Assembly (NCBI GenBank): GCA_963762585.1 | Contig: CAVXLF010000020.1 | Span: 33,913 to 97,912 of the forward strand | Origin: an uncultured Verrucomicrobiae bacterium | Lineage (GTDB): Bacteria > Verrucomicrobiota > Verrucomicrobiia > Limisphaerales > UBA11358 | Direction of reading: 5' to 3' | Length of the DNA: 64,000 nucleotides | Part shown: in pieces, positions 1 through 64,000 of the stretch | Numbering within the stretch: the stretch's first letter is position 1 | How the letters are laid out: every line of letters begins with the position of its first letter | Notes under the pieces: generated by a model | What the model saw: the letters and a program-made list of their open reading frames with translations, nothing else | Database searches by the model: none | Told to the model about the DNA's origin: nothing | Program-made: the position numbers and the translations under genes

Positions 1-239
1 GCTTCCTGAACTTCCTGATCAATGCGGCTGCCGGGGCGCGTGGTGGTGCCCTTGAAGAGCATGTGTTCGAGCACGTGTGACAGGCCGGCGCCGAGCCAGC
101 GGTCTTCGTGAATGCTGCCGGCCATGCACCACGCCTGCGCCGACACGACCGGGGCGCTGTGGTCTTCGCGCACGATGAGGGTCAGGCCGTTGTCGAGCGT
201 GGTCAGCGTGACGCCGGCTGGCGGCGACGGGGTTTGCAT
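1..239 (-). CDS. M16 (pitrilysin/insulinase) family zinc peptidase, N-terminal part (runs off window)
   Basis: Manual translation of the minus strand: MQTPSPPAGVTLTTLDNGLTLIVREDHSAPVVSAQAWCMAGSIHEDRWLGAGLSHVLEHMLFKGT, with the inverted zinc motif HxxEH. Confidence 0.9.
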   Translation of the reverse strand, partial: MQTPSPPAGVTLTTLDNGLTLIVREDHSAPVVSAQAWCMAGSIHEDRWLGAGLSHVLEHMLFKGTTTRPGSRIDQEVQE

Positions 240-419
240 CGCCAGAATTCTAGCCGAAAAAGCCGTGTCACTCATATATTGAGAAATGGAGGGGAAAGAT
301 ATTCAGAAATGGGTTTGGGGCAAACCAATTTGGTGCGGCGATGATGACGGCATCGGTTTTCAGAACGTTCTTGTCGCGAAGCGGGGCGGGAGGGTTCGGC
401 ACGGTTTGCCGGACCCGGT

Positions 420-839
420 TCAGTTTGCCACCGGCTTGGTATCTGGATTTGATTTGACCTGCGGCAGGAACGGTTTGCGAAAGGCCTCGGTGAAATCGTA
501 GCCGTTTTGAAAATCGTCGCGCGTGTCCTTGTCGGTTTTGGCGAGCAGACCGATTTCCACCATGTTGAAAACGATGTCACCGAAGTCGCGGCAGTGGCGC
601 ACGCCCCATTCCTCGAACACAGTCACGACCATCGGACCGAATTGCTGAAGCGCAAACTGCCGGATGCCGTCGAGCAATTCCTGCCCGCTGACGTGGCGGA
701 TCTGGCCGTGGGTTTCCTTGCCGATGATTTTCTGGGTGTAATCGAGTGCCTCGCGCACAAAGGTGTAGGCGTCGCGCGAAAAGCGCGGATCCCGGGTGAG
801 AATCAATTCCACCGCCTCGTCAAAGTTGATTTCTTGCAT
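420..839 (-). CDS. Verrucomicrobia/Planctomycetes conserved protein (Minf_1886-like)
   Basis: DPRFSRDAYTFVREAL...RHVSGQELLDG...FGPM...WGV...DFGDIVFNMVE pattern typical of this family. Confidence 0.8.
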   Translation of the reverse strand: MQEINFDEAVELILTRDPRFSRDAYTFVREALDYTQKIIGKETHGQIRHVSGQELLDGIRQFALQQFGPMVVTVFEEWGVRHCRDFGDIVFNMVEIGLLAKTDKDTRDDFQNGYDFTEAFRKPFLPQVKSNPDTKPVAN

Positions 840-840
840 T

Positions 841-972
841 TTAAGGTCCGGCCTGCTGAACCACCGCCGTTGCCGGATGAGCGGTGCGATACGTTTTGAC
901 GGCCCAGCCGGTCAGTAATAATCCCAAAACGATACAAAGAACCAACTGTTCCTGTTTCGTCAGGCGATTCAC
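841..972 (-). CDS. Small single-pass membrane protein (43 aa), not in ORF track
   Basis: GTG at 972 (in-frame ATG at 978 also possible) gives MNRLTKQEQLVLCIVLGLLLTGWAVKTYRTAHPATAVVQQAGP*; hydrophobic core; stop 1 nt before the next ATG; TATATT 6 nt upstream. Confidence 0.65.
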   Translation of the reverse strand: MNRLTKQEQLVLCIVLGLLLTGWAVKTYRTAHPATAVVQQAGP

Positions 973-1013
973 AGCCATAATATAGCGGAAATCGGGTGAA
1001 CGGCAACAATACC

Positions 1014-1046
1014 ATTTACGATTTGTGATTTACGATTTACGATTTA
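1014..1046. repeat. Heptamer tandem repeat (ATTTACG)n
   Basis: atttacg atttgtg atttacg atttacg attta in a divergent intergenic region. Confidence 0.85.
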
Positions 1047-1081
1047 AACAACGTCGCCCGGCGCGCAAATCATAGATTCCC

Positions 1082-1837
1082 ATGGCAGCCATTGGTCGAT
1101 TTCAAAAGGATGGCGAAATCTTTCACGCCAAAATCGTGGACGGCGAATTATTCCGTCTGCGCGGTGACGTGTTTGGCTCGCCGTCCTTTGATCGCAAACC
1201 AACTGCCCGGAAGGGCGTCAAGACACTGGTCCCGGTCGTGCCCTCCAAGGTCATCGCGGTCGGTTTGAACTACCTCGAACACGCGCGCGAAACGGGCAAG
1301 CCGCTGCCGCGCCAGCCCTTGTTCTGGATCAAGGCGACCACGTCGCTGCTGCCCGACGGTGGTAAGGTTGAAATTCCCTTTCCGCATCATCGCACGGATT
1401 ATGAGGCGGAACTGGCCATCGTCATCGGCCGCAAAATCCGCAACGTCGCACCGGCGTCGGCCGTGCGCTACATTTTCGGGTACACGACGGCACAGGACAT
1501 CAGTGACCGCACGATTCAAAATGCCGAGAGCCAGTGGACGCGCTGCAAATCGTTCGACACTTTCACGCCGCTGGGGCCCTTTGTGGAAACGAAGCTGGAT
1601 CCGGACAGTTTGACGATTCAACTTTTTCAAAACGGCCATTTGCGCCAGAACTCAAACACGAACCAGCTCATCTTCAAGCCGGCCGAACTGGTGAGCTTCA
1701 TCTCGACGAACCTGACGTTGCTGCCCGGCGATGTGATTTTGACCGGCACCCCCAGCGGCATCGGCCCGATTCAAAGCGGCGACAAACTGGAAGTGCGGAT
1801 TCAGGGGCTGGCGCCATTGGTCAACACGGTGAAATAA
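1082..1837 (+). CDS. Fumarylacetoacetate hydrolase family protein
   Basis: SKVIAVGLNY, DYEAELAIVIG, QDISDR, KSFDTFTPLGP, LLPGDVILTGTP motifs. Confidence 0.92.
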   Translation: MAAIGRFQKDGEIFHAKIVDGELFRLRGDVFGSPSFDRKPTARKGVKTLVPVVPSKVIAVGLNYLEHARETGKPLPRQPLFWIKATTSLLPDGGKVEIPFPHHRTDYEAELAIVIGRKIRNVAPASAVRYIFGYTTAQDISDRTIQNAESQWTRCKSFDTFTPLGPFVETKLDPDSLTIQLFQNGHLRQNSNTNQLIFKPAELVSFISTNLTLLPGDVILTGTPSGIGPIQSGDKLEVRIQGLAPLVNTVK

Positions 1838-1840
1838 TTT

Positions 1841-1903
1841 CAACGCAGAGACGCAAAACGCAGGGCAAAATAAAAATCTTCGTTCCCTGGTTCCTTTATG
1901 GTT
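1841..1903. repeat. Degenerate three-unit repeat element with mismatched arms
   Basis: Left arm caacgcagagacgcaaaacgcaggg resembles the 12291 arm; right arm cttcgttccctggttcctttatggtt is a different unit. Confidence 0.5.
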
Positions 1904-1917
1904 AACCTTTCCGCCAC

Positions 1918-3696
1918 ATGTACTGGACCAAAACTTTGATTCCGACCCTCCGTGAACCTCCTGCTGAGGCGGAAATCGTGTCGCACAAACTGCTGTTGCG
2001 CGCCGGACTGATCCGCAAGCTGGCCGGGGGCGTTTACACCTTTCTGCCGCTGGGCCTGCGCGCATTGCGCAAGGTCGAGCAGATCGTCCGCGAGGAAATG
2101 GACCGCGCCGGCGCCATCGAAGTGCTGATGCCCGCGCTGCAGCCGCCGGAAATCTGGCAGCAAAGCGGCCGGTACGAAACCGCGCGCGATGTGCTGTTCA
2201 AGGTCAGGGACAGCGCCAACCGCGAATGGGTCCTCAGCGCGACCGCCGAGGAGGTCATCACCACGCTGGCCGCGGGTGAAATCAATTCCTACCGGCAGTT
2301 GCCAAAGAATTTCTACCAGATCAGCCTGAAATTCCGGGACGAAATCCGGCCGCGTTTCGGGCTGATGCGCGCCCGCGAGTTCATCATGAAGGACGCCTAC
2401 AGCTTTGACGTCAGCGACGAAGCGTCACAGGTCACCTACCAGAAAATGTATGACGCCTACGCGAGGATATTTGCGCGGTGCGGATTAAAAGCGTTTCCGG
2501 TCGAGGCCGACACCGGGGTCATCGGCGGCAAATTCTCACACGAGTTCATGGTGCCCGCCGAGACCGGCGAAAACGAGGTCGTGTTCTGCGAAGGCTGCGG
2601 TTACGCGGCGAACATTGAGAAAGCCACCAGCGGCATCCCCCAAACCGCCGCGCGCGAAGTTGGCGCGGCCGCTGGGAAATTTTCCACGCCCGGCGTTGTC
2701 ACCATCGAGGCGCTCACCCGGGAGCCTTACAAGGTTCCGGCCAATCGCCAGATCAAGACGCTGGTTTACCTTGCCGACTCGAAACCGGTCATCGTTTTAA
2801 TCCGCGGCGACGACCAGTTGAATGAAACCAAATTAATGGCGAAGACCGGCGCGGTTGCGGCGCGACCGGCGACGCCGGAGGAAATTGTTCTGTTGCTGGG
2901 TGCCAAGCCCGGGTCACTCGGGGCGGTTAACGGCTCGTTTCCCGAGGAGAGGGATCCCGACTATCGGCAACGGCATATTGAAACATTAAAAAGTGCCGGT
3001 CGCCTGATCCTCGCCGACGAACGCCTTCGGGGTGCGAATGGGATGACCACCGGTGCGAATGAAGACGGTTATCATTTCGGAAACGTTTCGATTGAACGCG
3101 ACATCAAAGTTTCGGAATGGTTCGATTTGCGGACTGTTTCGGCGGGTGAACCGTGCGTGAAGTGCGCCAAGCCGCTGAAAATCCGGCGTGCCATCGAAGT
3201 CGGTCACGTCTTCAAGCTCGGCACAAAATACAGCGAAAAATTTGGCGCGGAATATCTGGATGAATCCGGCGCGCGAAAACTTTCAGTGATGGGCTGTTAC
3301 GGCATCGGCATCACGCGCACGTTGCAGGCGGTGATTGAGCAAGGCAATGACAAGGACGGCATCCTTTGGCCGTTGAGCGTCGCGCCTTACCGGGTTTGCA
3401 TCACGCCGCTCAATGTTGCGCCCGACAGCGAAGCCATGAAACTGGCGGAAAAAATCCACGCGGAACTGACCGCCCGCGGCGTGGACGTGATTTTGGACGA
3501 CCGCGACGAGCGGCCCGGCGTGAAATTTAAGGACGCGGATTTGGTGGGTTTTCCCATCCGGCTCGCCATCGGCGAAAAATCGCTGGCCAAAGGCGAGGTG
3601 GAAATCAAGCCGCGCGGCGGGACATTACAATTTTTGAAAGCCGATGAGGCCGTGGCAGGTGTGATGAAATTACTGGAGAGCGGCAGCGCCACTTAG
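1918..3696 (+). CDS. proS: Proline--tRNA ligase (bacterial type with editing domain)
   Basis: SHKLLLRAG, KFRDEIRPRFGLMRAREFIMKDAYSF, IEVGHVFKLGTKYS, MGCYGIG, DDRDERPGVKFKDADLVG. Confidence 0.98.
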   Translation: MYWTKTLIPTLREPPAEAEIVSHKLLLRAGLIRKLAGGVYTFLPLGLRALRKVEQIVREEMDRAGAIEVLMPALQPPEIWQQSGRYETARDVLFKVRDSANREWVLSATAEEVITTLAAGEINSYRQLPKNFYQISLKFRDEIRPRFGLMRAREFIMKDAYSFDVSDEASQVTYQKMYDAYARIFARCGLKAFPVEADTGVIGGKFSHEFMVPAETGENEVVFCEGCGYAANIEKATSGIPQTAAREVGAAAGKFSTPGVVTIEALTREPYKVPANRQIKTLVYLADSKPVIVLIRGDDQLNETKLMAKTGAVAARPATPEEIVLLLGAKPGSLGAVNGSFPEERDPDYRQRHIETLKSAGRLILADERLRGANGMTTGANEDGYHFGNVSIERDIKVSEWFDLRTVSAGEPCVKCAKPLKIRRAIEVGHVFKLGTKYSEKFGAEYLDESGARKLSVMGCYGIGITRTLQAVIEQGNDKDGILWPLSVAPYRVCITPLNVAPDSEAMKLAEKIHAELTARGVDVILDDRDERPGVKFKDADLVGFPIRLAIGEKSLAKGEVEIKPRGGTLQFLKADEAVAGVMKLLESGSAT

Positions 3697-4698
3697 CGGG
3701 GCGCTTGAAGGTTGCCGTGGCAACGGGTGAAATGTGAACCGTGCGGGCCGGTTTGCCGCCGGATCAATTTGCATCGTGTAATAGCCGCCGTCGTTCAACA
3801 GTTCGGTTCCGGAAAGGGCCGGGCAGAGCCGCACGTGGAAAGGCCGCCATAAATGGGCTTCGTGCAGCGCCGAGGTCATACGGCTGACGGCGTGTCCCAG
3901 GCATCGAATGGGCGGTATGCCCGACAGCACCCGGCTTTTCCACAGAACCAGCCGTGAGTGCAGGTGTCCGATGATGGTGTGTTCGATTTGTGGCAAACGG
4001 CGGCGCACCGATTCCTCGCGCCAGAGAAACGGCAGGGCCGTCGGATCGTGACAGAACAGAATCAGACGTTGATCTGCCGGCAACGCGTCGAACGCAGCGC
4101 GGATTTCAACCAGATACAATTCCCGGAGCCGCAGCCATTCCGGCCATTCCTCCGGCAACGTATCCGGTTGATGCGTGGGGAGAGCAATCAAGGACGAAGT
4201 CACGCCCATCAGGGTGTAGCGTCCGAAGGTGAGTTGCCAGGAGGGCGGCAGGCCGAGGGTTTCCGTCGCGGCCCGCCAACTGGCCAGGCGCATTTCGCCC
4301 CCGCCGAACAAGCCCTGTTTGCCAAGTTCATGGTCGCCCATGATAAATCGCGCCCGGTCGCCGAATTTCGCGCGCAGTTTGCCCAGACATTCCTCCGCGC
4401 TTTGACCTGCCGCCGGATCGCTCACGCCCACAAACCCTGAGTCACAGGAATAATCGCCATTGCCCACCAGATAATCCACAAGCCCGGCTTCGGCCAGAAA
4501 ACGGTCGAGTTGGCGTCCTTGATCGAGCGGATGACGCATCCAGATCAAATGTCGATAAGCGCGGGCAAACGCGCGGAACAGGGGATTGGGAATGGTGCGC
4601 AGTTCGTAGTCCTCGCCGCGGGCGCGTTCGGCGGCGCCGGCGTAGTGAATATCGCTGACAATGGCGACCGTGACATCGCCTGGCGCGTTTGTCTGCAT
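3670..4698 (-). CDS. Calcineurin-like metallophosphoesterase
   Basis: SDIH, GNGD, GDHE, HDP and GHLH metallophosphoesterase motifs. Confidence 0.8.
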   Translation of the reverse strand: MQTNAPGDVTVAIVSDIHYAGAAERARGEDYELRTIPNPLFRAFARAYRHLIWMRHPLDQGRQLDRFLAEAGLVDYLVGNGDYSCDSGFVGVSDPAAGQSAEECLGKLRAKFGDRARFIMGDHELGKQGLFGGGEMRLASWRAATETLGLPPSWQLTFGRYTLMGVTSSLIALPTHQPDTLPEEWPEWLRLRELYLVEIRAAFDALPADQRLILFCHDPTALPFLWREESVRRRLPQIEHTIIGHLHSRLVLWKSRVLSGIPPIRCLGHAVSRMTSALHEAHLWRPFHVRLCPALSGTELLNDGGYYTMQIDPAANRPARFTFHPLPRQPSSAPLSGAAALQ

Positions 4699-4704
4699 CT
4701 GGCG

Positions 4705-7110
4705 TCAGAGTGGTGCGACGACGATGGCGGTGTCGTCGGCCCGGTCAAGGCTCTCGCGGACGGTTCGGGCGAGGTCGGCGTGCGTATAGGGTTTTTGCAG
4801 GTAGCGCGCCTTCATTTTTACCAGCAGCTGGGTGTTGACTTCATTGGCGGTGTAGCCGCTGGTGAAAATGACCTTGAGGCGCGGGTGCTTGACAATTAAT
4901 TGCCGGGCCAGGTCCGCGCCGGAAACGCCTTCCGGCATCACCATGTCGGTTAAAAGCAGATCAATTTCGTTTGTTTTCCGCTGCCAGGTATCGAGTGCTT
5001 CCTTGCCGGAAGACGCCTCGAAGATGCGGTAACCGTATCCCGAGAGGATGTCGCACGCCATTTCGCGCAGGACGGGCTCGTCCTCGACGATGAGAATGGT
5101 TTCGGTTCCGCCGGAGGTGAATTCCGAGGGGACGATTTTCTCTTTTTTGGGTGGAAGGGGCCTGTCACTGGCGGGAAACAGCACGTCAAAAGTCGCGCCA
5201 CGGTTGAGCTCGCTGTTCACTTCCAGCCAGCCTTCATGTTGTTTGACGATACCATAAACGGTGGCCAGCCCGAGGCCGGTGCCCTTGCCGACCTCCTTGG
5301 TGGTAAAAAACGGTTCAAAAATGCGGTGCAATGTGGCGGCATCCATGCCGGTGCCCGTGTCGGCCAGGCGCAAGCGAATAAACCGGCCGACGCGGGCATC
5401 GGCATGTGATTTCACGTAAGCACTGTCAAAGTTCATGGTGTCAATGCTGATGGTGAGCCGGCCGCCATTGGGCATGGCGTCCCGGGCATTGACGGAAAGG
5501 TTCATGATGACCTGCTCGATCATGCCGATGTCGCCTTCCATGGTCGGCAATTCCGACGGCGGCCGGAATTCAAGCTTGATGGTTTCACCGAGCAGACGTT
5601 CCAGCATCCGGGACATGTTGCCGACCACTTCGCGCAGGTCGAGCAGGTCGGGTTGGATCACGTTCTTGCGGCTGAACATCAACAATTGCCGCGTCAAACC
5701 CGCCGCGCGTTCGGCGGCAAAATAAATGGCCTGTAGCGGGTCGAGCACGTCCGGCGGCAACGCCGTCCGGGCCAGCAACGCGCTGGAATGCCCCTGAATG
5801 ATCGTGAGCATGTTGTTGAAATCGTGCGCGACCCCGGCGGCCAGCTGGCCCACCGACTCCATTTTTTGCGACTGGCGAAGTTGTCCTTCAAGATTCAACC
5901 GGTCGGTGATGTCGTCGACGTAACAATGCACCACGCGGCTCGGCAACACGGGATGAAACAACCAGGAAAACGTGCGGCCGTTCATTTCTGTCTCCAAACG
6001 CACCTTGCTTTGGCCGGTGGCCAGACAATCGCGAATGATACCGTTGATTTCCGGGGGGAGCACGTCGCGCGGATGGGTTTTCTGGGCGGCCGTGGCGAGT
6101 TGTTGCGCGGCCTCGTTGAAATAACTGATGGTTCCATCCTCGGTAAATTCCATGGTTGCCGCCGGGTTCAATTTTGCGAACGAGGCAACTTTTTCGATTT
6201 CGGCCTCCGCGCGCCGGCGTTCCACCGCCATGCCCACAACGGTGGCCACGGCCATCAGAAATTGCATTTCATCCGGCGTGAAGATGCGACGCTGCGTGCT
6301 GTGGGCGCCGATGACCCCGAAAGGCCGTCCCCGGGTTGGAATCGCCACGGTCGCGCCGCTGACGATGCCATGCTCGGTGAACAGGGGAAACGGGACGAAT
6401 TGCGTTTCCGTTTTGGAATCGGCCACGACGATCATTTCGCCGGAGTTCAGGGTCAGGCCGGTTTGTGAATGATTGTCACCGGGGATTTTGGTTTCGCCGA
6501 CACAGCCACGGCCCCAGCCCGCGCCCGCCTGCAGGAGCAATTGGCCGTCAGGCAGCCGCTCCCAGACAGCACTGTATTCCAGCTCCAGCGTGTGGGCGAT
6601 GAGCAGGCCGGCTTGATTCAACAGCGGTGCCAGATCGTTTTCGGTCAGCGCAAATTGTCCGAGGGCGGCAATGGCGGTTTGCTGGAGGGCGCGATTGAGC
6701 AGGATTTTTTCCGACCTTTCACGTTCATTGATGCGCTGTTGGAGCGCTTCAGCCATGCTGTCAAAAACTATCGCCAGCTGCCCGAATTCGTCCTCGGTGG
6801 GTTCCAGCCCGGTGCGGGCGGTGAGGTCGCCTTTCGCAAAACGTTTCGCCGCCTCGGACAGCGCGCGCACCTGGCGCAAGATGAAATGTTCACCGCCGAA
6901 CCACGCCGCGAACAATGCCAGCAAGCCGACGGCAAAACTGGCCCACGGCACGTCCAGGGCATATTGTTTCAACCAGGCCGGCGCGAATTCCCAGAACCAC
7001 TTCTGGTTGACGAGGTAGGTCAACACCAAAGCCGGGGCGATGGCCACGAACACGCTGGCCACCAGCTGCATTCGTACCGTGGAGAATTTCTTTAAAACGG
7101 TCCTGATCAT
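4705..7110 (-). CDS. Hybrid sensor histidine kinase (TM-HAMP-GAF-PAS-like-HisKA-HATPase-REC)
   Basis: Two TM segments, HAMP (DEFGQLA), H-box [10 protein letters not shown]-box [22 protein letters not shown]-terminal REC (LLLTDMVMP). Confidence 0.93.
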
Positions 7111-7137
7111 TTTGCCGGGTTCCGAGCTTGTTGGGGT

Positions 7138-7153
7138 AGCATATGGCAGACCA
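7138..7153 (-). promoter_or_regulatory. Putative sigma-54 (-24/-12) promoter
   Basis: TGGTCTGCCATATGCT (GG-N10-GC) about 28 nt upstream of the kinase ATG. Confidence 0.35.
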
Positions 7154-7168
7154 ATTTTTGCGTCATGC

Positions 7169-7816
7169 TCAATCTTGACGTGCCAGCGCCGCGGTCCGGC
7201 CTTTCGGCAGGCGGCCCAGATGATAAATCAAAAAGCCATGCAAAAACTCCCGCAGCTCGGCGATCTGGCCGCCGGTCAATCGCAGCCGCGCGCACGCGGA
7301 CCAGTCGCCCTGTGTCAGAATCTGGCTGATTTTCCCGGCACCGGAGGACAGCCCGGTCTGGTTCCAATCCGGCTTCAAACCGAGTTCCTGAAGCAATTTT
7401 AATTCGAACGCAAACACGGTTTGTGGTTGTGCGGGCCGTTGGCAGAGATGGTCCAGAAATCCGAGCATCAGCTCATAAACCGCGGGCAGGGGCGTCCCGG
7501 TTTCCGTTGCCTGTTCGATGAACGCCGTGGCGTACATCGCCTGGCGCAGTTGCGCGAGATCCTGGCGCAGGGCGGCGTGCAGTTCGCGCAGACTGATTTC
7601 GCGGAGGGTGTGCAACTCGGAGCGCGGGCTGCGACTGAAGGAAAAATCCGCGAGATAAAACAAATCCAGCTTGCCGAGAAACGGTGATTTGAGGCGGCGC
7701 GCGCCTTTGGCCACGGTGGCCATGCGGCCGAAATCCGGTGTGAGCCAGTGAATGATGAGGCTGGTTTCCGTGAGCGGCCGCGTGCGCAAAATCAAGCCGG
7801 TGGCGGATTGAATCAT
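7169..7816 (-). CDS. recO: DNA repair protein RecO
   Basis: GLILRTRPLTETSLIIHWLTPDFG...AKGARR OB-fold N-terminus; FELKLLQELGLKP. Confidence 0.9.
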   Translation of the reverse strand: MIQSATGLILRTRPLTETSLIIHWLTPDFGRMATVAKGARRLKSPFLGKLDLFYLADFSFSRSPRSELHTLREISLRELHAALRQDLAQLRQAMYATAFIEQATETGTPLPAVYELMLGFLDHLCQRPAQPQTVFAFELKLLQELGLKPDWNQTGLSSGAGKISQILTQGDWSACARLRLTGGQIAELREFLHGFLIYHLGRLPKGRTAALARQD

Positions 7817-8484
7817 TTTATTTCCGGCGGCGGCGCGGACTCATTCGCCAGCGCGCCGATGCTGATGATGTACTTGAAGCCATCCGCCACCGACATGTCG
7901 AGTTTGATGATCTTATCCTCCGGCACGATGATCAAAAATCCGCCGGTGGGAAGCGGCGTCGTGGGGATGAAGACGCACACGCATTTTTTGCCGGTTTTGT
8001 TCTCCACCTCGTCTGCCTGTGCGCTCGTGATGAAGCCGACCGAATAAATTCCCTCGCGCGGATATTCGACGAGCACCACCTTCTTGAACGAGCTCTTTTT
8101 CCCGGATGTGAACGCTTCATCCACCTGCTTGATGGTGCCGTAAATCTTGTTCAGCACCGGCACGCGCAACATCATGTTGTCCGCCCACGCAATCAGACGT
8201 TTGCCGAAGTAATACCGCGCCAGCACCCCGACCACCGATACCAGCGTGATGGCCAGCAGGATGGCCAGTCCGCTCCAGTACCAGAACAACGGGCCGGCCA
8301 CGCCGTCCACGTAAATTGCCCTGGGGTCAAGCCACCAGCGGAGAAAAAAAAGCAGGGTGTCCGTGAAGCTGGAAATGGTGCCGAAAAACCATTTGACCAC
8401 TGCCAGGGTGATGACGCCGGGCAACACAATGGCGAGGCCGGTCAGGAAACTGGCGCGCCAGCGCGCCATCAGTGATTTTTGCAC
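7813..8484 (-). CDS. DUF502 family membrane protein
   Basis: FLTGLAIVLP, RVPVLNKIY, VVLVEYPR, VFIPTTPLPTGGF. Confidence 0.9.
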   Translation of the reverse strand: MQKSLMARWRASFLTGLAIVLPGVITLAVVKWFFGTISSFTDTLLFFLRWWLDPRAIYVDGVAGPLFWYWSGLAILLAITLVSVVGVLARYYFGKRLIAWADNMMLRVPVLNKIYGTIKQVDEAFTSGKKSSFKKVVLVEYPREGIYSVGFITSAQADEVENKTGKKCVCVFIPTTPLPTGGFLIIVPEDKIIKLDMSVADGFKYIISIGALANESAPPPEIK

Positions 8485-9017
8485 CTGGAAAGTTTATCCG
8501 CGCGCGCCAGTTGCGCGAGCGAAAATCGCCGGGAAAGTTCGCGCAGCAGGCGGCTTTCCTCGCGCTTCATTTTCCGCCGCTCGCGGTTGCCCGAATCATC
8601 ATGGCCCACCAAATGTAAAACCCCATGCGTCAGGTAACGCACGATTTCCGACTGCCAGCTCGTGCGAAACCGGCGTGCCTGCAAAAACGCCTCGTCCAGA
8701 CAGATGAAGATTTCACCGTGTACCATGGCCCAGGCATCCTGCCGGTTTCCATTTTTCTTCCTTTTTGAAACAGCCGGGCGGGATCTCCGTCCCGCATGGT
8801 CGGTGTAGTCAAACGTGACGACGTCCGTCGGGCCCTGGTGCCGGAGAAATGTTTCGTTCAATTGCGTCATTTCCGATGCCGCAACGAGACAGATTCCCAG
8901 GTCGGCGCTTTCAATTTGAAGCAGTTCCGCCAGGAGCGTTTGGGCGATCCGCCGCAGCAAGCGGAGGTCAACCCGCTGTCCGCGCTGGCGATTGGAAATC
9001 GTCACCAAGGGTGTCAT
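8469..9017 (-). CDS. ybeY: rRNA maturation endoribonuclease YbeY (with internal ~25-aa insertion)
   Basis: LNETFLRHQGPTDVVTFDY, GEIFIC, HGVLHLVGHDD; downstream of phoH. Confidence 0.9.
   Translation of the reverse strand: MTPLVTISNRQRGQRVDLRLLRRIAQTLLAELLQIESADLGICLVAASEMTQLNETFLRHQGPTDVVTFDYTDHAGRRSRPAVSKRKKNGNRQDAWAMVHGEIFICLDEAFLQARRFRTSWQSEIVRYLTHGVLHLVGHDDSGNRERRKMKREESRLLRELSRRFSLAQLARADKLSRCKNH
8722..8800. repeat. REP-like imperfect palindrome inside ybeY
   Basis: accatggcccaggcatcctgccggtttc...gaaacagccgggcgggatctccgtcccgcatggt; ACCATG/CATGGT termini. Confidence 0.55.
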
Positions 9018-9035
9018 CGTGTTGGACGGGCGGTC

Positions 9036-10001
9036 TTAGTCCGCCTTGGGTTTGCCCCGATGTTCCTCGTAGGCGGTGATGATGCGTTGCACGAGCGGAT
9101 GCCGGACCACGTCGCGCTTGCTGAACTCCACAACGGCAATGCCTTCCACGTTGTTCAATACCCGGTGGGCCTCGAGCAGGCCGGAATACTTGTTGGGCGG
9201 CAGATCAATCTGCGTTTCGTCGCCGGTGATGACGGCCTTTGATCCGTGGCCCAGCCGGGTCAGAAACATCAGCATCTGTTCCGTTGTCGAATTCTGCGCC
9301 TCGTCCAGGATGATGAAGGCATGGTTCAGCGTGCGGCCGCGCATGTAGGCCAGCGGCGCGATTTCAATCGTCCCGCGCTCGGTGTGCTTCTGGATTTCCT
9401 CCGCGGGCAGCATGTCGTGCAGCGCGTCCTGCAGCGGGCGCAGGTAGGGCGTGATCTTTTCGTAAAGGTCGCCCGGCAGAAAACCGAGCGCCTCGCCGGC
9501 TTCCACGGCCGGTCGGGCGAGGATGATTCGTGAAACTTTCCCGTCGCGCAACGCGGCAAGCGCCATCGCCACGGCCAGATAGGTTTTGCCCGTGCCCGCC
9601 GGTCCGACGCCGAAGGTCACGTCGTGTTTGCGAATGGCCTCGAGGTATTTCTTTTGCCCGACGGTTTTGGCGGTGACGCCCGGTTTCCGTTCGTGCGTCA
9701 TCACGCGGTCGTTCACCAAATCCTTGAGGGTCTCGCCGCCTTCATGCTTCACCACGTTCAGGGCATGGGTGAACTCGCGGTTGCGGACGGGCGTGCCGGC
9801 CTTCAACAAGGTTTCCAGTGAAACGAAAAGATGCCTGGCGCGTTCGAGGGCGTCGGCCGGCCCTTCGAGCTTGATCCAGCCCTCGCGCGCGGTGACCTTG
9901 ACGCCCAGTTCGGCTTCGAGGGATTGCAGGTTGCGCGGCTCATGGTTGAACAGTTGTTGCGCGACACGCGCGTTTTCAAAATGAAGGGTTTCGGTGGCCA
10001 T
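9036..10001 (-). CDS. phoH: PhoH-like ATPase (YbeZ)
   Basis: GPAGTGKTYLA, RPAVEAGEALGFLPG, AYMRGRTL, DEAQN, VRHPLV; start MATETLHF at 10001. Confidence 0.95.
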   Translation of the reverse strand: MATETLHFENARVAQQLFNHEPRNLQSLEAELGVKVTAREGWIKLEGPADALERARHLFVSLETLLKAGTPVRNREFTHALNVVKHEGGETLKDLVNDRVMTHERKPGVTAKTVGQKKYLEAIRKHDVTFGVGPAGTGKTYLAVAMALAALRDGKVSRIILARPAVEAGEALGFLPGDLYEKITPYLRPLQDALHDMLPAEEIQKHTERGTIEIAPLAYMRGRTLNHAFIILDEAQNSTTEQMLMFLTRLGHGSKAVITGDETQIDLPPNKYSGLLEAHRVLNNVEGIAVVEFSKRDVVRHPLVQRIITAYEEHRGKPKAD

Positions 10002-10312
10002 TACAATTGCAACCAGTTTCGCAACCGGCCATCCAGGATTCCAGAGTCCTTCGCCGAGAGTTGGCCAACAATTTTCACCACCAGCCGTTCTGCCACGGTT
10101 GCCAGTTGGGCTTTGACGCCGGAAGGAACATTCAACCCTGTTGCGCGCCATTCTTTAATAGGGAAATCTGTGTTGGCCAGCACCGACGAAATGGGGACAA
10201 GAAACAAATCCATTTCCTTTTTGCCAACAACGATAGCCGGGCGAACCTTGCGGCTGGTCAGATCCGTAAACGGAATCGGCAGGAGAACCACGTCATTTCT
10301 TGAGCAGTTCAT
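10001..10312 (-). CDS. PemK/MazF family toxin
   Basis: DVVLLPIPFTDLTSRKVRPAIVV...VPISS...GLNVPSGVKAQLAT, PemK/MazF signature. Confidence 0.85.
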   Translation of the reverse strand: MNCSRNDVVLLPIPFTDLTSRKVRPAIVVGKKEMDLFLVPISSVLANTDFPIKEWRATGLNVPSGVKAQLATVAERLVVKIVGQLSAKDSGILDGRLRNWLQL

Positions 10313-10496
10313 TGAAGACGTCGTCGGCGTCGTTGTCCCAGGTTTTTGTCAAGGCTTCCTCGGAAAGCTTCAACCACGTCTCGCGTTCCGTGTCAGATTC
10401 GATGGTTACCCGGACACGCGATTTTTCCGGCAACGACAGCGGCTTCGGCAAAAGCAGCTTGCCGCGTTCATAAATGGCATCAACAGTCGTTGTCAT
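10293..10496 (-). CDS. Antitoxin, AF2212/DUF104-like
   Basis: TVDAIYERGKLLLPKPLSLPEKSRVRVTI; acidic tail WDNDADDVFNELL; overlaps toxin start. Confidence 0.8.
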   Translation of the reverse strand: MTTTVDAIYERGKLLLPKPLSLPEKSRVRVTIESDTERETWLKLSEEALTKTWDNDADDVFNELLKK

Positions 10497-10534
10497 AACA
10501 AGAAATTAACCTGTTCCGATGTCACAAGCAAAAA

Positions 10535-11020
10535 TTATTTCGCGAGCTCCGCCCGCAGCTTTGCGGCCAGCTCGTTCAAGGCCTGGGGCAGGACGGTGGT
10601 GTTGGCCAGTACCGGCATAAAATTCGTGTCGCCGCTCCAGCGCGGCACCACGTGAATGTGCAGGTGTTCGGCCACGCCCGCGCCCGCGGCCTTGCCGAGA
10701 TTGATGCCGATGTTAAAACCATCCGGTTTCATCAGTTGCGTCAGCGCATTGACGCAGCGCCGCGTGAGCTTCCATAAATCGGTGAGTTCCTCATCGGTCA
10801 GGCCGTTCAGGTCGGCGACCTGTTTGTAAGGCACGACCAGCAGATGCCCGCCGTTGTAGGGATAGGTGTTGAGCAGCGCAAAGCAGGTGCGGTCGCGCGC
10901 AATCACGCGATTGGCTTCGTCATCACTGGATTGCGCGATGCGCGTGAACAGGCTCGCGTCCAACTGCGGCTTGGGCGCAAGAATGTATTCAATCCGCCAC
11001 GGTGCGTGCAGTGATTCCAT
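10535..11020 (-). CDS. HIT family hydrolase (Ap4A phosphorylase-like)
   Basis: LHAPWRIEYI, NTYPYNGGHLLVVP, NLGKAAGAG, HLHIHVVPRW. Confidence 0.92.
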   Translation of the reverse strand: MESLHAPWRIEYILAPKPQLDASLFTRIAQSSDDEANRVIARDRTCFALLNTYPYNGGHLLVVPYKQVADLNGLTDEELTDLWKLTRRCVNALTQLMKPDGFNIGINLGKAAGAGVAEHLHIHVVPRWSGDTNFMPVLANTTVLPQALNELAAKLRAELAK

Positions 11021-11043
11021 GGGGAAACGTTAAAACCCGCCGC

Positions 11044-11069
11044 AAATAAGGAAAGCAGGAAATGAGGAA
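11044..11069. repeat. Solo three-unit arm (AGGAAA-type units)
   Basis: aataaggaaagcaggaaatgaggaat between lpxB and HIT. Confidence 0.4.
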
Positions 11070-11109
11070 TCTTTCCGACCTACCGGCCTGGCACATTTTA
11101 ATCCATTTG

Positions 11110-12279
11110 TCATTCGAACAAACTCGAGATCGCGGCGGCCGCGCGCCGGCTGGCGCCGGGTTCGCCCAGCGACGAAACAATTTTCGCCAGTTGCGACTTG
11201 ATTTGGGCGCGTGCCGGCTCGTTCTGCAACAGTTCCAGCGCGGCTGCCGCAAGGTTTTCCGGCGTGGCGTCGTTTTGGATGAATTCGGGAAAAATCATCT
11301 CATCGGCCAGGATGTTTGGCATCGTCAGCCATTTCACGTTCACGATGAACCGACCAATCTGGTAGGTGCTCCACGACGTTTTGTAGAGCGTCACCGTCGG
11401 CACACCAAAGAACGCGCATTCCATCGTCACCGTGCCCGTCGAGGCAATGGCGACATCAGCCTGTCCCAGCGCCTCCGGCAGGTTGCCAATCTGAATTTCG
11501 ACGTTTGGCTGGGGTGCAGACAGCGTGTCCGCGAGTTCCTTCAACGCCGGGTTCGGCAAAACCATCTTTGCTTTCGCGCCTGGCAATTTGTTCTGAATCA
11601 ACTTCAGCGCATCCAGCATCGGTGGCAGATGCCGTTTCAATTCGCTCGTCCGGCTGCCGGGCAACAGTAAAATTTGCGGTTGCGAAGCCGACGACACATT
11701 CTCGCTTCTGGCTTCTGACTTCTGACTTCTGTCATTCGTAAATCTCCCGACCATCGGGTGCCCGACAAATTCCACCCGCAACTTCGGTGCGTGCCGCGCA
11801 TACCATTCCTTTTCAAATGGGAAAATACTCAGGAGCAAATCATAATCCGCTTCCAGCAGTTTCGCGCGGCGTGGCCGCGACGCCCAGACCTGCGGCGAGA
11901 CAAACTGGATGATTTTGGGGTTCCAGTTCGCGAAGGGATTGTTGCGGATATATTCCTTGATCGCGTGACCGAAACGCAGATTAAACCCGCCATAATCCAC
12001 GCCGATGATGGCGTCCGGCTGGTGTTCGATGGCCAGAGCCAGCAGTTGATTGAACAGCCGCCGGAACTTTAAATAATTTTTCAGCACGTCCGAGATGCCG
12101 ATGACCGAATGCCGGGTCAGGTCGAACGCCAGTTCGACGCCGGCGCCGGCCATTTTCGGTCCGCCCGCGCCAAAAAACGTTGCGTCCGGCAATGTGCCGC
12201 GCAACGCGGAAACCAGTTCCGCCGCGAGCAAATCCCCGCTCGCCTCACCGGCGATGAGCATGAACGATTTCGGTTTCAC
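11110..12279 (-). CDS. lpxB: Lipid-A-disaccharide synthase
   Basis: IAGEASGDLLA, SPQVWASR, IFPFE, FVGHP, LLPGSR, TGTVTMECA. Confidence 0.95.
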   Translation of the reverse strand: MKPKSFMLIAGEASGDLLAAELVSALRGTLPDATFFGAGGPKMAGAGVELAFDLTRHSVIGISDVLKNYLKFRRLFNQLLALAIEHQPDAIIGVDYGGFNLRFGHAIKEYIRNNPFANWNPKIIQFVSPQVWASRPRRAKLLEADYDLLLSIFPFEKEWYARHAPKLRVEFVGHPMVGRFTNDRSQKSEARSENVSSASQPQILLLPGSRTSELKRHLPPMLDALKLIQNKLPGAKAKMVLPNPALKELADTLSAPQPNVEIQIGNLPEALGQADVAIASTGTVTMECAFFGVPTVTLYKTSWSTYQIGRFIVNVKWLTMPNILADEMIFPEFIQNDATPENLAAAALELLQNEPARAQIKSQLAKIVSSLGEPGASRRAAAAISSLFE

Positions 12280-12290
12280 GGTCTTATTTT

Positions 12291-12316
12291 ACCGCAGAGA
12301 CGCAGAGACGCAGAGA
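12291..12316. repeat. Left arm of inverted repeat, AC(CGCAGAGA)3
   Basis: accgcagagacgcagagacgcagaga; 23/26 match to reverse complement of 13137-13162. Confidence 0.9.
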
Positions 12317-12319
12317 AAT

Positions 12320-13132
12320 TCATGGAATCAATTCGTCCAACGCGCGACATTTTCCACCGCGATGAATCATTGCGTGGCAATTTGTGCAGACTACAGCCAA
12401 ATCATCAAGCGATGTTTTGGAAGGCGATTCTCGGTCGGCCAGTGGTTTCAAATGGTGAACGTGAGCAAAATCCTTTCCGAGTTCTCCGTAAACTTTTTCA
12501 AAGTCAAAGCTACAACCTGGCACTTCGCAAATTAATCGGCCTAGATTCTTTTGTCGTGCTTGTTTGAGTTTCACATTGCGGAGTATTTGCTCTCGTTTTC
12601 GATGTCGAATCAAAGCAATCCTTTCTTCGCCTTCAAACGCCGTGATTTCATCATCAACAAAAACGCTGCCAAGACTGGATGCCCCAATGTGTTCAGCCCA
12701 AATGTGCTCTAGCTCTTCGGCGATTTCTGATGGGATCAAGATACCTGAAGACTGTGACGTCCAGTGCATCGCAGCAAGTTTGCCACTTTTCAATCGGGAC
12801 AATGAAAGTGGCTCGTCGACGTATGGATTAAGAAGTCGTTCCCATTCGCAACCAGCAAAAAATGTTTTTTCACCAATGGCGGCTTTTTCTTTATTCCAAT
12901 GAACATCAATTTGTGGGTCAGAAGTAGTCCAACCCGATGCGATTATTCCTTTTGGTTCTTCACTGCCAAGCTTAATAAGAAATGCGCGGTCGCCCTTTCT
13001 AATTCGTCTGGCATTCGCGTGACAACTCCAACGGTCGGAAATAATTTTTCCGGAAGCATTTTCATTTGCCCGTAGGGCTAAATCTTTCCATGTCCATTGT
13101 TTTGGATTCCATGTAAAAAGATATGTTTTCAT
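12320..13132 (-). CDS. EVE/PUA-like + McrA-type HNH endonuclease (putative modification-dependent, type IV, restriction enzyme)
   Basis: N-term YLFTWNP...WSC...KGDRAFL...GIIASG (EVE-like); C-term CEVPGC...HVHHLKPL...VVCTNCHAMIH; visibly AT-richer than neighbours. Confidence 0.8.
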   Translation of the reverse strand: MKTYLFTWNPKQWTWKDLALRANENASGKIISDRWSCHANARRIRKGDRAFLIKLGSEEPKGIIASGWTTSDPQIDVHWNKEKAAIGEKTFFAGCEWERLLNPYVDEPLSLSRLKSGKLAAMHWTSQSSGILIPSEIAEELEHIWAEHIGASSLGSVFVDDEITAFEGEERIALIRHRKREQILRNVKLKQARQKNLGRLICEVPGCSFDFEKVYGELGKDFAHVHHLKPLADRESPSKTSLDDLAVVCTNCHAMIHRGGKCRALDELIP

Positions 13133-13136
13133 TTTT

Positions 13137-13162
13137 CCTCAGCGCCTCTGCGTCTCTGCGGT
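13137..13162. repeat. Right arm of inverted repeat
   Basis: cctcagcgcctctgcgtctctgcggt; fills nearly the whole gap between the upstream stop and the HNH ATG. Confidence 0.9.
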
Positions 13163-14205
13163 TAAACGTTTTGGATTTGTCGCGTGATTTCGAAGGCCAG
13201 ATCCAGCGCGCGTTTGGCGGATTCGCCGCTGACGGCGGGCGTCTGTTTCTCGCGCACGCAGTTCACAAAATGCTGCAGTTCCAGCTTCAGCGGCTCGTCC
13301 TTCGCAATCGGCACCGGTTCGCGCACAATTTTTTTGCCGGCAAACTGGCTGACTATCATGGAGTCCTTGCCGACACCGAGTTTTGCCGCCAGAACTTTTT
13401 TTAAAATCGAGCTTTCCGCTTCGTCTTCGCGGGCGATGCGGTAGATGAATCCTTCCTGCGCGCGATAATCGAGTGAGATATAGCTCGGGGTGGTTGTGCC
13501 GCCACTGAACACGCGAATCTTTCGCATCCGCTCCGGGCTGACCCGGCTGGCGGTGAGGTTGGCCACGCAGCCGTTGGCGAAACGCAGCCGCGCGTTCGCA
13601 ATGTCCTCGCTCTTGCTCAAAACCGGAATGCCCACCGCGTCCACGCTCGTCAGAGGCGATTTCACGAAGGCGAGCACGACGTCGAGGTCGTGAATCATCA
13701 GGTCGAGCACGACGCCGATGTCGGTCGAGCGGGCAGGGTAGGGCGACAGCCGGTGGCACTCGATGAAGCGCGGCTCCGGCGCGGCGCTTTCGAGATACTT
13801 AAAGACGGGATTGAACCGTTCGACGTGGCCGACCTGCAGGACGCAATTCTTCTGCTGCGCAAGCTGCACCAGTTCGGCGGCCTGCTCCGTGTTGTCGGTC
13901 ATCGGTTTTTCGACCAGGACGTGTTTGCCCTGGGCGAGCAATTGTTTTGCGAGTTCAAAATGTGTGGTGGTGGGCGTGACGACGTTGACGGCGTCGCTGG
14001 CGGCGGCGGCTTCGGCAACGGAATTGAAAACGCGGGTGTTGTATTTGGCGGCGATTTTGCGCGCGGCGTCGGGGTTCACGTCAAAAACGCCGGCGAATCC
14101 GACCTGGCCGGTTTTTGCCAGTTCGGCGTAGAGGCGCGCGTGATGTTGTCCCAGCGAGCCGACGCCGAGAACGGCCACCCGGATTTTAGGGTTTGAAGTT
14201 GCCAC
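13162..14205 (-). CDS. Gfo/Idh/MocA oxidoreductase, GnnA-like (lpxB-linked)
   Basis: VAVLGVGSLGQHHARLY, HVLVEKP, QVGHVERFNP, VVLDLMIHDLD; GTG start at 14205 (ORF-track extension is repeat-derived). Confidence 0.85.
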   Translation of the reverse strand: MATSNPKIRVAVLGVGSLGQHHARLYAELAKTGQVGFAGVFDVNPDAARKIAAKYNTRVFNSVAEAAAASDAVNVVTPTTTHFELAKQLLAQGKHVLVEKPMTDNTEQAAELVQLAQQKNCVLQVGHVERFNPVFKYLESAAPEPRFIECHRLSPYPARSTDIGVVLDLMIHDLDVVLAFVKSPLTSVDAVGIPVLSKSEDIANARLRFANGCVANLTASRVSPERMRKIRVFSGGTTTPSYISLDYRAQEGFIYRIAREDEAESSILKKVLAAKLGVGKDSMIVSQFAGKKIVREPVPIAKDEPLKLELQHFVNCVREKQTPAVSGESAKRALDLAFEITRQIQNV

Positions 14206-14222
14206 GCGCCGAGTTTGCCAGT

Positions 14223-14364
14223 GAAAACTGAAAACTGAAATGAGAAATCTCGCGCGAAGGACGCGAAGGAAACGAAGGCGAAAACCTTCAAATCTCCTTC
14301 GCCGCCTTCGCGGTCCTTCGCGCGACCTTCCCAACTTTGGACTTTGAACTTTGGGCTTTGGACT
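14223..14364. repeat. Composite repeat: (GAAAACT)n + inverted three-unit CGCGAAGG element (14250-14325) + (CTTTGGA)n
   Basis: tcgcgcgaaggacgcgaaggaaacgaagg...ccttcgccgccttcgcggtccttcgcgcga flanked by heptamer arrays. Confidence 0.85.
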
Positions 14365-14378
14365 CTTAAACTTGCGGC

Positions 14379-15053
14379 GTGCCATTTCTGGGTTACGTCA
14401 TAATCGCGGTGGCGGCGTATTTGCTCGGCTCGATTCCGACCGGCTTTCTGGTGGCGCGGGCCAAGGGCATTGACATCCGCACGGTTGGCAGCGGCAATAT
14501 CGGCGCGACGAATGCCATGCGCGTGCTGGGCAAACCGGCGGGGATTTTTGTATTGCTGATGGATGCGTTGAAAGGCTACGCCGCCGTTGCCTTTCTTCCC
14601 CCGCTGATTTTCAACTGGCTGGCGCCCCATTTTTCAGGATTGTTTGTTTCTTTTTCAAACGAGCCCGTTGAACTTCAGACCCGATATTATGTGGTGGCGG
14701 GAATTTTCGCCGTGCTCGGCCACAATTTCCCCTGCTGGCTGCGGTTCAAAGGCGGCAAAGGCATCGCCACCAGCGCCGGGGTTTACCTGGCGCTCGCGCC
14801 GCTGGCGGTGGGCGTCGCGCTGGTGGTTTTCATCCTGGCGTTGCTGGCGACCCGATACGTTTCGGTTGGTTCCGTTGCCGCGGCCACGGCCTTGACCGCC
14901 GCGGTCTGGGTTTTGCCGCCGCATAATTTATTGCTCGGCATGGTGACGACGGTGCTGGGCGTGATGGCCATATACAAACACAAGGGCAACCTTCGGCGTC
15001 TCGCCGCTGGAACCGAAAACCGGTTGCAATTCAAAAAAAGGGAAACGACATGA
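14379..15053 (+). CDS. plsY: Glycerol-3-phosphate acyltransferase PlsY
   Basis: YLLGSIPTG, DIRTVGSGNIGATNAMR, DALKG, GHNFP...FKGGKGIAT, KHKGNLRRL..GTE. Confidence 0.96.
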   Translation: MPFLGYVIIAVAAYLLGSIPTGFLVARAKGIDIRTVGSGNIGATNAMRVLGKPAGIFVLLMDALKGYAAVAFLPPLIFNWLAPHFSGLFVSFSNEPVELQTRYYVVAGIFAVLGHNFPCWLRFKGGKGIATSAGVYLALAPLAVGVALVVFILALLATRYVSVGSVAAATALTAAVWVLPPHNLLLGMVTTVLGVMAIYKHKGNLRRLAAGTENRLQFKKRETT

Positions 15054-16026
15054 GAATCACCGTCCTCGGTGCCGGCGCCTGGGGAACCGCGCTGGCCAAG
15101 GTGCTGCACGAGAACGGCAACGCCGTGGCGCTTTGGGACATCAATGCCGAAACACTGGCGGAACTCCGGCTCGGGCACAGCGAACGTTATCTGCCCGGCG
15201 TGAAACTGCCGACCGACTGGAAGGTTGAAACGGAATTTGAAAAGCGGTCGGCGGCGCCGAGTGTCTGGTGCTGGCCATTCCCTCGCAGGCTTTTCGGCAG
15301 GCGGCGGCAAACCTGAAAGGGCACCCGGCCATCATGCTGAGCGTGACCAAGGGCATCGAATTTGAAACGGGCGAGACCATGAGCCGCATTTTGCGCGAAT
15401 ACGCGCCGGCCAACCGCGTGGCCGCGCTTTCCGGTCCCAGTTTTGCCCGGGAAGTGGCCCTCGGCATCCCGACCACGGTGGTTTGTGCGTGTGAGAGCGA
15501 CGGCACGGCGCGCACCGTCCAGGGGCTCTTTCACCGCCCGGAATTTCGTATTTACCGCAGCACGGATGTTCTGGGTGTGGAATACGGCGGCGCGCTGAAA
15601 AACATCATTGCCATTGCGGCGGGCGTGAGCGACGGACTTGGTTACGGTGACAACACCAAGGCCGGCCTCGTCACGCGGGCGCTGTCCGAAATGCGCCGGC
15701 TCGGCGTGGCGTGCGGGGCGCAGGCGGAAACCTTTTCCGGTTTGAGCGGGCTGGGCGACCTCATGCTGACGTGTTTCTCAAAGCAAAGCCGCAACCGTGA
15801 TTTGGGCGAGCGCCTGGGGCGCGGTGAAACCATGGCGGCCATCCAGGCATCGCATCCAAAACTGGCCGAGGGCTATCCCACGGCGCGCTCGGCACACCGT
15901 TTGGCGCGCGATAAAAAGGTGCCCACCCCGATCATTGACGAGGTTTATGCGTTGCTCTACGAAGGCAAGGATCCGAGGAAGGCGGTGCGTGACTTGATTT
16001 CGCGCGCGTTTAAGGCCGAGGATTAA
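15050..16026 (+). CDS. gpsA: NAD(P)H-dependent glycerol-3-phosphate dehydrogenase, split by a 1-nt frameshift at ~15240
   Basis: GAGAWGTALA in first frame; TKGIE, LSGPSFA, GGALKN, GLGDLMLTC, SRN in second; one extra A in GAAAAG restores EFEKAVGGAECLVLAIP. Confidence 0.9.
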
Positions 16027-16029
16027 ATC

Positions 16030-16180
16030 AGCCACAGATGGACACAGATGAAACACAGATAAGAGTCCGAGAGTCTGAAAATTCCGTAAAGCACAGTTTA
16101 TACCTTCTTGAATTAAACCAAAGAAGATTTGCGCGACTGGTGGAGACAAATCTGTGTTTCATCTGTGTCCATCTGTGGCT
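16030..16180. repeat. Perfect 31-bp inverted repeat (three ACAGAT-containing units) with 89-bp spacer
   Basis: agccacagatggacacagatgaaacacagat (16030-16060) and exact reverse complement (16150-16180) between convergent gpsA and thrH. Confidence 0.95.
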
Positions 16181-16785
16181 CAAGCCAATGCTTGTTTGAT
16201 CAGCTTCAACAAGTCGGCATGTGATTCGACGGCCTGGAATTGCGGGAATTGCTGCTTCACATTTTCCGGCGCGTGAATCAAAAAACCGGCGTTCGCCTCC
16301 GACAACATGGCGGTGTCGTTGAATGAATCGCCGGCGGAGATGACGTGGTAATTCAGCGACTTGAACGCGGCGACGGCCTTTTTCTTCTGGTCGGGCAGGC
16401 GCAACTGGTAATTCACAATGCGGTCATTCTCCACCATCAGCCGGTGGCACAGCAACGTCGGCCAGCCGAGCTGGCGGAGCAGGGGGGCGGCGAATTGTTC
16501 GAACGTGTCGGACAGGATGATGACCTGCACCAGCGAACGCAGTTCGTCGAGAAACGCCTTTGCGCCGTCCAACGGAAGCAGGGTGCTGATGACATTCTGG
16601 ATGTCGGAGAGTTTCAAGCCGTGCTGGTCCAGCAAGGCGAGGCGGCCGCGCATGAGTTTGTCGTAATCCGGTTCGTCGCGCGTGGTGCGGCGCAATTCCG
16701 GGATTTTGGTCTTCTCGGCGACGGCGATCCAGATTTCCGGCGTTAATACGCCTTCCATGTCCAAAGTGACGATTGATTGTTTCAC
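16180..16785 (-). CDS. thrH: Phosphoserine phosphatase/homoserine phosphotransferase ThrH
   Basis: TLDMEGVLTPEIW, TTRDEPDYDKLM, ILSDTF, AGDSFNDTAML. Confidence 0.93.
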   Translation of the reverse strand: MKQSIVTLDMEGVLTPEIWIAVAEKTKIPELRRTTRDEPDYDKLMRGRLALLDQHGLKLSDIQNVISTLLPLDGAKAFLDELRSLVQVIILSDTFEQFAAPLLRQLGWPTLLCHRLMVENDRIVNYQLRLPDQKKKAVAAFKSLNYHVISAGDSFNDTAMLSEANAGFLIHAPENVKQQFPQFQAVESHADLLKLIKQALA

Positions 16786-16843
16786 GGATAAGCAGGAATT
16801 TTTCAAATTGTGCCCGGCCTGTCGAGAGATTCGGGTAAAAAGT

Positions 16844-19034
16844 TTACGGCCCCGGCCGGCAGGGTTGATGGGATTGATAAAGTTTCAGGAACTGTTCGGT
16901 TTTGTCCGCCAGATCCTTCTGGCCGGCGGCCAGGGCCAGATCCCGTGCCTTTTGGGTCGTCGCCATCGCCTCCGGGAACCGGCCAGCTTCGGCGTAGGCG
17001 GCGCCCAGGGTGGTCAACAGGGCCGGCGCTTGATAATGGGTGAGGTCGCAGGCGTGTTCCGCCAGATGTACGGCCACCGCGCCGGAACGAAGTTTTGCGT
17101 CCGGGTCGGTGGCGAGAATCCAGGCGAGTTCATTGAGCGCATCCGGAAAATTTGGAGCCAGCCGCAAAGTGTTCCAAAACTCCCCGATTGCCGCCTCGGA
17201 CTGATATTGGCGGAACAAAGCTTCCGCCAGGCGATAGTGGCCTTCTGTCTGATAAGGCGCCGACGCCAGCTCCTGTGAAAATTGGGCTGCCGCCCCGGCC
17301 GGCTGGTTGTTATTTAGCAGGGCGAGGCCGTAATCAAAATGCGCCTCCGGATCGTTCGGGATTCAGCCTGACCGCGTCGGAAAGCTGGCCGAGGGCTTCC
17401 GCATTCTTGCCTTGTTTGAGCAGGACAATCGCCAGGCTGCGGTGCGCCGCGGCAAAGCCCGGGTAAATCTCCAGGGCTTTTGAGAACTGAGATCCGGCGG
17501 CATCCAGGTCGCCGTTATTTAACAGGGCCGTGCCCAGGTTGTATTGCAATTCGGCATCCCCCGGCTGGAGCTGGACCGCGGTGTTAAAATATTCGAGCGC
17601 TTCCTTCAATTTCCCTTGATCCGCCAGGGCCACGCCCAGGGCGGAGTTTCCCCGGGCATAACGGGGATTTATTCGCGCTGACTCTTTCAGCAACGAAACG
17701 GCCTTGTCAAATTGCCCCAGTTCATCAAACGCCATGCCCAGATGTGCGTCCGCGACGTAATTGTCAGTCGTAACGGCTTTGGCATGGGAAAACAGCGTCA
17801 GATTGTTTTGCCAATATTTCAATTGCATCCAGGAATCCGTCAGACAACCCGCCAGCAGGGCGATTCCGACCCCGGCTCCAATCCATTTTTTTTGCGGCCA
17901 CCTGCCAACCAGCGCGTTTAATCCCCATGCCACTACGATGAACAGACCGATGCCGGGGATGTACATGTACCGGTCCGCCATGGCCTGTCGCCCGACCTGG
18001 ACCAGGCCAATCACAGGTATCAAGGTGCCCAGATACCAGAACCAGCCGACAAACATATAAGGCTGCCGCCGGGCAAACCAGACTGACAAAACTGAACACA
18101 TCAACACGAACAGCCCTGAAGCAAGCACGAGCGCCAGCGGCCAATGCGCCGGGAGCGGATAAAAGACCGCAAGGTCCGTTGGCCAGAAGGTTTTGGAGAC
18201 GTAACGGAAATATGACACCACCGGGTTTGTGATGCGCAAAGAGAATGGCACGGTGTCCAGTGAGAAAACCGCGCCGCCCGCCCGTTGCACCAGAAAGGTG
18301 GTCACGCTTGAGGCGAGCGCCAGCGCCAGGAAAGGCACTTTTTCGAAGATCAAACCGCCGAAGGATCTGACCGTGAACGGAGAATCCAGCGAAAGGCGGT
18401 TGAGCGGCCAGAAATCCAGCAGCAGCAATACAAATGGCAGTGTGACGAGCATTGGCTTGCACATCAGCCCGCACGCGAACAGGAGCAGCGCCAAACAGTA
18501 GAAGGCTTTGGACCTCGGACTTTGAGCTTTGGACTTTTCAACAAAGTGCGCGTAAGCCAGCAGGGTCAGCAGGCAGAAGAATGTGCTTAACACATCCTTG
18601 CGCTCCGCCACCCACGCGACCGATTCGACATGCAATGGATGAAGGGCGAACAATGCCGCCACCAATCCGCTGCGCCACAACGTCCTCGTGGTGCGATGCA
18701 AAAAAATGAAGAGTAACACTGTGTTGACGATGTGGAGCAGCAGATTGGTCAGATGATGTCCAGCGGGGTTCAAACCATACCACTGGCAATCCAACATGTG
18801 GGAAATCCAGGTCAAAGGATGCCAATTGTCCGCGTAACCGCTCTGAAATGCCCAGACGATGCCCGGCCAGGTCAGCCCCGGTTGGACATGGAAATTGTCC
18901 GTGACGTATTGGTCATCATCGAAATTGATAAAGGCGTGATTCGTCACCGGCCAGTATAGAGCCAGGCTGATCAGGACCAGGATCAGGCAAATCAAACGAT
19001 TTCTGGAGGGATGGTTCAAGTCGGTTGCCGGCAT
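16844..19034 (-). CDS. TMTC-like GT-C membrane protein with C-terminal TPR repeats, split by a frameshift at ~17368
   Basis: FINFDDDQY, NWHPLTWISH, HPLHVESVAWVAERKD, ADRYMY, TPRs; removing one C in AATCCCG joins ORFs 17334-19238 and 16844-17218. Confidence 0.8.
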
Positions 19035-19039
19035 GGGAA

Positions 19040-19841
19040 TCAAATCTTTACCACGTGTTTCTGGCGTTGGCTGAACCGGCAACATTCCCGGTAACCGACG
19101 CTGTGTGCCAATTGGATGGCTTCGGTGAAGTTCATTCCCACCTCCTCCGGCGCGTGGGCGTCGGAGCCGAAGGTGATCGGCACGCCGGTTTGAAACGCAA
19201 GCTGGAGGATTTTGCGGCTCGGATAGATTTCCCGGCAATCCTTCCGCAGGCCGGCGGTGTTGAGTTCAATGGCGCACCGGTGTTTTTTGGCCGCGTCCAG
19301 AAACGCCTGGTAATGCGGCGTGTAATCATTGCGGTGGTTGGTGCCCGAATTTTTTCGGCAAATCGGCGTGGCCAATGATTTCAAAAAGGCCGGTTTCCGC
19401 CGCCGCCGTCAGCCGTTCGAAATAAACCGTCCAGACTTCGCCGGCGTCGCGGTGTTTCCACTCGGACAGTTTTTGCGGGTCGTCAATGGCCCACGAATCG
19501 GAGACATAATGCACCGACCCGATGAAATAATCCCACGGATGCCGCGCCGCGAGGCCGCGAATCCAGTCTTCGTAACCGGGCAGATAATCCACTTCCAGCG
19601 CAAGCCGGATGGCCAATTGCGGAAAATCCTTTTGCACCTGGCGGACTTTGGCGACGTACTCATCGAGTTTGTCGTCGTTCATCCGCCAATTGTCGAAATC
19701 ATCCTGCGGCATCGGCGCGTGATCGGAGAAGCCGATTTCCTGAAGCCCCAGTTCGAGCGCGCGTTTGACGTATTCCTCCGGCTCGCCGCGCGCATGACGG
19801 CAGAGCGGCGTGTGCATGTGGTAATCGGCGGGCAACGACAT
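19040..19841 (-). CDS. PHP-family histidinol-phosphatase (HisJ/HisK-type), split by a frameshift at ~19328
   Basis: DYHMHTPLCRHA, SDHAP, IGSVH, GHADL in one frame; ELNTAG, FGSDAH in the other. Confidence 0.85.
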
Positions 19842-19847
19842 GCGCTG

Positions 19848-19878
19848 AGTTTCAAGTTTCAAGTTTCAAGTTTCAAGT
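19848..19878. repeat. Heptamer tandem repeat (AGTTTCA)4
   Basis: Four exact copies between divergent genes. Confidence 0.9.
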
Positions 19879-19892
19879 GTTGAATACGAACA

Positions 19893-20496
19893 ATGACAGA
19901 CGAAAAAGCCATCGAACGATTCCGCCTCTTTGTGGCAATTCCCGTTCCGGACCAGGTCCGGGAAGAAATGATTGGCATTCAAAGCGAATTACGATTGCTG
20001 GCGCCCCCGGGCGTCGGTCCGCTGGGCCAGGCCGGAGCAGTTTCATCTCACCCTCCGGTTTCTCGGTGACGTTTCGTCTGATCGCATGGCGGCTTTGCGG
20101 GAGGCGGTCCGCGCGGTTTGTTCCGGAGCGCCGAGGTTGTCCTTGCGTGCGCGAGGCATCGGTTTGTTTCCCAATGCCCATTCGCCGCGGGTCATTTGGG
20201 TTGGAATCAATGACAGCGTCCCTTTGACCGATTTGCAGAGCCAAATTGAACAGGCGGTTCGTCCGTTTGCAACCGGGCCGGGCGGGGAACATTTTGCCGG
20301 GCACGTGACCTTGGGGCGTTTCAAACCGTTCAAAGGACCGGGAATCGTGGAATTAGCGGCCCGGGTGGCAGCCATGAGAGACAGGATATTTGGTGAATGG
20401 ACGGCGCAGAAAATCGAAATCATTCGGAGCGAATTATCGTCGTCCGGGGCGCGCTATACCACACTCGCGGCGTTCCCGTTGGGCGCGGAAAATTGA
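19893..20496 (+). CDS. thpR: RNA 2',3'-cyclic phosphodiesterase (2H family), split by a frameshift at ~20014
   Basis: MTDEKAIERFRLFVAIPVP from ATG 19893, then +1 shift into VRWARPEQFHLTLRFLG...GHVTLGR (two HxT motifs). Confidence 0.85.
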
Positions 20497-20541
20497 ACTG
20501 TTTTGAAACATTCTTAGTCTTACTTACGTCTATCAGAACGT

Positions 20542-22025
20542 ATGCTTAAGGCGCTATCAGCGGGTCGCTGGGATTACGACACGGCGGCGCATTTGTTGAA
20601 CCGGGCCGGGTTCGGCGGCCCGCCGTCGGTCATTCAAAGCCTGGCTGACCTCGATCCCGACGCGGCGCTTTCCACCCTGCTCGATTACGAACGTTACGCC
20701 GACCCGACGCCCGCTCCAGTCTGGGCCAAGCCCGACCCGGACGGGGTGAGGCAAATGCGTGACACAGCCAGAAACGCGACCTCGGACGAGCGGCGCAAGT
20801 TGTTCCAGCAGGAAATGCGCGTTCAATATCAGCGGCTGATGGAACTGCGCGGCTGGTGGCTGAATCGCATGGTGAAGGGGCCGCGGCCGTTTCAGGAAAA
20901 AATGGTGTTGTTCTGGCACGGCCATTTCGCCACCAGCTTCGACAAGGTGCGCAATGCCTATTACATGTGGCGGCAGAACGAGTTGTTCCGCCGCCTGGCA
21001 ACCGGCAACTGGCAGGAGCTGCTCACATTTGCCGGCAAGGACCCGGCGATGCTCATCTGGCTGGATCAGGCGGAAAGCCGGCGGCCGCATGCGAATGAAA
21101 ATTTCGCCCGCGAAGTCATGGAGTTGTTCTCGCTCGGCATCGGCAATTACACCGAGACGGACGTGACCGAGGGCGCGCGGGCGTTGACCGGCTGGTCGCT
21201 GGACCGGCTGAATCAGGAATTTATTTACCGCCCGGTTTTTCACGATAACGGCGCAAAAAATTTCTGGGCCGCACCGGCAATCTCGATGGCGACGACGTGA
21301 TCGCGCAAATCGTGGCCCAACCGGCGTCCGCGCGGTTCATCACCGCCAAGCTGTGGAATTATTTCGCGGGCCAGGCGCCGTCCGAGGAATTGAACGACGC
21401 GCTGGCGGGTGTTTTGCGGGACAACGAAAACAATTTCAAACCGTTCCTGCGCGTCATGTTCCGCAGCGAGGAATTTTACGACCCCGCCATCGTCCGCAAC
21501 CAGGTGAAAAGTCCCGTGCAATGGCTGGTTGGCACCGCGCGCATGCTGGAATCTGATTTGCCGCCAACGCTGGTTTGCGAAGGCATCACGCGCCGGCTGG
21601 GGCAGGATTTGTTCGCGCCGCCCAACGTCAAGGGCTGGGACGGCGGCATCTCCTGGATCACCACCACCACCTTGCTGGACCGTTACAATACGGCGGCCAT
21701 TCTGGTGCAAGGCGCGGAGGTGCCCAAGGCGCGGCTGGATGCGATGCAGGCAATGGCCCCCATGGATGGCAACCCGCCGGAAGCGCAGGGGGAACGGGTC
21801 CACATCGGCGGCGTTAACGTGGATAAAATCCTTTCACCGGATGAACGCGCGGACAAGGACCGGGTCGTGGCGGCGTTGCAACACCGTCTGCTGCAATCGG
21901 CGCTCAAGGACGATAAGGAAAAAGCGTTGCGCGACTTTCTCAATGCCCGGGGCAAATTGAATGATGCCGACATCCGGGCGGCCATCCGCCTCGTGATGTG
22001 CACGCCGGAATATCAAGTGACATGA
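20542..22025 (+). CDS. DUF1800 family protein, split by a frameshift at ~21257
   Basis: AHLLNRAGFG, EKMVLFWHGHFATS, NENFAREVMELFSLG, KSPVQW, PPNVKGW, TPEYQ; one extra A restores GAKKFLGRTGNLDGDDVIA. Confidence 0.88.
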
Positions 22026-22031
22026 AAACAT

Positions 22032-22082
22032 GGTAGGGCCGACCTGCTGGTCGGCCAGGACGCGCGGCAGCGCGTCCCTACC
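22032..22082. repeat. GTAG-type REP-like double hairpin
   Basis: GGTAGGG CCGACC-tgct-GGTCGG cca GGACGCG-cggcag-CGCGTCC CTACC. Confidence 0.75.
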
Positions 22083-22093
22083 GGAATAAAAAT

Positions 22094-23431
22094 ATGAAAA
22101 ACGAAATCACCCTCCAAACGCGCCGCCAGTTTTTGCGCACCACCGTGTTGGGCAGCGCGCTGACCTGGACGGTCCCGGCGTTTCTCGCCGACACCTTCAC
22201 CGCCCTGCATGGCGAGGCCGCCGATTCCGCCACCCAAATCGTCACCGGCAAGGACGCGACGATTCTGGTGGTGCTGCAAATGGCCGGCGGCAACGACGGC
22301 ATCAACACCGTCGTGCCTTATACCAACGATGATTACCACAACGCGCGCCCGAAACTCGGCCTCTCGGCGCAACAGGTTTTGAACCTGAACGGCGAAATTG
22401 GATTTCACAACGCGTTGACCGGTTTCAAAAACCTTTACGATTCCGGGCAGCTGGCGGTGGTGCAGGGGGTTGGTTATCCCAACCCGAACCGCTCGCATTT
22501 TCGTTCGACGGAAATCTGGCAGACCGCCAGCGATGCGGACAAGGTGGAAAAATACGGCTGGCTGGGGCGCTATTTCGACAACGCCTGCGCGGGCTGCGAT
22601 CCGACCGTGGGCGTGGACATCGGCGGCCAGACACCGCAATCGTTTTTTGCCCAAACGCCCACCGGCATCAGCCTCGCCAACCCGCAAAGTTACCGGTTCA
22701 TTTCGCCCGGGCGTTTCCGACCCGGGCAGACGGATTTGCTGGAGGAATCCTATGAAAAGTTAAACGAAATCCCGGACGCCGCGTCCGACGTCAATTCCGG
22801 CGGCAGCATTGGCGCGCTGGCTGCCGGCATGCCGCAATCGGGCGGTTCCTCGCTGCATTTCATCGAGCGGACGGCGCTCGATGCACAGGTCAGCTCTGAT
22901 AGAATCCGCGCCATTGTTGCGCGCGTAAAGAATCAGGCGTCTTATCCCACGACCAAGCTGGGCGATAACCTTAAGCTGGTTGCCCAGCTCATCGCCGGCG
23001 GCCTGCCCACACGGGTTTATTACGTCTCACAGGGCGGTTACGACACTCACATCAACCAGGTCGGCACGCAGGACCGGTTGCTCAAGGAAATGGGCGATGC
23101 CGTCAACGCCTTTGTCGGCGACCTGAAGGCGCAGGGCAATTTGCAACGCGTGCTGGTGATGACCTTCAGCGAATTCGGCCGGCGCGTCGCCGAAAACGCC
23201 AGCGGCGGGACGGACCATGGCGCGGCCGCCCCGTTGTTCGTCATCGGCGACAAGGTAAAGGCGGGGTTGCTCGGGCGTTATCCGAGTCTGGCGCCGCAGG
23301 ATTTGTTTGAGGGCGACATCAAATACAACGTGGATTTCCGCAGCGTCTATGCCGGCGTGCTGGAAAACTGGTTGAAGACGAAAAGCGCGCCGATTCTTGG
23401 CCGGCAATTTGAACCGCTGCAAATAGTTTGA
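22094..23431 (+). CDS. DUF1501 family protein (Tat signal)
   Basis: TRRQFLR Tat motif; GGNDGINT, PNRSHFRS, GGYDTH, FSEFGRR, GTDHG. Confidence 0.92.
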   Translation: MKNEITLQTRRQFLRTTVLGSALTWTVPAFLADTFTALHGEAADSATQIVTGKDATILVVLQMAGGNDGINTVVPYTNDDYHNARPKLGLSAQQVLNLNGEIGFHNALTGFKNLYDSGQLAVVQGVGYPNPNRSHFRSTEIWQTASDADKVEKYGWLGRYFDNACAGCDPTVGVDIGGQTPQSFFAQTPTGISLANPQSYRFISPGRFRPGQTDLLEESYEKLNEIPDAASDVNSGGSIGALAAGMPQSGGSSLHFIERTALDAQVSSDRIRAIVARVKNQASYPTTKLGDNLKLVAQLIAGGLPTRVYYVSQGGYDTHINQVGTQDRLLKEMGDAVNAFVGDLKAQGNLQRVLVMTFSEFGRRVAENASGGTDHGAAAPLFVIGDKVKAGLLGRYPSLAPQDLFEGDIKYNVDFRSVYAGVLENWLKTKSAPILGRQFEPLQIV

Positions 23432-23516
23432 TACGTTCAGACGAGTAAACCTCGTCGCCTTTCGTCTTCAACCTTTGGCCTTTCCTTTGCGCCCTGGCTG
23501 GATTTATCGTCTGGCC

Positions 23517-25145
23517 ATGATTTCCAAATCGTTGGCCCGTTTGATGGGATGGCTTTTGTTGTTCTCACCGGTGATAACTTTCGCCGATGTCACCGCTTAC
23601 CCGCCGTACCCGGGCGCGGTGCCGAGTGAATCGTACAAGGTGACGGTGAACGGCCAGCCGGTGTTTGTGAATCGTTTCCTCACCTACGACCAGTTCAATT
23701 GGATGGATTATGCCCGGTTCGCGATGACCGGAAAGGTCCACATTGAGATTACCCACCTGATCAGCGAGCGGAAGGTGATTACCTGTGACGTCAGACCGCT
23801 CGCCTATGGCATCCATCCGAAGATTGACGGCAATACGGTCAGCTTCGACCTGGACCAGCCGCGCAAGCTGATCCTGTTTTTCAATGACGAGCCGCTGTTC
23901 TACAGCACCGGGCTGATGCTGTTTGCCGATCCGCCGGAGCAGAATCCTCCCGGGCTTGGCGACACCAACGTGGTCAACATCATGGACTACCACGTTGACA
24001 ACACTGGTAACACGCTGGATACCACAAACATCAATCAGGCCATCAGCGATGTCTCCGCCCGGCCCGGCGGCGGCGTGCTTTATTTTCCACCCGGCGTTTA
24101 CCTGACGGGCACCGTGTTCGTGAAGAGTAACGTGCAACTTTACGTGGACGCGGGCGCCGTCATTCTTGGCTCGCGCCGGAGTGCGGATTATACCGGAGCG
24201 CCAGCGCCGGCCGGTGGAAGGTCGCTTCGGGCCTTTTTCGTTTTTGACCATGTCGAGAACGCGGGTCTGATGGGGCGCGGCACCATTGATATGCAGGGTT
24301 ACCCGTGGTTGTGGCATGATTTCCAACCCGACACGTCGGATGGAACCGCCCGGGACGCGAGTGGAAAGGTAAACGATCCGCATGGTCCCGGAATCCGCGG
24401 CTACGTGGTCAATGATTGCCGCAACATCACTTTTCAGGATTTGTGCCTCCTCCGGTCCGCTTATTGGACCATTCACGTCATGGGCACCGAGAATTTCACC
24501 ACCCGCAACTTGAAAATCGTCAATCGCAAGCAACAGTACCACGACGATGCCTATGACTTCAGTTCCGACCGGCATATCCGGATTGAAGACGGGTTTGCCA
24601 TGACCATGGACGACACCTGGGCCTTTTACGGCGGCAGGGGTACTGGGACAAACGCGCCCAGCGGGATCGAGGACTTTGTGGTGAAAGGGTTCGTCAATTA
24701 TTCCTACACTTCCTCGCTGGTGCTCGGCTATGGCGGCGCACCGCCGGTCAGGCACGTGCGCCTTGAGGACGTGAACTTCGTCGCCAACCACAACAAGTTC
24801 GCCATCTGGATTCAACTGACGCCGGCATACTTCACCGGACGCGGCTATTCCTCGGGCGCCCGGTTCAGCCGGAACGCGGCCTTGGACGATTTCAAATTCG
24901 TCAACTGCACGTTTGAGAACGACGGCGGACAGATCTACATCGACGGAGGAGATAACCCGTTAACCAATTTTGTTTTCGAGAACTGCACCTTTTACAAGCC
25001 GTTCAAGCCCAGCCTGATGATGGGGAGCAACGTCGCTCCGATTCAGTTTAAACACGTCACCGTCAACGGCGCCGTGGTCCGGAATGCCAGACAGTTGGAG
25101 CAGGCGGGCTTTGATCTTTCCGTCCCCGTCAAGTTCGAGCGGTGA
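23517..25145 (+). CDS. Secreted pectin-lyase-fold (GH28-like) beta-helix carbohydrate-active protein
   Basis: Signal peptide; GGGVLYFPPGVYLTG, LMGRGTID, DDAYD and MDDT acidic motifs. Confidence 0.7.
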   Translation: MISKSLARLMGWLLLFSPVITFADVTAYPPYPGAVPSESYKVTVNGQPVFVNRFLTYDQFNWMDYARFAMTGKVHIEITHLISERKVITCDVRPLAYGIHPKIDGNTVSFDLDQPRKLILFFNDEPLFYSTGLMLFADPPEQNPPGLGDTNVVNIMDYHVDNTGNTLDTTNINQAISDVSARPGGGVLYFPPGVYLTGTVFVKSNVQLYVDAGAVILGSRRSADYTGAPAPAGGRSLRAFFVFDHVENAGLMGRGTIDMQGYPWLWHDFQPDTSDGTARDASGKVNDPHGPGIRGYVVNDCRNITFQDLCLLRSAYWTIHVMGTENFTTRNLKIVNRKQQYHDDAYDFSSDRHIRIEDGFAMTMDDTWAFYGGRGTGTNAPSGIEDFVVKGFVNYSYTSSLVLGYGGAPPVRHVRLEDVNFVANHNKFAIWIQLTPAYFTGRGYSSGARFSRNAALDDFKFVNCTFENDGGQIYIDGGDNPLTNFVFENCTFYKPFKPSLMMGSNVAPIQFKHVTVNGAVVRNARQLEQAGFDLSVPVKFER

Positions 25146-25160
25146 GCCAATCGTAAGATG

Positions 25161-26204
25161 CTAATTGCCCGCTCCCGGCGTGGCGTCAGGGGTAACGGCT
25201 TTCGGCGGCGCGGTGCTTTTGCGTTCGATGAGTTCAGCGGACAAACGTTTGGTTTCAACTGGTTGACCGCGAAGCAGGGTGGTCATCAAGTCCATCGCCG
25301 CCATGGCGAGCCGGAATTTGGGCTGGCGGATGGTGGTCAGGGGCACGCGGAAATACTCCGACGTCAGCACGTTGCCGAAGCCGACGATGGAAATGTCCTC
25401 GGGAATCCGCAGGCCCTGGGAGAGCAGCGTTTCGGCACAGCCGATGGCCACGAGATCGTTGACCGCCTGCACGGCGGTGGCCTTGCAGGATTCGTTGAGC
25501 ATTTGCAAGGCGGCCTTGGTGCCGTCTTCAATCGTGCTGCCGGCTTGAAACACCTGCCGGTCGTCCACGTCCAATCCGGCTTCGCGCAGCGCGCGGCGGT
25601 AGCCCTCGAACCGGTCATGCGCCCACGGCGCCGATTGCGGGCCGGTGAGATAGGCGATGCGTTTGTGGCCGAGCTGGAGCAGATGCTGGGTGGCGCTGGC
25701 ACTCGCGTTGAGTTCCTCGATTTCCACGCTGGGAAACGATTTGCAAAACGGCGCGGGCGGCCCAAGCAGCACCGTCGGGATTTTGCGCGCAGCCAGCTCC
25801 ACGTAAATCCGCGCCTCGGCTTCAAAACGATAAACGGGCGAAATGAAAAATCCGTCCACGCGCCGTGACATCAGGCGCCGGATGCAGGTTTCTTCACGCG
25901 CCGGCAGGTTGTGCGTATGCGCGAGCAGGATGTCATAGCCCAGTTCATGGGCGCGCTCTTCGATGGCGAAAACGATGCGCGCGTAAATGGGGTTCGTGAT
26001 GGAGGGGATGACCAGGCCGAACAATTTGGTGGTGCGGGTGCGCAAGCCCTGCGCCGAGGAATCCGGCACGTAACCCATTTGCTGCGCGAGTTGCTTGATG
26101 CGCGCCTTGGTGGCCGCGGAAACGTCCGGCTCGTTGCGCAACGCCTTCGAGACGGTCATCACGGAAACGCCGGCGAATTGGGCAATGTCCTTGAGTCGAA
26201 CCAT
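25161..26204 (-). CDS. LacI family transcriptional regulator
   Basis: LKDIAQFAGVSVMTVSKAL HTH; IPEDISIVGF, PLTTIRQP. Confidence 0.95.
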   Translation of the reverse strand: MVRLKDIAQFAGVSVMTVSKALRNEPDVSAATKARIKQLAQQMGYVPDSSAQGLRTRTTKLFGLVIPSITNPIYARIVFAIEERAHELGYDILLAHTHNLPAREETCIRRLMSRRVDGFFISPVYRFEAEARIYVELAARKIPTVLLGPPAPFCKSFPSVEIEELNASASATQHLLQLGHKRIAYLTGPQSAPWAHDRFEGYRRALREAGLDVDDRQVFQAGSTIEDGTKAALQMLNESCKATAVQAVNDLVAIGCAETLLSQGLRIPEDISIVGFGNVLTSEYFRVPLTTIRQPKFRLAMAAMDLMTTLLRGQPVETKRLSAELIERKSTAPPKAVTPDATPGAGN

Positions 26205-26285
26205 AATCAGAAGGCGGAATTAAACCCGATTCCGTAAAGGGTTCTGAATGTTTCTTCAGGCTTCATGGTTAATTTGTCCGTGGGC

Positions 26286-27128
26286 TCAAACATAGGCGCC
26301 GCGCCATTGCAGTTTGCGGCGCAGGGTGTCCAGAAACGAACTGTTCGCCAGGTGCATCAACCGGACGGCGCGGCGGCTGCGACGAATCGTCACGGTGTCG
26401 CCTGCGTCCAGTTCGGCGACCACCTGGCCGTCCACGCTCAAAATCGTGGCGGGCGCCGGGTTGATGGCCTTGACGCGGATGACCGAGCTGAGCGGTAAAA
26501 TGATGGGCCGGTTGGAGAGCGCGTGCGGACAAATCGGCGTGAGCGCAAACACGTCCGCCGTCGGGAAAATCACGGCGCCACCCGCCGACAACGAATAGGC
26601 CGTGGACCCGGTCGGCGAGCTGATGATGAGGCCGTCGCAGCGATAATGGGTCACGAGCTCGCCGTCCACGCTGACGTCCAATCCGATCAGGCGCGAAACC
26701 GCGCCGCGCCCGACGACGATGTCGTTCAACGCCATTTCACGAACGGGCTGGCCGAGGCAACGTCCGCTCACCTCGATCAGGGCGCGGGATTCATATTTGA
26801 ATTCGCCGTTCCAAATGTGATTCAAGGCGCGGGCCAGTCCGGCCGACGGGACGGCGGTGAGAAAGCCGAGGCCGCCGATGTTGATGCCGAGCAGGGGAGT
26901 GGCGGAACCGGCGAGGTCGCGCGCGGCGCGCAACATGGTGCCGTCGCCGCCGAACACCAGCAGCAAATCCACCTCGTGCGCCAGGGCGGCGGTGTCCGGG
27001 TTGAGGATGGCCTGGCGTCCGGCGCGGGCGATCAAGCGCGCGGCCTTGCGGAGAATGCCGGCGCAGCCGGCCTTGTCGGAATTACCGATGAGGCCGATGC
27101 GGGTTATTTTGTCAGACCGTTTTTTCAA
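26286..27128 (-). CDS. nadK: NAD(+) kinase
   Basis: GGDGTML, GINIGGLGFL, LND, DGLIISSPTGSTAYSLSAGG. Confidence 0.95.
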   Translation of the reverse strand: MKKRSDKITRIGLIGNSDKAGCAGILRKAARLIARAGRQAILNPDTAALAHEVDLLLVFGGDGTMLRAARDLAGSATPLLGINIGGLGFLTAVPSAGLARALNHIWNGEFKYESRALIEVSGRCLGQPVREMALNDIVVGRGAVSRLIGLDVSVDGELVTHYRCDGLIISSPTGSTAYSLSAGGAVIFPTADVFALTPICPHALSNRPIILPLSSVIRVKAINPAPATILSVDGQVVAELDAGDTVTIRRSRRAVRLMHLANSSFLDTLRRKLQWRGAYV

Positions 27129-27855
27129 TCAACACCAAAAATTCCTTGTTGCCGGCGGGGCCGAGCAATGGTGACTCGGCGACGCCACGCCATTCCCAAC
27201 CCGGCTGCGCGGCGGCGAATTCGCGCAGTTCGTTCAGCACGCGCTCATGGATCGACGGGTCGGTGATGACCCCGCGGCCCCGGTCGGCCTCGGTCCTGCC
27301 CGCCTCAAACTGCGGTTTGACGAGCGCGACAATTTTGCCGTTTGGCTTCAATAAAGCAATGGCGGCGGGCAAGATTTTTTGCAGGGAAATGAAGGAGCAA
27401 TCAATCACCGCCAGATTGGCGGCGGTGAACGGTTGGGGAAATTGCGCGGCGGTCAGATGGCGCGCGTTGGTTTTTTCCATCACCACGACGCGGCGGTCCT
27501 GCCGGAGCTTCCACGCGAACTGGCCCTGGCCGACATCCACGGCAAAGACCTTCGCGGCGCCGTGCTGGAGCAGGCAGTCGGTAAAGCCGCCGGTGGACGC
27601 GCCGAGGTCGAGGGCCACCAGTCCGGCCACGTCCAGTTGGAAATGGCGCAGGGCGTGTTCGAGCTTGTGGCCGCCGCGGCTGACGTATTTTTCGCCGGCT
27701 TCCAGCGCAAGGGTGTCATTGGGTTGCACGGAGTCGCTGGGTTTGTGCGCACGTTGGGCGTTGACGCGGACCTGTCCGGCAAGGATGGCGCGTTTGGCGC
27801 GTTCGCGGCTTTCGCAAAGGCCGCGATCAACCAGGGCTTGGTCGAGGCGGGTCAT
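27112..27855 (-). CDS. tlyA: TlyA family rRNA methyltransferase
   Basis: RLDQALV S4 domain, YVSRGGHKL, DLGASTGGFTD, KPQFE, GNKEF. Confidence 0.95.
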   Translation of the reverse strand: MTRLDQALVDRGLCESRERAKRAILAGQVRVNAQRAHKPSDSVQPNDTLALEAGEKYVSRGGHKLEHALRHFQLDVAGLVALDLGASTGGFTDCLLQHGAAKVFAVDVGQGQFAWKLRQDRRVVVMEKTNARHLTAAQFPQPFTAANLAVIDCSFISLQKILPAAIALLKPNGKIVALVKPQFEAGRTEADRGRGVITDPSIHERVLNELREFAAAQPGWEWRGVAESPLLGPAGNKEFLVLIEKTV

Positions 27856-27893
27856 GAACGATGCGGCGGAAAATTATCAGACCCCGAAGGGCA

Positions 27894-28367
27894 TCACAAG
27901 CGATTGCCGGTGGTGTACAGGCGGTTTTGGACCTCCCGGAAGCTGTGGAGGAAGAGCGCGTTGTCCGCCACGGCCTTTTCGACGAGCTGTTTGAGCAGGA
28001 ACATTTCGGAACTGTTGATGACCGCATGCACGCTTTGCTTGAAGGCTTCCATGGGCATGAAGGTCTGGAACGATGTGCCGAGCAGAATGGTGGTGGCGTG
28101 GCGGCGCTGGTTGACCGGCATGTTTTGCAGCGCCTGCAAGGTCAGGTTTTCCTCAATGGTATTGGCGCCGAACAATTCCTCGATGACGACCACGTGATAG
28201 CGCACCTGGGTAAAACGCACCAGAAAATCGCTGTGGGTCGCGGCGGTATGGACCTTGTAGCCAATCTCGCTCAGGGCGGTCTTGGCGGATTCCAGCCATT
28301 CCGGCGTGGAAAAGGCAATCAACGCCGGTTTGTCCTCGGAACTGATAAAATCAAAAGAGCCAGGCAT
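27894..28367 (-). CDS. Hypothetical protein, degenerate receiver-like fold, pilT/pilU-linked
   Basis: 157-aa ORF in operon; alternating alpha/beta pattern (IGYKVHTA...YHVVVIEE) without clear phospho-Asp. Confidence 0.6.
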   Translation of the reverse strand: MPGSFDFISSEDKPALIAFSTPEWLESAKTALSEIGYKVHTAATHSDFLVRFTQVRYHVVVIEELFGANTIEENLTLQALQNMPVNQRRHATTILLGTSFQTFMPMEAFKQSVHAVINSSEMFLLKQLVEKAVADNALFLHSFREVQNRLYTTGNRL

Positions 28368-28370
28368 AGG

Positions 28371-29567
28371 TCATTTTAGTTTGAGCACCGGAGGTGCCGA
28401 GGAATGTTCGGATGATGTTTTCATGCGCAGGGTGCCTGCCGAGTTGCTCATCTCGCCGCGGACCTTCTTGATGTTATCAATGCCGCGCGTCACCACACTG
28501 CGTTTGGTGCAATAGAGCATCGCGGTTTCCTCGGTGATGAAGCCCCGCTCGAATGCCTCCATGCAGGCCTGGTCAAAAGTACGCCAGCCGAAGGGCGCGC
28601 TGGCCTCGATGATTTCGTAGAAAGTCTTGCCTTCGCTTTCGCCGAGGCGGATGGCCTCCTGGGTGCGGAGATTGGAGCCCATCATTTCGATGAGGGGATA
28701 CCGCCCGCCGCCGGTTTTGGGCACCAGCCGCTGGCTGACCACCCAGCGCAATGAATCGGCCAGGCGGATGCGAATTTGTTCCTGCTCCTCCGGATCGAAC
28801 ATGCCGAGGATGCGGTTGATGGTTTCACCGGCGTTGATGGTGTGCAGCGTGCTGAGGACCAGATGGCCGGTTTCCGCCGCGCTCAGGGCGATTTTAACGG
28901 TCTCCTGGTCGCGCATTTCACCGACCAGAATGACCTTGGGCGCCTGGCGCAACGCGGCCCGCAGGCCGTTGGCGTAACTGTCGAAATCAATGCCCAACTC
29001 ACGTTGGTTGAAAGTGGCCATCTCGTGTTTATGAACATATTCGACCGGATCTTCCAAGGTGACGATATGAACCGGTTTGGCACAGTTAATCTCGTTAAGA
29101 ATGGCGGCCAGGGTCGTGGATTTGCCGGAACCGGTTGCGCCGGTGACCAGCACCAGGCCGGTTTTTTCCTGCGGGATGTCCTTGAAGAGCTCGGTGAATT
29201 TCAATTTTTCCAGCGTCGGAATCACCGCGTTCAACTGGCGGCAAACAATCGAAAAATTTCCACGTTGGGAGAAAATGTTGATCCGGAAGCGCGCCTGGTC
29301 CGAAAGGGCATAGGAAGCGTCACAGGAACCATGTCGCAGCAAATCTTCAATGTGCCAGAGATTGTCCCCGATGAAGTTCAGGACAATCGTTTCCACCTGG
29401 TAAGGCGTGAGTTTCGCAATGGGCGGATCGAGCACCACCGGCTTGAGTTCGCCGTAGGCCTCAACCTGGGGCGGGCGGTCCACGGTGAATAGCAGGTCTG
29501 ACACTTCCGGCTGGGAAGCCAGCATGGTGGTCAGCATTTGGTCCAGTTCGGCGCGTCGCATACTCAA
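28371..29567 (-). CDS. pilU: PilT/PilU family pilus retraction ATPase (second paralog)
   Basis: GATGSGKSTT, TLEDPVE, ALRQAP, GEMRD, TGHLVLSTLH. Confidence 0.8.
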   Translation of the reverse strand: MSMRRAELDQMLTTMLASQPEVSDLLFTVDRPPQVEAYGELKPVVLDPPIAKLTPYQVETIVLNFIGDNLWHIEDLLRHGSCDASYALSDQARFRINIFSQRGNFSIVCRQLNAVIPTLEKLKFTELFKDIPQEKTGLVLVTGATGSGKSTTLAAILNEINCAKPVHIVTLEDPVEYVHKHEMATFNQRELGIDFDSYANGLRAALRQAPKVILVGEMRDQETVKIALSAAETGHLVLSTLHTINAGETINRILGMFDPEEQEQIRIRLADSLRWVVSQRLVPKTGGGRYPLIEMMGSNLRTQEAIRLGESEGKTFYEIIEASAPFGWRTFDQACMEAFERGFITEETAMLYCTKRSVVTRGIDNIKKVRGEMSNSAGTLRMKTSSEHSSAPPVLKLK

Positions 29568-30661
29568 ATGGAATCTTCATCATCCGGCGGATGGGCCAGC
29601 AGCGGACGAAATTTCTTTTTATCCAGGGCCTTTTCGTAGGCTTCTTCCGGCGCTACGCGCTTCATCCGGATGTGCTCCATGATGTGGTCATCCAACGGCT
29701 GGTTGCCGATCTTCTTGCCCACCTGAATCATGCCGTTGATTTGATGCGTCTTGCCTTCGCGCACCAGGTTGGCCACGGCGGTGTTGAGCACCAAAATCTC
29801 GAATGCCGCAATCCGGCCCTTTTTATCCGTGCGTTTGAACAAGGTTTGCGCCACGACCCCTTTCAAGGCCTCGGACAGGGTCTGGCGGATTTTGTTCTGT
29901 TGTTCGGCCGGGAACACGTCAATGACACGGTCCACGGTTTTGGCAGCGCTCTGCGTGTGCAGGGTGCCGAACACCAAGTGGCCCGTCGCGGCGGCCGTGA
30001 TGGCCAGCTCAATCGTTTCCAGGTCGCGCATTTCACCGACCAGAATGATGTCCGGGTCTTCGCGCAGCGCCCCGCGCAGTCCGGATGAAAATGATTTGGT
30101 GTGCAGGCCGATTTCGCGGTGGTTAACCAGGCAGCTTTTGCTTTCGTGGACGAATTCAATCGGGTCTTCCAGGGTGATGATGTGATCTTTGCGATTGGTA
30201 TTGCAGTAATCCACCATCGCCGCCAGCGTCGTGGACTTGCCGGAACCGGTCGGGCCGGTGACGAGGACGAGGCCGCGGTTCAACATGCAAAACTTCTTGA
30301 GCACCGGGGGCAGCGGCGCATCGAGCTTTTCAAAATCTTCAAAGGACAGGACCCGGCTCGGAATCTGCCGGAACACGGCACCGATGCCGATTTTCTGATT
30401 GAAAAAATTTACGCGGAAGCGCGAGACGTTCGGGATTTCGTAACCGAAGTCCACGTCACCGGTTTCTTCGAACTGTTTGATTTTGTAATCCGGAGCGATT
30501 TCGTAAAGCAGGGTCTTGAGCGTGTCGTTTTCGAGCGGGGGATAATCCACCCGCTGAAGTTCGCCGTTGATGCGCAGCATGGGCGGGTTGCCGGAGGCCA
30601 TATGCAGGTCGGACGCCTTCTGCTCAAACATTAAATTGAAAAACGCATCGATTTTGGCCAT
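29564..30661 (-). CDS. pilT: Type IV pilus retraction ATPase PilT
   Basis: ASDLH, GPTGSGKSTT, ALREDPD, TGHLVFGTLH, AVANLVREGKTHQI. Confidence 0.92.
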   Translation of the reverse strand: MAKIDAFFNLMFEQKASDLHMASGNPPMLRINGELQRVDYPPLENDTLKTLLYEIAPDYKIKQFEETGDVDFGYEIPNVSRFRVNFFNQKIGIGAVFRQIPSRVLSFEDFEKLDAPLPPVLKKFCMLNRGLVLVTGPTGSGKSTTLAAMVDYCNTNRKDHIITLEDPIEFVHESKSCLVNHREIGLHTKSFSSGLRGALREDPDIILVGEMRDLETIELAITAAATGHLVFGTLHTQSAAKTVDRVIDVFPAEQQNKIRQTLSEALKGVVAQTLFKRTDKKGRIAAFEILVLNTAVANLVREGKTHQINGMIQVGKKIGNQPLDDHIMEHIRMKRVAPEEAYEKALDKKKFRPLLAHPPDDEDSI

Positions 30662-30713
30662 AAGTTCTATTCTCTTGCGCGCAATCTAGCTAGAGCCGCG
30701 CCAAGTAGGCAAA

Positions 30714-31841
30714 ATGCGACCCCTTATTGAACTTATCCGACGCGAAATTGTCGGCAGCGGCGTTTTGTCTTTTGCGCGGTTTATGGAGCTGGCTTTGTAT
30801 TGTCCCAATTATGGATATTACGAAATAAATAGAGACAATCCCGGCCGGCGCGGCGATTTCTATACGAGCGTCAGCGTGGGTGAACTGTTCGGACAATTGC
30901 TTGCCTTCCAATTAGCCGAATGGCTGGAACCGGGAGCCGAAGGTCAGAGGTCAGAAGTCGGAATTATCGAGGCCGGCGCGCATGACGGAACCCTGGCCAA
31001 GGACATTTTAACCTGGTTGCAACTGGCCCGCCCGAAGCTATTTGAGCAAATCGAATACGGCATCATTGAGCCGTCGGTGCGCCGACAGGAGTGGCAGAAG
31101 GAAAAGCTGGAAAAATTCGCGCCGCAGGTCCGTTGGTTCACCGATTTTACCAGCTGGTCACGTGTCATGCGTCATCCGTCACGGCACAGAGTGATTTTCA
31201 GCAATGAACTTCTGGACGCCATGCCCGTGCATCGTCTCGGCTGGGACGCCGCCGCGCAAAAATGGTTTGAATGGGGCGTCGCCCTCGAAGGCGAAAAATT
31301 CGTCTGGGCAAAAAGTCGGAAGTCAGAACTGGATCTGACCTCCATCTCCCGTCATCTGCCATCTGAATTGTTGGCTGTTTTGCCGGATGGCTACACGGTA
31401 GAAATTTCTCCGGCGGCCGAAAATTGGTGGCGCGAAGCGGCCGGCGTTTTGGAACGTGGAAGATTGCTGACGCTGGATTACGGGCTGGGCGCCGACGAGT
31501 TGTTTTCGCCCAGCCGTCTGCGCGGCACACTGCGCGCCTATTTCCGGCAGCACGTGGCCGACGACCTTTTGGCGAACGCCGGCGAACAAGACCTGACGGC
31601 CCACGTCAATTTTGCAGCCATCCAGGCGGCGGGCGAATCCGCGGGATTGGCGACGGAAAGTTTTTCGACCCAGGCACAATTCCTGACGCGGATTTTGGAT
31701 GCGGCGGCCAAGGATAAATCGTTTGGCGGGTGGAATACTTTACGGGCTCGTCAGTTTCAAACTCTTACGCACCCGGAACATCTGGGCCGCGCCTTTCGGG
31801 TTTTGATTCAATCGCGGGAGCCGCTTGCAACTCGTAGTTAA
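30714..31841 (+). CDS. SAM-dependent methyltransferase, MidA/NDUFAF7 family
   Basis: FARFMELALY, GYY, GDFYTS, EAGAHDG, SNELLDAMPV, LDYG, QDLTAHVNF. Confidence 0.9.
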   Translation: MRPLIELIRREIVGSGVLSFARFMELALYCPNYGYYEINRDNPGRRGDFYTSVSVGELFGQLLAFQLAEWLEPGAEGQRSEVGIIEAGAHDGTLAKDILTWLQLARPKLFEQIEYGIIEPSVRRQEWQKEKLEKFAPQVRWFTDFTSWSRVMRHPSRHRVIFSNELLDAMPVHRLGWDAAAQKWFEWGVALEGEKFVWAKSRKSELDLTSISRHLPSELLAVLPDGYTVEISPAAENWWREAAGVLERGRLLTLDYGLGADELFSPSRLRGTLRAYFRQHVADDLLANAGEQDLTAHVNFAAIQAAGESAGLATESFSTQAQFLTRILDAAAKDKSFGGWNTLRARQFQTLTHPEHLGRAFRVLIQSREPLATRS

Positions 31842-32604
31842 GAATCACGAGGCAATAGATGGCCGCCGTCTCCACCCGCAAAACGAGCGGGCCCAGCGAA
31901 ATCGGCAGCGCGCCGCCGGCCTGAATGGCTTTTAATTCGTCGGGCGTGAAATCACCTTCCGGGCCAATCCAAACAGCAATACTTTGTGGCAATCGTCCGT
32001 GCGCGGCCTGGAATTCCCGAAAACATTCGCGCGGATGACGGCGGTGGGTTTGCAACGAGCCGACGAGGGACAAGTCAAAGGCTGAAGGCGAAGAGCCGGG
32101 GGCGGATTCGCTTTCGATTTTCGGCTTCCGGCTTATAACTTCCGCGATGGTTGCCGGCATTTCAATTTTTGGCAGCCAGGCCGCGCCGCATTGTTTGATG
32201 GCTTCAATGGTGATAAGTTGCCATTTCTCCTGTTTGGTTGCCGCTTCCGCCTCGCCCAACCGGGTTACCACGCGTTCGGTCAGCAGCGGCACGATGCGGT
32301 GCGCGCCGAGTTCGACGGCTTTTTGGATGATGGACTCAATGATTTTTCCCCGGGGCACGGCCTGCAAAAGCGTGATCTGACAGGGCAGCGGCGGAACATA
32401 AGTCGTGTGTTTAACCGCCAGCGCCACCGCATGGTGCGAACAAACGGAGATTTCACATTGAAACTCATGACCGGCTCCGTCCAGGACCGTCACCGGTTCG
32501 CCGCGCTTTACGCGGAGCACATGCAAGGCATGATGCGCCTCGCGTTCATCCAGCTGGAGCGCATCAGCCGTGCAGCGTTCGGGTGGCAGATAAAAACGGT
32601 GCAT
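31765..32604 (-). CDS. rsmE: 16S rRNA m3U1498 methyltransferase RsmE
   Basis: HHALHVLR, QKAVELG, EAIKQCG, IGPEGDF, SLGPLVLRVETAA. Confidence 0.95.
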   Translation of the reverse strand: MHRFYLPPERCTADALQLDEREAHHALHVLRVKRGEPVTVLDGAGHEFQCEISVCSHHAVALAVKHTTYVPPLPCQITLLQAVPRGKIIESIIQKAVELGAHRIVPLLTERVVTRLGEAEAATKQEKWQLITIEAIKQCGAAWLPKIEMPATIAEVISRKPKIESESAPGSSPSAFDLSLVGSLQTHRRHPRECFREFQAAHGRLPQSIAVWIGPEGDFTPDELKAIQAGGALPISLGPLVLRVETAAIYCLVILNYELQAAPAIESKPERRGPDVPGA

Positions 32605-32670
32605 AAATAGTGTGACAGGCGACGAGTGACGGGGGACAGGAAAAACTCATCCCGCGCCGTCCACGGCCCG

Positions 32671-33807
32671 TCAGCGGAACAGGTCTTTGGCTTTTCCCAA
32701 AAGGCCTTTGCCGGGCGGGTTGCCGTTTTCGCCGCTCAACCCGGCGAATTCCCGCAGCTTCGCCTTTTGTTCCGCGTTCAACTGGGTCGGCACTTCCACC
32801 TGGATGCGCACGTGCAAATCACCATGGCCATAGCCCTGCAAATTCTTTACGCCCTTGCCTTTGACCCGAAACGCCGCGCCGGGTTGCGTGCCGGCGGGAA
32901 TTTTAATCATGACCCTGCCATCCAGCGCGGGAACTTCAATTTCCGCTCCCAGCGCGGCCTGAACGAATGTCACCGGCGCTTCGCAGAGCAAATCATCGCC
33001 GTCACGCTGGAAAAATTCATGCGGTTTGACGTGCAGGATGACATACAAATCTCCCGCCGGTCCGCTGCGAAAGCCGGCTTCCCCATTGCCGGTGGAGCGC
33101 AGGCGCGATCCGGTGTCCACGCCCGGCGGGATGCGCAGTTTGATTTCCGAATTGTGTTCGCGCCGTCCGTCACCGTGGCAGGTTTTGCAGGGTTTGTCCA
33201 AAATCCGCCCGGAGCCTTTGCAGAGCGGGCAGGTCTGCCTCAAACTGATGAAACCGCGGGTGGTCAGGACCACACCGTGTCCGTCACAGGTGGAACAGCC
33301 GTGTGCCTTGGAACCGGGTTCCATGCCCGATCCATCGCACGTTTCGCAGGAAACGGATTTCGTGATGGAGATGATCTTTTCACAACCGAGCGCCGCCTCT
33401 TCGAGCGTGATTTCCAGGTCGTAACGCAGGTCATCGCCGCGTTGCGGCTGCGAGGGGTCGTGCCGGCCGCCGAAAAACTCCTCGAAGATGCTGTTGCCGC
33501 TGAAGACTTCGCGAAAAATGTCGAACGGATCATGAAAGCCACCGCCAGCGAAACCACCACCCCGGCCCGCGCGGGCGCGGGGATCAAATGCCGCGTGGCC
33601 ATATTGATCGTAGGCGGCGCGCTTTTGCGGGTCGCTCAGGGCTTCATAGGCCTCGCCGATTTCCTTGAATTTTTCCTCGGCGGATTTGTCGCCCGGATTT
33701 TTATCCGGGTGAAGTTTGACGGCCAGTTTGCGATAGGCCTTCTTGATTTCCTCTTCGCCCGCGTTGCGGTCAACGCCCAGGATTTCGTAATAATCGCGCT
33801 TGGCCAT
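32671..33807 (-). CDS. dnaJ: Chaperone DnaJ
   Basis: J-domain HPD, G/F region, four CxxCxGxG motifs. Confidence 0.98.
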
Positions 33808-33810
33808 GGC

Positions 33811-34386
33811 TCAGGCGGCGGGGGGGGTGGCGGGTTTTTTGGCGACCACCACGGTGGCCGCACGCAACAGCCGGTCATGCATTTTATAGCCCTTGCGGAT
33901 TTGTTGAATCACCTGGCCTTCGGGGGCGTCGGCGGTTTCCAATTGTGAAACCGCCTCGTGCAGTGTCGGGTCAAAAGTGCGGCCATCGGCGTCCACCTCT
34001 TCGAGTCCGGTTTCGGTGAGGATGCCTTTCAATTGTTGCTGGATCATGGCAATGCCGTCCTGCAATGCCGCCATTCCGCCTTGCGGCGCCTGGGCGGCGG
34101 CTTGCGCCATTTCAAAATGGTCCAGCACGGGCAACAACTTGAGAATCAACCCGGCGGTGGCCGATTGTGCGGCTTCGTGGCGCTCCCGTGCGGCGCGCTT
34201 CTTGAAATTTTCAAAATCGGCGGCGGTGCGCAACAGGCGGTCCCAATGCTCGTCGGCCTTGGCCGCCCGCGCCTTTAGTTCGCCCAATTGTTCCGGCGTG
34301 AGTCCGGCCGCGACCGGAGCCGCATCCTTTTCACTGGCGGCGGGAATGGGTTCCGCCTTGTGGGCGTGTGAATCTGCCTTCTTCAT
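33811..34386 (-). CDS. grpE: Nucleotide exchange factor GrpE
   Basis: ADFENFKKR, LLPVLDHF, FDPTLHEA, KGYKMHDRLLRAA. Confidence 0.95.
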   Translation of the reverse strand: MKKADSHAHKAEPIPAASEKDAAPVAAGLTPEQLGELKARAAKADEHWDRLLRTAADFENFKKRAARERHEAAQSATAGLILKLLPVLDHFEMAQAAAQAPQGGMAALQDGIAMIQQQLKGILTETGLEEVDADGRTFDPTLHEAVSQLETADAPEGQVIQQIRKGYKMHDRLLRAATVVVAKKPATPPAA

Positions 34387-34437
34387 GCTGTCGTTGTTGA
34401 TGCAAAAATGCTTTCGAAGCCATCAAGCTACCCCATT

Positions 34438-34481
34438 GACCGGCAACCGGCAACTGGGATGTGCCGGCAGGGTTGCCGGTC
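34438..34481. other. Intergenic hairpin (11-bp perfect inverted repeat) upstream of grpE
   Basis: gaccggcaacc...ggttgccggtc. Confidence 0.5.
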
Positions 34482-34528
34482 AGGCGCTGGCCGGGATCCA
34501 CGCACGGCCGGTGAGGTTCGAACGCGGG

Positions 34529-37500
34529 TCAACTGGGAGGGACGATTTTTTGGAATTCCGGCAGGCTGCGGAGGGCATCAAAACGGCGGTCCTTACGCAC
34601 CTCGACCAGCAGATTGCTGGCTTTGGGATTTTGTGTGAGGCGTTTGGCGCTGAGGTCGAGCGAAGTGTGCAGGTCCTGGAGAGATTCACTGGTTTTGCCA
34701 AGTGCAATTTTGGTGGCAGCGAGATCATACCATGGCTCCGGCTCGTTGGGGACGATGGCAACCAGCTTTTCCAGGGTGCTTTCGAGTTTGGGGAGATTGC
34801 CGGTTTGCGCGAAAAACTGGGCGATGACGCCAACTTCAGTCGGGGAGATATACGGACTGGCCAATGCCTGGTCGAACAGTCCGATGACGCGATCGGTTTG
34901 ACGCATTTGAAAATAGGCGCTGGCGAGGTTAAAGATATTCTGGAAGTTGGTCGGATTCGTGCGGGCTTCGGTTTCCATGCGCTGCAAATCCGTTTCGAAT
35001 TGAGCCATGCCGGTGGACTTCTTTTTCATTTCTTTCAATTGCTTGACGAGACCGACCACCTGGCTGTTGTAGGGGTCGAAATCGGAGCAGGTTTGGGCCA
35101 CCAGGATGGCATCGTCGAGGCGGCTGAACATGGCCAAAAAGTTGACGTAGCGGAAAACCGCTTCGGGGCTGTAAGGACAAAAGGCGAACGCTTGTTTGAA
35201 GGCAAAATCCGTTTCGCGGATCAATTCCTGCCGCTCCGTGTCGGTTTTGGGCAGATACTCGGGCGGCGTGGGCGACTGGGGCATCGCGCCCAGGCGCCAC
35301 GCATACACGCCGGCAATGGAACTGCGCAGTTTGGAGAATGCCTGTTGCGCGTGGTCATCGCGGACGAATTGCTGGCTGCCTTTGAAACCGCTGGTATCGC
35401 GGTGCAGGTAGACCTTTTCGGCGAAATCGGCGATTTGCTTGATGCTGGTATCATAGGTAATCCAGTTTCCGATGAGCCGTCCGGAGTATTTGCTCCAAAA
35501 CTCGTGATCCTGTTTGAAGACGTCGGCGGGCAACGACGACAACGCCTGCCGGTTGATTTTCATGATGACGCCGGACGGCGTTTCGTGAGGGTACATCCAA
35601 TCCAGCGGAAAACTTTCCTCCACGTAAAACTCATTGCTGGGATTGTGATCAAAGATGACTTTGCACAACAGACCGTTGATTTTCATCACGGCCACCTCGC
35701 CGGCCACCTGGATGCTCACCCGACCGTCCGCATTGGTAACCGGGTTTACGACTTCGCCGGGCTGGAGTTCGCCGAGTTGGGCCCGTCGGCTCACGTCCTG
35801 GGTATATTCCGAAAAGCAATCCTGCAAGTCATCCGGCGACGGCGTATAGATTTCCTTGGGTGGATAGACACCTTCCTTGCGCCAGCGCGCTTCGATTCTG
35901 GCACCGCGGGCGGTCAGCGGTTTGTCCAGGAGCTGGTCGGCCATCACGGCCAGGAAATTGGTGGTGTAATCCTCCCGGCTTTCCGCGGGGCCGCGCAGCA
36001 ATTCCTGAAAGAACGGCGGGTCGACTTCCGCGCTCCGAAAGTATTGGGAGCGGATGTATTGCAGGTAGGTTCCGTCGGCGAGCGCATTTTGAGTGATGAT
36101 GTAAACGTCGCGGCGGTCAAAATGGGGGTCCATGGGCTTGCAATCTGGCGGCGTGAAGCTCTCGCAGAAGATCATGTAAGTCGGTACAAAGCGTCCGGGA
36201 TCGGTGCCGCCGAATAAAATCGCATCCCGGGCCATCTCCGGGTAGACGTTGAATGGCGGGGTGAACATGTCATGTCCAAACCAGTAGCCGAACCAGTGGT
36301 CGCGTTGTTCACTGTGGGACCAGTGCATTAATGCCGAATAACCGGGAATCGTGGCGAAGGCGATGAGGGCGACGGCCAGCGGGGCTTTTTGACGCAGCAC
36401 CCAGACCGAAGCCAGGAAAAGCAGGGCCATGGCCAGTAAAACCAATGCCGCATAAATCGGAAGACTGTACTGGTCCGGATTGAAAGCCTGGACAAGGTTA
36501 TGGAAGAAGTTGGAAAGGCCGCTCAACCCGAGCTGATCCTGCAGAATGGTGGCAAGGGTCAACCCGAACGAACACAGCACAAACAAACCCGGCAGGCCGA
36601 AGGATAGCAACCGGTCGTTCTGCAATTCGTTTTTTCGGAGGACCAAAATTGTAAAAAACGCAAGAATCCAGCACACCATTTTCAGAAACCCATAGCGAAC
36701 GGCAATTTCAACGCCCAGATTTCCGATCAGGGTTTGACAATTGTAAGCCACCGTGAACAACGCAAAGTCCAGGGCGCAAAGGCCGCCCACCAGCAACCAT
36801 TTGCGGGTGGCTTCATATTGGGCCGCCATGTAGGCGGCGATGATCGTCAGGCCATAGGCGACGAACATGGATATAAAAACGTGGCTGACCGCGAAAAGCG
36901 GCGCCGCGATGGAAATGGATTGGCGGTCGGGGGCAAAATTGAGGAGCAGCACCAGAAACGGACCGATGCAGAGGTAGAGGCCAGACATTCCAATCAACCA
37001 CGTCCGTTCACGCCGTTTCAGCTTTCGATAGACCAGGAAAACTACGAAAGCCATCAGCAGGAAGAAGAGGTTGAATTGATCGGCTATGCCTTCGAGATAA
37101 CGCCATAGCTGCAAGCCGTAGGTGGCAAAAAAGCTGCCGACCTTCTCAAAGAAAGTGTCTCCGGTGCCGGCGGTGGGATTAATGGGCGAGTATTGGCCGC
37201 GGGTGATGGCGTGGATGAAACCTTCGACCGTCCGGGGATAGGCCCACTCCATCGGCGGGTCGGTCATGCAGGCGATGGGCTCGTAGAAATAAAAGGCCGC
37301 GCCCAGCAACCAGGCCAGGCCGCATACCAGGACCATGAACCATTCCTTGGACAGGTGCATGGTTTTCCGGACCAGGTGGGTAAAGGTCCCGGCGGCCGCG
37401 ATGGTGGCCATCAGGACTAAAAAGAGCTTCGAGCCGTTGTTGATGGCGGGCAGATAATTCGTGATGCCGAGGAACAACGCCGCCAGGCAGACCAACAGAA

Positions 37501-38419
37501 CCAGCATCGCAGCGTCCCGGGCAAATTCAATCGCGGTCTTTTTGGTTTTGATGACCAGCCAGATCCAGAGCACGGCCGAGGTGATGCCAATCACGTTATA
37601 AACCACCAGGACGGTTGAATTGTGGACGAGCACGCCGGGTTTGATGAGAAATTCGACGACCAGGAAAATCATCGTGTTGCCGAAAAAGAATTCACGTCCC
37701 AGCTTCGGTTCCACCAGCCACATCAGCACCTGCATGCCCATGATGATGGGGAGGAGTGATTGATGGTTGGTAAAACATATGCCATAGACGCAGAAGGCGG
37801 CATAGAGATACCGGTGTTGACGGGGCGCGTAGACCCAGCGCAACAGGAAAACCACCACCCCCAGGAGTGAGGCGATGCTCAGCGTGTGTTTGTCCACGAT
37901 CACCGCCTGGCTCCACATGTAGCCGTTGAAGTCGCTCAATCCGCCGGCGACCAGGCCGGAGACGAGGCAAATCAGATTTTCGCGGCGGCGGCTGATGCCT
38001 TTGAGCGCGTCGATGCTTTCGATGATCATGCTGCTGCTGCGCGACACCACCAAGGCCATCAGCCCGGCCGCGATGGCGCCGGCAAAGGCGTTCCCCAGTT
38101 CAACCCGCCAGGCCACGCTGCCAAAGGGAAGGAGGGTCCATAGCCAGGTGTAGAGGGTCCAAAAGGGATAACCGGGCGCATGCGGAATACCGGCGTATAA
38201 TGATGCGGTGGCCATCTCGCCGGAATCCTCCAGCGTCACGTTCGGGGCCAGGGTCAGGAAAAATACCGTGAAAACCACCGCGGCGGTGATTCCCAATGTC
38301 AGCCAGTCCACCGGACGAAACAGCGGCGGTACCGGTGGCGGCGGCGCGGCAATGGGACGGGACGAAGCCTTGGGCGGCGGTGGTTTCGGGTTTTGATTCT
38401 TACGTTTGTCAGCGCTCAT
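34529..38419 (-). CDS. DUF2723 (TMEM260-like) GT-C membrane protein with C-terminal TPRs
   Basis: LAPNVTLEDSGE...GIPHAPGYP, many TM helices, GGTDPGRF, TPR tail. Confidence 0.8.
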   Translation of the reverse strand: MSADKRKNQNPKPPPPKASSRPIAAPPPPVPPLFRPVDWLTLGITAAVVFTVFFLTLAPNVTLEDSGEMATASLYAGIPHAPGYPFWTLYTWLWTLLPFGSVAWRVELGNAFAGAIAAGLMALVVSRSSSMIIESIDALKGISRRRENLICLVSGLVAGGLSDFNGYMWSQAVIVDKHTLSIASLLGVVVFLLRWVYAPRQHRYLYAAFCVYGICFTNHQSLLPIIMGMQVLMWLVEPKLGREFFFGNTMIFLVVEFLIKPGVLVHNSTVLVVYNVIGITSAVLWIWLVIKTKKTAIEFARDAAMLVLLVCLAALFLGITNYLPAINNGSKLFLVLMATIAAAGTFTHLVRKTMHLSKEWFMVLVCGLAWLLGAAFYFYEPIACMTDPPMEWAYPRTVEGFIHAITRGQYSPINPTAGTGDTFFEKVGSFFATYGLQLWRYLEGIADQFNLFFLLMAFVVFLVYRKLKRRERTWLIGMSGLYLCIGPFLVLLLNFAPDRQSISIAAPLFAVSHVFISMFVAYGLTIIAAYMAAQYEATRKWLLVGGLCALDFALFTVAYNCQTLIGNLGVEIAVRYGFLKMVCWILAFFTILVLRKNELQNDRLLSFGLPGLFVLCSFGLTLATILQDQLGLSGLSNFFHNLVQAFNPDQYSLPIYAALVLLAMALLFLASVWVLRQKAPLAVALIAFATIPGYSALMHWSHSEQRDHWFGYWFGHDMFTPPFNVYPEMARDAILFGGTDPGRFVPTYMIFCESFTPPDCKPMDPHFDRRDVYIITQNALADGTYLQYIRSQYFRSAEVDPPFFQELLRGPAESREDYTTNFLAVMADQLLDKPLTARGARIEARWRKEGVYPPKEIYTPSPDDLQDCFSEYTQDVSRRAQLGELQPGEVVNPVTNADGRVSIQVAGEVAVMKINGLLCKVIFDHNPSNEFYVEESFPLDWMYPHETPSGVIMKINRQALSSLPADVFKQDHEFWSKYSGRLIGNWITYDTSIKQIADFAEKVYLHRDTSGFKGSQQFVRDDHAQQAFSKLRSSIAGVYAWRLGAMPQSPTPPEYLPKTDTERQELIRETDFAFKQAFAFCPYSPEAVFRYVNFLAMFSRLDDAILVAQTCSDFDPYNSQVVGLVKQLKEMKKKSTGMAQFETDLQRMETEARTNPTNFQNIFNLASAYFQMRQTDRVIGLFDQALASPYISPTEVGVIAQFFAQTGNLPKLESTLEKLVAIVPNEPEPWYDLAATKIALGKTSESLQDLHTSLDLSAKRLTQNPKASNLLVEVRKDRRFDALRSLPEFQKIVPPS

Positions 38420-38436
38420 TTATTAATAAATCGCAA

Positions 38437-38817
38437 TCAATTAAACCGGCTACGCGGAAAAGAGGGAATACTAGAAGTGAAACCGCTGCGGTTTGTCCAA
38501 TCAAAAGTGATGGTGAACAAATCATTTTGACCCTTTTGAAGGCTGTCCGGAGCCAATTCCAGGCAACCCTGGTGGCCGGACATGGTGGTAACCATCGGTC
38601 CCCGGCGGAACGACTGGCCGGAAATGGCGTTTCCCGAATTGAAAATCGAAAACGTGAGCAGGGCACAAGCGGTCGCCGGCACCAGCCAGCCCACCAGCCA
38701 CGCCATTTTTGGCATCAGGCTGGCCGGCGCGGCAAAAAGATGCCGTTCAAGCGCCGCCGACGGGCGGCGCGGCTGCCAGGAACGCAACTGTGTCCCCAGC
38801 GTGTTCATCTCTTTCAT
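38437..38817 (-). CDS. Putative membrane anti-sigma factor
   Basis: LGTQLRSWQPRRPS N-terminus plus one TM segment; directly follows ECF sigma. Confidence 0.55.
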   Translation of the reverse strand: MKEMNTLGTQLRSWQPRRPSAALERHLFAAPASLMPKMAWLVGWLVPATACALLTFSIFNSGNAISGQSFRRGPMVTTMSGHQGCLELAPDSLQKGQNDLFTITFDWTNRSGFTSSIPSFPRSRFN

Positions 38818-39298
38818 AAGCGGCTCCTTCCAGTTGGAGTTTGATTTTTTGCAAACCGTAACGATACCGGCCCGACGCGGTATTGGGTGAGATCTCCAGC
38901 AATTCGCCGATTTCTTCGTATGTGCATCGGTGCCAGATTTTCAGGACGATCACTTCACGTTGTTCCAGCGGCAGCCTGGCCAGACAGTCCATCGCGGCGC
39001 GTTCCGCCGGCCCTTCCCCGGGCGATTTTTCGAACCAGCGTTGCGATTCCAGCTCGCGGGTCAGGCGACGCCACAACGAGCGCCGATAATTCAAGGCGCG
39101 ATTCCGGAAGCTGCGCACGCAGTAATGTTCCGGTCGGAGCGGAATCTGTGGCGTTTGCATGAGGGCGAGGAAGGTTTCCTGCAACACGTCCTCCGCCTCG
39201 CTGTGGCTCAAGCCCAGCGCCCGGCCGTAAATAAGCAATTCCGCAGCTTTCCTTTCATAAAGTTGCCGGCACCAGTTGAATTCCAGTTTACCGCTCAC
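38747..39298 (-). CDS. ECF RNA polymerase sigma factor
   Basis: AEDVLQETFL (region 2), LPLEQREVIVLK...YEEIGELLEISPNTASGRYRY (region 4); start uncertain. Confidence 0.9.
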   Translation of the reverse strand: MSGKLEFNWCRQLYERKAAELLIYGRALGLSHSEAEDVLQETFLALMQTPQIPLRPEHYCVRSFRNRALNYRRSLWRRLTRELESQRWFEKSPGEGPAERAAMDCLARLPLEQREVIVLKIWHRCTYEEIGELLEISPNTASGRYRYGLQKIKLQLEGAAYERDEHAGDTVAFLAAAPPVGGA

Positions 39299-39522
39299 GG
39301 TTTTACCCCATAGACACCAACCCGGCCCAATTTGTATAAGAATTTCAAAATTATTTGGCGGGCGGGTGACCCAGCGTCGCAAAGTTGGATGGATAACCCC
39401 GCTTTTGTCCATAAAAAAGCGCGTGGCGAACGATCGGAAGGCTGTCCAACCGTTCAATCCCGTTAATTTTTCACTTTTGGGCAGCTACAAGTTCATGCAG
39501 CATGAACTGACAATTTTTCTCA

Positions 39523-40299
39523 ATGTATCGCGGAAAGAAAATCATCGTGGTGATGCCGGCCTACAACGCGGCGCGGACGTTACCTCAAACCTACCAGGAA
39601 GTGCGCGAGCAGGGCATTGTGGATGAAATCATTCTCGTGGACGACCATAGCCGCGACGAAACGGTGGCGGTGGCGCGATTGCTTGAGGGGGTGCGGGTGC
39701 ACGAACACAAAGTCAACCTGGGCTACGGCGGCAATCAAAAGACGTGTTACCGTCTCGCCCTGGAGGCGGGGGCGGACATTGTGGTGATGCTCCATCCGGA
39801 TTACCAGTATACGCCCAAGCTGCTTCCGGCCATGACCTCGATCATTGCGAACGGATTGCACCCCTGCGTGCTGGGCAGCCGCATTTTGGGCGGTTATGCG
39901 CTCAAAGGTGGGATGCCGTGGTGGAAATACGTCTCAAACCGTTTTCTGACCTTCGCGGAAAATATTTTGCTGGGGGCGAAACTCTCGGAATATCACACGG
40001 GTTACCGCGCGTTTTCGCGCGAGATTTTGGAGACGCTCGACCTGGCAAAAAATTCCGATGATTTCGCTTTTGACAACCAGATGCTGGCGCAGATTCTCTG
40101 GCACGGGTTCACGATTGCCGAGGTGAGCTGTCCGACCAAGTATTTTGCCGAGGCGTCTTCGATCAACTTTCGCCGCAGCCTCAAATACGGTTTCCAGTGT
40201 CTGGTCGTGGGAGGCAAATTCCGGCTGGCCAAAATGGGATGGCTGCGATCCCGGCTGTTCAGTTCAGCGCCGCGGCCAGGCGGGATTTCTTCCGGTTGA
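39523..40299 (+). CDS. GT2 glycosyltransferase, DPM1/polyprenol-phosphate sugar synthase-like
   Basis: VVMPAYNA, VDDHSRD, NLGYGG, HPDYQY, GSR, HTGYRAFSR. Confidence 0.88.
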   Translation: MYRGKKIIVVMPAYNAARTLPQTYQEVREQGIVDEIILVDDHSRDETVAVARLLEGVRVHEHKVNLGYGGNQKTCYRLALEAGADIVVMLHPDYQYTPKLLPAMTSIIANGLHPCVLGSRILGGYALKGGMPWWKYVSNRFLTFAENILLGAKLSEYHTGYRAFSREILETLDLAKNSDDFAFDNQMLAQILWHGFTIAEVSCPTKYFAEASSINFRRSLKYGFQCLVVGGKFRLAKMGWLRSRLFSSAPRPGGISSG

Positions 40300-40513
40300 C
40301 AGTGGGGCGGGGCACCGCGCCGACCTTGGCGGCCTTGTCGAACGCCGAGTGGAGACCGGGCAGAACCTTGGCGGCATCCTCTTTTTTGCCGGCGGTCAGC
40401 AGCGCCCGATAATCCCTCTCCAGCCGCCGCAGGTGCGATTTGACACTGCGGTTGTGCTGATGTTTGCGTTCGTTCGCGCGCATGCGTCGCTCGGCTGACT
40501 TCGTATTCGGCAT
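40259..40513 (-). CDS. rpsT: 30S ribosomal protein S20
   Basis: MPNTKSAERRMR...N...DKAAKVG...NRKKSRL. Confidence 0.95.
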   Translation of the reverse strand: MPNTKSAERRMRANERKHQHNRSVKSHLRRLERDYRALLTAGKKEDAAKVLPGLHSAFDKAAKVGAVPRPTVNRKKSRLAAALN

Positions 40514-40603
40514 AAAAATGAGTTTTGTTTCGCTTGAAAGCGGGAAACTCTAATCAATCGCGCCGTGGTGTCAACGGAAAACCATTTCCTCCGGGCTTTA
40601 CTT

Positions 40604-40619
40604 TGGCACGTTTATTGTT
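40604..40619 (+). promoter_or_regulatory. Putative sigma-54 promoter
   Basis: TGGCACGTTTATTGTT; perfect -24 box, -12 box has GT instead of GC. Confidence 0.4.
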
Positions 40620-40676
40620 AGGAAAGACCACAATGTTAGCTCAATTTTCAGATTGCAACCGCCCGGTAAAGTAAAA

Positions 40677-43600
40677 ATGAACAGTCCATTGCACATTCTT
40701 CATCTGGAAGATGATCCGGATTTTGCCGAACTGGTCCGGACGCTTCTCGACCAGGATGATTTGAATGCGGAACTGAAACGCGTGGCTGAACGCGGGCCAT
40801 TTACGGCGGCATTGGACCATGAACCGTTCGATATTATTTTGTCGGATTTCCGGCTGCCCGATTTCACCGGCCTGGAGGCGCTGGCTTTGGTTCGCAAAAA
40901 ATTTCCCGATCTGCCGTTCATTCTCATATCCGGCACCATTGGCGAACATGCCGCGATTGAGAGTCTCAAGGCGGGCGCGACCGATTACGTGCTCAAGCAG
41001 AACCCGGAACGGCTGGCCTCGGCGGTCCGCCGCGCGGTCCAGGAGGCCGGCGAGCGCGCCAAACGGCGGCAGGCGGAGACGGAACTGGTCCGCCGCGAAA
41101 AGTATTTTCGCACCCTCACGGAAAACACCCTCGATATCCTTTGCATTCTCGGCCGGGAAGGACAGTTCCTTTACGCCAGTCCTTCGATGGAGCGGGTGCT
41201 GGGCTTGGCGCCCGAGGATTGGCAGGGCACCAGTTCGCTGGCGCGGGTGCATCCGGAGGATTTGCCGGCGGTGCGTGAGGCGCTGCAGGAGTCCATCGGG
41301 CATCCGGGCCGCACGATAAAAATTCAATTTCGATATCAGCAAAAGGATGGGACGTGGAAACGTCTGGAACTCGTCGGCCAGAACCGGCTGGATGACCCGG
41401 ACATCGGTGGCCTGGTCACGAATTGGCGGGATGTGACCGACCGGTGGCGCGCGGAGGAGGAATTGCGCCGGAGCGAAAAACAATACCGTCTGCTGTTTCA
41501 GGACAATCCCAATCCCATGTGGGTTTTCGATCTGGAAACCTTGGACTTTCTGGAGGTCAACGAGAGCACCATCCAGCACTACGGCTATTCGCGGGAAGAA
41601 TTTCTGGCGATGAAAATGTCCGACCTGCGCCTGGCTGAAAAAGACGGGCCGCCCGGGGGTGTGGCCTTGAGCGATGCAGAAAGCGGCCGCATCTGGAAGC
41701 ACCGGCGGAAGGACGGCGCCCTGATTGACGTGGAGGTGGTCTGGGGTCCGATGGTCTTTCGCAGCCGTTTCGCGGCGTTGGCCATGGTCACGGACGTGAC
41801 CGAGCGCCGCCGCAACGAGCATCGCAACCAGGTGTTTTCCAAGCTCAGCCATCGGCTCAGTTCCGCCACCACGGCTTCCGAGGCCGCGACGATCATTTGC
41901 GAAGCGTCCGATGCGTTGTTTGCGTGGGATGACTTTGCGCTGGATTTATATTCGGCGGAGAAGGACGAGGTATTCTCATTGCTCAACATCACCACGGTGG
42001 ATGAGCGGCGGGTGAAGATTCCCGAATCAGCCAAATCCAAGAGCGCCAATACCATCATCCGGCGCGTCATCAGCAAGGGCGCGGAACTGATGCACACGCC
42101 CGGTCCCAAAGGCCATGCCGCCGACACCATGCTCGTGCCCGTGCGCAAAGGGAGCCGGATCGTTGGTGTGCTGTTCATCCAAAGTCATCTGTCCGGGGCC
42201 TACAACCGGCAGGATTTGGAAACGCTCCAGACCTTGGCGGATCAATGCAGCGGCGCGCTGGAACGGGTTCACGCGGAGGAGGCGTTGCACGAAAGCCAGC
42301 AACGTTTTCGCGATCTCTTTGAAAATTCACCCGACGCCATTTTTGTTGCGGACCTGACGGGTATCGTGCTGGATGTAAATCTCGCCAGCTCCCTGCTGCA
42401 CGGCTGGGTGCGCGAAGAATTGGTGGGCAGGAATATTTTTACCGATCTCGTTCCAGAAACCCGCCGGGAGCAGTCCCGCCGGGATTTTGAAAAAATGGCG
42501 ACCGGCGAGTGGTCGCGGGTCGAGAGTGAAAGCCTGACGGCTGAAGGCCAGGTGACGCCGGTGGAAGTTCGCGCCAGCCGCGTGGAATACGGGGGGCAAC
42601 CGGCCCTGCTGCTGCACGTGCGCGACATCACCGAGCGTCGCGAAGCCGAGGCGGCCTTGCAAAGTTCGGAAACCCTCTTCCGTTCCGTCTGGCAAAATTC
42701 AGTGACCGGTTTGCGATTGGTCAACGAGGAAGGCATCATCATCGCTGTCAATGATGCGTTTTGCCGTCTGGTCGGAATGGAAGCGCAGGCCCTGGAAGGC
42801 CGCCCTTTTACGGTGATTTACGCCGAGTCCGGGGATCGGGACAAACTGCTTGAACAGCACCGGGAGTCTTTTCTGGCTCGCAGCGTCCAGCGCAAGGCTG
42901 AACGCCAGTACGTCCTGCACAATGGAAAGGCTTTGACGCTGGAGATTATTGATTCTTTCATCCAGCTGCACGAGCGGCCGCTGCTCATGTTGAGTCTGTT
43001 CCGGGATGTCACCGCCCAGCGGCAACTGGAGGAACAATTGCGGCAATCACAAAAGATGGAGGCCATCGGCCAGCTTGCCGGCGGCGTTGCGCACGATTTC
43101 AACAACATTCTTACTGTTATTCAGGGACATGCTTCGTTGCTCATGGGTGGCCACCTGGGTGAATCGGCGGGCAGATCAGCGGAGCAAATTGTCCAGGCGG
43201 CTGAGCGCGCGGCCGGCTTGACGCGCCAGTTGCTTACCTTCAGCCGCCGCCAGCTCATTCAGCCAAAACAGCTGGATGTGAACAAGGTCGTGGGCAACAT
43301 GACCAACATGCTCGGCCGGCTATTGGGCGAAGACGTGGCGTTGCAATTGAATTATTGCCAGTCGCCGCCCATGGTGGAAGCCGACGCCGGCATGTTGGAG
43401 CAGGTGTTATTGAACCTGGCCGTCAATGCGCGTGACGCCATGCCCAAGGGGGGCCAGCTCGCCATCCGCATTGCCCTGGCAGACCTGCGGGACGACAACC
43501 ACCGGGTGCCGTCGGAAGCCCGCACGGGTCGTTTTGTTTGTGTGAGCGTCGCCGACACCGGTACGGGCATCAGTCCGGAAAATCTGCGCCGGATTTTTGA

Positions 43601-44183
43601 GCCATTTTTTACCACCAAGGAAATCGGCAAAGGCACGGGTTTGGGATTGGCGACAGCCTACGGCATTGTGAACCAGCACCACGGCTGGATTGAGGTCGAA
43701 AGCCAGGTTGGGAAAGGCGCGACCTTTCGGATTTTTCTTCCTTATACCGGAACCGGGCCGGCGGAGGTGGAAAAGCCCACCACCCGGATCACCGTGCGCG
43801 GCGGGAACGAAACCATTTTGCTCGTTGAGGATGAAGCGCCCGTTTGCGAACTGGTCTCGCGCGTGCTGAGCAGATATGGCTACCAGGTTTTACCGGCGGG
43901 TAACGCCATCGAGGCTTTGGAGGTCTGGCGGGAACACAAGGCTGAAATAGCCCTCCTGCTCACCGATCTGGTCATGCCCCACCACATGAACGGCCGTGAA
44001 CTGGCCGAAAAATTATGGGCCGAACAACCGGGGCTCAAGGTCATTTTCACCAGCGGTTACAGTGCCGACATTGTCGGCAAGGATTTTAAACTGGAACCGG
44101 AAGTGAACTTTTTGCAAAAGCCCTACCAGTTGCAAGCCCTGGCCGCGACCGTGCGTCGCTGCCTCGACGCCAAACACAAATGA
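40677..44183 (+). CDS. Cytoplasmic hybrid histidine kinase (REC-PAS-PAS-GAF-PAS-PAS-HisKA-HATPase-REC)
   Basis: N-terminal REC (LEDD, LSD), four PAS/PAC units, [18 protein letters not shown]-terminal REC. Confidence 0.93.
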
Positions 44184-44238
44184 ATCCCGGGCATCTTCCA
44201 ACTTTGCTTCCAGGGCGCGGTCTGCTTAAACTTCGCGC

Positions 44239-44922
44239 ATGATCATTGCGCCCTCGCTGCTGGCGGCCGACCCGGCCCATCTTGGCCGGGAGGCCGAACG
44301 TGCCGGCCGCTCCGGCGCCGACTGGCTGCATCTCGACATCATGGACGGCCATTTTGTGCCGAACATTTCCTTCGGACCCGGGGTCGTCCGCGCGATCCGG
44401 CCGCTGACAAAACTTTTTTTTGACGTTCACCTGATGTGTACGCGTCCGGAAATATTGCTGGAACCTTTTGCCGGCGCCGGCGCGGATGAAATCATCATTC
44501 ATGTCGAACTCGGTGAACAGGTCGCGCCGCTCATCTGGAAAATCAAATCCCTCAATAAAAAGGTCGGCCTCGCCATCAATCCCCCCACCGCCATCGCCGA
44601 AGTGCAGCCGTATCTCGACCAGATTGATTTGCTGCTGGTGATGACCGTCAATCCGGGTTTTGGCGGACAGGAATTCATTCACGAAACGCTGCCCAAAATC
44701 CAGCAGGCTGACGCCTGGCGGCACGAGCGAAAATTGTCCTACCGCATCAGTGTGGACGGCGGCATCAACTTTCAAACGGCCGCCGAATGCGCGCGCGCCG
44801 GCGCGGACACGTTTGTCAGCGGGACAACGTTGTTTCGCGCGCGCAACCTGCGTGCCGCAGTCAAACGGATGCGTCAGGTCGTCAATGCCCATGATCCGGC
44901 GCTGGCGGATTTAAAATTATAA
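44239..44922 (+). CDS. rpe: Ribulose-phosphate 3-epimerase
   Basis: IAPSLL, HLDIMDGHFVPN, DVHLM, MTVNPGFGGQ, VDGGI. Confidence 0.97.
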   Translation: MIIAPSLLAADPAHLGREAERAGRSGADWLHLDIMDGHFVPNISFGPGVVRAIRPLTKLFFDVHLMCTRPEILLEPFAGAGADEIIIHVELGEQVAPLIWKIKSLNKKVGLAINPPTAIAEVQPYLDQIDLLLVMTVNPGFGGQEFIHETLPKIQQADAWRHERKLSYRISVDGGINFQTAAECARAGADTFVSGTTLFRARNLRAAVKRMRQVVNAHDPALADLKL

Positions 44923-44931
44923 CCGGCCGGT

Positions 44932-46374
44932 ATGGACATTAAATTCGGCACGGACGGCTGGCGCGCGGTCATCGCGGAAGATTTCACCTTTGCGAAGGTT
45001 GCGCGAGTTGCGCAGGCGACGGCGGATTATTGGCGGGCCCATGCCGTCCCCGGTACGGAACCAAAAATCATCGTTGGCTTCGACCGCCGGTTTTTCTCCG
45101 ACCGCTTTGCCCGGACCGCGGCTGAGATTTTTGCCGGCAATGATTTTCAAGTCGTGCTGACGCCGGAGCCGACGCCGACGCCGTCGGTTTCCTTCGCCGT
45201 CAAGGCGCAGCGCGCCGTCGGCGGTGTGATGATTACGGCCAGCCACAACCCGCCCATCTTCAACGGCTTCAAGCTCAAATCGTCCTACGGTGGTTCCAGC
45301 AATCCGGAAACGTGCCGGGCCATTGAAGGCTTTCTGGATCGCAACCCGGTTCGCTCCGTGAACTTCGACGCGGCGGTCCGCGCCGGACAAATTTCGATCC
45401 GCGACGTCCGCCCGGCGCACTTCGCTGCATTGAAAGAGCTGGTGGACTTCAAATTGATCGCGAAATCAAAACTGCGTTTCGCTCACGACGCGTTGTTTGG
45501 CGTCGGCGCCGGCTGCTTTGAACAGTTGCTCGCGGGCACGACCTGCCGGGTGACCACCCTCAACGCGGATCACGACGTGTTGTTCGGCGGCATCAATCCC
45601 GAACCGATTGACAGGAATTATGCGCGCAGCCAAAAATATCTTTCCCGGCACCCGCATGATATTTGCCTCGTGACCGACGGTGATGCTGACCGCGTTGGCG
45701 GCATGAACGGCCGGGGCAGGGCGCTCACGACGCATCAAATAATTTGTCTGCTGCTACATCATTTCGTGGTAAACCGAAAGGGCAGGGGGCGGGTGGTGAA
45801 AGCGCTTACGACCACTTCGATGGTGGACAAGATGTGCGCGGCCCATGGGTTGCCACTGGTCGAGACCGGCGTCGGCTTCAAATATATTTGCGCGGAGATG
45901 CTCCAGGGTGACGTATTGCTTGGGGCGGAAGAGAGCGGCGGGATTGGCTTCCCGGGGCACATTCCGGAGCGCGATGGCGTGGCCGCCGGATTATTCCTGC
46001 TGGAACTGCTCGCGACCGAGCGGGTGTCCGTTGATAAACTGCTGGCAACGTTGGAAAGGCAGTTCGGCCCGCATCATTACGGAAGGATTGACACGCATTA
46101 TCCATTCGAGCAGCGAACGCCACTGATGGAATCGCTTAAGGCCAATCCACCGGAAAAGCTGTTGCGCTCGCCCCTGGCCGGCATGAAGACATTTGATGGC
46201 GTCAAGTTTGTGGCAGAAGATTCCTCGTGGCTCATGCTGCGGGGTTCGGGCACGGAACCCATTCTGCGAATTTATGCCGAGGCGAAGTCAGGCGCCGACG
46301 TGCGACGATTGCTGGAATTCGGCGGGAAACTGACACGGTTCTCAGTGAAGGACCAACCGGTAAAATCGGGCTGA
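44932..46374 (+). CDS. Phosphoglucomutase/phosphomannomutase family protein
   Basis: FGTDGWR, TASHNP, DGDADR, GAEESGG, RGSGTEP. Confidence 0.93.
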   Translation: MDIKFGTDGWRAVIAEDFTFAKVARVAQATADYWRAHAVPGTEPKIIVGFDRRFFSDRFARTAAEIFAGNDFQVVLTPEPTPTPSVSFAVKAQRAVGGVMITASHNPPIFNGFKLKSSYGGSSNPETCRAIEGFLDRNPVRSVNFDAAVRAGQISIRDVRPAHFAALKELVDFKLIAKSKLRFAHDALFGVGAGCFEQLLAGTTCRVTTLNADHDVLFGGINPEPIDRNYARSQKYLSRHPHDICLVTDGDADRVGGMNGRGRALTTHQIICLLLHHFVVNRKGRGRVVKALTTTSMVDKMCAAHGLPLVETGVGFKYICAEMLQGDVLLGAEESGGIGFPGHIPERDGVAAGLFLLELLATERVSVDKLLATLERQFGPHHYGRIDTHYPFEQRTPLMESLKANPPEKLLRSPLAGMKTFDGVKFVAEDSSWLMLRGSGTEPILRIYAEAKSGADVRRLLEFGGKLTRFSVKDQPVKSG

Positions 46375-46902
46375 GAATTGTCCTGCCTGGGGATCCTTAA
46401 ATTGGGTCCAGGCGTTTGAAGTCGCCAAGTCGGTCTGGCCAATGGTCGTCCACGACTGCATGTCCTTGGCGGCCTGAACTTCATACCAATGGCCCGGAGC
46501 GACTGGAAACTGCATGCCCACGGTATTGATATCCAGTTTTCCAAGCAATTTGAGCAAGCCCGGAGTAATATAGGAAACATCACTGGAAAGGGCGCTCTCA
46601 ACACCCACTGAATTGTAGGCCGAGACGGCGAAGTGATAAGTTTGTCCTTCCTGCAGGCCAGAGACCGCCGCCGTCGTATTGTTTCCAATGTCGATCTTGT
46701 TGGTGTAAACCCCCGGTTCCGGGCCGCAGTATAGAAAATATCCGGCCACCGCCAGACTCTTTGATGGGTTCCAGGTGAGATCCAGGTTTTGAGCGCCATG
46801 CACATGGTTGAAGCAAAGGGTTAAAGCGAGTAAAATTCCTTTCCACCCTCCACCTCGTCCTGTAGAAGTACAACTTTTACGACTTTCTTTCCCAAATTCC
46901 AT
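46342..46902 (-). CDS. Secreted fibronectin type III domain protein with C-terminal 'RFYR' domain
   Basis: Signal-like segment, LTWNP...AGY...GLQEGQTYHFAVSAYN...ES, tail YEVQA..D...W...F.DP...RFYRL. Confidence 0.75.
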   Translation of the reverse strand: MEFGKESRKSCTSTGRGGGWKGILLALTLCFNHVHGAQNLDLTWNPSKSLAVAGYFLYCGPEPGVYTNKIDIGNNTTAAVSGLQEGQTYHFAVSAYNSVGVESALSSDVSYITPGLLKLLGKLDINTVGMQFPVAPGHWYEVQAAKDMQSWTTIGQTDLATSNAWTQFKDPQAGQFSARFYRLVLH

Positions 46903-46941
46903 CTTACGACTTTCTCTCAAAAAAACGTCTGCCGCCCTTTT

Positions 46942-46957
46942 AGCAAAATCACTGCCA
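46942..46957 (-). promoter_or_regulatory. Putative sigma-54 promoter of FN3 gene
   Basis: TGGCAGTGATTTTGCT (TGGC-N9-GC with TTGCT) 40 nt upstream of ATG 46902. Confidence 0.6.
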
Positions 46958-47271
46958 ACGCTTTTTGTGCTGCCAAATCCCCATCGGATGGGGGTAAAAC
47001 TCGCGGGAATGCCCCAAAAGAGAACTCTGGTTTTCCGTTTAAGACAGTTAATCTCCGATTTGAGACACTGCTGCCGCCGAAGTTGCCGCTCCTGCGCCCG
47101 GCCCTTTGTTTTGGGGCGGAAGTAAATTATACCTTGTGCCTTTGAGGCGGATTTTATACGCATGAGCCGGTGAAGTTCGTGGCTGAAATCAACCGGCCCG
47201 ATGGGAGATCCGGGCGGTCAAACGGAAGTCATGCGCGTCATATTTTTGAAGGATTTTATCAATAGTGGAAC

Positions 47272-47961
47272 ATGAAAGATTCCGGCCTGCCGCGGCAGAG
47301 AAAAAACATTCGCATCCTGCTGGTTGACGATCATCCCCTCGTGCGGGAGTCGCTCAAGCGCATCATTCAGCAGGAGCCCGGTTTGAATGTATGCGGCGAG
47401 GCGGACAACGGCAGCCGGGCCCTGGAGCTGGTGGCCGAGACCAAACCCCACCTGGTGATCCTTGACCTGACGTTAAAAGATTCCCATGGCCTGGAACTGA
47501 TCAAGAATCTGAATGACAGCCACCCCGGCGTCCTGTGCCTGGTGTTTTCGATGCACGAGGAAACATTGCACGCGGAGCGCGTAATCCGGGCGGGTGCCTG
47601 CGGATACATTAACAAGGAAGAAACCCCCGCAAGGATTTTGCAGGCCATTCGCAGGGTCTTAAATGGAGAGATTTACTGGAGTGAAAAGGCTGCCAATTGG
47701 GTTGCCTCGCAAATCGCCTCACGCCCGCGTGCTTCATCAAATTTTTCCGTGGATCTGCTGACGGATCGGGAATTGCAGGTTTTTGAATTGATGGGGGCCG
47801 GTCAGAACACCCGGCAGATAGCGGCAATGCTGCATATTGACGCGAGCACCGTGGAGACCTATCGGGCAAGGATCAAGGACAAGTTGAATCTGAAAAGCAC
47901 CTCGGAACTGCTTCAATACGCCATCCGTTTCCAGATGCTCCCGAAGGATAACAGCCTGTAG
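47272..47961 (+). CDS. NarL/LuxR family response regulator
   Basis: LLVDDHPLVR, ILDLTL, GYINK, LTDRELQVF...TVETYRARIKDKL. Confidence 0.95.
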   Translation: MKDSGLPRQRKNIRILLVDDHPLVRESLKRIIQQEPGLNVCGEADNGSRALELVAETKPHLVILDLTLKDSHGLELIKNLNDSHPGVLCLVFSMHEETLHAERVIRAGACGYINKEETPARILQAIRRVLNGEIYWSEKAANWVASQIASRPRASSNFSVDLLTDRELQVFELMGAGQNTRQIAAMLHIDASTVETYRARIKDKLNLKSTSELLQYAIRFQMLPKDNSL

Positions 47962-48345
47962 CACAATCAGTTCCGGTTCATAATCCTTATTGCGGGAAAT
48001 GACAAAAAGCGCTAGAAAATCGTTGCGTAGTAAAAATCATTACAATATAATTACTATTATTACTACAGGATAATAGTGTTGGGCGCTGTAGATAAATTCG
48101 GGGGGATGTGGTTTACTGTTCCACGACGTAGTATTTTAACAAATACGCAAACAGATGGAGGGGTTGTACAACTTTGGTCGGGTTCGGAGCGGCAGCATTG
48201 GCTGGAACGCGAAGACAGGACTGCAATTTGATTTAACCGACAGCGGGGCGCGGTTGGAAGGTTTTACAAAAGGATTCGGCATGGTCGGGTTGAGCTTTTC
48301 CGTCAAAGCCGGGTGAAACGAACATCCGGAGACGAATTTAATTTA

Positions 48346-48942
48346 ATGCTGCTCAATTCCACAATTCAAGTTCAACCCCTGGCTTGGTACTGTGCCCGGA
48401 CCAAGCCCAAGCACGAGCACATTGCGGCCGCAAATTTGCGCAAGCATCTCCGGTTGGAAGTGTTCCATCCCCGATTGAACATTGAGCGGGCGACCCGCCG
48501 GGGGGTGGTCCGGGTTAGTGAGCCCCTGTTTTCCTGTTATATTTTTATCCGCTGTGCCATGGAGCAAAGCCTGAGTGAAATACAACGCACCAATGGCATC
48601 GGCTCAGTTGTGCATTTTGCCCATCGGATTCCGACGATACCGGATTCGGTCATTGAGGAATTGAAGGAATGTTTTGCCGGCGAGGAAACGATGACGGTCG
48701 AAGATCGGGTTTCGCCGGGAGATGAAGTGCTGCTGGCGGATGGCGCCTTTGCTGGAATGCGTGCTTTTGTCCTGCGGGTCATGCCGGCCAGAAAGCGGGT
48801 CCAGGTGTTGCTTGACGTTTTGGGCCGGCCGACGCCGGCTGAGATAGATGAGGGTTCGGTTGTTTTGGAGCGGAATGCCGTGGCGGAGTTGGTGCCAACT
48901 TTGGCGGCACCCCGTTTTGGCGATTTCGCGATTTCAGGTTGA
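48346..48942 (+). CDS. NusG-paralog transcription antiterminator (RfaH/UpxY-like)
   Basis: WYCARTKPKHE, PLFSCYIF, KOW GDEV..DGAFAG; heads the polysaccharide cluster. Confidence 0.85.
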   Translation: MLLNSTIQVQPLAWYCARTKPKHEHIAAANLRKHLRLEVFHPRLNIERATRRGVVRVSEPLFSCYIFIRCAMEQSLSEIQRTNGIGSVVHFAHRIPTIPDSVIEELKECFAGEETMTVEDRVSPGDEVLLADGAFAGMRAFVLRVMPARKRVQVLLDVLGRPTPAEIDEGSVVLERNAVAELVPTLAAPRFGDFAISG

Positions 48943-49179
48943 AGTTGGAGCAAATACTAAGGGGCACTCCGGTCAAGTCGTTCGGAGCAGGGAAAACAGG
49001 TTTGGCGAAAATTGCTTGCCGCCAACAAGTGCGGAGCTTTGTTTTTACGCAGTCAAAAAATTAGAAATGTTAACTACTACTTATTCAGGGTTTTTGAGAG
49101 TGGATTCAGGCTGTTCAACTTTGGACCCCTGCGTTCGCCGTTTTTTTCAATTTAGTAACCGGCGCCTTCCTTTCCCGTC

Positions 49180-50004
49180 ATGAATTTTCCCAACGAGAAT
49201 CACCTGTCCGAGGAGGCTTCCTTGATCGGTTCAACCCCGCGCTGGAAACGAATTCTGGACGTTGGTGTCATTTTGCTGGCCGTCCCGCTGCTGTTGCCCT
49301 TGATGGCAATGATTGCGCTGCTGATTCGGATGGTTTCCGCCGGGCCGGTTCTGTTCAAGCAGGAACGCGTTGGCTATCTGGGCCGCCGGTTCATGTGCTT
49401 CAAGTTCCGGACCATGTTTGTGGGCGCAGACGCGGCGGCGCATCAGGGACACTTGCATCGCCTGATGGATTCGAATACGCCGATGACGAAAATGGATTCG
49501 GAAGGGGATCCGCGGATCATTCCCCTCGGCTTGCTGCTTCGTTCCTCCGGGCTGGATGAACTGCCGCAACTCATCAACGTGCTGCGGGGTGACATGAGTC
49601 TGGTGGGGCCGCGTCCCTGCCTGCCTTATGAGTATGAAAAATATCTTCCCTGGCAGAAAGGGCGTTTTGCTTCGACGCCCGGTCTGACCGGGCTTTGGCA
49701 GGTCAGTGGCAAGAACCGGACCACGTTCGTTGAAATGATTCAATTGGACATAAAATATGCGCGGGAAAAAAGCCTGTGGTTCGATTTAAAAATATTGGCG
49801 CGGACCATTCCGGCGTTGATCTCTCAACTGCGCGAAACGCGGCGCCGGGAAAAGCTGTTGGTCAGCCCGGTTCATTCTGAAGCGGCACCTGCCAAATATC
49901 ATCCGGCCCCATCCTATACCGTGCGCAAACCTGCGTTTGCGGAAGTTGTGCGCGCGGAACGGCAGGGACATCTGAATCTCGAACGAAACAAGCCTAAGTT
50001 GTAA
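49180..50004 (+). CDS. Priming sugar transferase (bacterial sugar transferase family)
   Basis: KRILD, FKQERVG, KFRTM, DPRI, LDELPQLINVLRGDMSLVGPRP, PGLTGLWQV. Confidence 0.93.
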   Translation: MNFPNENHLSEEASLIGSTPRWKRILDVGVILLAVPLLLPLMAMIALLIRMVSAGPVLFKQERVGYLGRRFMCFKFRTMFVGADAAAHQGHLHRLMDSNTPMTKMDSEGDPRIIPLGLLLRSSGLDELPQLINVLRGDMSLVGPRPCLPYEYEKYLPWQKGRFASTPGLTGLWQVSGKNRTTFVEMIQLDIKYAREKSLWFDLKILARTIPALISQLRETRRREKLLVSPVHSEAAPAKYHPAPSYTVRKPAFAEVVRAERQGHLNLERNKPKL

Positions 50005-50005
50005 T

Positions 50006-51172
50006 ATGAAAAAGCAAATAAAAGTTGGAGTTGTGGGATGCGGGTATTGGGGTCCCAATCTGGTGCGCAATCTCAGATCGCTCCCCGATTGCAATCTGAA
50101 GATTATGTGCGACATCAGTGAACAGCGTCTCGCGCATCTGAAATCATTGTATCCGGAGGTGGAGGGGGAGGTGGATTACAACCATATGCTGAATGGCGTC
50201 GGCCTGGATGCCGTGGTAATTGCCACGGCGGTGAAATCACATTATTCGATGGCCAAGGCCAGCCTGTTGTCGGGCAAGCACACCTTTATTGAAAAGCCGA
50301 TGGCGGGTTCATCCGAGGAATGCCAGGAATTGATCGAAATCGCGCAAAAAAAGGGGCTGGTATTGATGACGGGGCACACCTTTCTCTATTCCCCGGCAGT
50401 GAGAAAGATCAAGGAGATCGTCAAGAGTGGTGATATTGGAGAGATTCGTTACATCTGCGCCCGCCGATTGAACCTGGGGCTTTTTCAAAAGGATATTAAT
50501 GTGGCGTGGGATCTGGCTCCGCATGACGTTTCCATCATTTTGCACATCATGGGAGAGCGTCCCATCACCGTGAATTGCCAGGGCAGCGCCCATATTACAC
50601 CTGGGGTGGAGGACGTAACCACCATGTGGCTCGGTTTTCCCAGGGAGCGATCGGCCATTGTTCACAGCAGCTGGCTTGATCCTCGAAAAATCAGGGAAAT
50701 GACCATCGTCGGCAGCAAGCGGATGATCGTTTATGATGATGTTTCGCCGCTGGAAAAAATCCGGATTTTCGATGCGCGCGTTGAACGGCCGCCGCACTAC
50801 GATACCTTTGCCGAATTCCATTACGCCTACCACTATGGCGATGTCTATGTCCCCTATATCAAGCAGGAAGAGCCGTTGAAAAATGAATGTCAACATTTCC
50901 TGGACTGCATCAGGCATGGCACGCAGCCGTTGACTGACGGCAAAGACGGTTTGGAACTGGTCCGCATTTTGGAGGCATCCACGGAGTCCTTAAAAAGGGG
51001 CGGTGCTCCCATTTCTCTTGCCACGCAGCAAAATGCGGACAACGGTGCCGCGCCGGTTTCCGGGGCGTCAGCGCTTCGCCTGTCATTATTGACCTACGAG
51101 AAGGATGTGAAAAAGTCCACTCGCGGTCCGGGTCGTAAGCCGCAGGTAAAATTTCGGGCGCAAGGGCGATGA
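50006..51172 (+). CDS. Gfo/Idh/MocA NDP-sugar 3-dehydrogenase (WbpB-like), copy 1
   Basis: GCGYWGPN, EKP, GHTFLY, WDLAPHD. Confidence 0.88.
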   Translation: MKKQIKVGVVGCGYWGPNLVRNLRSLPDCNLKIMCDISEQRLAHLKSLYPEVEGEVDYNHMLNGVGLDAVVIATAVKSHYSMAKASLLSGKHTFIEKPMAGSSEECQELIEIAQKKGLVLMTGHTFLYSPAVRKIKEIVKSGDIGEIRYICARRLNLGLFQKDINVAWDLAPHDVSIILHIMGERPITVNCQGSAHITPGVEDVTTMWLGFPRERSAIVHSSWLDPRKIREMTIVGSKRMIVYDDVSPLEKIRIFDARVERPPHYDTFAEFHYAYHYGDVYVPYIKQEEPLKNECQHFLDCIRHGTQPLTDGKDGLELVRILEASTESLKRGGAPISLATQQNADNGAAPVSGASALRLSLLTYEKDVKKSTRGPGRKPQVKFRAQGR

Positions 51173-51179
51173 GTTCCTG

Positions 51180-51677
51180 GTGAGTTCTTCACAGCATTTG
51201 TTTCAGCGGATCGCCCCGGACGTGAAATTGGGCCGGAACGCCCGGATTTACGACTTCGTCAATCTTTACGGTTGTGAAATTGGGGACGACGTGAAGATTG
51301 GGACCTTTGTGGAGATTCAGAAGGGGGTCAAAATTGGAAGTCGGTGCAAGATCTCCAGTCACACTTTTATTTGTGAGGGTGTGACCCTGGAAGATCAGGT
51401 CTTCATTGGTCATAGCGTTACCTTCACCAACGATCTTTATCCTCGCGCCACGAGTGGCGACGGCCGGCTGCAAACCGAGGCTGATTGGAAATGCATTCGT
51501 ACGCTGGTTAAAAAAGGTGCTGCCATTGGCTCCGGTGCCACCGTACTTTGCGGTATTACCATTGGGGAAAATGCGATGATCGGAGCGGGCAGCGTGGTAA
51601 CCAAGGATGTTCCCGCCGGTGCGGTGGTTGCGGGCAACCCGGCCAGGGTCATGCGGTCGATTTCGCTGGATAAATGA
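51180..51677 (+). CDS. Hexapeptide-repeat N-acetyltransferase (WbpD-like), copy 1
   Basis: VNLYGC, FVEIQK, SSHTFIC, FTND, GAGSVV, GNPA. Confidence 0.88.
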   Translation: MSSSQHLFQRIAPDVKLGRNARIYDFVNLYGCEIGDDVKIGTFVEIQKGVKIGSRCKISSHTFICEGVTLEDQVFIGHSVTFTNDLYPRATSGDGRLQTEADWKCIRTLVKKGAAIGSGATVLCGITIGENAMIGAGSVVTKDVPAGAVVAGNPARVMRSISLDK

Positions 51678-51705
51678 TCCGGTTCTCCGGATAGTCTGAT
51701 TTTTA

Positions 51706-53955
51706 ATGAACGATCGGCAGCCAGACATGCAAAGTGGAGGAATGTCCCTGGGGGACATTTATTTTGTCTTGTTCCGGCAGAAATGGGTGATTTTGTTCTT
51801 CGCTCTTGCCGGAGTGATCGGGGCGGCGGTGTTGCTTTTTGTGGTCAAGCGGCCGCAATACCAATCGCAGGCCATGATCTCCATTCGTTATGTCGTGGAG
51901 GGAAAATCATTGAATCCGCCTGGAGATCAACAGACCACCCGGTCGTTGAATGAGGGGAGCGACAGCATCATTAACACGGAATTGACACTTATTAACAGCC
52001 TCGATCTGGATGAGCAAGTGGTTCAGGTGATGACGCCGGAAAGGATTCTGGCCGGGGTTGGAGGGGGCACCAATGCTGATCAAGCCGCCGCCTTGGTGAA
52101 AAGCGGTTTGACGGTGGAACAGATTCCCGCCAGCAGCGTCATTCGAATCACCTTTGAGAACCCGGACCGGGCGCTGACTCAGCCGGTCTTGAGTGAAATC
52201 ATAGATGCCTACCTTATGAAGCATGTCCAATTGCATCAGGGCATGGGGGTGTCGGATGAGTTTCTGACCAATGAAACGGTACGCCTGCGAGCCGAACTTG
52301 CCCAGACCGACAGTGATCTCCGGAGGATTAAAAGTGCTGCCGGAGTGATTTCTGTGGTGGACACGCAAAAGGGGTATGCCGACCAGATTTCAAAAATTCG
52401 CCAGGATATTTTTACCGCCAAGGATGAGCTGGCCGAACATCAAGCCCTGCTGGGGGAACTGGGAAAACCGCCGGAGACGAAACCGGAAGCCACCAATGCC
52501 GGACCGGCAGCGCCGATTCCTTCCGGGCAGATTGAGCAATATCAGAGAATTTGCGCGTTGCTTGGCTCGTTGCAGGATAAAGAGCAGAATTATCTGACGC
52601 AGCAGGGATTCACCATGGAAAACGTCCTGGTCAAGCAACTGGCTGAACAAATTGATCAAAACGAGGCACACAAACGCAGTCTCGAAGAAACCTATCCCGG
52701 ACTTCTGACGCTGAGCCTTCCCGCGCTGAATCCCGCCATTACCCCGCCGGGCGACGCGTCCATTAATTTGAGGGCCGAAGCTCAACGGGTAATGGCACTC
52801 AAAGCGAAGATCCAGGTGCTAAGTACGCAATTGAATCAGGTTTGGGCCGAGGCGACGAATTTCGACAATGTCAAGGCGACCATTTCGGACCTGGAGCAGA
52901 AGCGGGATGTGGAAGAAACCAATCTCAAATATTTCATGAGCTATTTGGAGGAGGCCCGGATAGACGCGGTATTGGGGGAAGACAAGGCTGCGAATATCAG
53001 CATCATTCAGGCTCCGTCACCGCCCACCAAAGGGTGGTCAAAACCGTTCAAGAAGAAAGTGGCGATGGTGGCGGTCGGGGGTATCGTGGTCGGGCTGGCG
53101 TTGGCGTTTCTGATCGAGCTTTTCCTGGATCGATCAATAAAACGTCCGGCCGACATCGAGACGAAATTGCGGTTACCTTTGTTCATTTCAATTCCGGCCA
53201 CGGCCAAGAATGGCCATCATTATCTGGAACGAACTGATAACCGGTTGCCAGCCGTCGGGGGCGAGGGTCAGGAAACCGCTGGAAAGCCGGCGTCGGGCGT
53301 GGCGGTGCGGAATCGCAATGATACGCTTCAGCGTTTTTATGAAGGTCTGCGCGACCGGCTGATCGTGTACTTTGAAACCAGGAACCTAACCCACAAGCCG
53401 AAGCTGGTGGCAGTAACCAGTTGTGGCCGCGGTGCCGGCGTCAGCAGCATCGCCACGGGCCTGGCCGCTTCACTTTCCGAGACCGGCGATGGCAACGTAC
53501 TATTGGTGAACATCAGTGGTGAGCAAGGTGCGGCGCAGCAATATTACAAAGGCAAGCCCAGTTGCAGTCTGGACGAAGCCCTGGAGACCGGCAAAAACCA
53601 GAGCACGTTGGTCAAGGCAAACCTATATGCCACCACGGAACAGGCTGGAGGCGACATGTTGCCTGCCAACCTGCCCAAAAAAATCTCGACGTTGATGCCC
53701 AAATTCAAGGCCAGCGATTATGACTACATTATTTTCGACCTGCCGCCGGTCACTCAGACCAGCGTAACGGCGCGGCTCAGCGGGCTGATGGACATGGTGT
53801 TGCTGGTGATTGAGTCGGAGAAGACGAATCAAGACGTGGTCAAGCGGGTAAATCAGTTGCTGGCGGAATCCAAGGCCACCGTCGGCACCGTGCTGAACAA
53901 GACCCGGAACTACGTTCCGCCGCGCTTGCATCAGGAATATTTGGACAACGTCTGA
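51706..53955 (+). CDS. Wzc-like polysaccharide co-polymerase with degenerate BY-kinase domain
   Basis: Wzz-type N-terminus, coiled coil, two TMs; P-loop SCGRGAGVSS, DYIIFDLPP. Confidence 0.85.
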   Translation: MNDRQPDMQSGGMSLGDIYFVLFRQKWVILFFALAGVIGAAVLLFVVKRPQYQSQAMISIRYVVEGKSLNPPGDQQTTRSLNEGSDSIINTELTLINSLDLDEQVVQVMTPERILAGVGGGTNADQAAALVKSGLTVEQIPASSVIRITFENPDRALTQPVLSEIIDAYLMKHVQLHQGMGVSDEFLTNETVRLRAELAQTDSDLRRIKSAAGVISVVDTQKGYADQISKIRQDIFTAKDELAEHQALLGELGKPPETKPEATNAGPAAPIPSGQIEQYQRICALLGSLQDKEQNYLTQQGFTMENVLVKQLAEQIDQNEAHKRSLEETYPGLLTLSLPALNPAITPPGDASINLRAEAQRVMALKAKIQVLSTQLNQVWAEATNFDNVKATISDLEQKRDVEETNLKYFMSYLEEARIDAVLGEDKAANISIIQAPSPPTKGWSKPFKKKVAMVAVGGIVVGLALAFLIELFLDRSIKRPADIETKLRLPLFISIPATAKNGHHYLERTDNRLPAVGGEGQETAGKPASGVAVRNRNDTLQRFYEGLRDRLIVYFETRNLTHKPKLVAVTSCGRGAGVSSIATGLAASLSETGDGNVLLVNISGEQGAAQQYYKGKPSCSLDEALETGKNQSTLVKANLYATTEQAGGDMLPANLPKKISTLMPKFKASDYDYIIFDLPPVTQTSVTARLSGLMDMVLLVIESEKTNQDVVKRVNQLLAESKATVGTVLNKTRNYVPPRLHQEYLDNV

Positions 53956-54036
53956 GGGGCAGGTGGAATGCAATCCGACAGGGATTGTGCGCAACCCGGG
54001 CCGCAGCGTGCTGATATCGGGTGCGTGGCATAAGGG

Positions 54037-55305
54037 ATGATTTCTCCGGAAACAAACCAGAACTCTTCAAGTCCGCGCACTTCCGGAGGTTCGAGTCGGT
54101 CGCGGCTTCACGGCAAGCGTGTGGCCGTTGTGGTTTTCTCGCATTATCCCAGCGACCCCCGTCCGCGCCGTGCCGCCGAGGTCCTGGTACAGCTTGGCAT
54201 GAAGGTCGAGGTTTTGTGCCTGGTGCAGGATAAGGGTGAATCCCGGCACGAAGTTTATAATGGAGTCAACATCCGCCGGATTTCTTTGAAGCGCCGCCGT
54301 GGCGGCAAGTTTTCATATGTATTCCAGTACTCCTCCTTCATTTTTATTTCATTTGTCATTCTGGCGTTTCGTTCGTTGAGGCGTCGCTATGATCTCGTCC
54401 ATGTCCATAACATGCCGGACGTGCTGGTCTTCGCGGCCCTGATTCCAAGGATTTTCGGCGCCAAAGTCATCCTGGACCTCCACGATCCCATGCCGGAGTT
54501 GATGATGACAATCTACAACCTGAAACCGGAAAGTTTTGCGGTCCGCCTTTTGAAAAAGTTTGAACGCTGGAGCATACACTTTGCGGATGTGGTGTTGACC
54601 GTCAATCAGGCCTGCCAAAAACTATTTGCATCCCGTGGCTGTCCGCCGGAAAAAATTCACGTGGTGATGAACTCACCTGACGAGGGGATTTTCAAATACC
54701 GGGACGCGCAGCGCAGCTTGAGCGAACGCACCCGGACGGAACCCTTCGTCATCATGTACCACGGTTCACTCGTCGAACGTCACGGTCTGGATATCGGGGT
54801 CCGGGCCTTGGGCCTTATCCAGGAAGCCATTCCGCTGGCCGAACTCAGGATTTACGGACAAAGGACCCCGTTTCTTGACCGGGTCTTGAATTCGGTGCAA
54901 GGTTCCAGCCTGGAAAAATCCGTCCGGTACCTGGGTCCCCGGACGCTCGAGCAAATCGCCGGGGCCATTGATGAATGCGATGTGGGGATTATTCCCAACC
55001 GCCGGAGCATATTTACGGAAATCAACACGCCAACGCGTATTTTTGAATACCTGTCCCGGGGCAAGCCGGTCATTGCTCCAGCTGTACCGGGAATTCAGGA
55101 CTACTTTTCCGACGGACAACTGGTTTTTTTCCAGCTGGGAGATGCCAATGACCTGGCGCGCCGGCTTGAATTTGTACGTCTAAACCCTGAAGCAGTCGCA
55201 AAGACGGTTGAATTGGGGCAGGCCGTTTATCGAAATCACCGGTGGAGTGAGGAGCAGATAAAGTTTACAAATCTCGTGGACGAATTGCTGGCGGTCCACG
55301 GCTAG
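54037..55305 (+). CDS. GT4 glycosyltransferase
   Basis: DPRPRR, HVHNMPD, DLHD, YHGSL, PTRIFEY..GKPVI. Confidence 0.9.
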   Translation: MISPETNQNSSSPRTSGGSSRSRLHGKRVAVVVFSHYPSDPRPRRAAEVLVQLGMKVEVLCLVQDKGESRHEVYNGVNIRRISLKRRRGGKFSYVFQYSSFIFISFVILAFRSLRRRYDLVHVHNMPDVLVFAALIPRIFGAKVILDLHDPMPELMMTIYNLKPESFAVRLLKKFERWSIHFADVVLTVNQACQKLFASRGCPPEKIHVVMNSPDEGIFKYRDAQRSLSERTRTEPFVIMYHGSLVERHGLDIGVRALGLIQEAIPLAELRIYGQRTPFLDRVLNSVQGSSLEKSVRYLGPRTLEQIAGAIDECDVGIIPNRRSIFTEINTPTRIFEYLSRGKPVIAPAVPGIQDYFSDGQLVFFQLGDANDLARRLEFVRLNPEAVAKTVELGQAVYRNHRWSEEQIKFTNLVDELLAVHG

Positions 55306-55409
55306 CGGATGGATTTACGCGTATTTTTTGAATGCGCGCCGGGGTTTGTGTTTTTGGTCAGGGTCGGGTCCGTGCCTTTTCCGCCAATCAAAATTTCGCC
55401 GATATTCGA

Positions 55410-57068
55410 ATGATAGGAGTCGCCGTTCACCCCACTGAGCAGGATGTGGTTGGGGAATTTTTTGAATTGTTCAAGACGCCGTGGGAGTTCCACCGGAACG
55501 ATGCCGAATACGACGTCCTGATTTGCACTCGCAAACAGGTTCCGCAGAATGCAGCGAAGATCATTTTGCATTACAGCGCGGAAGCTATCGGTTCGGATGC
55601 GGCGGCCGGGCTTTCGCTGAAAGCACGCAGCGGCGGCAGGAGGCTGATTTACAAAGGCCGGCGCATTCCGATTTACGGCGGGGCCGCAACTTTTCCCGGC
55701 AGTCAGTTTGCCCCGGTGGTTGAGGAAGACACGGGGGAGCCGGTCACCTTCACCGGGACTTCGGGCGGCCGAAGCATGCTGAGGATCGGCTATGATTTAT
55801 TCAAGGAGACGAATCAGATACTCAACACCGGGCAACCGGCGGCCAATGCCGGAAGTGCCACGCTGGAATTGCACATAGCCCTGCTGCGGGATCTGATCAC
55901 GAAATCGGGACTTCCGGTTGTCGAGATTCCCCCGGTTCCCGAAAAGCATAAATTCATCATCTGCCTGACACACGACATTGATCATCCGGTCCTCCGGAAT
56001 CATTGTTGTGATCGTACGATGGTTGGTTTCCTCTATCGGGCCACAATCGGAACCATCATCAACTTTTGTTGCGGAAGAAAATCGTTAAGGGACCTGTGCG
56101 CCAATTGGGTGGCGGCGCTGAAACTGCCTTTTGTCTATCTGGGGGTGGCAAGAGATTTCTGGCGCGGGTTTGATCGCTATCTGGAAATGGAAGCCGGACT
56201 GGGTTCCACCTACTTTGTGGTTCCCAGCAAGGATTATCCCGGGCGTCCGTTCGCGGGCAAGGTCGCTTCCCAGCGTGCGGTCCGTTACGACGTCGCCGAC
56301 GTCAGGCTGGAATTACAGAAGGTCATATCGTCCGGTGGCGAGGTTGGGTTGCATGGGATGGATGCCTGGGTGGACAGCACTCAAGGGCGTGAGGAATGTA
56401 ATCGGGTGTCACAGACATTGGATGCGACCGTAACCGGTGTGCGGATGCACTGGTTGTTTTTTGACGGCAATTCGCCGGCCGTTCTCGATCAGGCCGGTTT
56501 TTCCTACGATTCAACGATTGGTTACAACGAGACGGTGGGTTATCGTGCCGGCACCGGGCAGGTCTACCGACCGCCTGGTTCAGTGCATTTGTTGGAGTTG
56601 CCACTGCAAATCATGGACACGGCGCTGTTTTATCCAGGTTATCTGAACCTTTCCGAGCCGGAAGCCGAAAGGATGGTTTGGAAGCTGATTGATGGCGCGA
56701 CGGAATTTGGAGGCGCCCTGACGATCAACTGGCATGACCGCAGCATCGCCCCGGAGCGATTGTGGGGTGGTTTCTATCTGAAGTTGCTGCAGGAACTAAA
56801 AAGCCGGGGAGCCTGGTTTGCCACCGCAGCTCAAACCGTTTCCTGGTTCCGGAAGCGCCGTTCAGCAGTGGTTGGATTCGCGCCGGCGGAAGATGGAAAG
56901 ATTCGGATCCAGGCTTCCGTCAAGCCGGACAGCGGGTCGCCGGGGCTCAAAGTTCGGGTGCATAAACCCCAGACGTGGAATGGCGGGGGGGAAGCACCTG
57001 ACCGCTCGTCACCAAGCTTTGTGGACATGGATCTTACAGAAACAATTGATACTGAGATACAGCTCTGA
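55410..57068 (+). CDS. Polysaccharide deacetylase-like protein (CE4-related)
   Basis: CLTHDID, EVGLHG, GVRMHWL, YDSTIG, LQIMD, INWH. Confidence 0.75.
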   Translation: MIGVAVHPTEQDVVGEFFELFKTPWEFHRNDAEYDVLICTRKQVPQNAAKIILHYSAEAIGSDAAAGLSLKARSGGRRLIYKGRRIPIYGGAATFPGSQFAPVVEEDTGEPVTFTGTSGGRSMLRIGYDLFKETNQILNTGQPAANAGSATLELHIALLRDLITKSGLPVVEIPPVPEKHKFIICLTHDIDHPVLRNHCCDRTMVGFLYRATIGTIINFCCGRKSLRDLCANWVAALKLPFVYLGVARDFWRGFDRYLEMEAGLGSTYFVVPSKDYPGRPFAGKVASQRAVRYDVADVRLELQKVISSGGEVGLHGMDAWVDSTQGREECNRVSQTLDATVTGVRMHWLFFDGNSPAVLDQAGFSYDSTIGYNETVGYRAGTGQVYRPPGSVHLLELPLQIMDTALFYPGYLNLSEPEAERMVWKLIDGATEFGGALTINWHDRSIAPERLWGGFYLKLLQELKSRGAWFATAAQTVSWFRKRRSAVVGFAPAEDGKIRIQASVKPDSGSPGLKVRVHKPQTWNGGGEAPDRSSPSFVDMDLTETIDTEIQL

Positions 57069-57114
57069 CCTTGTGCGCCCGTGGAATTTGATGGGGGCAT
57101 TGACTTTTAAACAC

Positions 57115-58128
57115 ATGAACAACGATACGATGGTTTTGGCACAGCTTGGTTGCGGTTATTGGGGACCCAATCTGGTTCGGAACTTCTCCACCCTTCCCCA
57201 TTGCCGGATGAAATACGTGGTGGACGCGAGTCCCGAACGCCGGGCCTACGTCGAGACCAATTTCCCCCGCACCCAGGCTGTTGAGTCCAGCGAAGTGGTC
57301 CTGGCTGATCCGGAAGTGAAGGGAGTGATCATCGCCACTCCAGCCGGGACCCATTTCACGCTCGCGAAGCAGGCGCTGCTGGCGGGCAAGCATGTATTCG
57401 TGGAAAAGCCGCTGGCCACAAAGGTGGCGGAAGTGGATGAGCTGGCCGGCTACGCCAGCGCGGGAAAACTCGTCGTCATGGCCGGGCATACCTTTATTTT
57501 TAACGCTGCGGTTCGCTACGTAAAAAAGCTGATTGAAAACGGGGAGCTGGGTGAAATCCGCTACATTTACAGCCAGCGGCTGAACCTGGGCCGCATCCGG
57601 TCGGACATTGACGCATTATGGAATTTCGCCCCGCATGACATCAGCATCATTCAATATTGGCTGGGAAATCCCGAGCCGCTGGCGGTTTCGCGGCTGGGCA
57701 TGGATTACATGCAGGAGCAGGTGGATGACGTCGTTTTCCTCAGCCTGGTTTATCCCGGCAAAATCATGGCCAACATTCATGTCAGCTGGCTCGATCCGCA
57801 GAAGGTCCGCAAAATGATCGTGGTCGGTTCGCGGAAGATGGTGGTGTACGATGACGTGGCCGACGACAAAATCGCCATTTATGACAAGGGCATTGATCGC
57901 AAGGCGATTCTGGGTCAGAACATGGACTTTGACAATCCGCCCCGCCTGCAATTTGATTATCGCAGCGGCGACATCCTTCTGCCGCAAATCAAGTTCAGCG
58001 AGCCACTCCGGGCGGAAGCCGAACATTTTGTCGATTGCATCCGCCACCAGCGCGTTCCGTTGACCGGGATCGATCACGCGCGCAAGGTGGTCTCAATTCT
58101 TGAACGGTCCAAGCCGTTCCGCGGCTGA
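57115..58128 (+). CDS. Gfo/Idh/MocA NDP-sugar 3-dehydrogenase (WbpB-like), copy 2
   Basis: GCGYWGPN, EKP, GHTFIF, WNFAPHD. Confidence 0.88.
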   Translation: MNNDTMVLAQLGCGYWGPNLVRNFSTLPHCRMKYVVDASPERRAYVETNFPRTQAVESSEVVLADPEVKGVIIATPAGTHFTLAKQALLAGKHVFVEKPLATKVAEVDELAGYASAGKLVVMAGHTFIFNAAVRYVKKLIENGELGEIRYIYSQRLNLGRIRSDIDALWNFAPHDISIIQYWLGNPEPLAVSRLGMDYMQEQVDDVVFLSLVYPGKIMANIHVSWLDPQKVRKMIVVGSRKMVVYDDVADDKIAIYDKGIDRKAILGQNMDFDNPPRLQFDYRSGDILLPQIKFSEPLRAEAEHFVDCIRHQRVPLTGIDHARKVVSILERSKPFRG

Positions 58129-58148
58129 ACCGGCAAATCCAGCAATTT

Positions 58149-58628
58149 ATGGGGGAACCAAAAATTCGAAGTGTCGGGGTGGTGGACGTTACCTTTGGGG
58201 AAAATGTCACCATCGTCGAACCGGTCAATTTGTACGGCTGCGTCATTGGCGACGACAGTGCCATCGGTCCGTTTGTTGAAATTCAACGCGGGGCCGTGAT
58301 TGGGAAACGCTGCCGGATTCAATCGCACGCATTCATTTGTGATCTGGTGACCATTGGTGACGACTGCTTTGTCTCACACGGGGCGATGTTTATCAATGAC
58401 CCCTTCGCCATTGGGGGTCCGGGAATGCGCAACCGTGAGGTCTGGCGCACCACCACAATTGGCTGTCATGTCAGCATTGGCACGAATGCCACCATCCTGC
58501 CCGTTACCATCTGCGATGGAGTCGTCATTGGGGCCGGGTCAGTGGTGACCCGGGATATTTCCGAGGCCGGCATATACGCGGGCAATCCGGCACGGCTTTT
58601 GCGGCGTCTGACGAATCGTCCGAAATAA
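58149..58628 (+). CDS. Hexapeptide-repeat N-acetyltransferase (WbpD-like), copy 2
   Basis: VNLYGC, FVEIQR, QSHAFIC, FIND, GAGSVV, GNPA. Confidence 0.88.
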   Translation: MGEPKIRSVGVVDVTFGENVTIVEPVNLYGCVIGDDSAIGPFVEIQRGAVIGKRCRIQSHAFICDLVTIGDDCFVSHGAMFINDPFAIGGPGMRNREVWRTTTIGCHVSIGTNATILPVTICDGVVIGAGSVVTRDISEAGIYAGNPARLLRRLTNRPK

Positions 58629-58745
58629 TTTTGGCCGGCAGGCGCGGAAAAGTATTGATTGAAACATTCCGTCCCGGCCGGCCCGACTGATAATTTAATT
58701 TATATGACATCCACTCAAACCCTGAAACCGGGCGCGGCACGCGCG

Positions 58746-59855
58746 ATGAAAGTTCCCTTTGTTGACCTTTACGCTCAATATCAGAGCATCAAGCCGCAAA
58801 TTGATGCCGCGATTGCTGATGTGATAACCCGGTCCGCCTACATTCGCGGACCGCACGTTGAGAACTTCGAACAAGGCTGGGCCAAAGCCATGGGCGTGCG
58901 GCATTGTGTTTCCTGCGCCAATGGGACGGATGCAATCTACATCACCATGCGTGGCCTCCAATTACAGCCCGGGGACGAGGTCATCACCACGGCTCATTCC
59001 TGGATTGCCACCTCGGAAACCATCACCCAAGCCGGGGGGCGGGTTGTGTTTTGTGACACCGATGACGACTGCTTCACGATCAATCCCGCGTTGATTGAGG
59101 CCAAAATCACCCCCCGCACCGTGGGCATCATCCCGGTCCACCTTTATGGTCAATCGGCGGACATGGAAGCCATCATGGCGATTGCAGCGAAGCACAAACT
59201 CTGGGTCATCGAAGATTGTGCCCAGGCACATCTGGCACGATTCAAGGGCAGGCTCGTCGGCACGTTTGGCCACGCGGCCACATTTTCATTTTATCCGGGC
59301 AAAAACCTCGGGGCATATGGCGACGCCGGGTGCCTGGTGACCAACGATGATTCGTTGGCGGATTGGACGGCGACTTATGCGCGTCACGGCGGCAAGGGAG
59401 ATCATATCATGGAGGGCATAAACAGCCGGATGGACGGTTTGCAGGCGGCGATTCTGAACGTGAAACTGCCGCACCTGGCCGATTGGACCGCGGCCCGGCG
59501 GAAAGTGGCCTCCCGTTATGACGAACTGTTGCGCGGAGTGGGTGACGTTGTGACGCCCAAGACCGGCCGTGACCGCGATCATGTTTATCACCTTTACGTC
59601 ATCCGGACCGGGAAGCGGGACGCCCTAAAAAATTATCTGGCCGACGCGGGTATTGCCACCGTTCTGAACTATCCCAAGGCGCTGCCGTTTTATCCGGCTT
59701 ACGCCTACCTGGCCCACCAACCCGCAGATTTTCCCGTGGCCCATGCGAACCAGTCCCGCATTCTATCGCTGCCCGTTTATCCTGAGATGACAGATGAAAT
59801 GATTAATTGGGTGGCGGAGCAGGTTAAGAACTTTTTCAAGACTGGCGGCGTATAA
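58746..59855 (+). CDS. DegT/DnrJ/EryC1/StrS PLP-dependent aminotransferase (WbpE-like)
   Basis: VPFVDL, ANGTDA, PVHLYG, EDCAQ, SFYPGKNLGAYGDAG; alternative start 58704. Confidence 0.93.
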   Translation: MKVPFVDLYAQYQSIKPQIDAAIADVITRSAYIRGPHVENFEQGWAKAMGVRHCVSCANGTDAIYITMRGLQLQPGDEVITTAHSWIATSETITQAGGRVVFCDTDDDCFTINPALIEAKITPRTVGIIPVHLYGQSADMEAIMAIAAKHKLWVIEDCAQAHLARFKGRLVGTFGHAATFSFYPGKNLGAYGDAGCLVTNDDSLADWTATYARHGGKGDHIMEGINSRMDGLQAAILNVKLPHLADWTAARRKVASRYDELLRGVGDVVTPKTGRDRDHVYHLYVIRTGKRDALKNYLADAGIATVLNYPKALPFYPAYAYLAHQPADFPVAHANQSRILSLPVYPEMTDEMINWVAEQVKNFFKTGGV

Positions 59856-59919
59856 GCTGTTGGTTGATGTGCCGGTATTGGATTCCCGTTTACCAACCGC
59901 TTTTCAGCGGGCTCAGCCG

Positions 59920-60810
59920 ATGGTCAAAGCGGATTATGTTATTATCAGTCCCGTCAGAAACGAGGCACAGTTTCTCGGGGCGGCTATCGCTTCGGTCGTC
60001 GCGCAAACGGTCCGACCTCGATTATGGGTCCTGGTGGATGACGGATCCTCGGACGAGACCGGACGGATCATTGAGGCGGCGGCCCGCGGCCACGAATGGA
60101 TCAAGGCGGTTCGCCGGGCCGACCGGGGCAGCCGTCGCGCCGGGAGCGGTGTGATGGAGGCGTTTTACGACGGTTACCGGCTCGTGGAGGGGGAGTCCTG
60201 GCAGTTCATTGTAAAGCTGGACGGGGATTTGTCGTTTGGCCCGGACTATTTTGAAAAATGTTTTGAAGTCTTCCAGGTGGAGCCGCGGTTGGGGATTGGC
60301 GGTGGAACGTGCTGCAAATCAGCGGACGGTAAAACGGTGCCTGAATTCACGGGCGAACCGGCGTTTCATGTCCGGGGGCCGTCGAAAATTTATCGGCGGG
60401 CCTGCTTCGAGGCCATTGGCGGGCTGATCAAGGCGCCGGGCTGGGACACGGTTGACCTGATCAAGGCGAATATGCTTGGGTGGTCAACCCGGACGTTCCC
60501 GGAAATCAAACTGATTCATCATCGTCCGACGGGGGGGGCTTACAGTTCGTGGTCCAACTGGACGAAGAATGGTTTCGCCAATTATGTGGTAGGATATCAT
60601 CCCTTGTTCATGATGTTGAAATGCGCGCGGCGACTCTTCAAGCGGCCATATGGCCTGGGCGCCCTCGCCTTGATGGTCGGATTTTGGCGCGGGTATCTGC
60701 GGCGGATTCCGCAGGTCGATGATCGGGAGGTCATCCGCTTTCTGCGCCGCCAACAACTGAATTTTCTGATGGGACGCAAGAGCCTCTGGAAGGCTGAAAC
60801 CGGAAGCTGA
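59920..60810 (+). CDS. GT2 glycosyltransferase
   Basis: ISPVRNE, VDDGSSD, KLDGD, GWD. Confidence 0.88.
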   Translation: MVKADYVIISPVRNEAQFLGAAIASVVAQTVRPRLWVLVDDGSSDETGRIIEAAARGHEWIKAVRRADRGSRRAGSGVMEAFYDGYRLVEGESWQFIVKLDGDLSFGPDYFEKCFEVFQVEPRLGIGGGTCCKSADGKTVPEFTGEPAFHVRGPSKIYRRACFEAIGGLIKAPGWDTVDLIKANMLGWSTRTFPEIKLIHHRPTGGAYSSWSNWTKNGFANYVVGYHPLFMMLKCARRLFKRPYGLGALALMVGFWRGYLRRIPQVDDREVIRFLRRQQLNFLMGRKSLWKAETGS

Positions 60811-60849
60811 GTTCAAACTTTCCTCTGAGGGTGGCAACCAGATCCTGAT

Positions 60850-62775
60850 ATGTGCGGAATTTGTGGCAAGTTGTTTTATAATTCGGAAAATCACGTCGAG
60901 CCCGATTTGATTGAACGGATGATGGTCAAGTTGAACCATCGTGGGCCGGATGGCCGGGGTAAATACCTGGCCGGTCAGGTTGGGCTGGGGCATACCCGGC
61001 TTTCGATCATTGATCTGGGCGGTGGTGCGCAGCCCATATCCAACGAGGACAAGAGCGTCTGGATTGTTTTCAACGGCGAGATTTACAATTTTCCGGAATT
61101 GCGCGAGCAGCTGATCAAACAGGGGCATGTGTTCCGCTCCTCCTCGGACACGGAGGTGATTGTTCATCTCTACGAGCAGCATGGGGTGGATTGCGTGTCC
61201 CGGCTCCAGGGCATGTTTGCCTTCGCGATCTGGGATGAGCGGCAAAAGACCTTTTTCTGCGCCCGGGATCGCGTCGGGATAAAGCCCCTTTACTACGCGG
61301 ACACGGGCAAGGCCTTCATCTTTGGTTCCGAGATTAAGGCCTTGTTGGTGGACCCGGACATTCGCCGCGATATCGATCTTCAGGCGATAGACAATTTTCT
61401 CGCTTACACGTATATCCCGGGGGAACGCACCCTGTTCCAAGGCGTCCGGAAACTTGAGCCGGGCCATTATGTGCTGATCAAGGACGGGAAAAGCACCTTC
61501 AAGCAATATTGGGACCTCCGGTTTGCACCTGACCCGAACTGGAAAAATATCGATGAAGCGTGCGAGGCGCTGCGGGCACTGTTGAAAAAGACCGTCAAAC
61601 AGCACATGATCAGCGATGTGCCGGTGGGCATTCTTTTGAGTGGAGGGGTTGATTCCACCGTGGTGCTCAGTTGTGCCGTGGAGGAGACCCCGAAAAGAAT
61701 TCAGACTTTCACCGTGGGCTTCGCTGGCGCTGATTTTGCCGATGAGCGTCCCTATGCCCGGTTGGCGGCGGAACGGTTCGGAGCCGAGCATCATGACCTT
61801 ACGATTTCGCCCCATGAATTTTCCAGTTTCATGGGGGATTACATCTACCACATGGAGGAACCGGTATACGAGGCTCCGGCGGTTGCCTTGCATTACGTCT
61901 CCAAACTCGCGCGACAATATGTAAAAGTGGTGCTCTCGGGTGAAGGTGGCGACGAGGCGTTCGGTGGTTACCACAATTACCGGAACCTGCTGCTGCTGGA
62001 AAAGATCAAATCAATCCTTGGTCCGGCCGGCAGTTCGGTCCTGTCCCAGCTGGTTCAAACGGCGGGCCGGCTCAACGGATCCGACCGGCTCGGGAAATAT
62101 GCCGATTTGCTCCGCGTTCCTTTGGCATCGTATTACTACAGTCGCCGCTCGACTCCCTTCAGCTATTTTTGCCGGGCTCGGGCCCGTTTTTATTCCAAAC
62201 AATTGCTCGCGGACACCGACTCTTTGCAGCCGGCTGAAATCTGTCGCCGGCTTTTCGCGCAGGTGAGCGGAGCGCACCAACTGAACCAGATGCTGTATGT
62301 GGACACCAAAACCTGGTTGCCCGACGATCTTCTGGTCAAGGCTGACAAGATGACGATGGCGAATTCCCTCGAGCTTCGGGTGCCGCTGCTGGATCACCTG
62401 GTCCTCGAATTTGCGGCCAGCCTTCCCCCGGACTTCAAAGTCAAGGGCCTCGCGACCAAGCGCATCCTGAAGCGGGCGTATTCCGGTCGCATCCCGGACG
62501 CGATCATGAGCCGGAAGAAGGTCGGTTTCCCGGTTCCCATCGCCCAGTGGCTCCGAACGGATTTAAAGGCGTACGTGCAGGACAATCTGCTGAGCGCCGC
62601 AGCCCTGAATCGCGGTTACTTTCAGAAAGAAGCGGTCGTGCGGCTCTTGAACGAATGTTTCGCGGGCCGGCCGGTAACGACGGAAGTCTTTTCCCTGCTG
62701 GCGCTGGAGCTGTGGCACCAGAAATTTTTGGACCCGGGTCCTTCAATGACGGGTGCGGCACCGGTTCCGGCATGA
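60850..62775 (+). CDS. asnB: Asparagine synthase-like amidotransferase (polysaccharide cluster)
   Basis: MCGICG, HRGPD, RLSIID, FNGEIYN, LSGGVDS, SGEGGDE, ELRVPLLD. Confidence 0.93.
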   Translation: MCGICGKLFYNSENHVEPDLIERMMVKLNHRGPDGRGKYLAGQVGLGHTRLSIIDLGGGAQPISNEDKSVWIVFNGEIYNFPELREQLIKQGHVFRSSSDTEVIVHLYEQHGVDCVSRLQGMFAFAIWDERQKTFFCARDRVGIKPLYYADTGKAFIFGSEIKALLVDPDIRRDIDLQAIDNFLAYTYIPGERTLFQGVRKLEPGHYVLIKDGKSTFKQYWDLRFAPDPNWKNIDEACEALRALLKKTVKQHMISDVPVGILLSGGVDSTVVLSCAVEETPKRIQTFTVGFAGADFADERPYARLAAERFGAEHHDLTISPHEFSSFMGDYIYHMEEPVYEAPAVALHYVSKLARQYVKVVLSGEGGDEAFGGYHNYRNLLLLEKIKSILGPAGSSVLSQLVQTAGRLNGSDRLGKYADLLRVPLASYYYSRRSTPFSYFCRARARFYSKQLLADTDSLQPAEICRRLFAQVSGAHQLNQMLYVDTKTWLPDDLLVKADKMTMANSLELRVPLLDHLVLEFAASLPPDFKVKGLATKRILKRAYSGRIPDAIMSRKKVGFPVPIAQWLRTDLKAYVQDNLLSAAALNRGYFQKEAVVRLLNECFAGRPVTTEVFSLLALELWHQKFLDPGPSMTGAAPVPA

Positions 62776-62844
62776 AATGCCGGTTCCCGCCTTCCGATTT
62801 TTTATCCGTGACCCGGTTGGCTGCGGATTGGGCATGGTTGTTTA

Positions 62845-64000
62845 ATGAACTTCATTGGCGCATCGATTCTTGCGGTTGTCCTGGCCGTCGTCTGTTTTGC
62901 GTCGCGACGTTGGGCGGTGATCGGCTTCATGGGAGGGGTCCTTTACCTCACGCAGGGACAACAGGTTGATTTTTTTGGGGTCAGCGTTTACGCCATCCGG
63001 TTCGTGGAATTGGGGGCCTTTATCCGGGTCATGCTTCGCCGGGAGTTTGCTTTTTCGAATTTGACCCGGATCGACAAGCTGCTGCTGCTTTTGTATGCCT
63101 ACACGACGGTCATTTTTTTGCTTCGCTCCACGGTGGGGCAGGTGAACCAGATTGGTGCCACCATCGATGCCTATTTATGCTACTTTTCCTTCCGGGGCCT
63201 GGTGGGCGGGGTTGAGAGTTTCCGCTGGTTCCTCCGAAACTTGCTCCTGCTTCTGGTTCCGTACGCGGCGCTGATCTTGTACGAAAGCATTTTTCAGCAA
63301 AACCTCTTTCAATATCTGGGCGTGCTGGTTTCCGAGGAATGGCTGCGCGGTGGCCGGCCTCGCTGCCAGGGCAGCTTTCGCATTGCGAGCCTGCTCGGCT
63401 GTGTTTTTGCAAGTTTTCTGCCTCTTTATATCGGACTTTGGTTTTCAAAAATTGAACGCAAGACGGCCATCCTGGGCATCGTGCTTTGCCTGCTGATTGT
63501 CTGGGCCTCGAATTCAGGCGGACCGGCCAGCGCGGTTGCGGTGGTCATGGTGGGGTGGGCATTTTGGAAACTACGAACGAAAATGAAACTGGTCCGGCGC
63601 GGCATGGTGGCTGGATTGGTGGTTTTGGCGGTATTCATGAATGCGCCGGTCTGGTATATCATCGCCAAGGTCAGTTCGGTCACCGGTGGCGCGGGCTGGC
63701 ACCGGGCACGTCTGCTCGACATGGCTTTCCAGCATCTTGATCTCTGGTGGCTCTGGGGCATGCCGATCAAGGATACTGCGGATTGGTTTCCGTATGTGCT
63801 GTCGATCACCGGCGGGGCCGACATCACCAACCAATTTCTGGCCTTCGGCATCAGTGCCGGGCTTTTGGCGCTATTATTGTTCTGCGCGATGTTGATCCAG
63901 GCTTACCAGAAAATCGGGCAGGCCCTGACAAGCGTCCGTTCCCACGGCGGGGATCAAGCTCTGACCGAACCCATCTTGTGGGGTTTGGGAGTGATGCTGA
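62845..64000 (+). CDS. O-antigen ligase/Wzy-like polysaccharide polymerase (partial, runs off window)
   Basis: Manual translation MNFIGASILAVVLAVV...RCQGSF...SNSGGP...GWHRARL...DITNQF; multi-TM and open to window end. Confidence 0.75.
   Translation, partial: MNFIGASILAVVLAVVCFASRRWAVIGFMGGVLYLTQGQQVDFFGVSVYAIRFVELGAFIRVMLRREFAFSNLTRIDKLLLLLYAYTTVIFLLRSTVGQVNQIGATIDAYLCYFSFRGLVGGVESFRWFLRNLLLLLVPYAALILYESIFQQNLFQYLGVLVSEEWLRGGRPRCQGSFRIASLLGCVFASFLPLYIGLWFSKIERKTAILGIVLCLLIVWASNSGGPASAVAVVMVGWAFWKLRTKMKLVRRGMVAGLVVLAVFMNAPVWYIIAKVSSVTGGAGWHRARLLDMAFQHLDLWWLWGMPIKDTADWFPYVLSITGGADITNQFLAFGISAGLLALLLFCAMLIQAYQKIGQALTSVRSHGGDQALTEPILWGLGVML

Follow-up and report, generated by a model that had tools for sequence, protein, structure and literature searches.

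A Predicted EVE-HNH Nuclease Gene between Inverted Three-Unit Repeats at a Variable Junction of a Verrucomicrobial Lipid A Operon

Introduction

Integron cassettes are single promoterless accessory genes, often defense-like, that carry one attC site each and are exchanged at a fixed site. MITEs and mobile insertion cassettes have inverted ends around a non-transposase gene, and many of their copies are empty. MIC231 is named among the mobile insertion cassettes (PMC6542083). REP/REPIN-RAYT elements, REPtrons, and TIRtrons are short dispersed inverted repeats, mostly intergenic, that also form empty doublets; in REPtrons and TIRtrons, a small nuclease-type gene is framed by the same repeats, and the enzyme of the RAYT systems is a Y1 transposase (PMC3733652). 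In Xanthomonas, the heptamer GGGAATC, a G-quadruplex-forming unit, is found in tandem and in inverted pairs, mostly between genes of the same direction (Rehm et al. 2015, PMC4692102). Fast gene turnover between conserved genes, including turnover of defense-like genes, has been described for hotspots free of mobile genetic elements, whose flanking genes bear traces of recombination (Oliveira et al. 2017, PMC5635113). Finally, VcaM4I is an EVE-HNH nuclease dependent on 5mC/5hmC, with a base-flipping pocket formed by P24, W82, and Y130, of which W82 has been equated with Y82 of the EVE protein 2eve (PMC7897488).

The locus described here comes from an uncultured member of the Verrucomicrobiae and lies in a 64-kb window (the whole stretch of DNA that was analyzed). 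A single gene for an EVE-HNH protein, referred to below as the cargo, sits within a lipid A operon between two short inverted repeats, referred to below as the arms. The arms resemble REP-type elements in being short, dispersed, inverted, and mostly intergenic, in forming empty doublets, and in framing a small nuclease-type gene. They differ from REP sequences in consisting of three tandem non-palindromic 8-nt units without a GTAG/CGTC tag, in being linked to a GxxExxY enzyme of the PD-(D/E)XK type instead of a Y1 transposase, and in enclosing exchangeable cargo genes (PMC3733652). With the Xanthomonas heptamers they share tandem short units, the inverted arrangement, and the position mostly between genes of the same direction; in contrast to the situation here, the available part of that description (PMC4692102) reports neither enclosed cargo nor a linked nuclease for the 7-nt unit. 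The turnover of genes, some of them defense-like, between conserved neighbors and the signs of recombination in the flanking genes are common to this junction and the hotspots free of mobile elements, which, as far as the available account goes, differ in that here a repeat pair stands in fixed register to the cargo start and stop and the same cargo recurs at unrelated junctions (PMC5635113).

Terminal inverted repeats, a non-transposase gene, and many empty copies are MITE-like or mobile insertion cassette-like traits of this family, whereas it lacks a consistent target duplication and its arms follow the locus. No insertion sequence with these ends was found; of the two candidate enzyme families checked, Y1 genes have no arms and GxxExxY genes do. 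The single promoterless accessory gene, often defense-like and exchanged at a fixed site, is reminiscent of an integron. In contrast to the one attC site per integron cassette, there is one inverted pair around the gene, and the slots are scattered in housekeeping operons. No integrase-family match was found on contig C20, the nearest family matches being on other contigs, and the feature is not an integron cassette. In the literature on GxxExxY, tandem inverted repeats, REP/REPIN, MITE/mobile insertion cassettes, EVE-HNH proteins, and hotspots (a survey mostly of the main text of open-access papers), neither arm-marked exchange slots nor a GxxExxY-associated family of three-unit arms was found described.

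Anatomy of the locus

The two 26-bp inverted arms are identical at 23 of 26 positions, including all of the outer 17. The upstream arm (positions 13137 to 13162, minus strand) consists of AC and three 8-nt units, the third of which is a variant; the downstream arm (12291 to 12316, plus strand) is inverted relative to it and has three perfect 8-nt units. In a repeat search, the match between them extended to 32 nt at 88% identity, and the arm pattern was found five times in the 64-kb window, against 0.01 matches expected. The upstream arm shares one base with the TAA (13162 to 13164) of the upstream host gene, which codes for a Gfo/Idh/MocA oxidoreductase (13162 to 14196, minus strand; found in 140 of 151 genomes). 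An 11-nt spacer (12280 to 12290, minus strand), a slot-specific flank common to relatives with other cargo, separates the downstream arm from the start of lpxB (11110 to 12279, minus strand; TIGR00215, above cut-off). The space between the arms is taken up by a single ORF of 270 codons (12320 to 13132, minus strand), on the same strand as both host genes; 3 nt lie between its stop and the downstream arm, and 4 nt between its start and the upstream arm.

This layout agrees with the first-pass annotation, which had described an AT-richer EVE-like and HNH gene bracketed by 26-bp inverted three-unit arms (23/26, outer 17 identical) lying 3 to 4 nt from its stop and start, an upstream arm at the TAA of a gnnA-like gene, and no transposase between the arms. 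Two of its details need qualification. The gnnA-like protein does belong to the Gfo/Idh/MocA family but passes no NCBIfam cut-off. The motif GAGGA, read as a Shine-Dalgarno sequence in the variant third unit, is present, but it is not conserved in that unit. Because it lies 3 nt before the ATG and the arm directly adjoins the start codon (0 nt) in 6 of the 19 close EVE-HNH homologues, it does not qualify as a conserved Shine-Dalgarno feature, and this assignment was rejected on account of the varying spacing.

A single base separates the 23-nt core of the upstream arm from the arm of a related genome (G016) in which this position is occupied by an Lnt-like gene. Contigs of near-identical strains from peat metagenomes span both junctions at about 97 to 99% identity; contig joints that skip the cargo mostly have sides shorter than 45 nt, probably represent arm pairs from other loci or organisms, and were left aside. 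Searches against Rfam returned three weak matches, all far below the gathering level.

The cargo gene has a GC content of 44.2% in a genome of 58.3% GC, and a value this low is found in only 5 of the 1608 predicted genes of this genome longer than 150 amino acids. The McrA-type HNH domain (residues 200 to 258; 12359 to 12535, minus strand) is recognized by Pfam (PF01844, E 3e-6, above cut-off), whereas the EVE (PUA-like) domain (about residues 1 to 149; 12686 to 13132, minus strand) stays below the cut-off for PF01878 (19.7 versus 23 bits). A profile built from 35 sequences matched EcoKMcrA (6ghc, E 1.4e-8) through the HNH domain as well as the EVE protein 2eve. A Foldseek search with the AlphaFold model of the cargo (pLDDT 83.6) retrieved 2eve, THYN1 (5j3e), and VcaM4I (6yex) at probabilities of 0.99 to 1.00, confirming, at the level of the predicted structure, that the N-terminal domain has the EVE fold.

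In the 35-sequence alignment, the HNH residues C202, C207, H226, H227, C249, N251, H253, and H257 are invariant or nearly so, P10 is nearly invariant, and the profile has a Trp at about position 79 that aligns to Y82 of 2eve. The EVE sensor, linker, and HNH domain follow each other in the same order in the cargo, VcaM4I (PMC7897488), and EcoKMcrA. The cargo and VcaM4I are 11 to 12% identical in the structural match, and they differ in the HNH domain, which is McrA-like in the cargo, with cysteine pairs and His, and for which H224, D250, and D254 are named in VcaM4I (PMC7897488). Given the EVE and HNH profile and structure matches, including the one to VcaM4I, the cargo is predicted to be a modification-dependent restriction nuclease directed against phages. 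No C5 methyltransferase was found in this 79%-complete genome, which is weakly compatible with restriction of DNA with modified cytosine. The cargo protein had no PADLOC match at E 0.001 and no NCBIfam match; the closest named homologues are from Verrucomicrobia, one of them labeled subdivision 3.

The gnnA-lpxB junction in related genomes

The sequence that follows the gnnA-like gene was obtained from 95 genomes and was complete to lpxB in 82 of them; without four genomes from other families and one with a mis-called lpxB start, 77 complete junctions of the genus remained. In this set, which is not a random sample but consists mainly of the genomes most similar to the window in gene sequence, 17 junctions have no insert and 60 have one. 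Both arms are present at 11 junctions and one full arm at 11, so that 49 of the 60 inserts lack a full arm pair. An arm remnant of at least two units was detected in 27 of the 60 inserts (1.8% per end in shuffles).

The both-armed junctions differ in content. EVE-HNH genes are found in the present genome (G000), G129, and G112, and a broken one in G121; an Lnt-like gene in G016 and G163; another HNH fusion in G159; an unknown gene of 262 codons in G107; a nested Y1 transposase in G070; and no gene in G008 and G157. The Y1 gene of G070 lies inside the arms but has its own REP-like repeats. Three more cargos come from junctions that are incomplete: an HNH fusion (G084), an M48 peptidase (G011), and a GIY-YIG protein that matches PD-T4-3 (G100). 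In G016 and G163, which are close on the gnnA tree, the arms of the Lnt-like gene are at the same positions and the outer flanks are near-identical. A member of another family (G047) has an internally deleted EVE-HNH gene between arms. The three states in which the first-pass annotation expected to find relatives (no insert, arms only, and a different cargo between the arms) were all observed. In the comparative sense, the element is variable and mobile. At the same time, two genomes (G019 and G104) carry a 48%-identical EVE-HNH homologue at this very junction without arms, and, as described below, most clear arm pairs of the present genome enclose no intact gene; both observations count in part against the first-pass interpretation, which is only partly supported.

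Such a mixture could also arise at an ordinary transfer hotspot, where genes would turn over by illegitimate insertion and homologous recombination in the flanking core genes, and the arms would land independently at the same permissive junctions, as passengers only. The abundance of inserts without full arms agrees with this, as does the accumulation of REP/RAYT elements, with repeats of their own, at the same gnnA-lpxB junction; mobile-element-free hotspots with core-gene recombination have been described (PMC5635113). Junctions with and without an insert are interspersed on the gnnA tree, and the final codons of gnnA go together with the arm allele, as flanking-gene recombination predicts. 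Passenger arms would, however, leave unexplained why at five unrelated junctions members of one gene clade are found 0 to 9 nt inside the arms, why arms accompany the Lnt-like gene only outside its usual locus, and why cargo starts and stops fall within a few bases of the arms (see below). This explanation is considered unlikely, although more probable than the other alternatives.

Several further features of the junction were noted. Around REP/RAYT inserts, small arrays have been built by duplication of the first 12 to 28 codons of lpxB, often including the downstream arm (L038 in G003, L057 in G129, L074 in G121, L019 and L037 in G027, and L025 in G022). HNH domains with different or extra N-terminal regions that have no Pfam match are found at L064 (G159), L068 (G084), L058 (G106), and L074 (G121); this variety, as seen in the sequences, suggests swapping of sensor domains. 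Defense-like cargos at the same junction, with matches to UzuA, PDC-M11A/B, and PD-T4-3, include L193 (G124), L171 (G063), and L211 (G100).

EVE-HNH genes at other junctions

EVE-HNH matches were found in 15 of 163 genomes of the genus and 17 of 301 genomes of the order, and a further scan of contigs added few close homologues. Of the 19 close homologues, defined as full-length and at least 46% identical, 11 are armed on at least one side, including 6 that are armed on both; the distant homologues have none (0 of 11). Armed EVE-HNH genes occupy five junctions, gnnA-lpxB, oppD-oppF, fabI, argA, and dxr, and at these unrelated sites members of the clade start and stop 0 to 9 nt inside the arms. 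Armless or partly armed copies are also found at purQ, argC, and one other site, and the copies in G149, G368, and G284, located away from gnnA-lpxB, are armless. The names fabI, argA, and oppF come from an NCBIfam search; the junction genes dxr, purQ, and argC are presumably identified correctly.

In the protein tree, the cargo forms a cluster with G389 and the oppD-oppF copy of G030 (support 93), to which the gnnA copies of G129 and G112 do not belong. The first 450 nt of the gene (its 5' half) are 78 to 88% identical to the G030 copy, and the last 180 nt are 89 to 93% identical to the fabI copy of G107. Judging from these identities, the cargo gene is a mosaic of copies from other slots. 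The short arm pairs of the present genome at oppD-oppF and argA contain matches to the 3' end of EVE-HNH genes in the expected strand orientation (none of 200 shuffles reached the score in either case), with narrow score margins (41 versus 40 and 34 versus 33 for the best shuffle), and are probable EVE-HNH remnants at the sequence level. In this test, 8 of 11 short-pair interiors were unconvincing (p 0.02 to 0.89); those that passed were the two just named and the G047 junction.

A second cargo is distributed in a comparable way. The Lnt-like gene is present in 95 of 162 relatives and is armless at 27 of its 30 best loci, many of which are one usual locus; it has both arms at gnnA-lpxB (G016) and argA (G084). 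These two slots hold EVE-HNH in other genomes, and two slots thus share two cargos. Overall, arms are rare at argA and oppD-oppF: they were found at 1 of 30 argA loci and at 1 of the 8 oppD-oppF inserts that could be scored (of 30 loci, 15 were unscorable and 1 was mis-called). The inserts at both being mostly armless, single genes turn over there without arms. Starts with MKT are frequent among armed cargos, compared with 33 of 1158 genes in this genome, and are only a hint because EVE-HNH proteins start in the same way without arms.

Nucleases are common among the armed cargos (EVE-HNH, two other HNH fusions, and GIY-YIG), and many copies are broken or deleted (G047, G171, G121, and the two probable remnants in G000). 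Both would be expected of a selfish, homing-type nuclease that cleaves slots with no cargo or another cargo and is copied into them when the break is repaired. Still, the N-terminal EVE fold is typical of modified-base sensors and not of sequence-specific binders, the same slots are used by cargos that are not nucleases, and the distant homologues are armless, which makes a homing drive highly improbable.

Arm families and associated nucleases

The genome contains 28 strong copies of the 8-nt-unit arm, compared with 1 in a shuffled version, along with sibling families with 9- and 10-nt units. Nine of the 28 form seven short gene-less pairs, 2 belong to the present locus, 3 have partners no better than expected by chance, and 14 stand alone; an intact gene is enclosed by 1 of 8 clear pairs. 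Genome-wide, the GC content on the inside of these 28 arms is 0.564, versus 0.589 on the outside, and because this drop is only small, most arms do not enclose foreign genes.

Two GxxExxY genes are present in this genome, in 9- and 10-nt arms; none with the 8-nt word of the window was found in this 79%-complete assembly. Of 40 relatives, 36 have GxxExxY. Among 29 loci, each the best match of its genome, and with arms called by a chosen motif set, 15 have both arms of some listed type, 23 have at least one, and 6 have arms of the 8-nt type on both sides. At one locus (L264), the GxxExxY gene of G013 is framed by an arm word identical to that of the window. Judged by these gene neighborhoods, the enzyme linked to the arms is GxxExxY. 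The RAYT/Y1 transposase suggested by the first-pass annotation as a mobilizer did not show this association: none of the five Y1/RAYT genes of this genome has an arm within 300 to 400 nt, and this candidate was rejected for now.

Other repeat arrangements in the same genome include an array-like series of six 10-nt-unit arms, 0.5 to 3 kb apart and in near-identical context (G000:C24:53159-63148), and mixed pairs with arms from different unit families (G000:C6:38679-41631, C12:163536-164287, and C2:32586-33560), the first of which encloses an ORF of 794 codons and 48% GC. Genes for four-helix-bundle proteins (PF05635) at C28:13296, C6:64839, C12:73362, and C9:94207 adjoin arrays of 7-nt units, a parallel to the GxxExxY genes in 8- to 10-nt arms.

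Possible movement of arms and cargo

Among 16 elements at the gnnA-lpxB junction, the distance between arms correlated with that between flanks (rho 0.535, p 0.0006), a relationship that is partly circular because arm-adjacent bases belong to the repeat word, and did not correlate with that between cargos (rho -0.075, p 0.72); these p values overstate the case because the genomes are related and not independent, and the arm of G159 was out of register by one unit. Within 18 elements, the left arm covaries with the right (p 0.0008 and 0.003). G129, G107, and G008 agree in arm variant and flank but each encloses something different, whereas G112, the closest EVE-HNH relative of G129, has a different arm variant. 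The longest exact direct repeat flanking 13 elements was 0 to 4 nt, with no consistent target duplication; these short repeats correspond to the palindromic arm end, and old duplications could have decayed. Several empty junctions with an arm-type gnnA end suggest clean secondary loss. The observations are best read as resident arms between which cargo would be exchanged, with slot alleles spreading by core-gene recombination. No recombination intermediate was observed in the metagenome contigs.

A non-autonomous transposon of the MITE or mobile insertion cassette type, with arm, cargo, and arm moved as a whole in trans, most plausibly by GxxExxY, would account for the armed EVE-HNH genes at five junctions, for the matched left and right arms, and for the short spacer between cargo stop and arm, which is similar across loci; the frequency of GxxExxY (36 of 40 relatives, both arms at 15 of 29 loci) also speaks for it. 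It would not account for arms that follow the locus and not the cargo, as the four genomes just compared illustrate, or for flanking repeats that are no longer than the palindromic arm end, and the Y1 genes of this genome have no arms. Movement of the whole unit is hence rated as improbable. Of the repeat-bounded cassette that the first-pass annotation had placed in this lipid A operon, the variable, arm-marked cargo is retained, and the mobilization in the manner of a MITE or integron is not.

The repeats likely mark single-gene exchange slots, since the same repeats hold other genes or nothing and the same gene is found within the repeats elsewhere. In the reading preferred here, with a probability of about 0.55, the arms would be resident repeat copies that mark a variable slot, and EVE-HNH would likely have moved between slots by recombination at the arms or just inside them. 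An arm pair would first colonize an operon junction, for which the GxxExxY nuclease is a candidate agent, and a gene would then enter the loop between the arms. Later cargos would replace the resident one by way of short stretches of homology, provided by the arms, by the codons at either end of the gene, and by related cargo sequence; filled alleles would spread among relatives through ordinary recombination in the flanking core genes, and cargo would be lost by internal or clean deletion. Such a route of exchange between slots is apparently undescribed.

A more far-reaching proposal is that the arms and GxxExxY constitute an undescribed integrase-free gene-cassette system, in which the nuclease would seed and cut slots in housekeeping operons. 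This is offered tentatively, as is its corollary that single genes, including defense nucleases with exchangeable sensor domains, would be captured and shuffled between slots; it is equally speculative that the RNA stem would keep the host operon coupled while throttling the cargo.

The comparative evidence portrays a widespread repeat family as exchangeable single-gene slots inside core operons. It allows a short DNA target and a candidate enzyme to be proposed for the uncharacterized GxxExxY family and offers a concrete mechanism for some of the hotspots regarded as free of mobile elements. The junction is also a new place to look for defense genes, having yielded proteins similar to PD-T4-3, UzuA, and PDC-M11 and HNH nucleases with unknown N-terminal domains.

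Expression and neighboring sequences

The gap between the stop of the gnnA-like gene and the start of the cargo is 30 nt and contains no promoter-like site. The sole promoter-like match falls inside the cargo gene, at chance level, and an internal promoter was rejected. Promoterless read-through of the cargo from the operon promoter would fit this anatomy; three RNA runs did not cover the cargo and are uninformative on its expression. In the predicted fold of the transcript, the two arms base-pair with each other, and GAGGA is covered (z -2.83). Such pairing would mask the ribosome site of the cargo and place the stop of gnnA close to the start of lpxB. The protein made from the transcript would cut DNA with modified cytosine.

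At 12323 to 12276 (minus strand), an ATG that overlaps the cargo stop opens a 15-codon ORF that runs through the downstream arm, and its TGA overlaps the GTG of lpxB. The same relay is present in G163 and absent from G129 and G112; it could couple lpxB translation to that of the cargo.

Elsewhere in the window, an in-frame tandem array of 7-nt units lies within lpxB at about 11706 to 11735, and a gene-less pair of 9-nt-unit arms, followed by 7-nt-unit arrays, lies at about 14250 to 14325 in the divergent gap before plsY. A lower-GC ORF of 103 codons follows the HIT gene at 10001 to 10312 (minus strand); its product presumably resembles the bacterial toxins of the PemK/MazF type.
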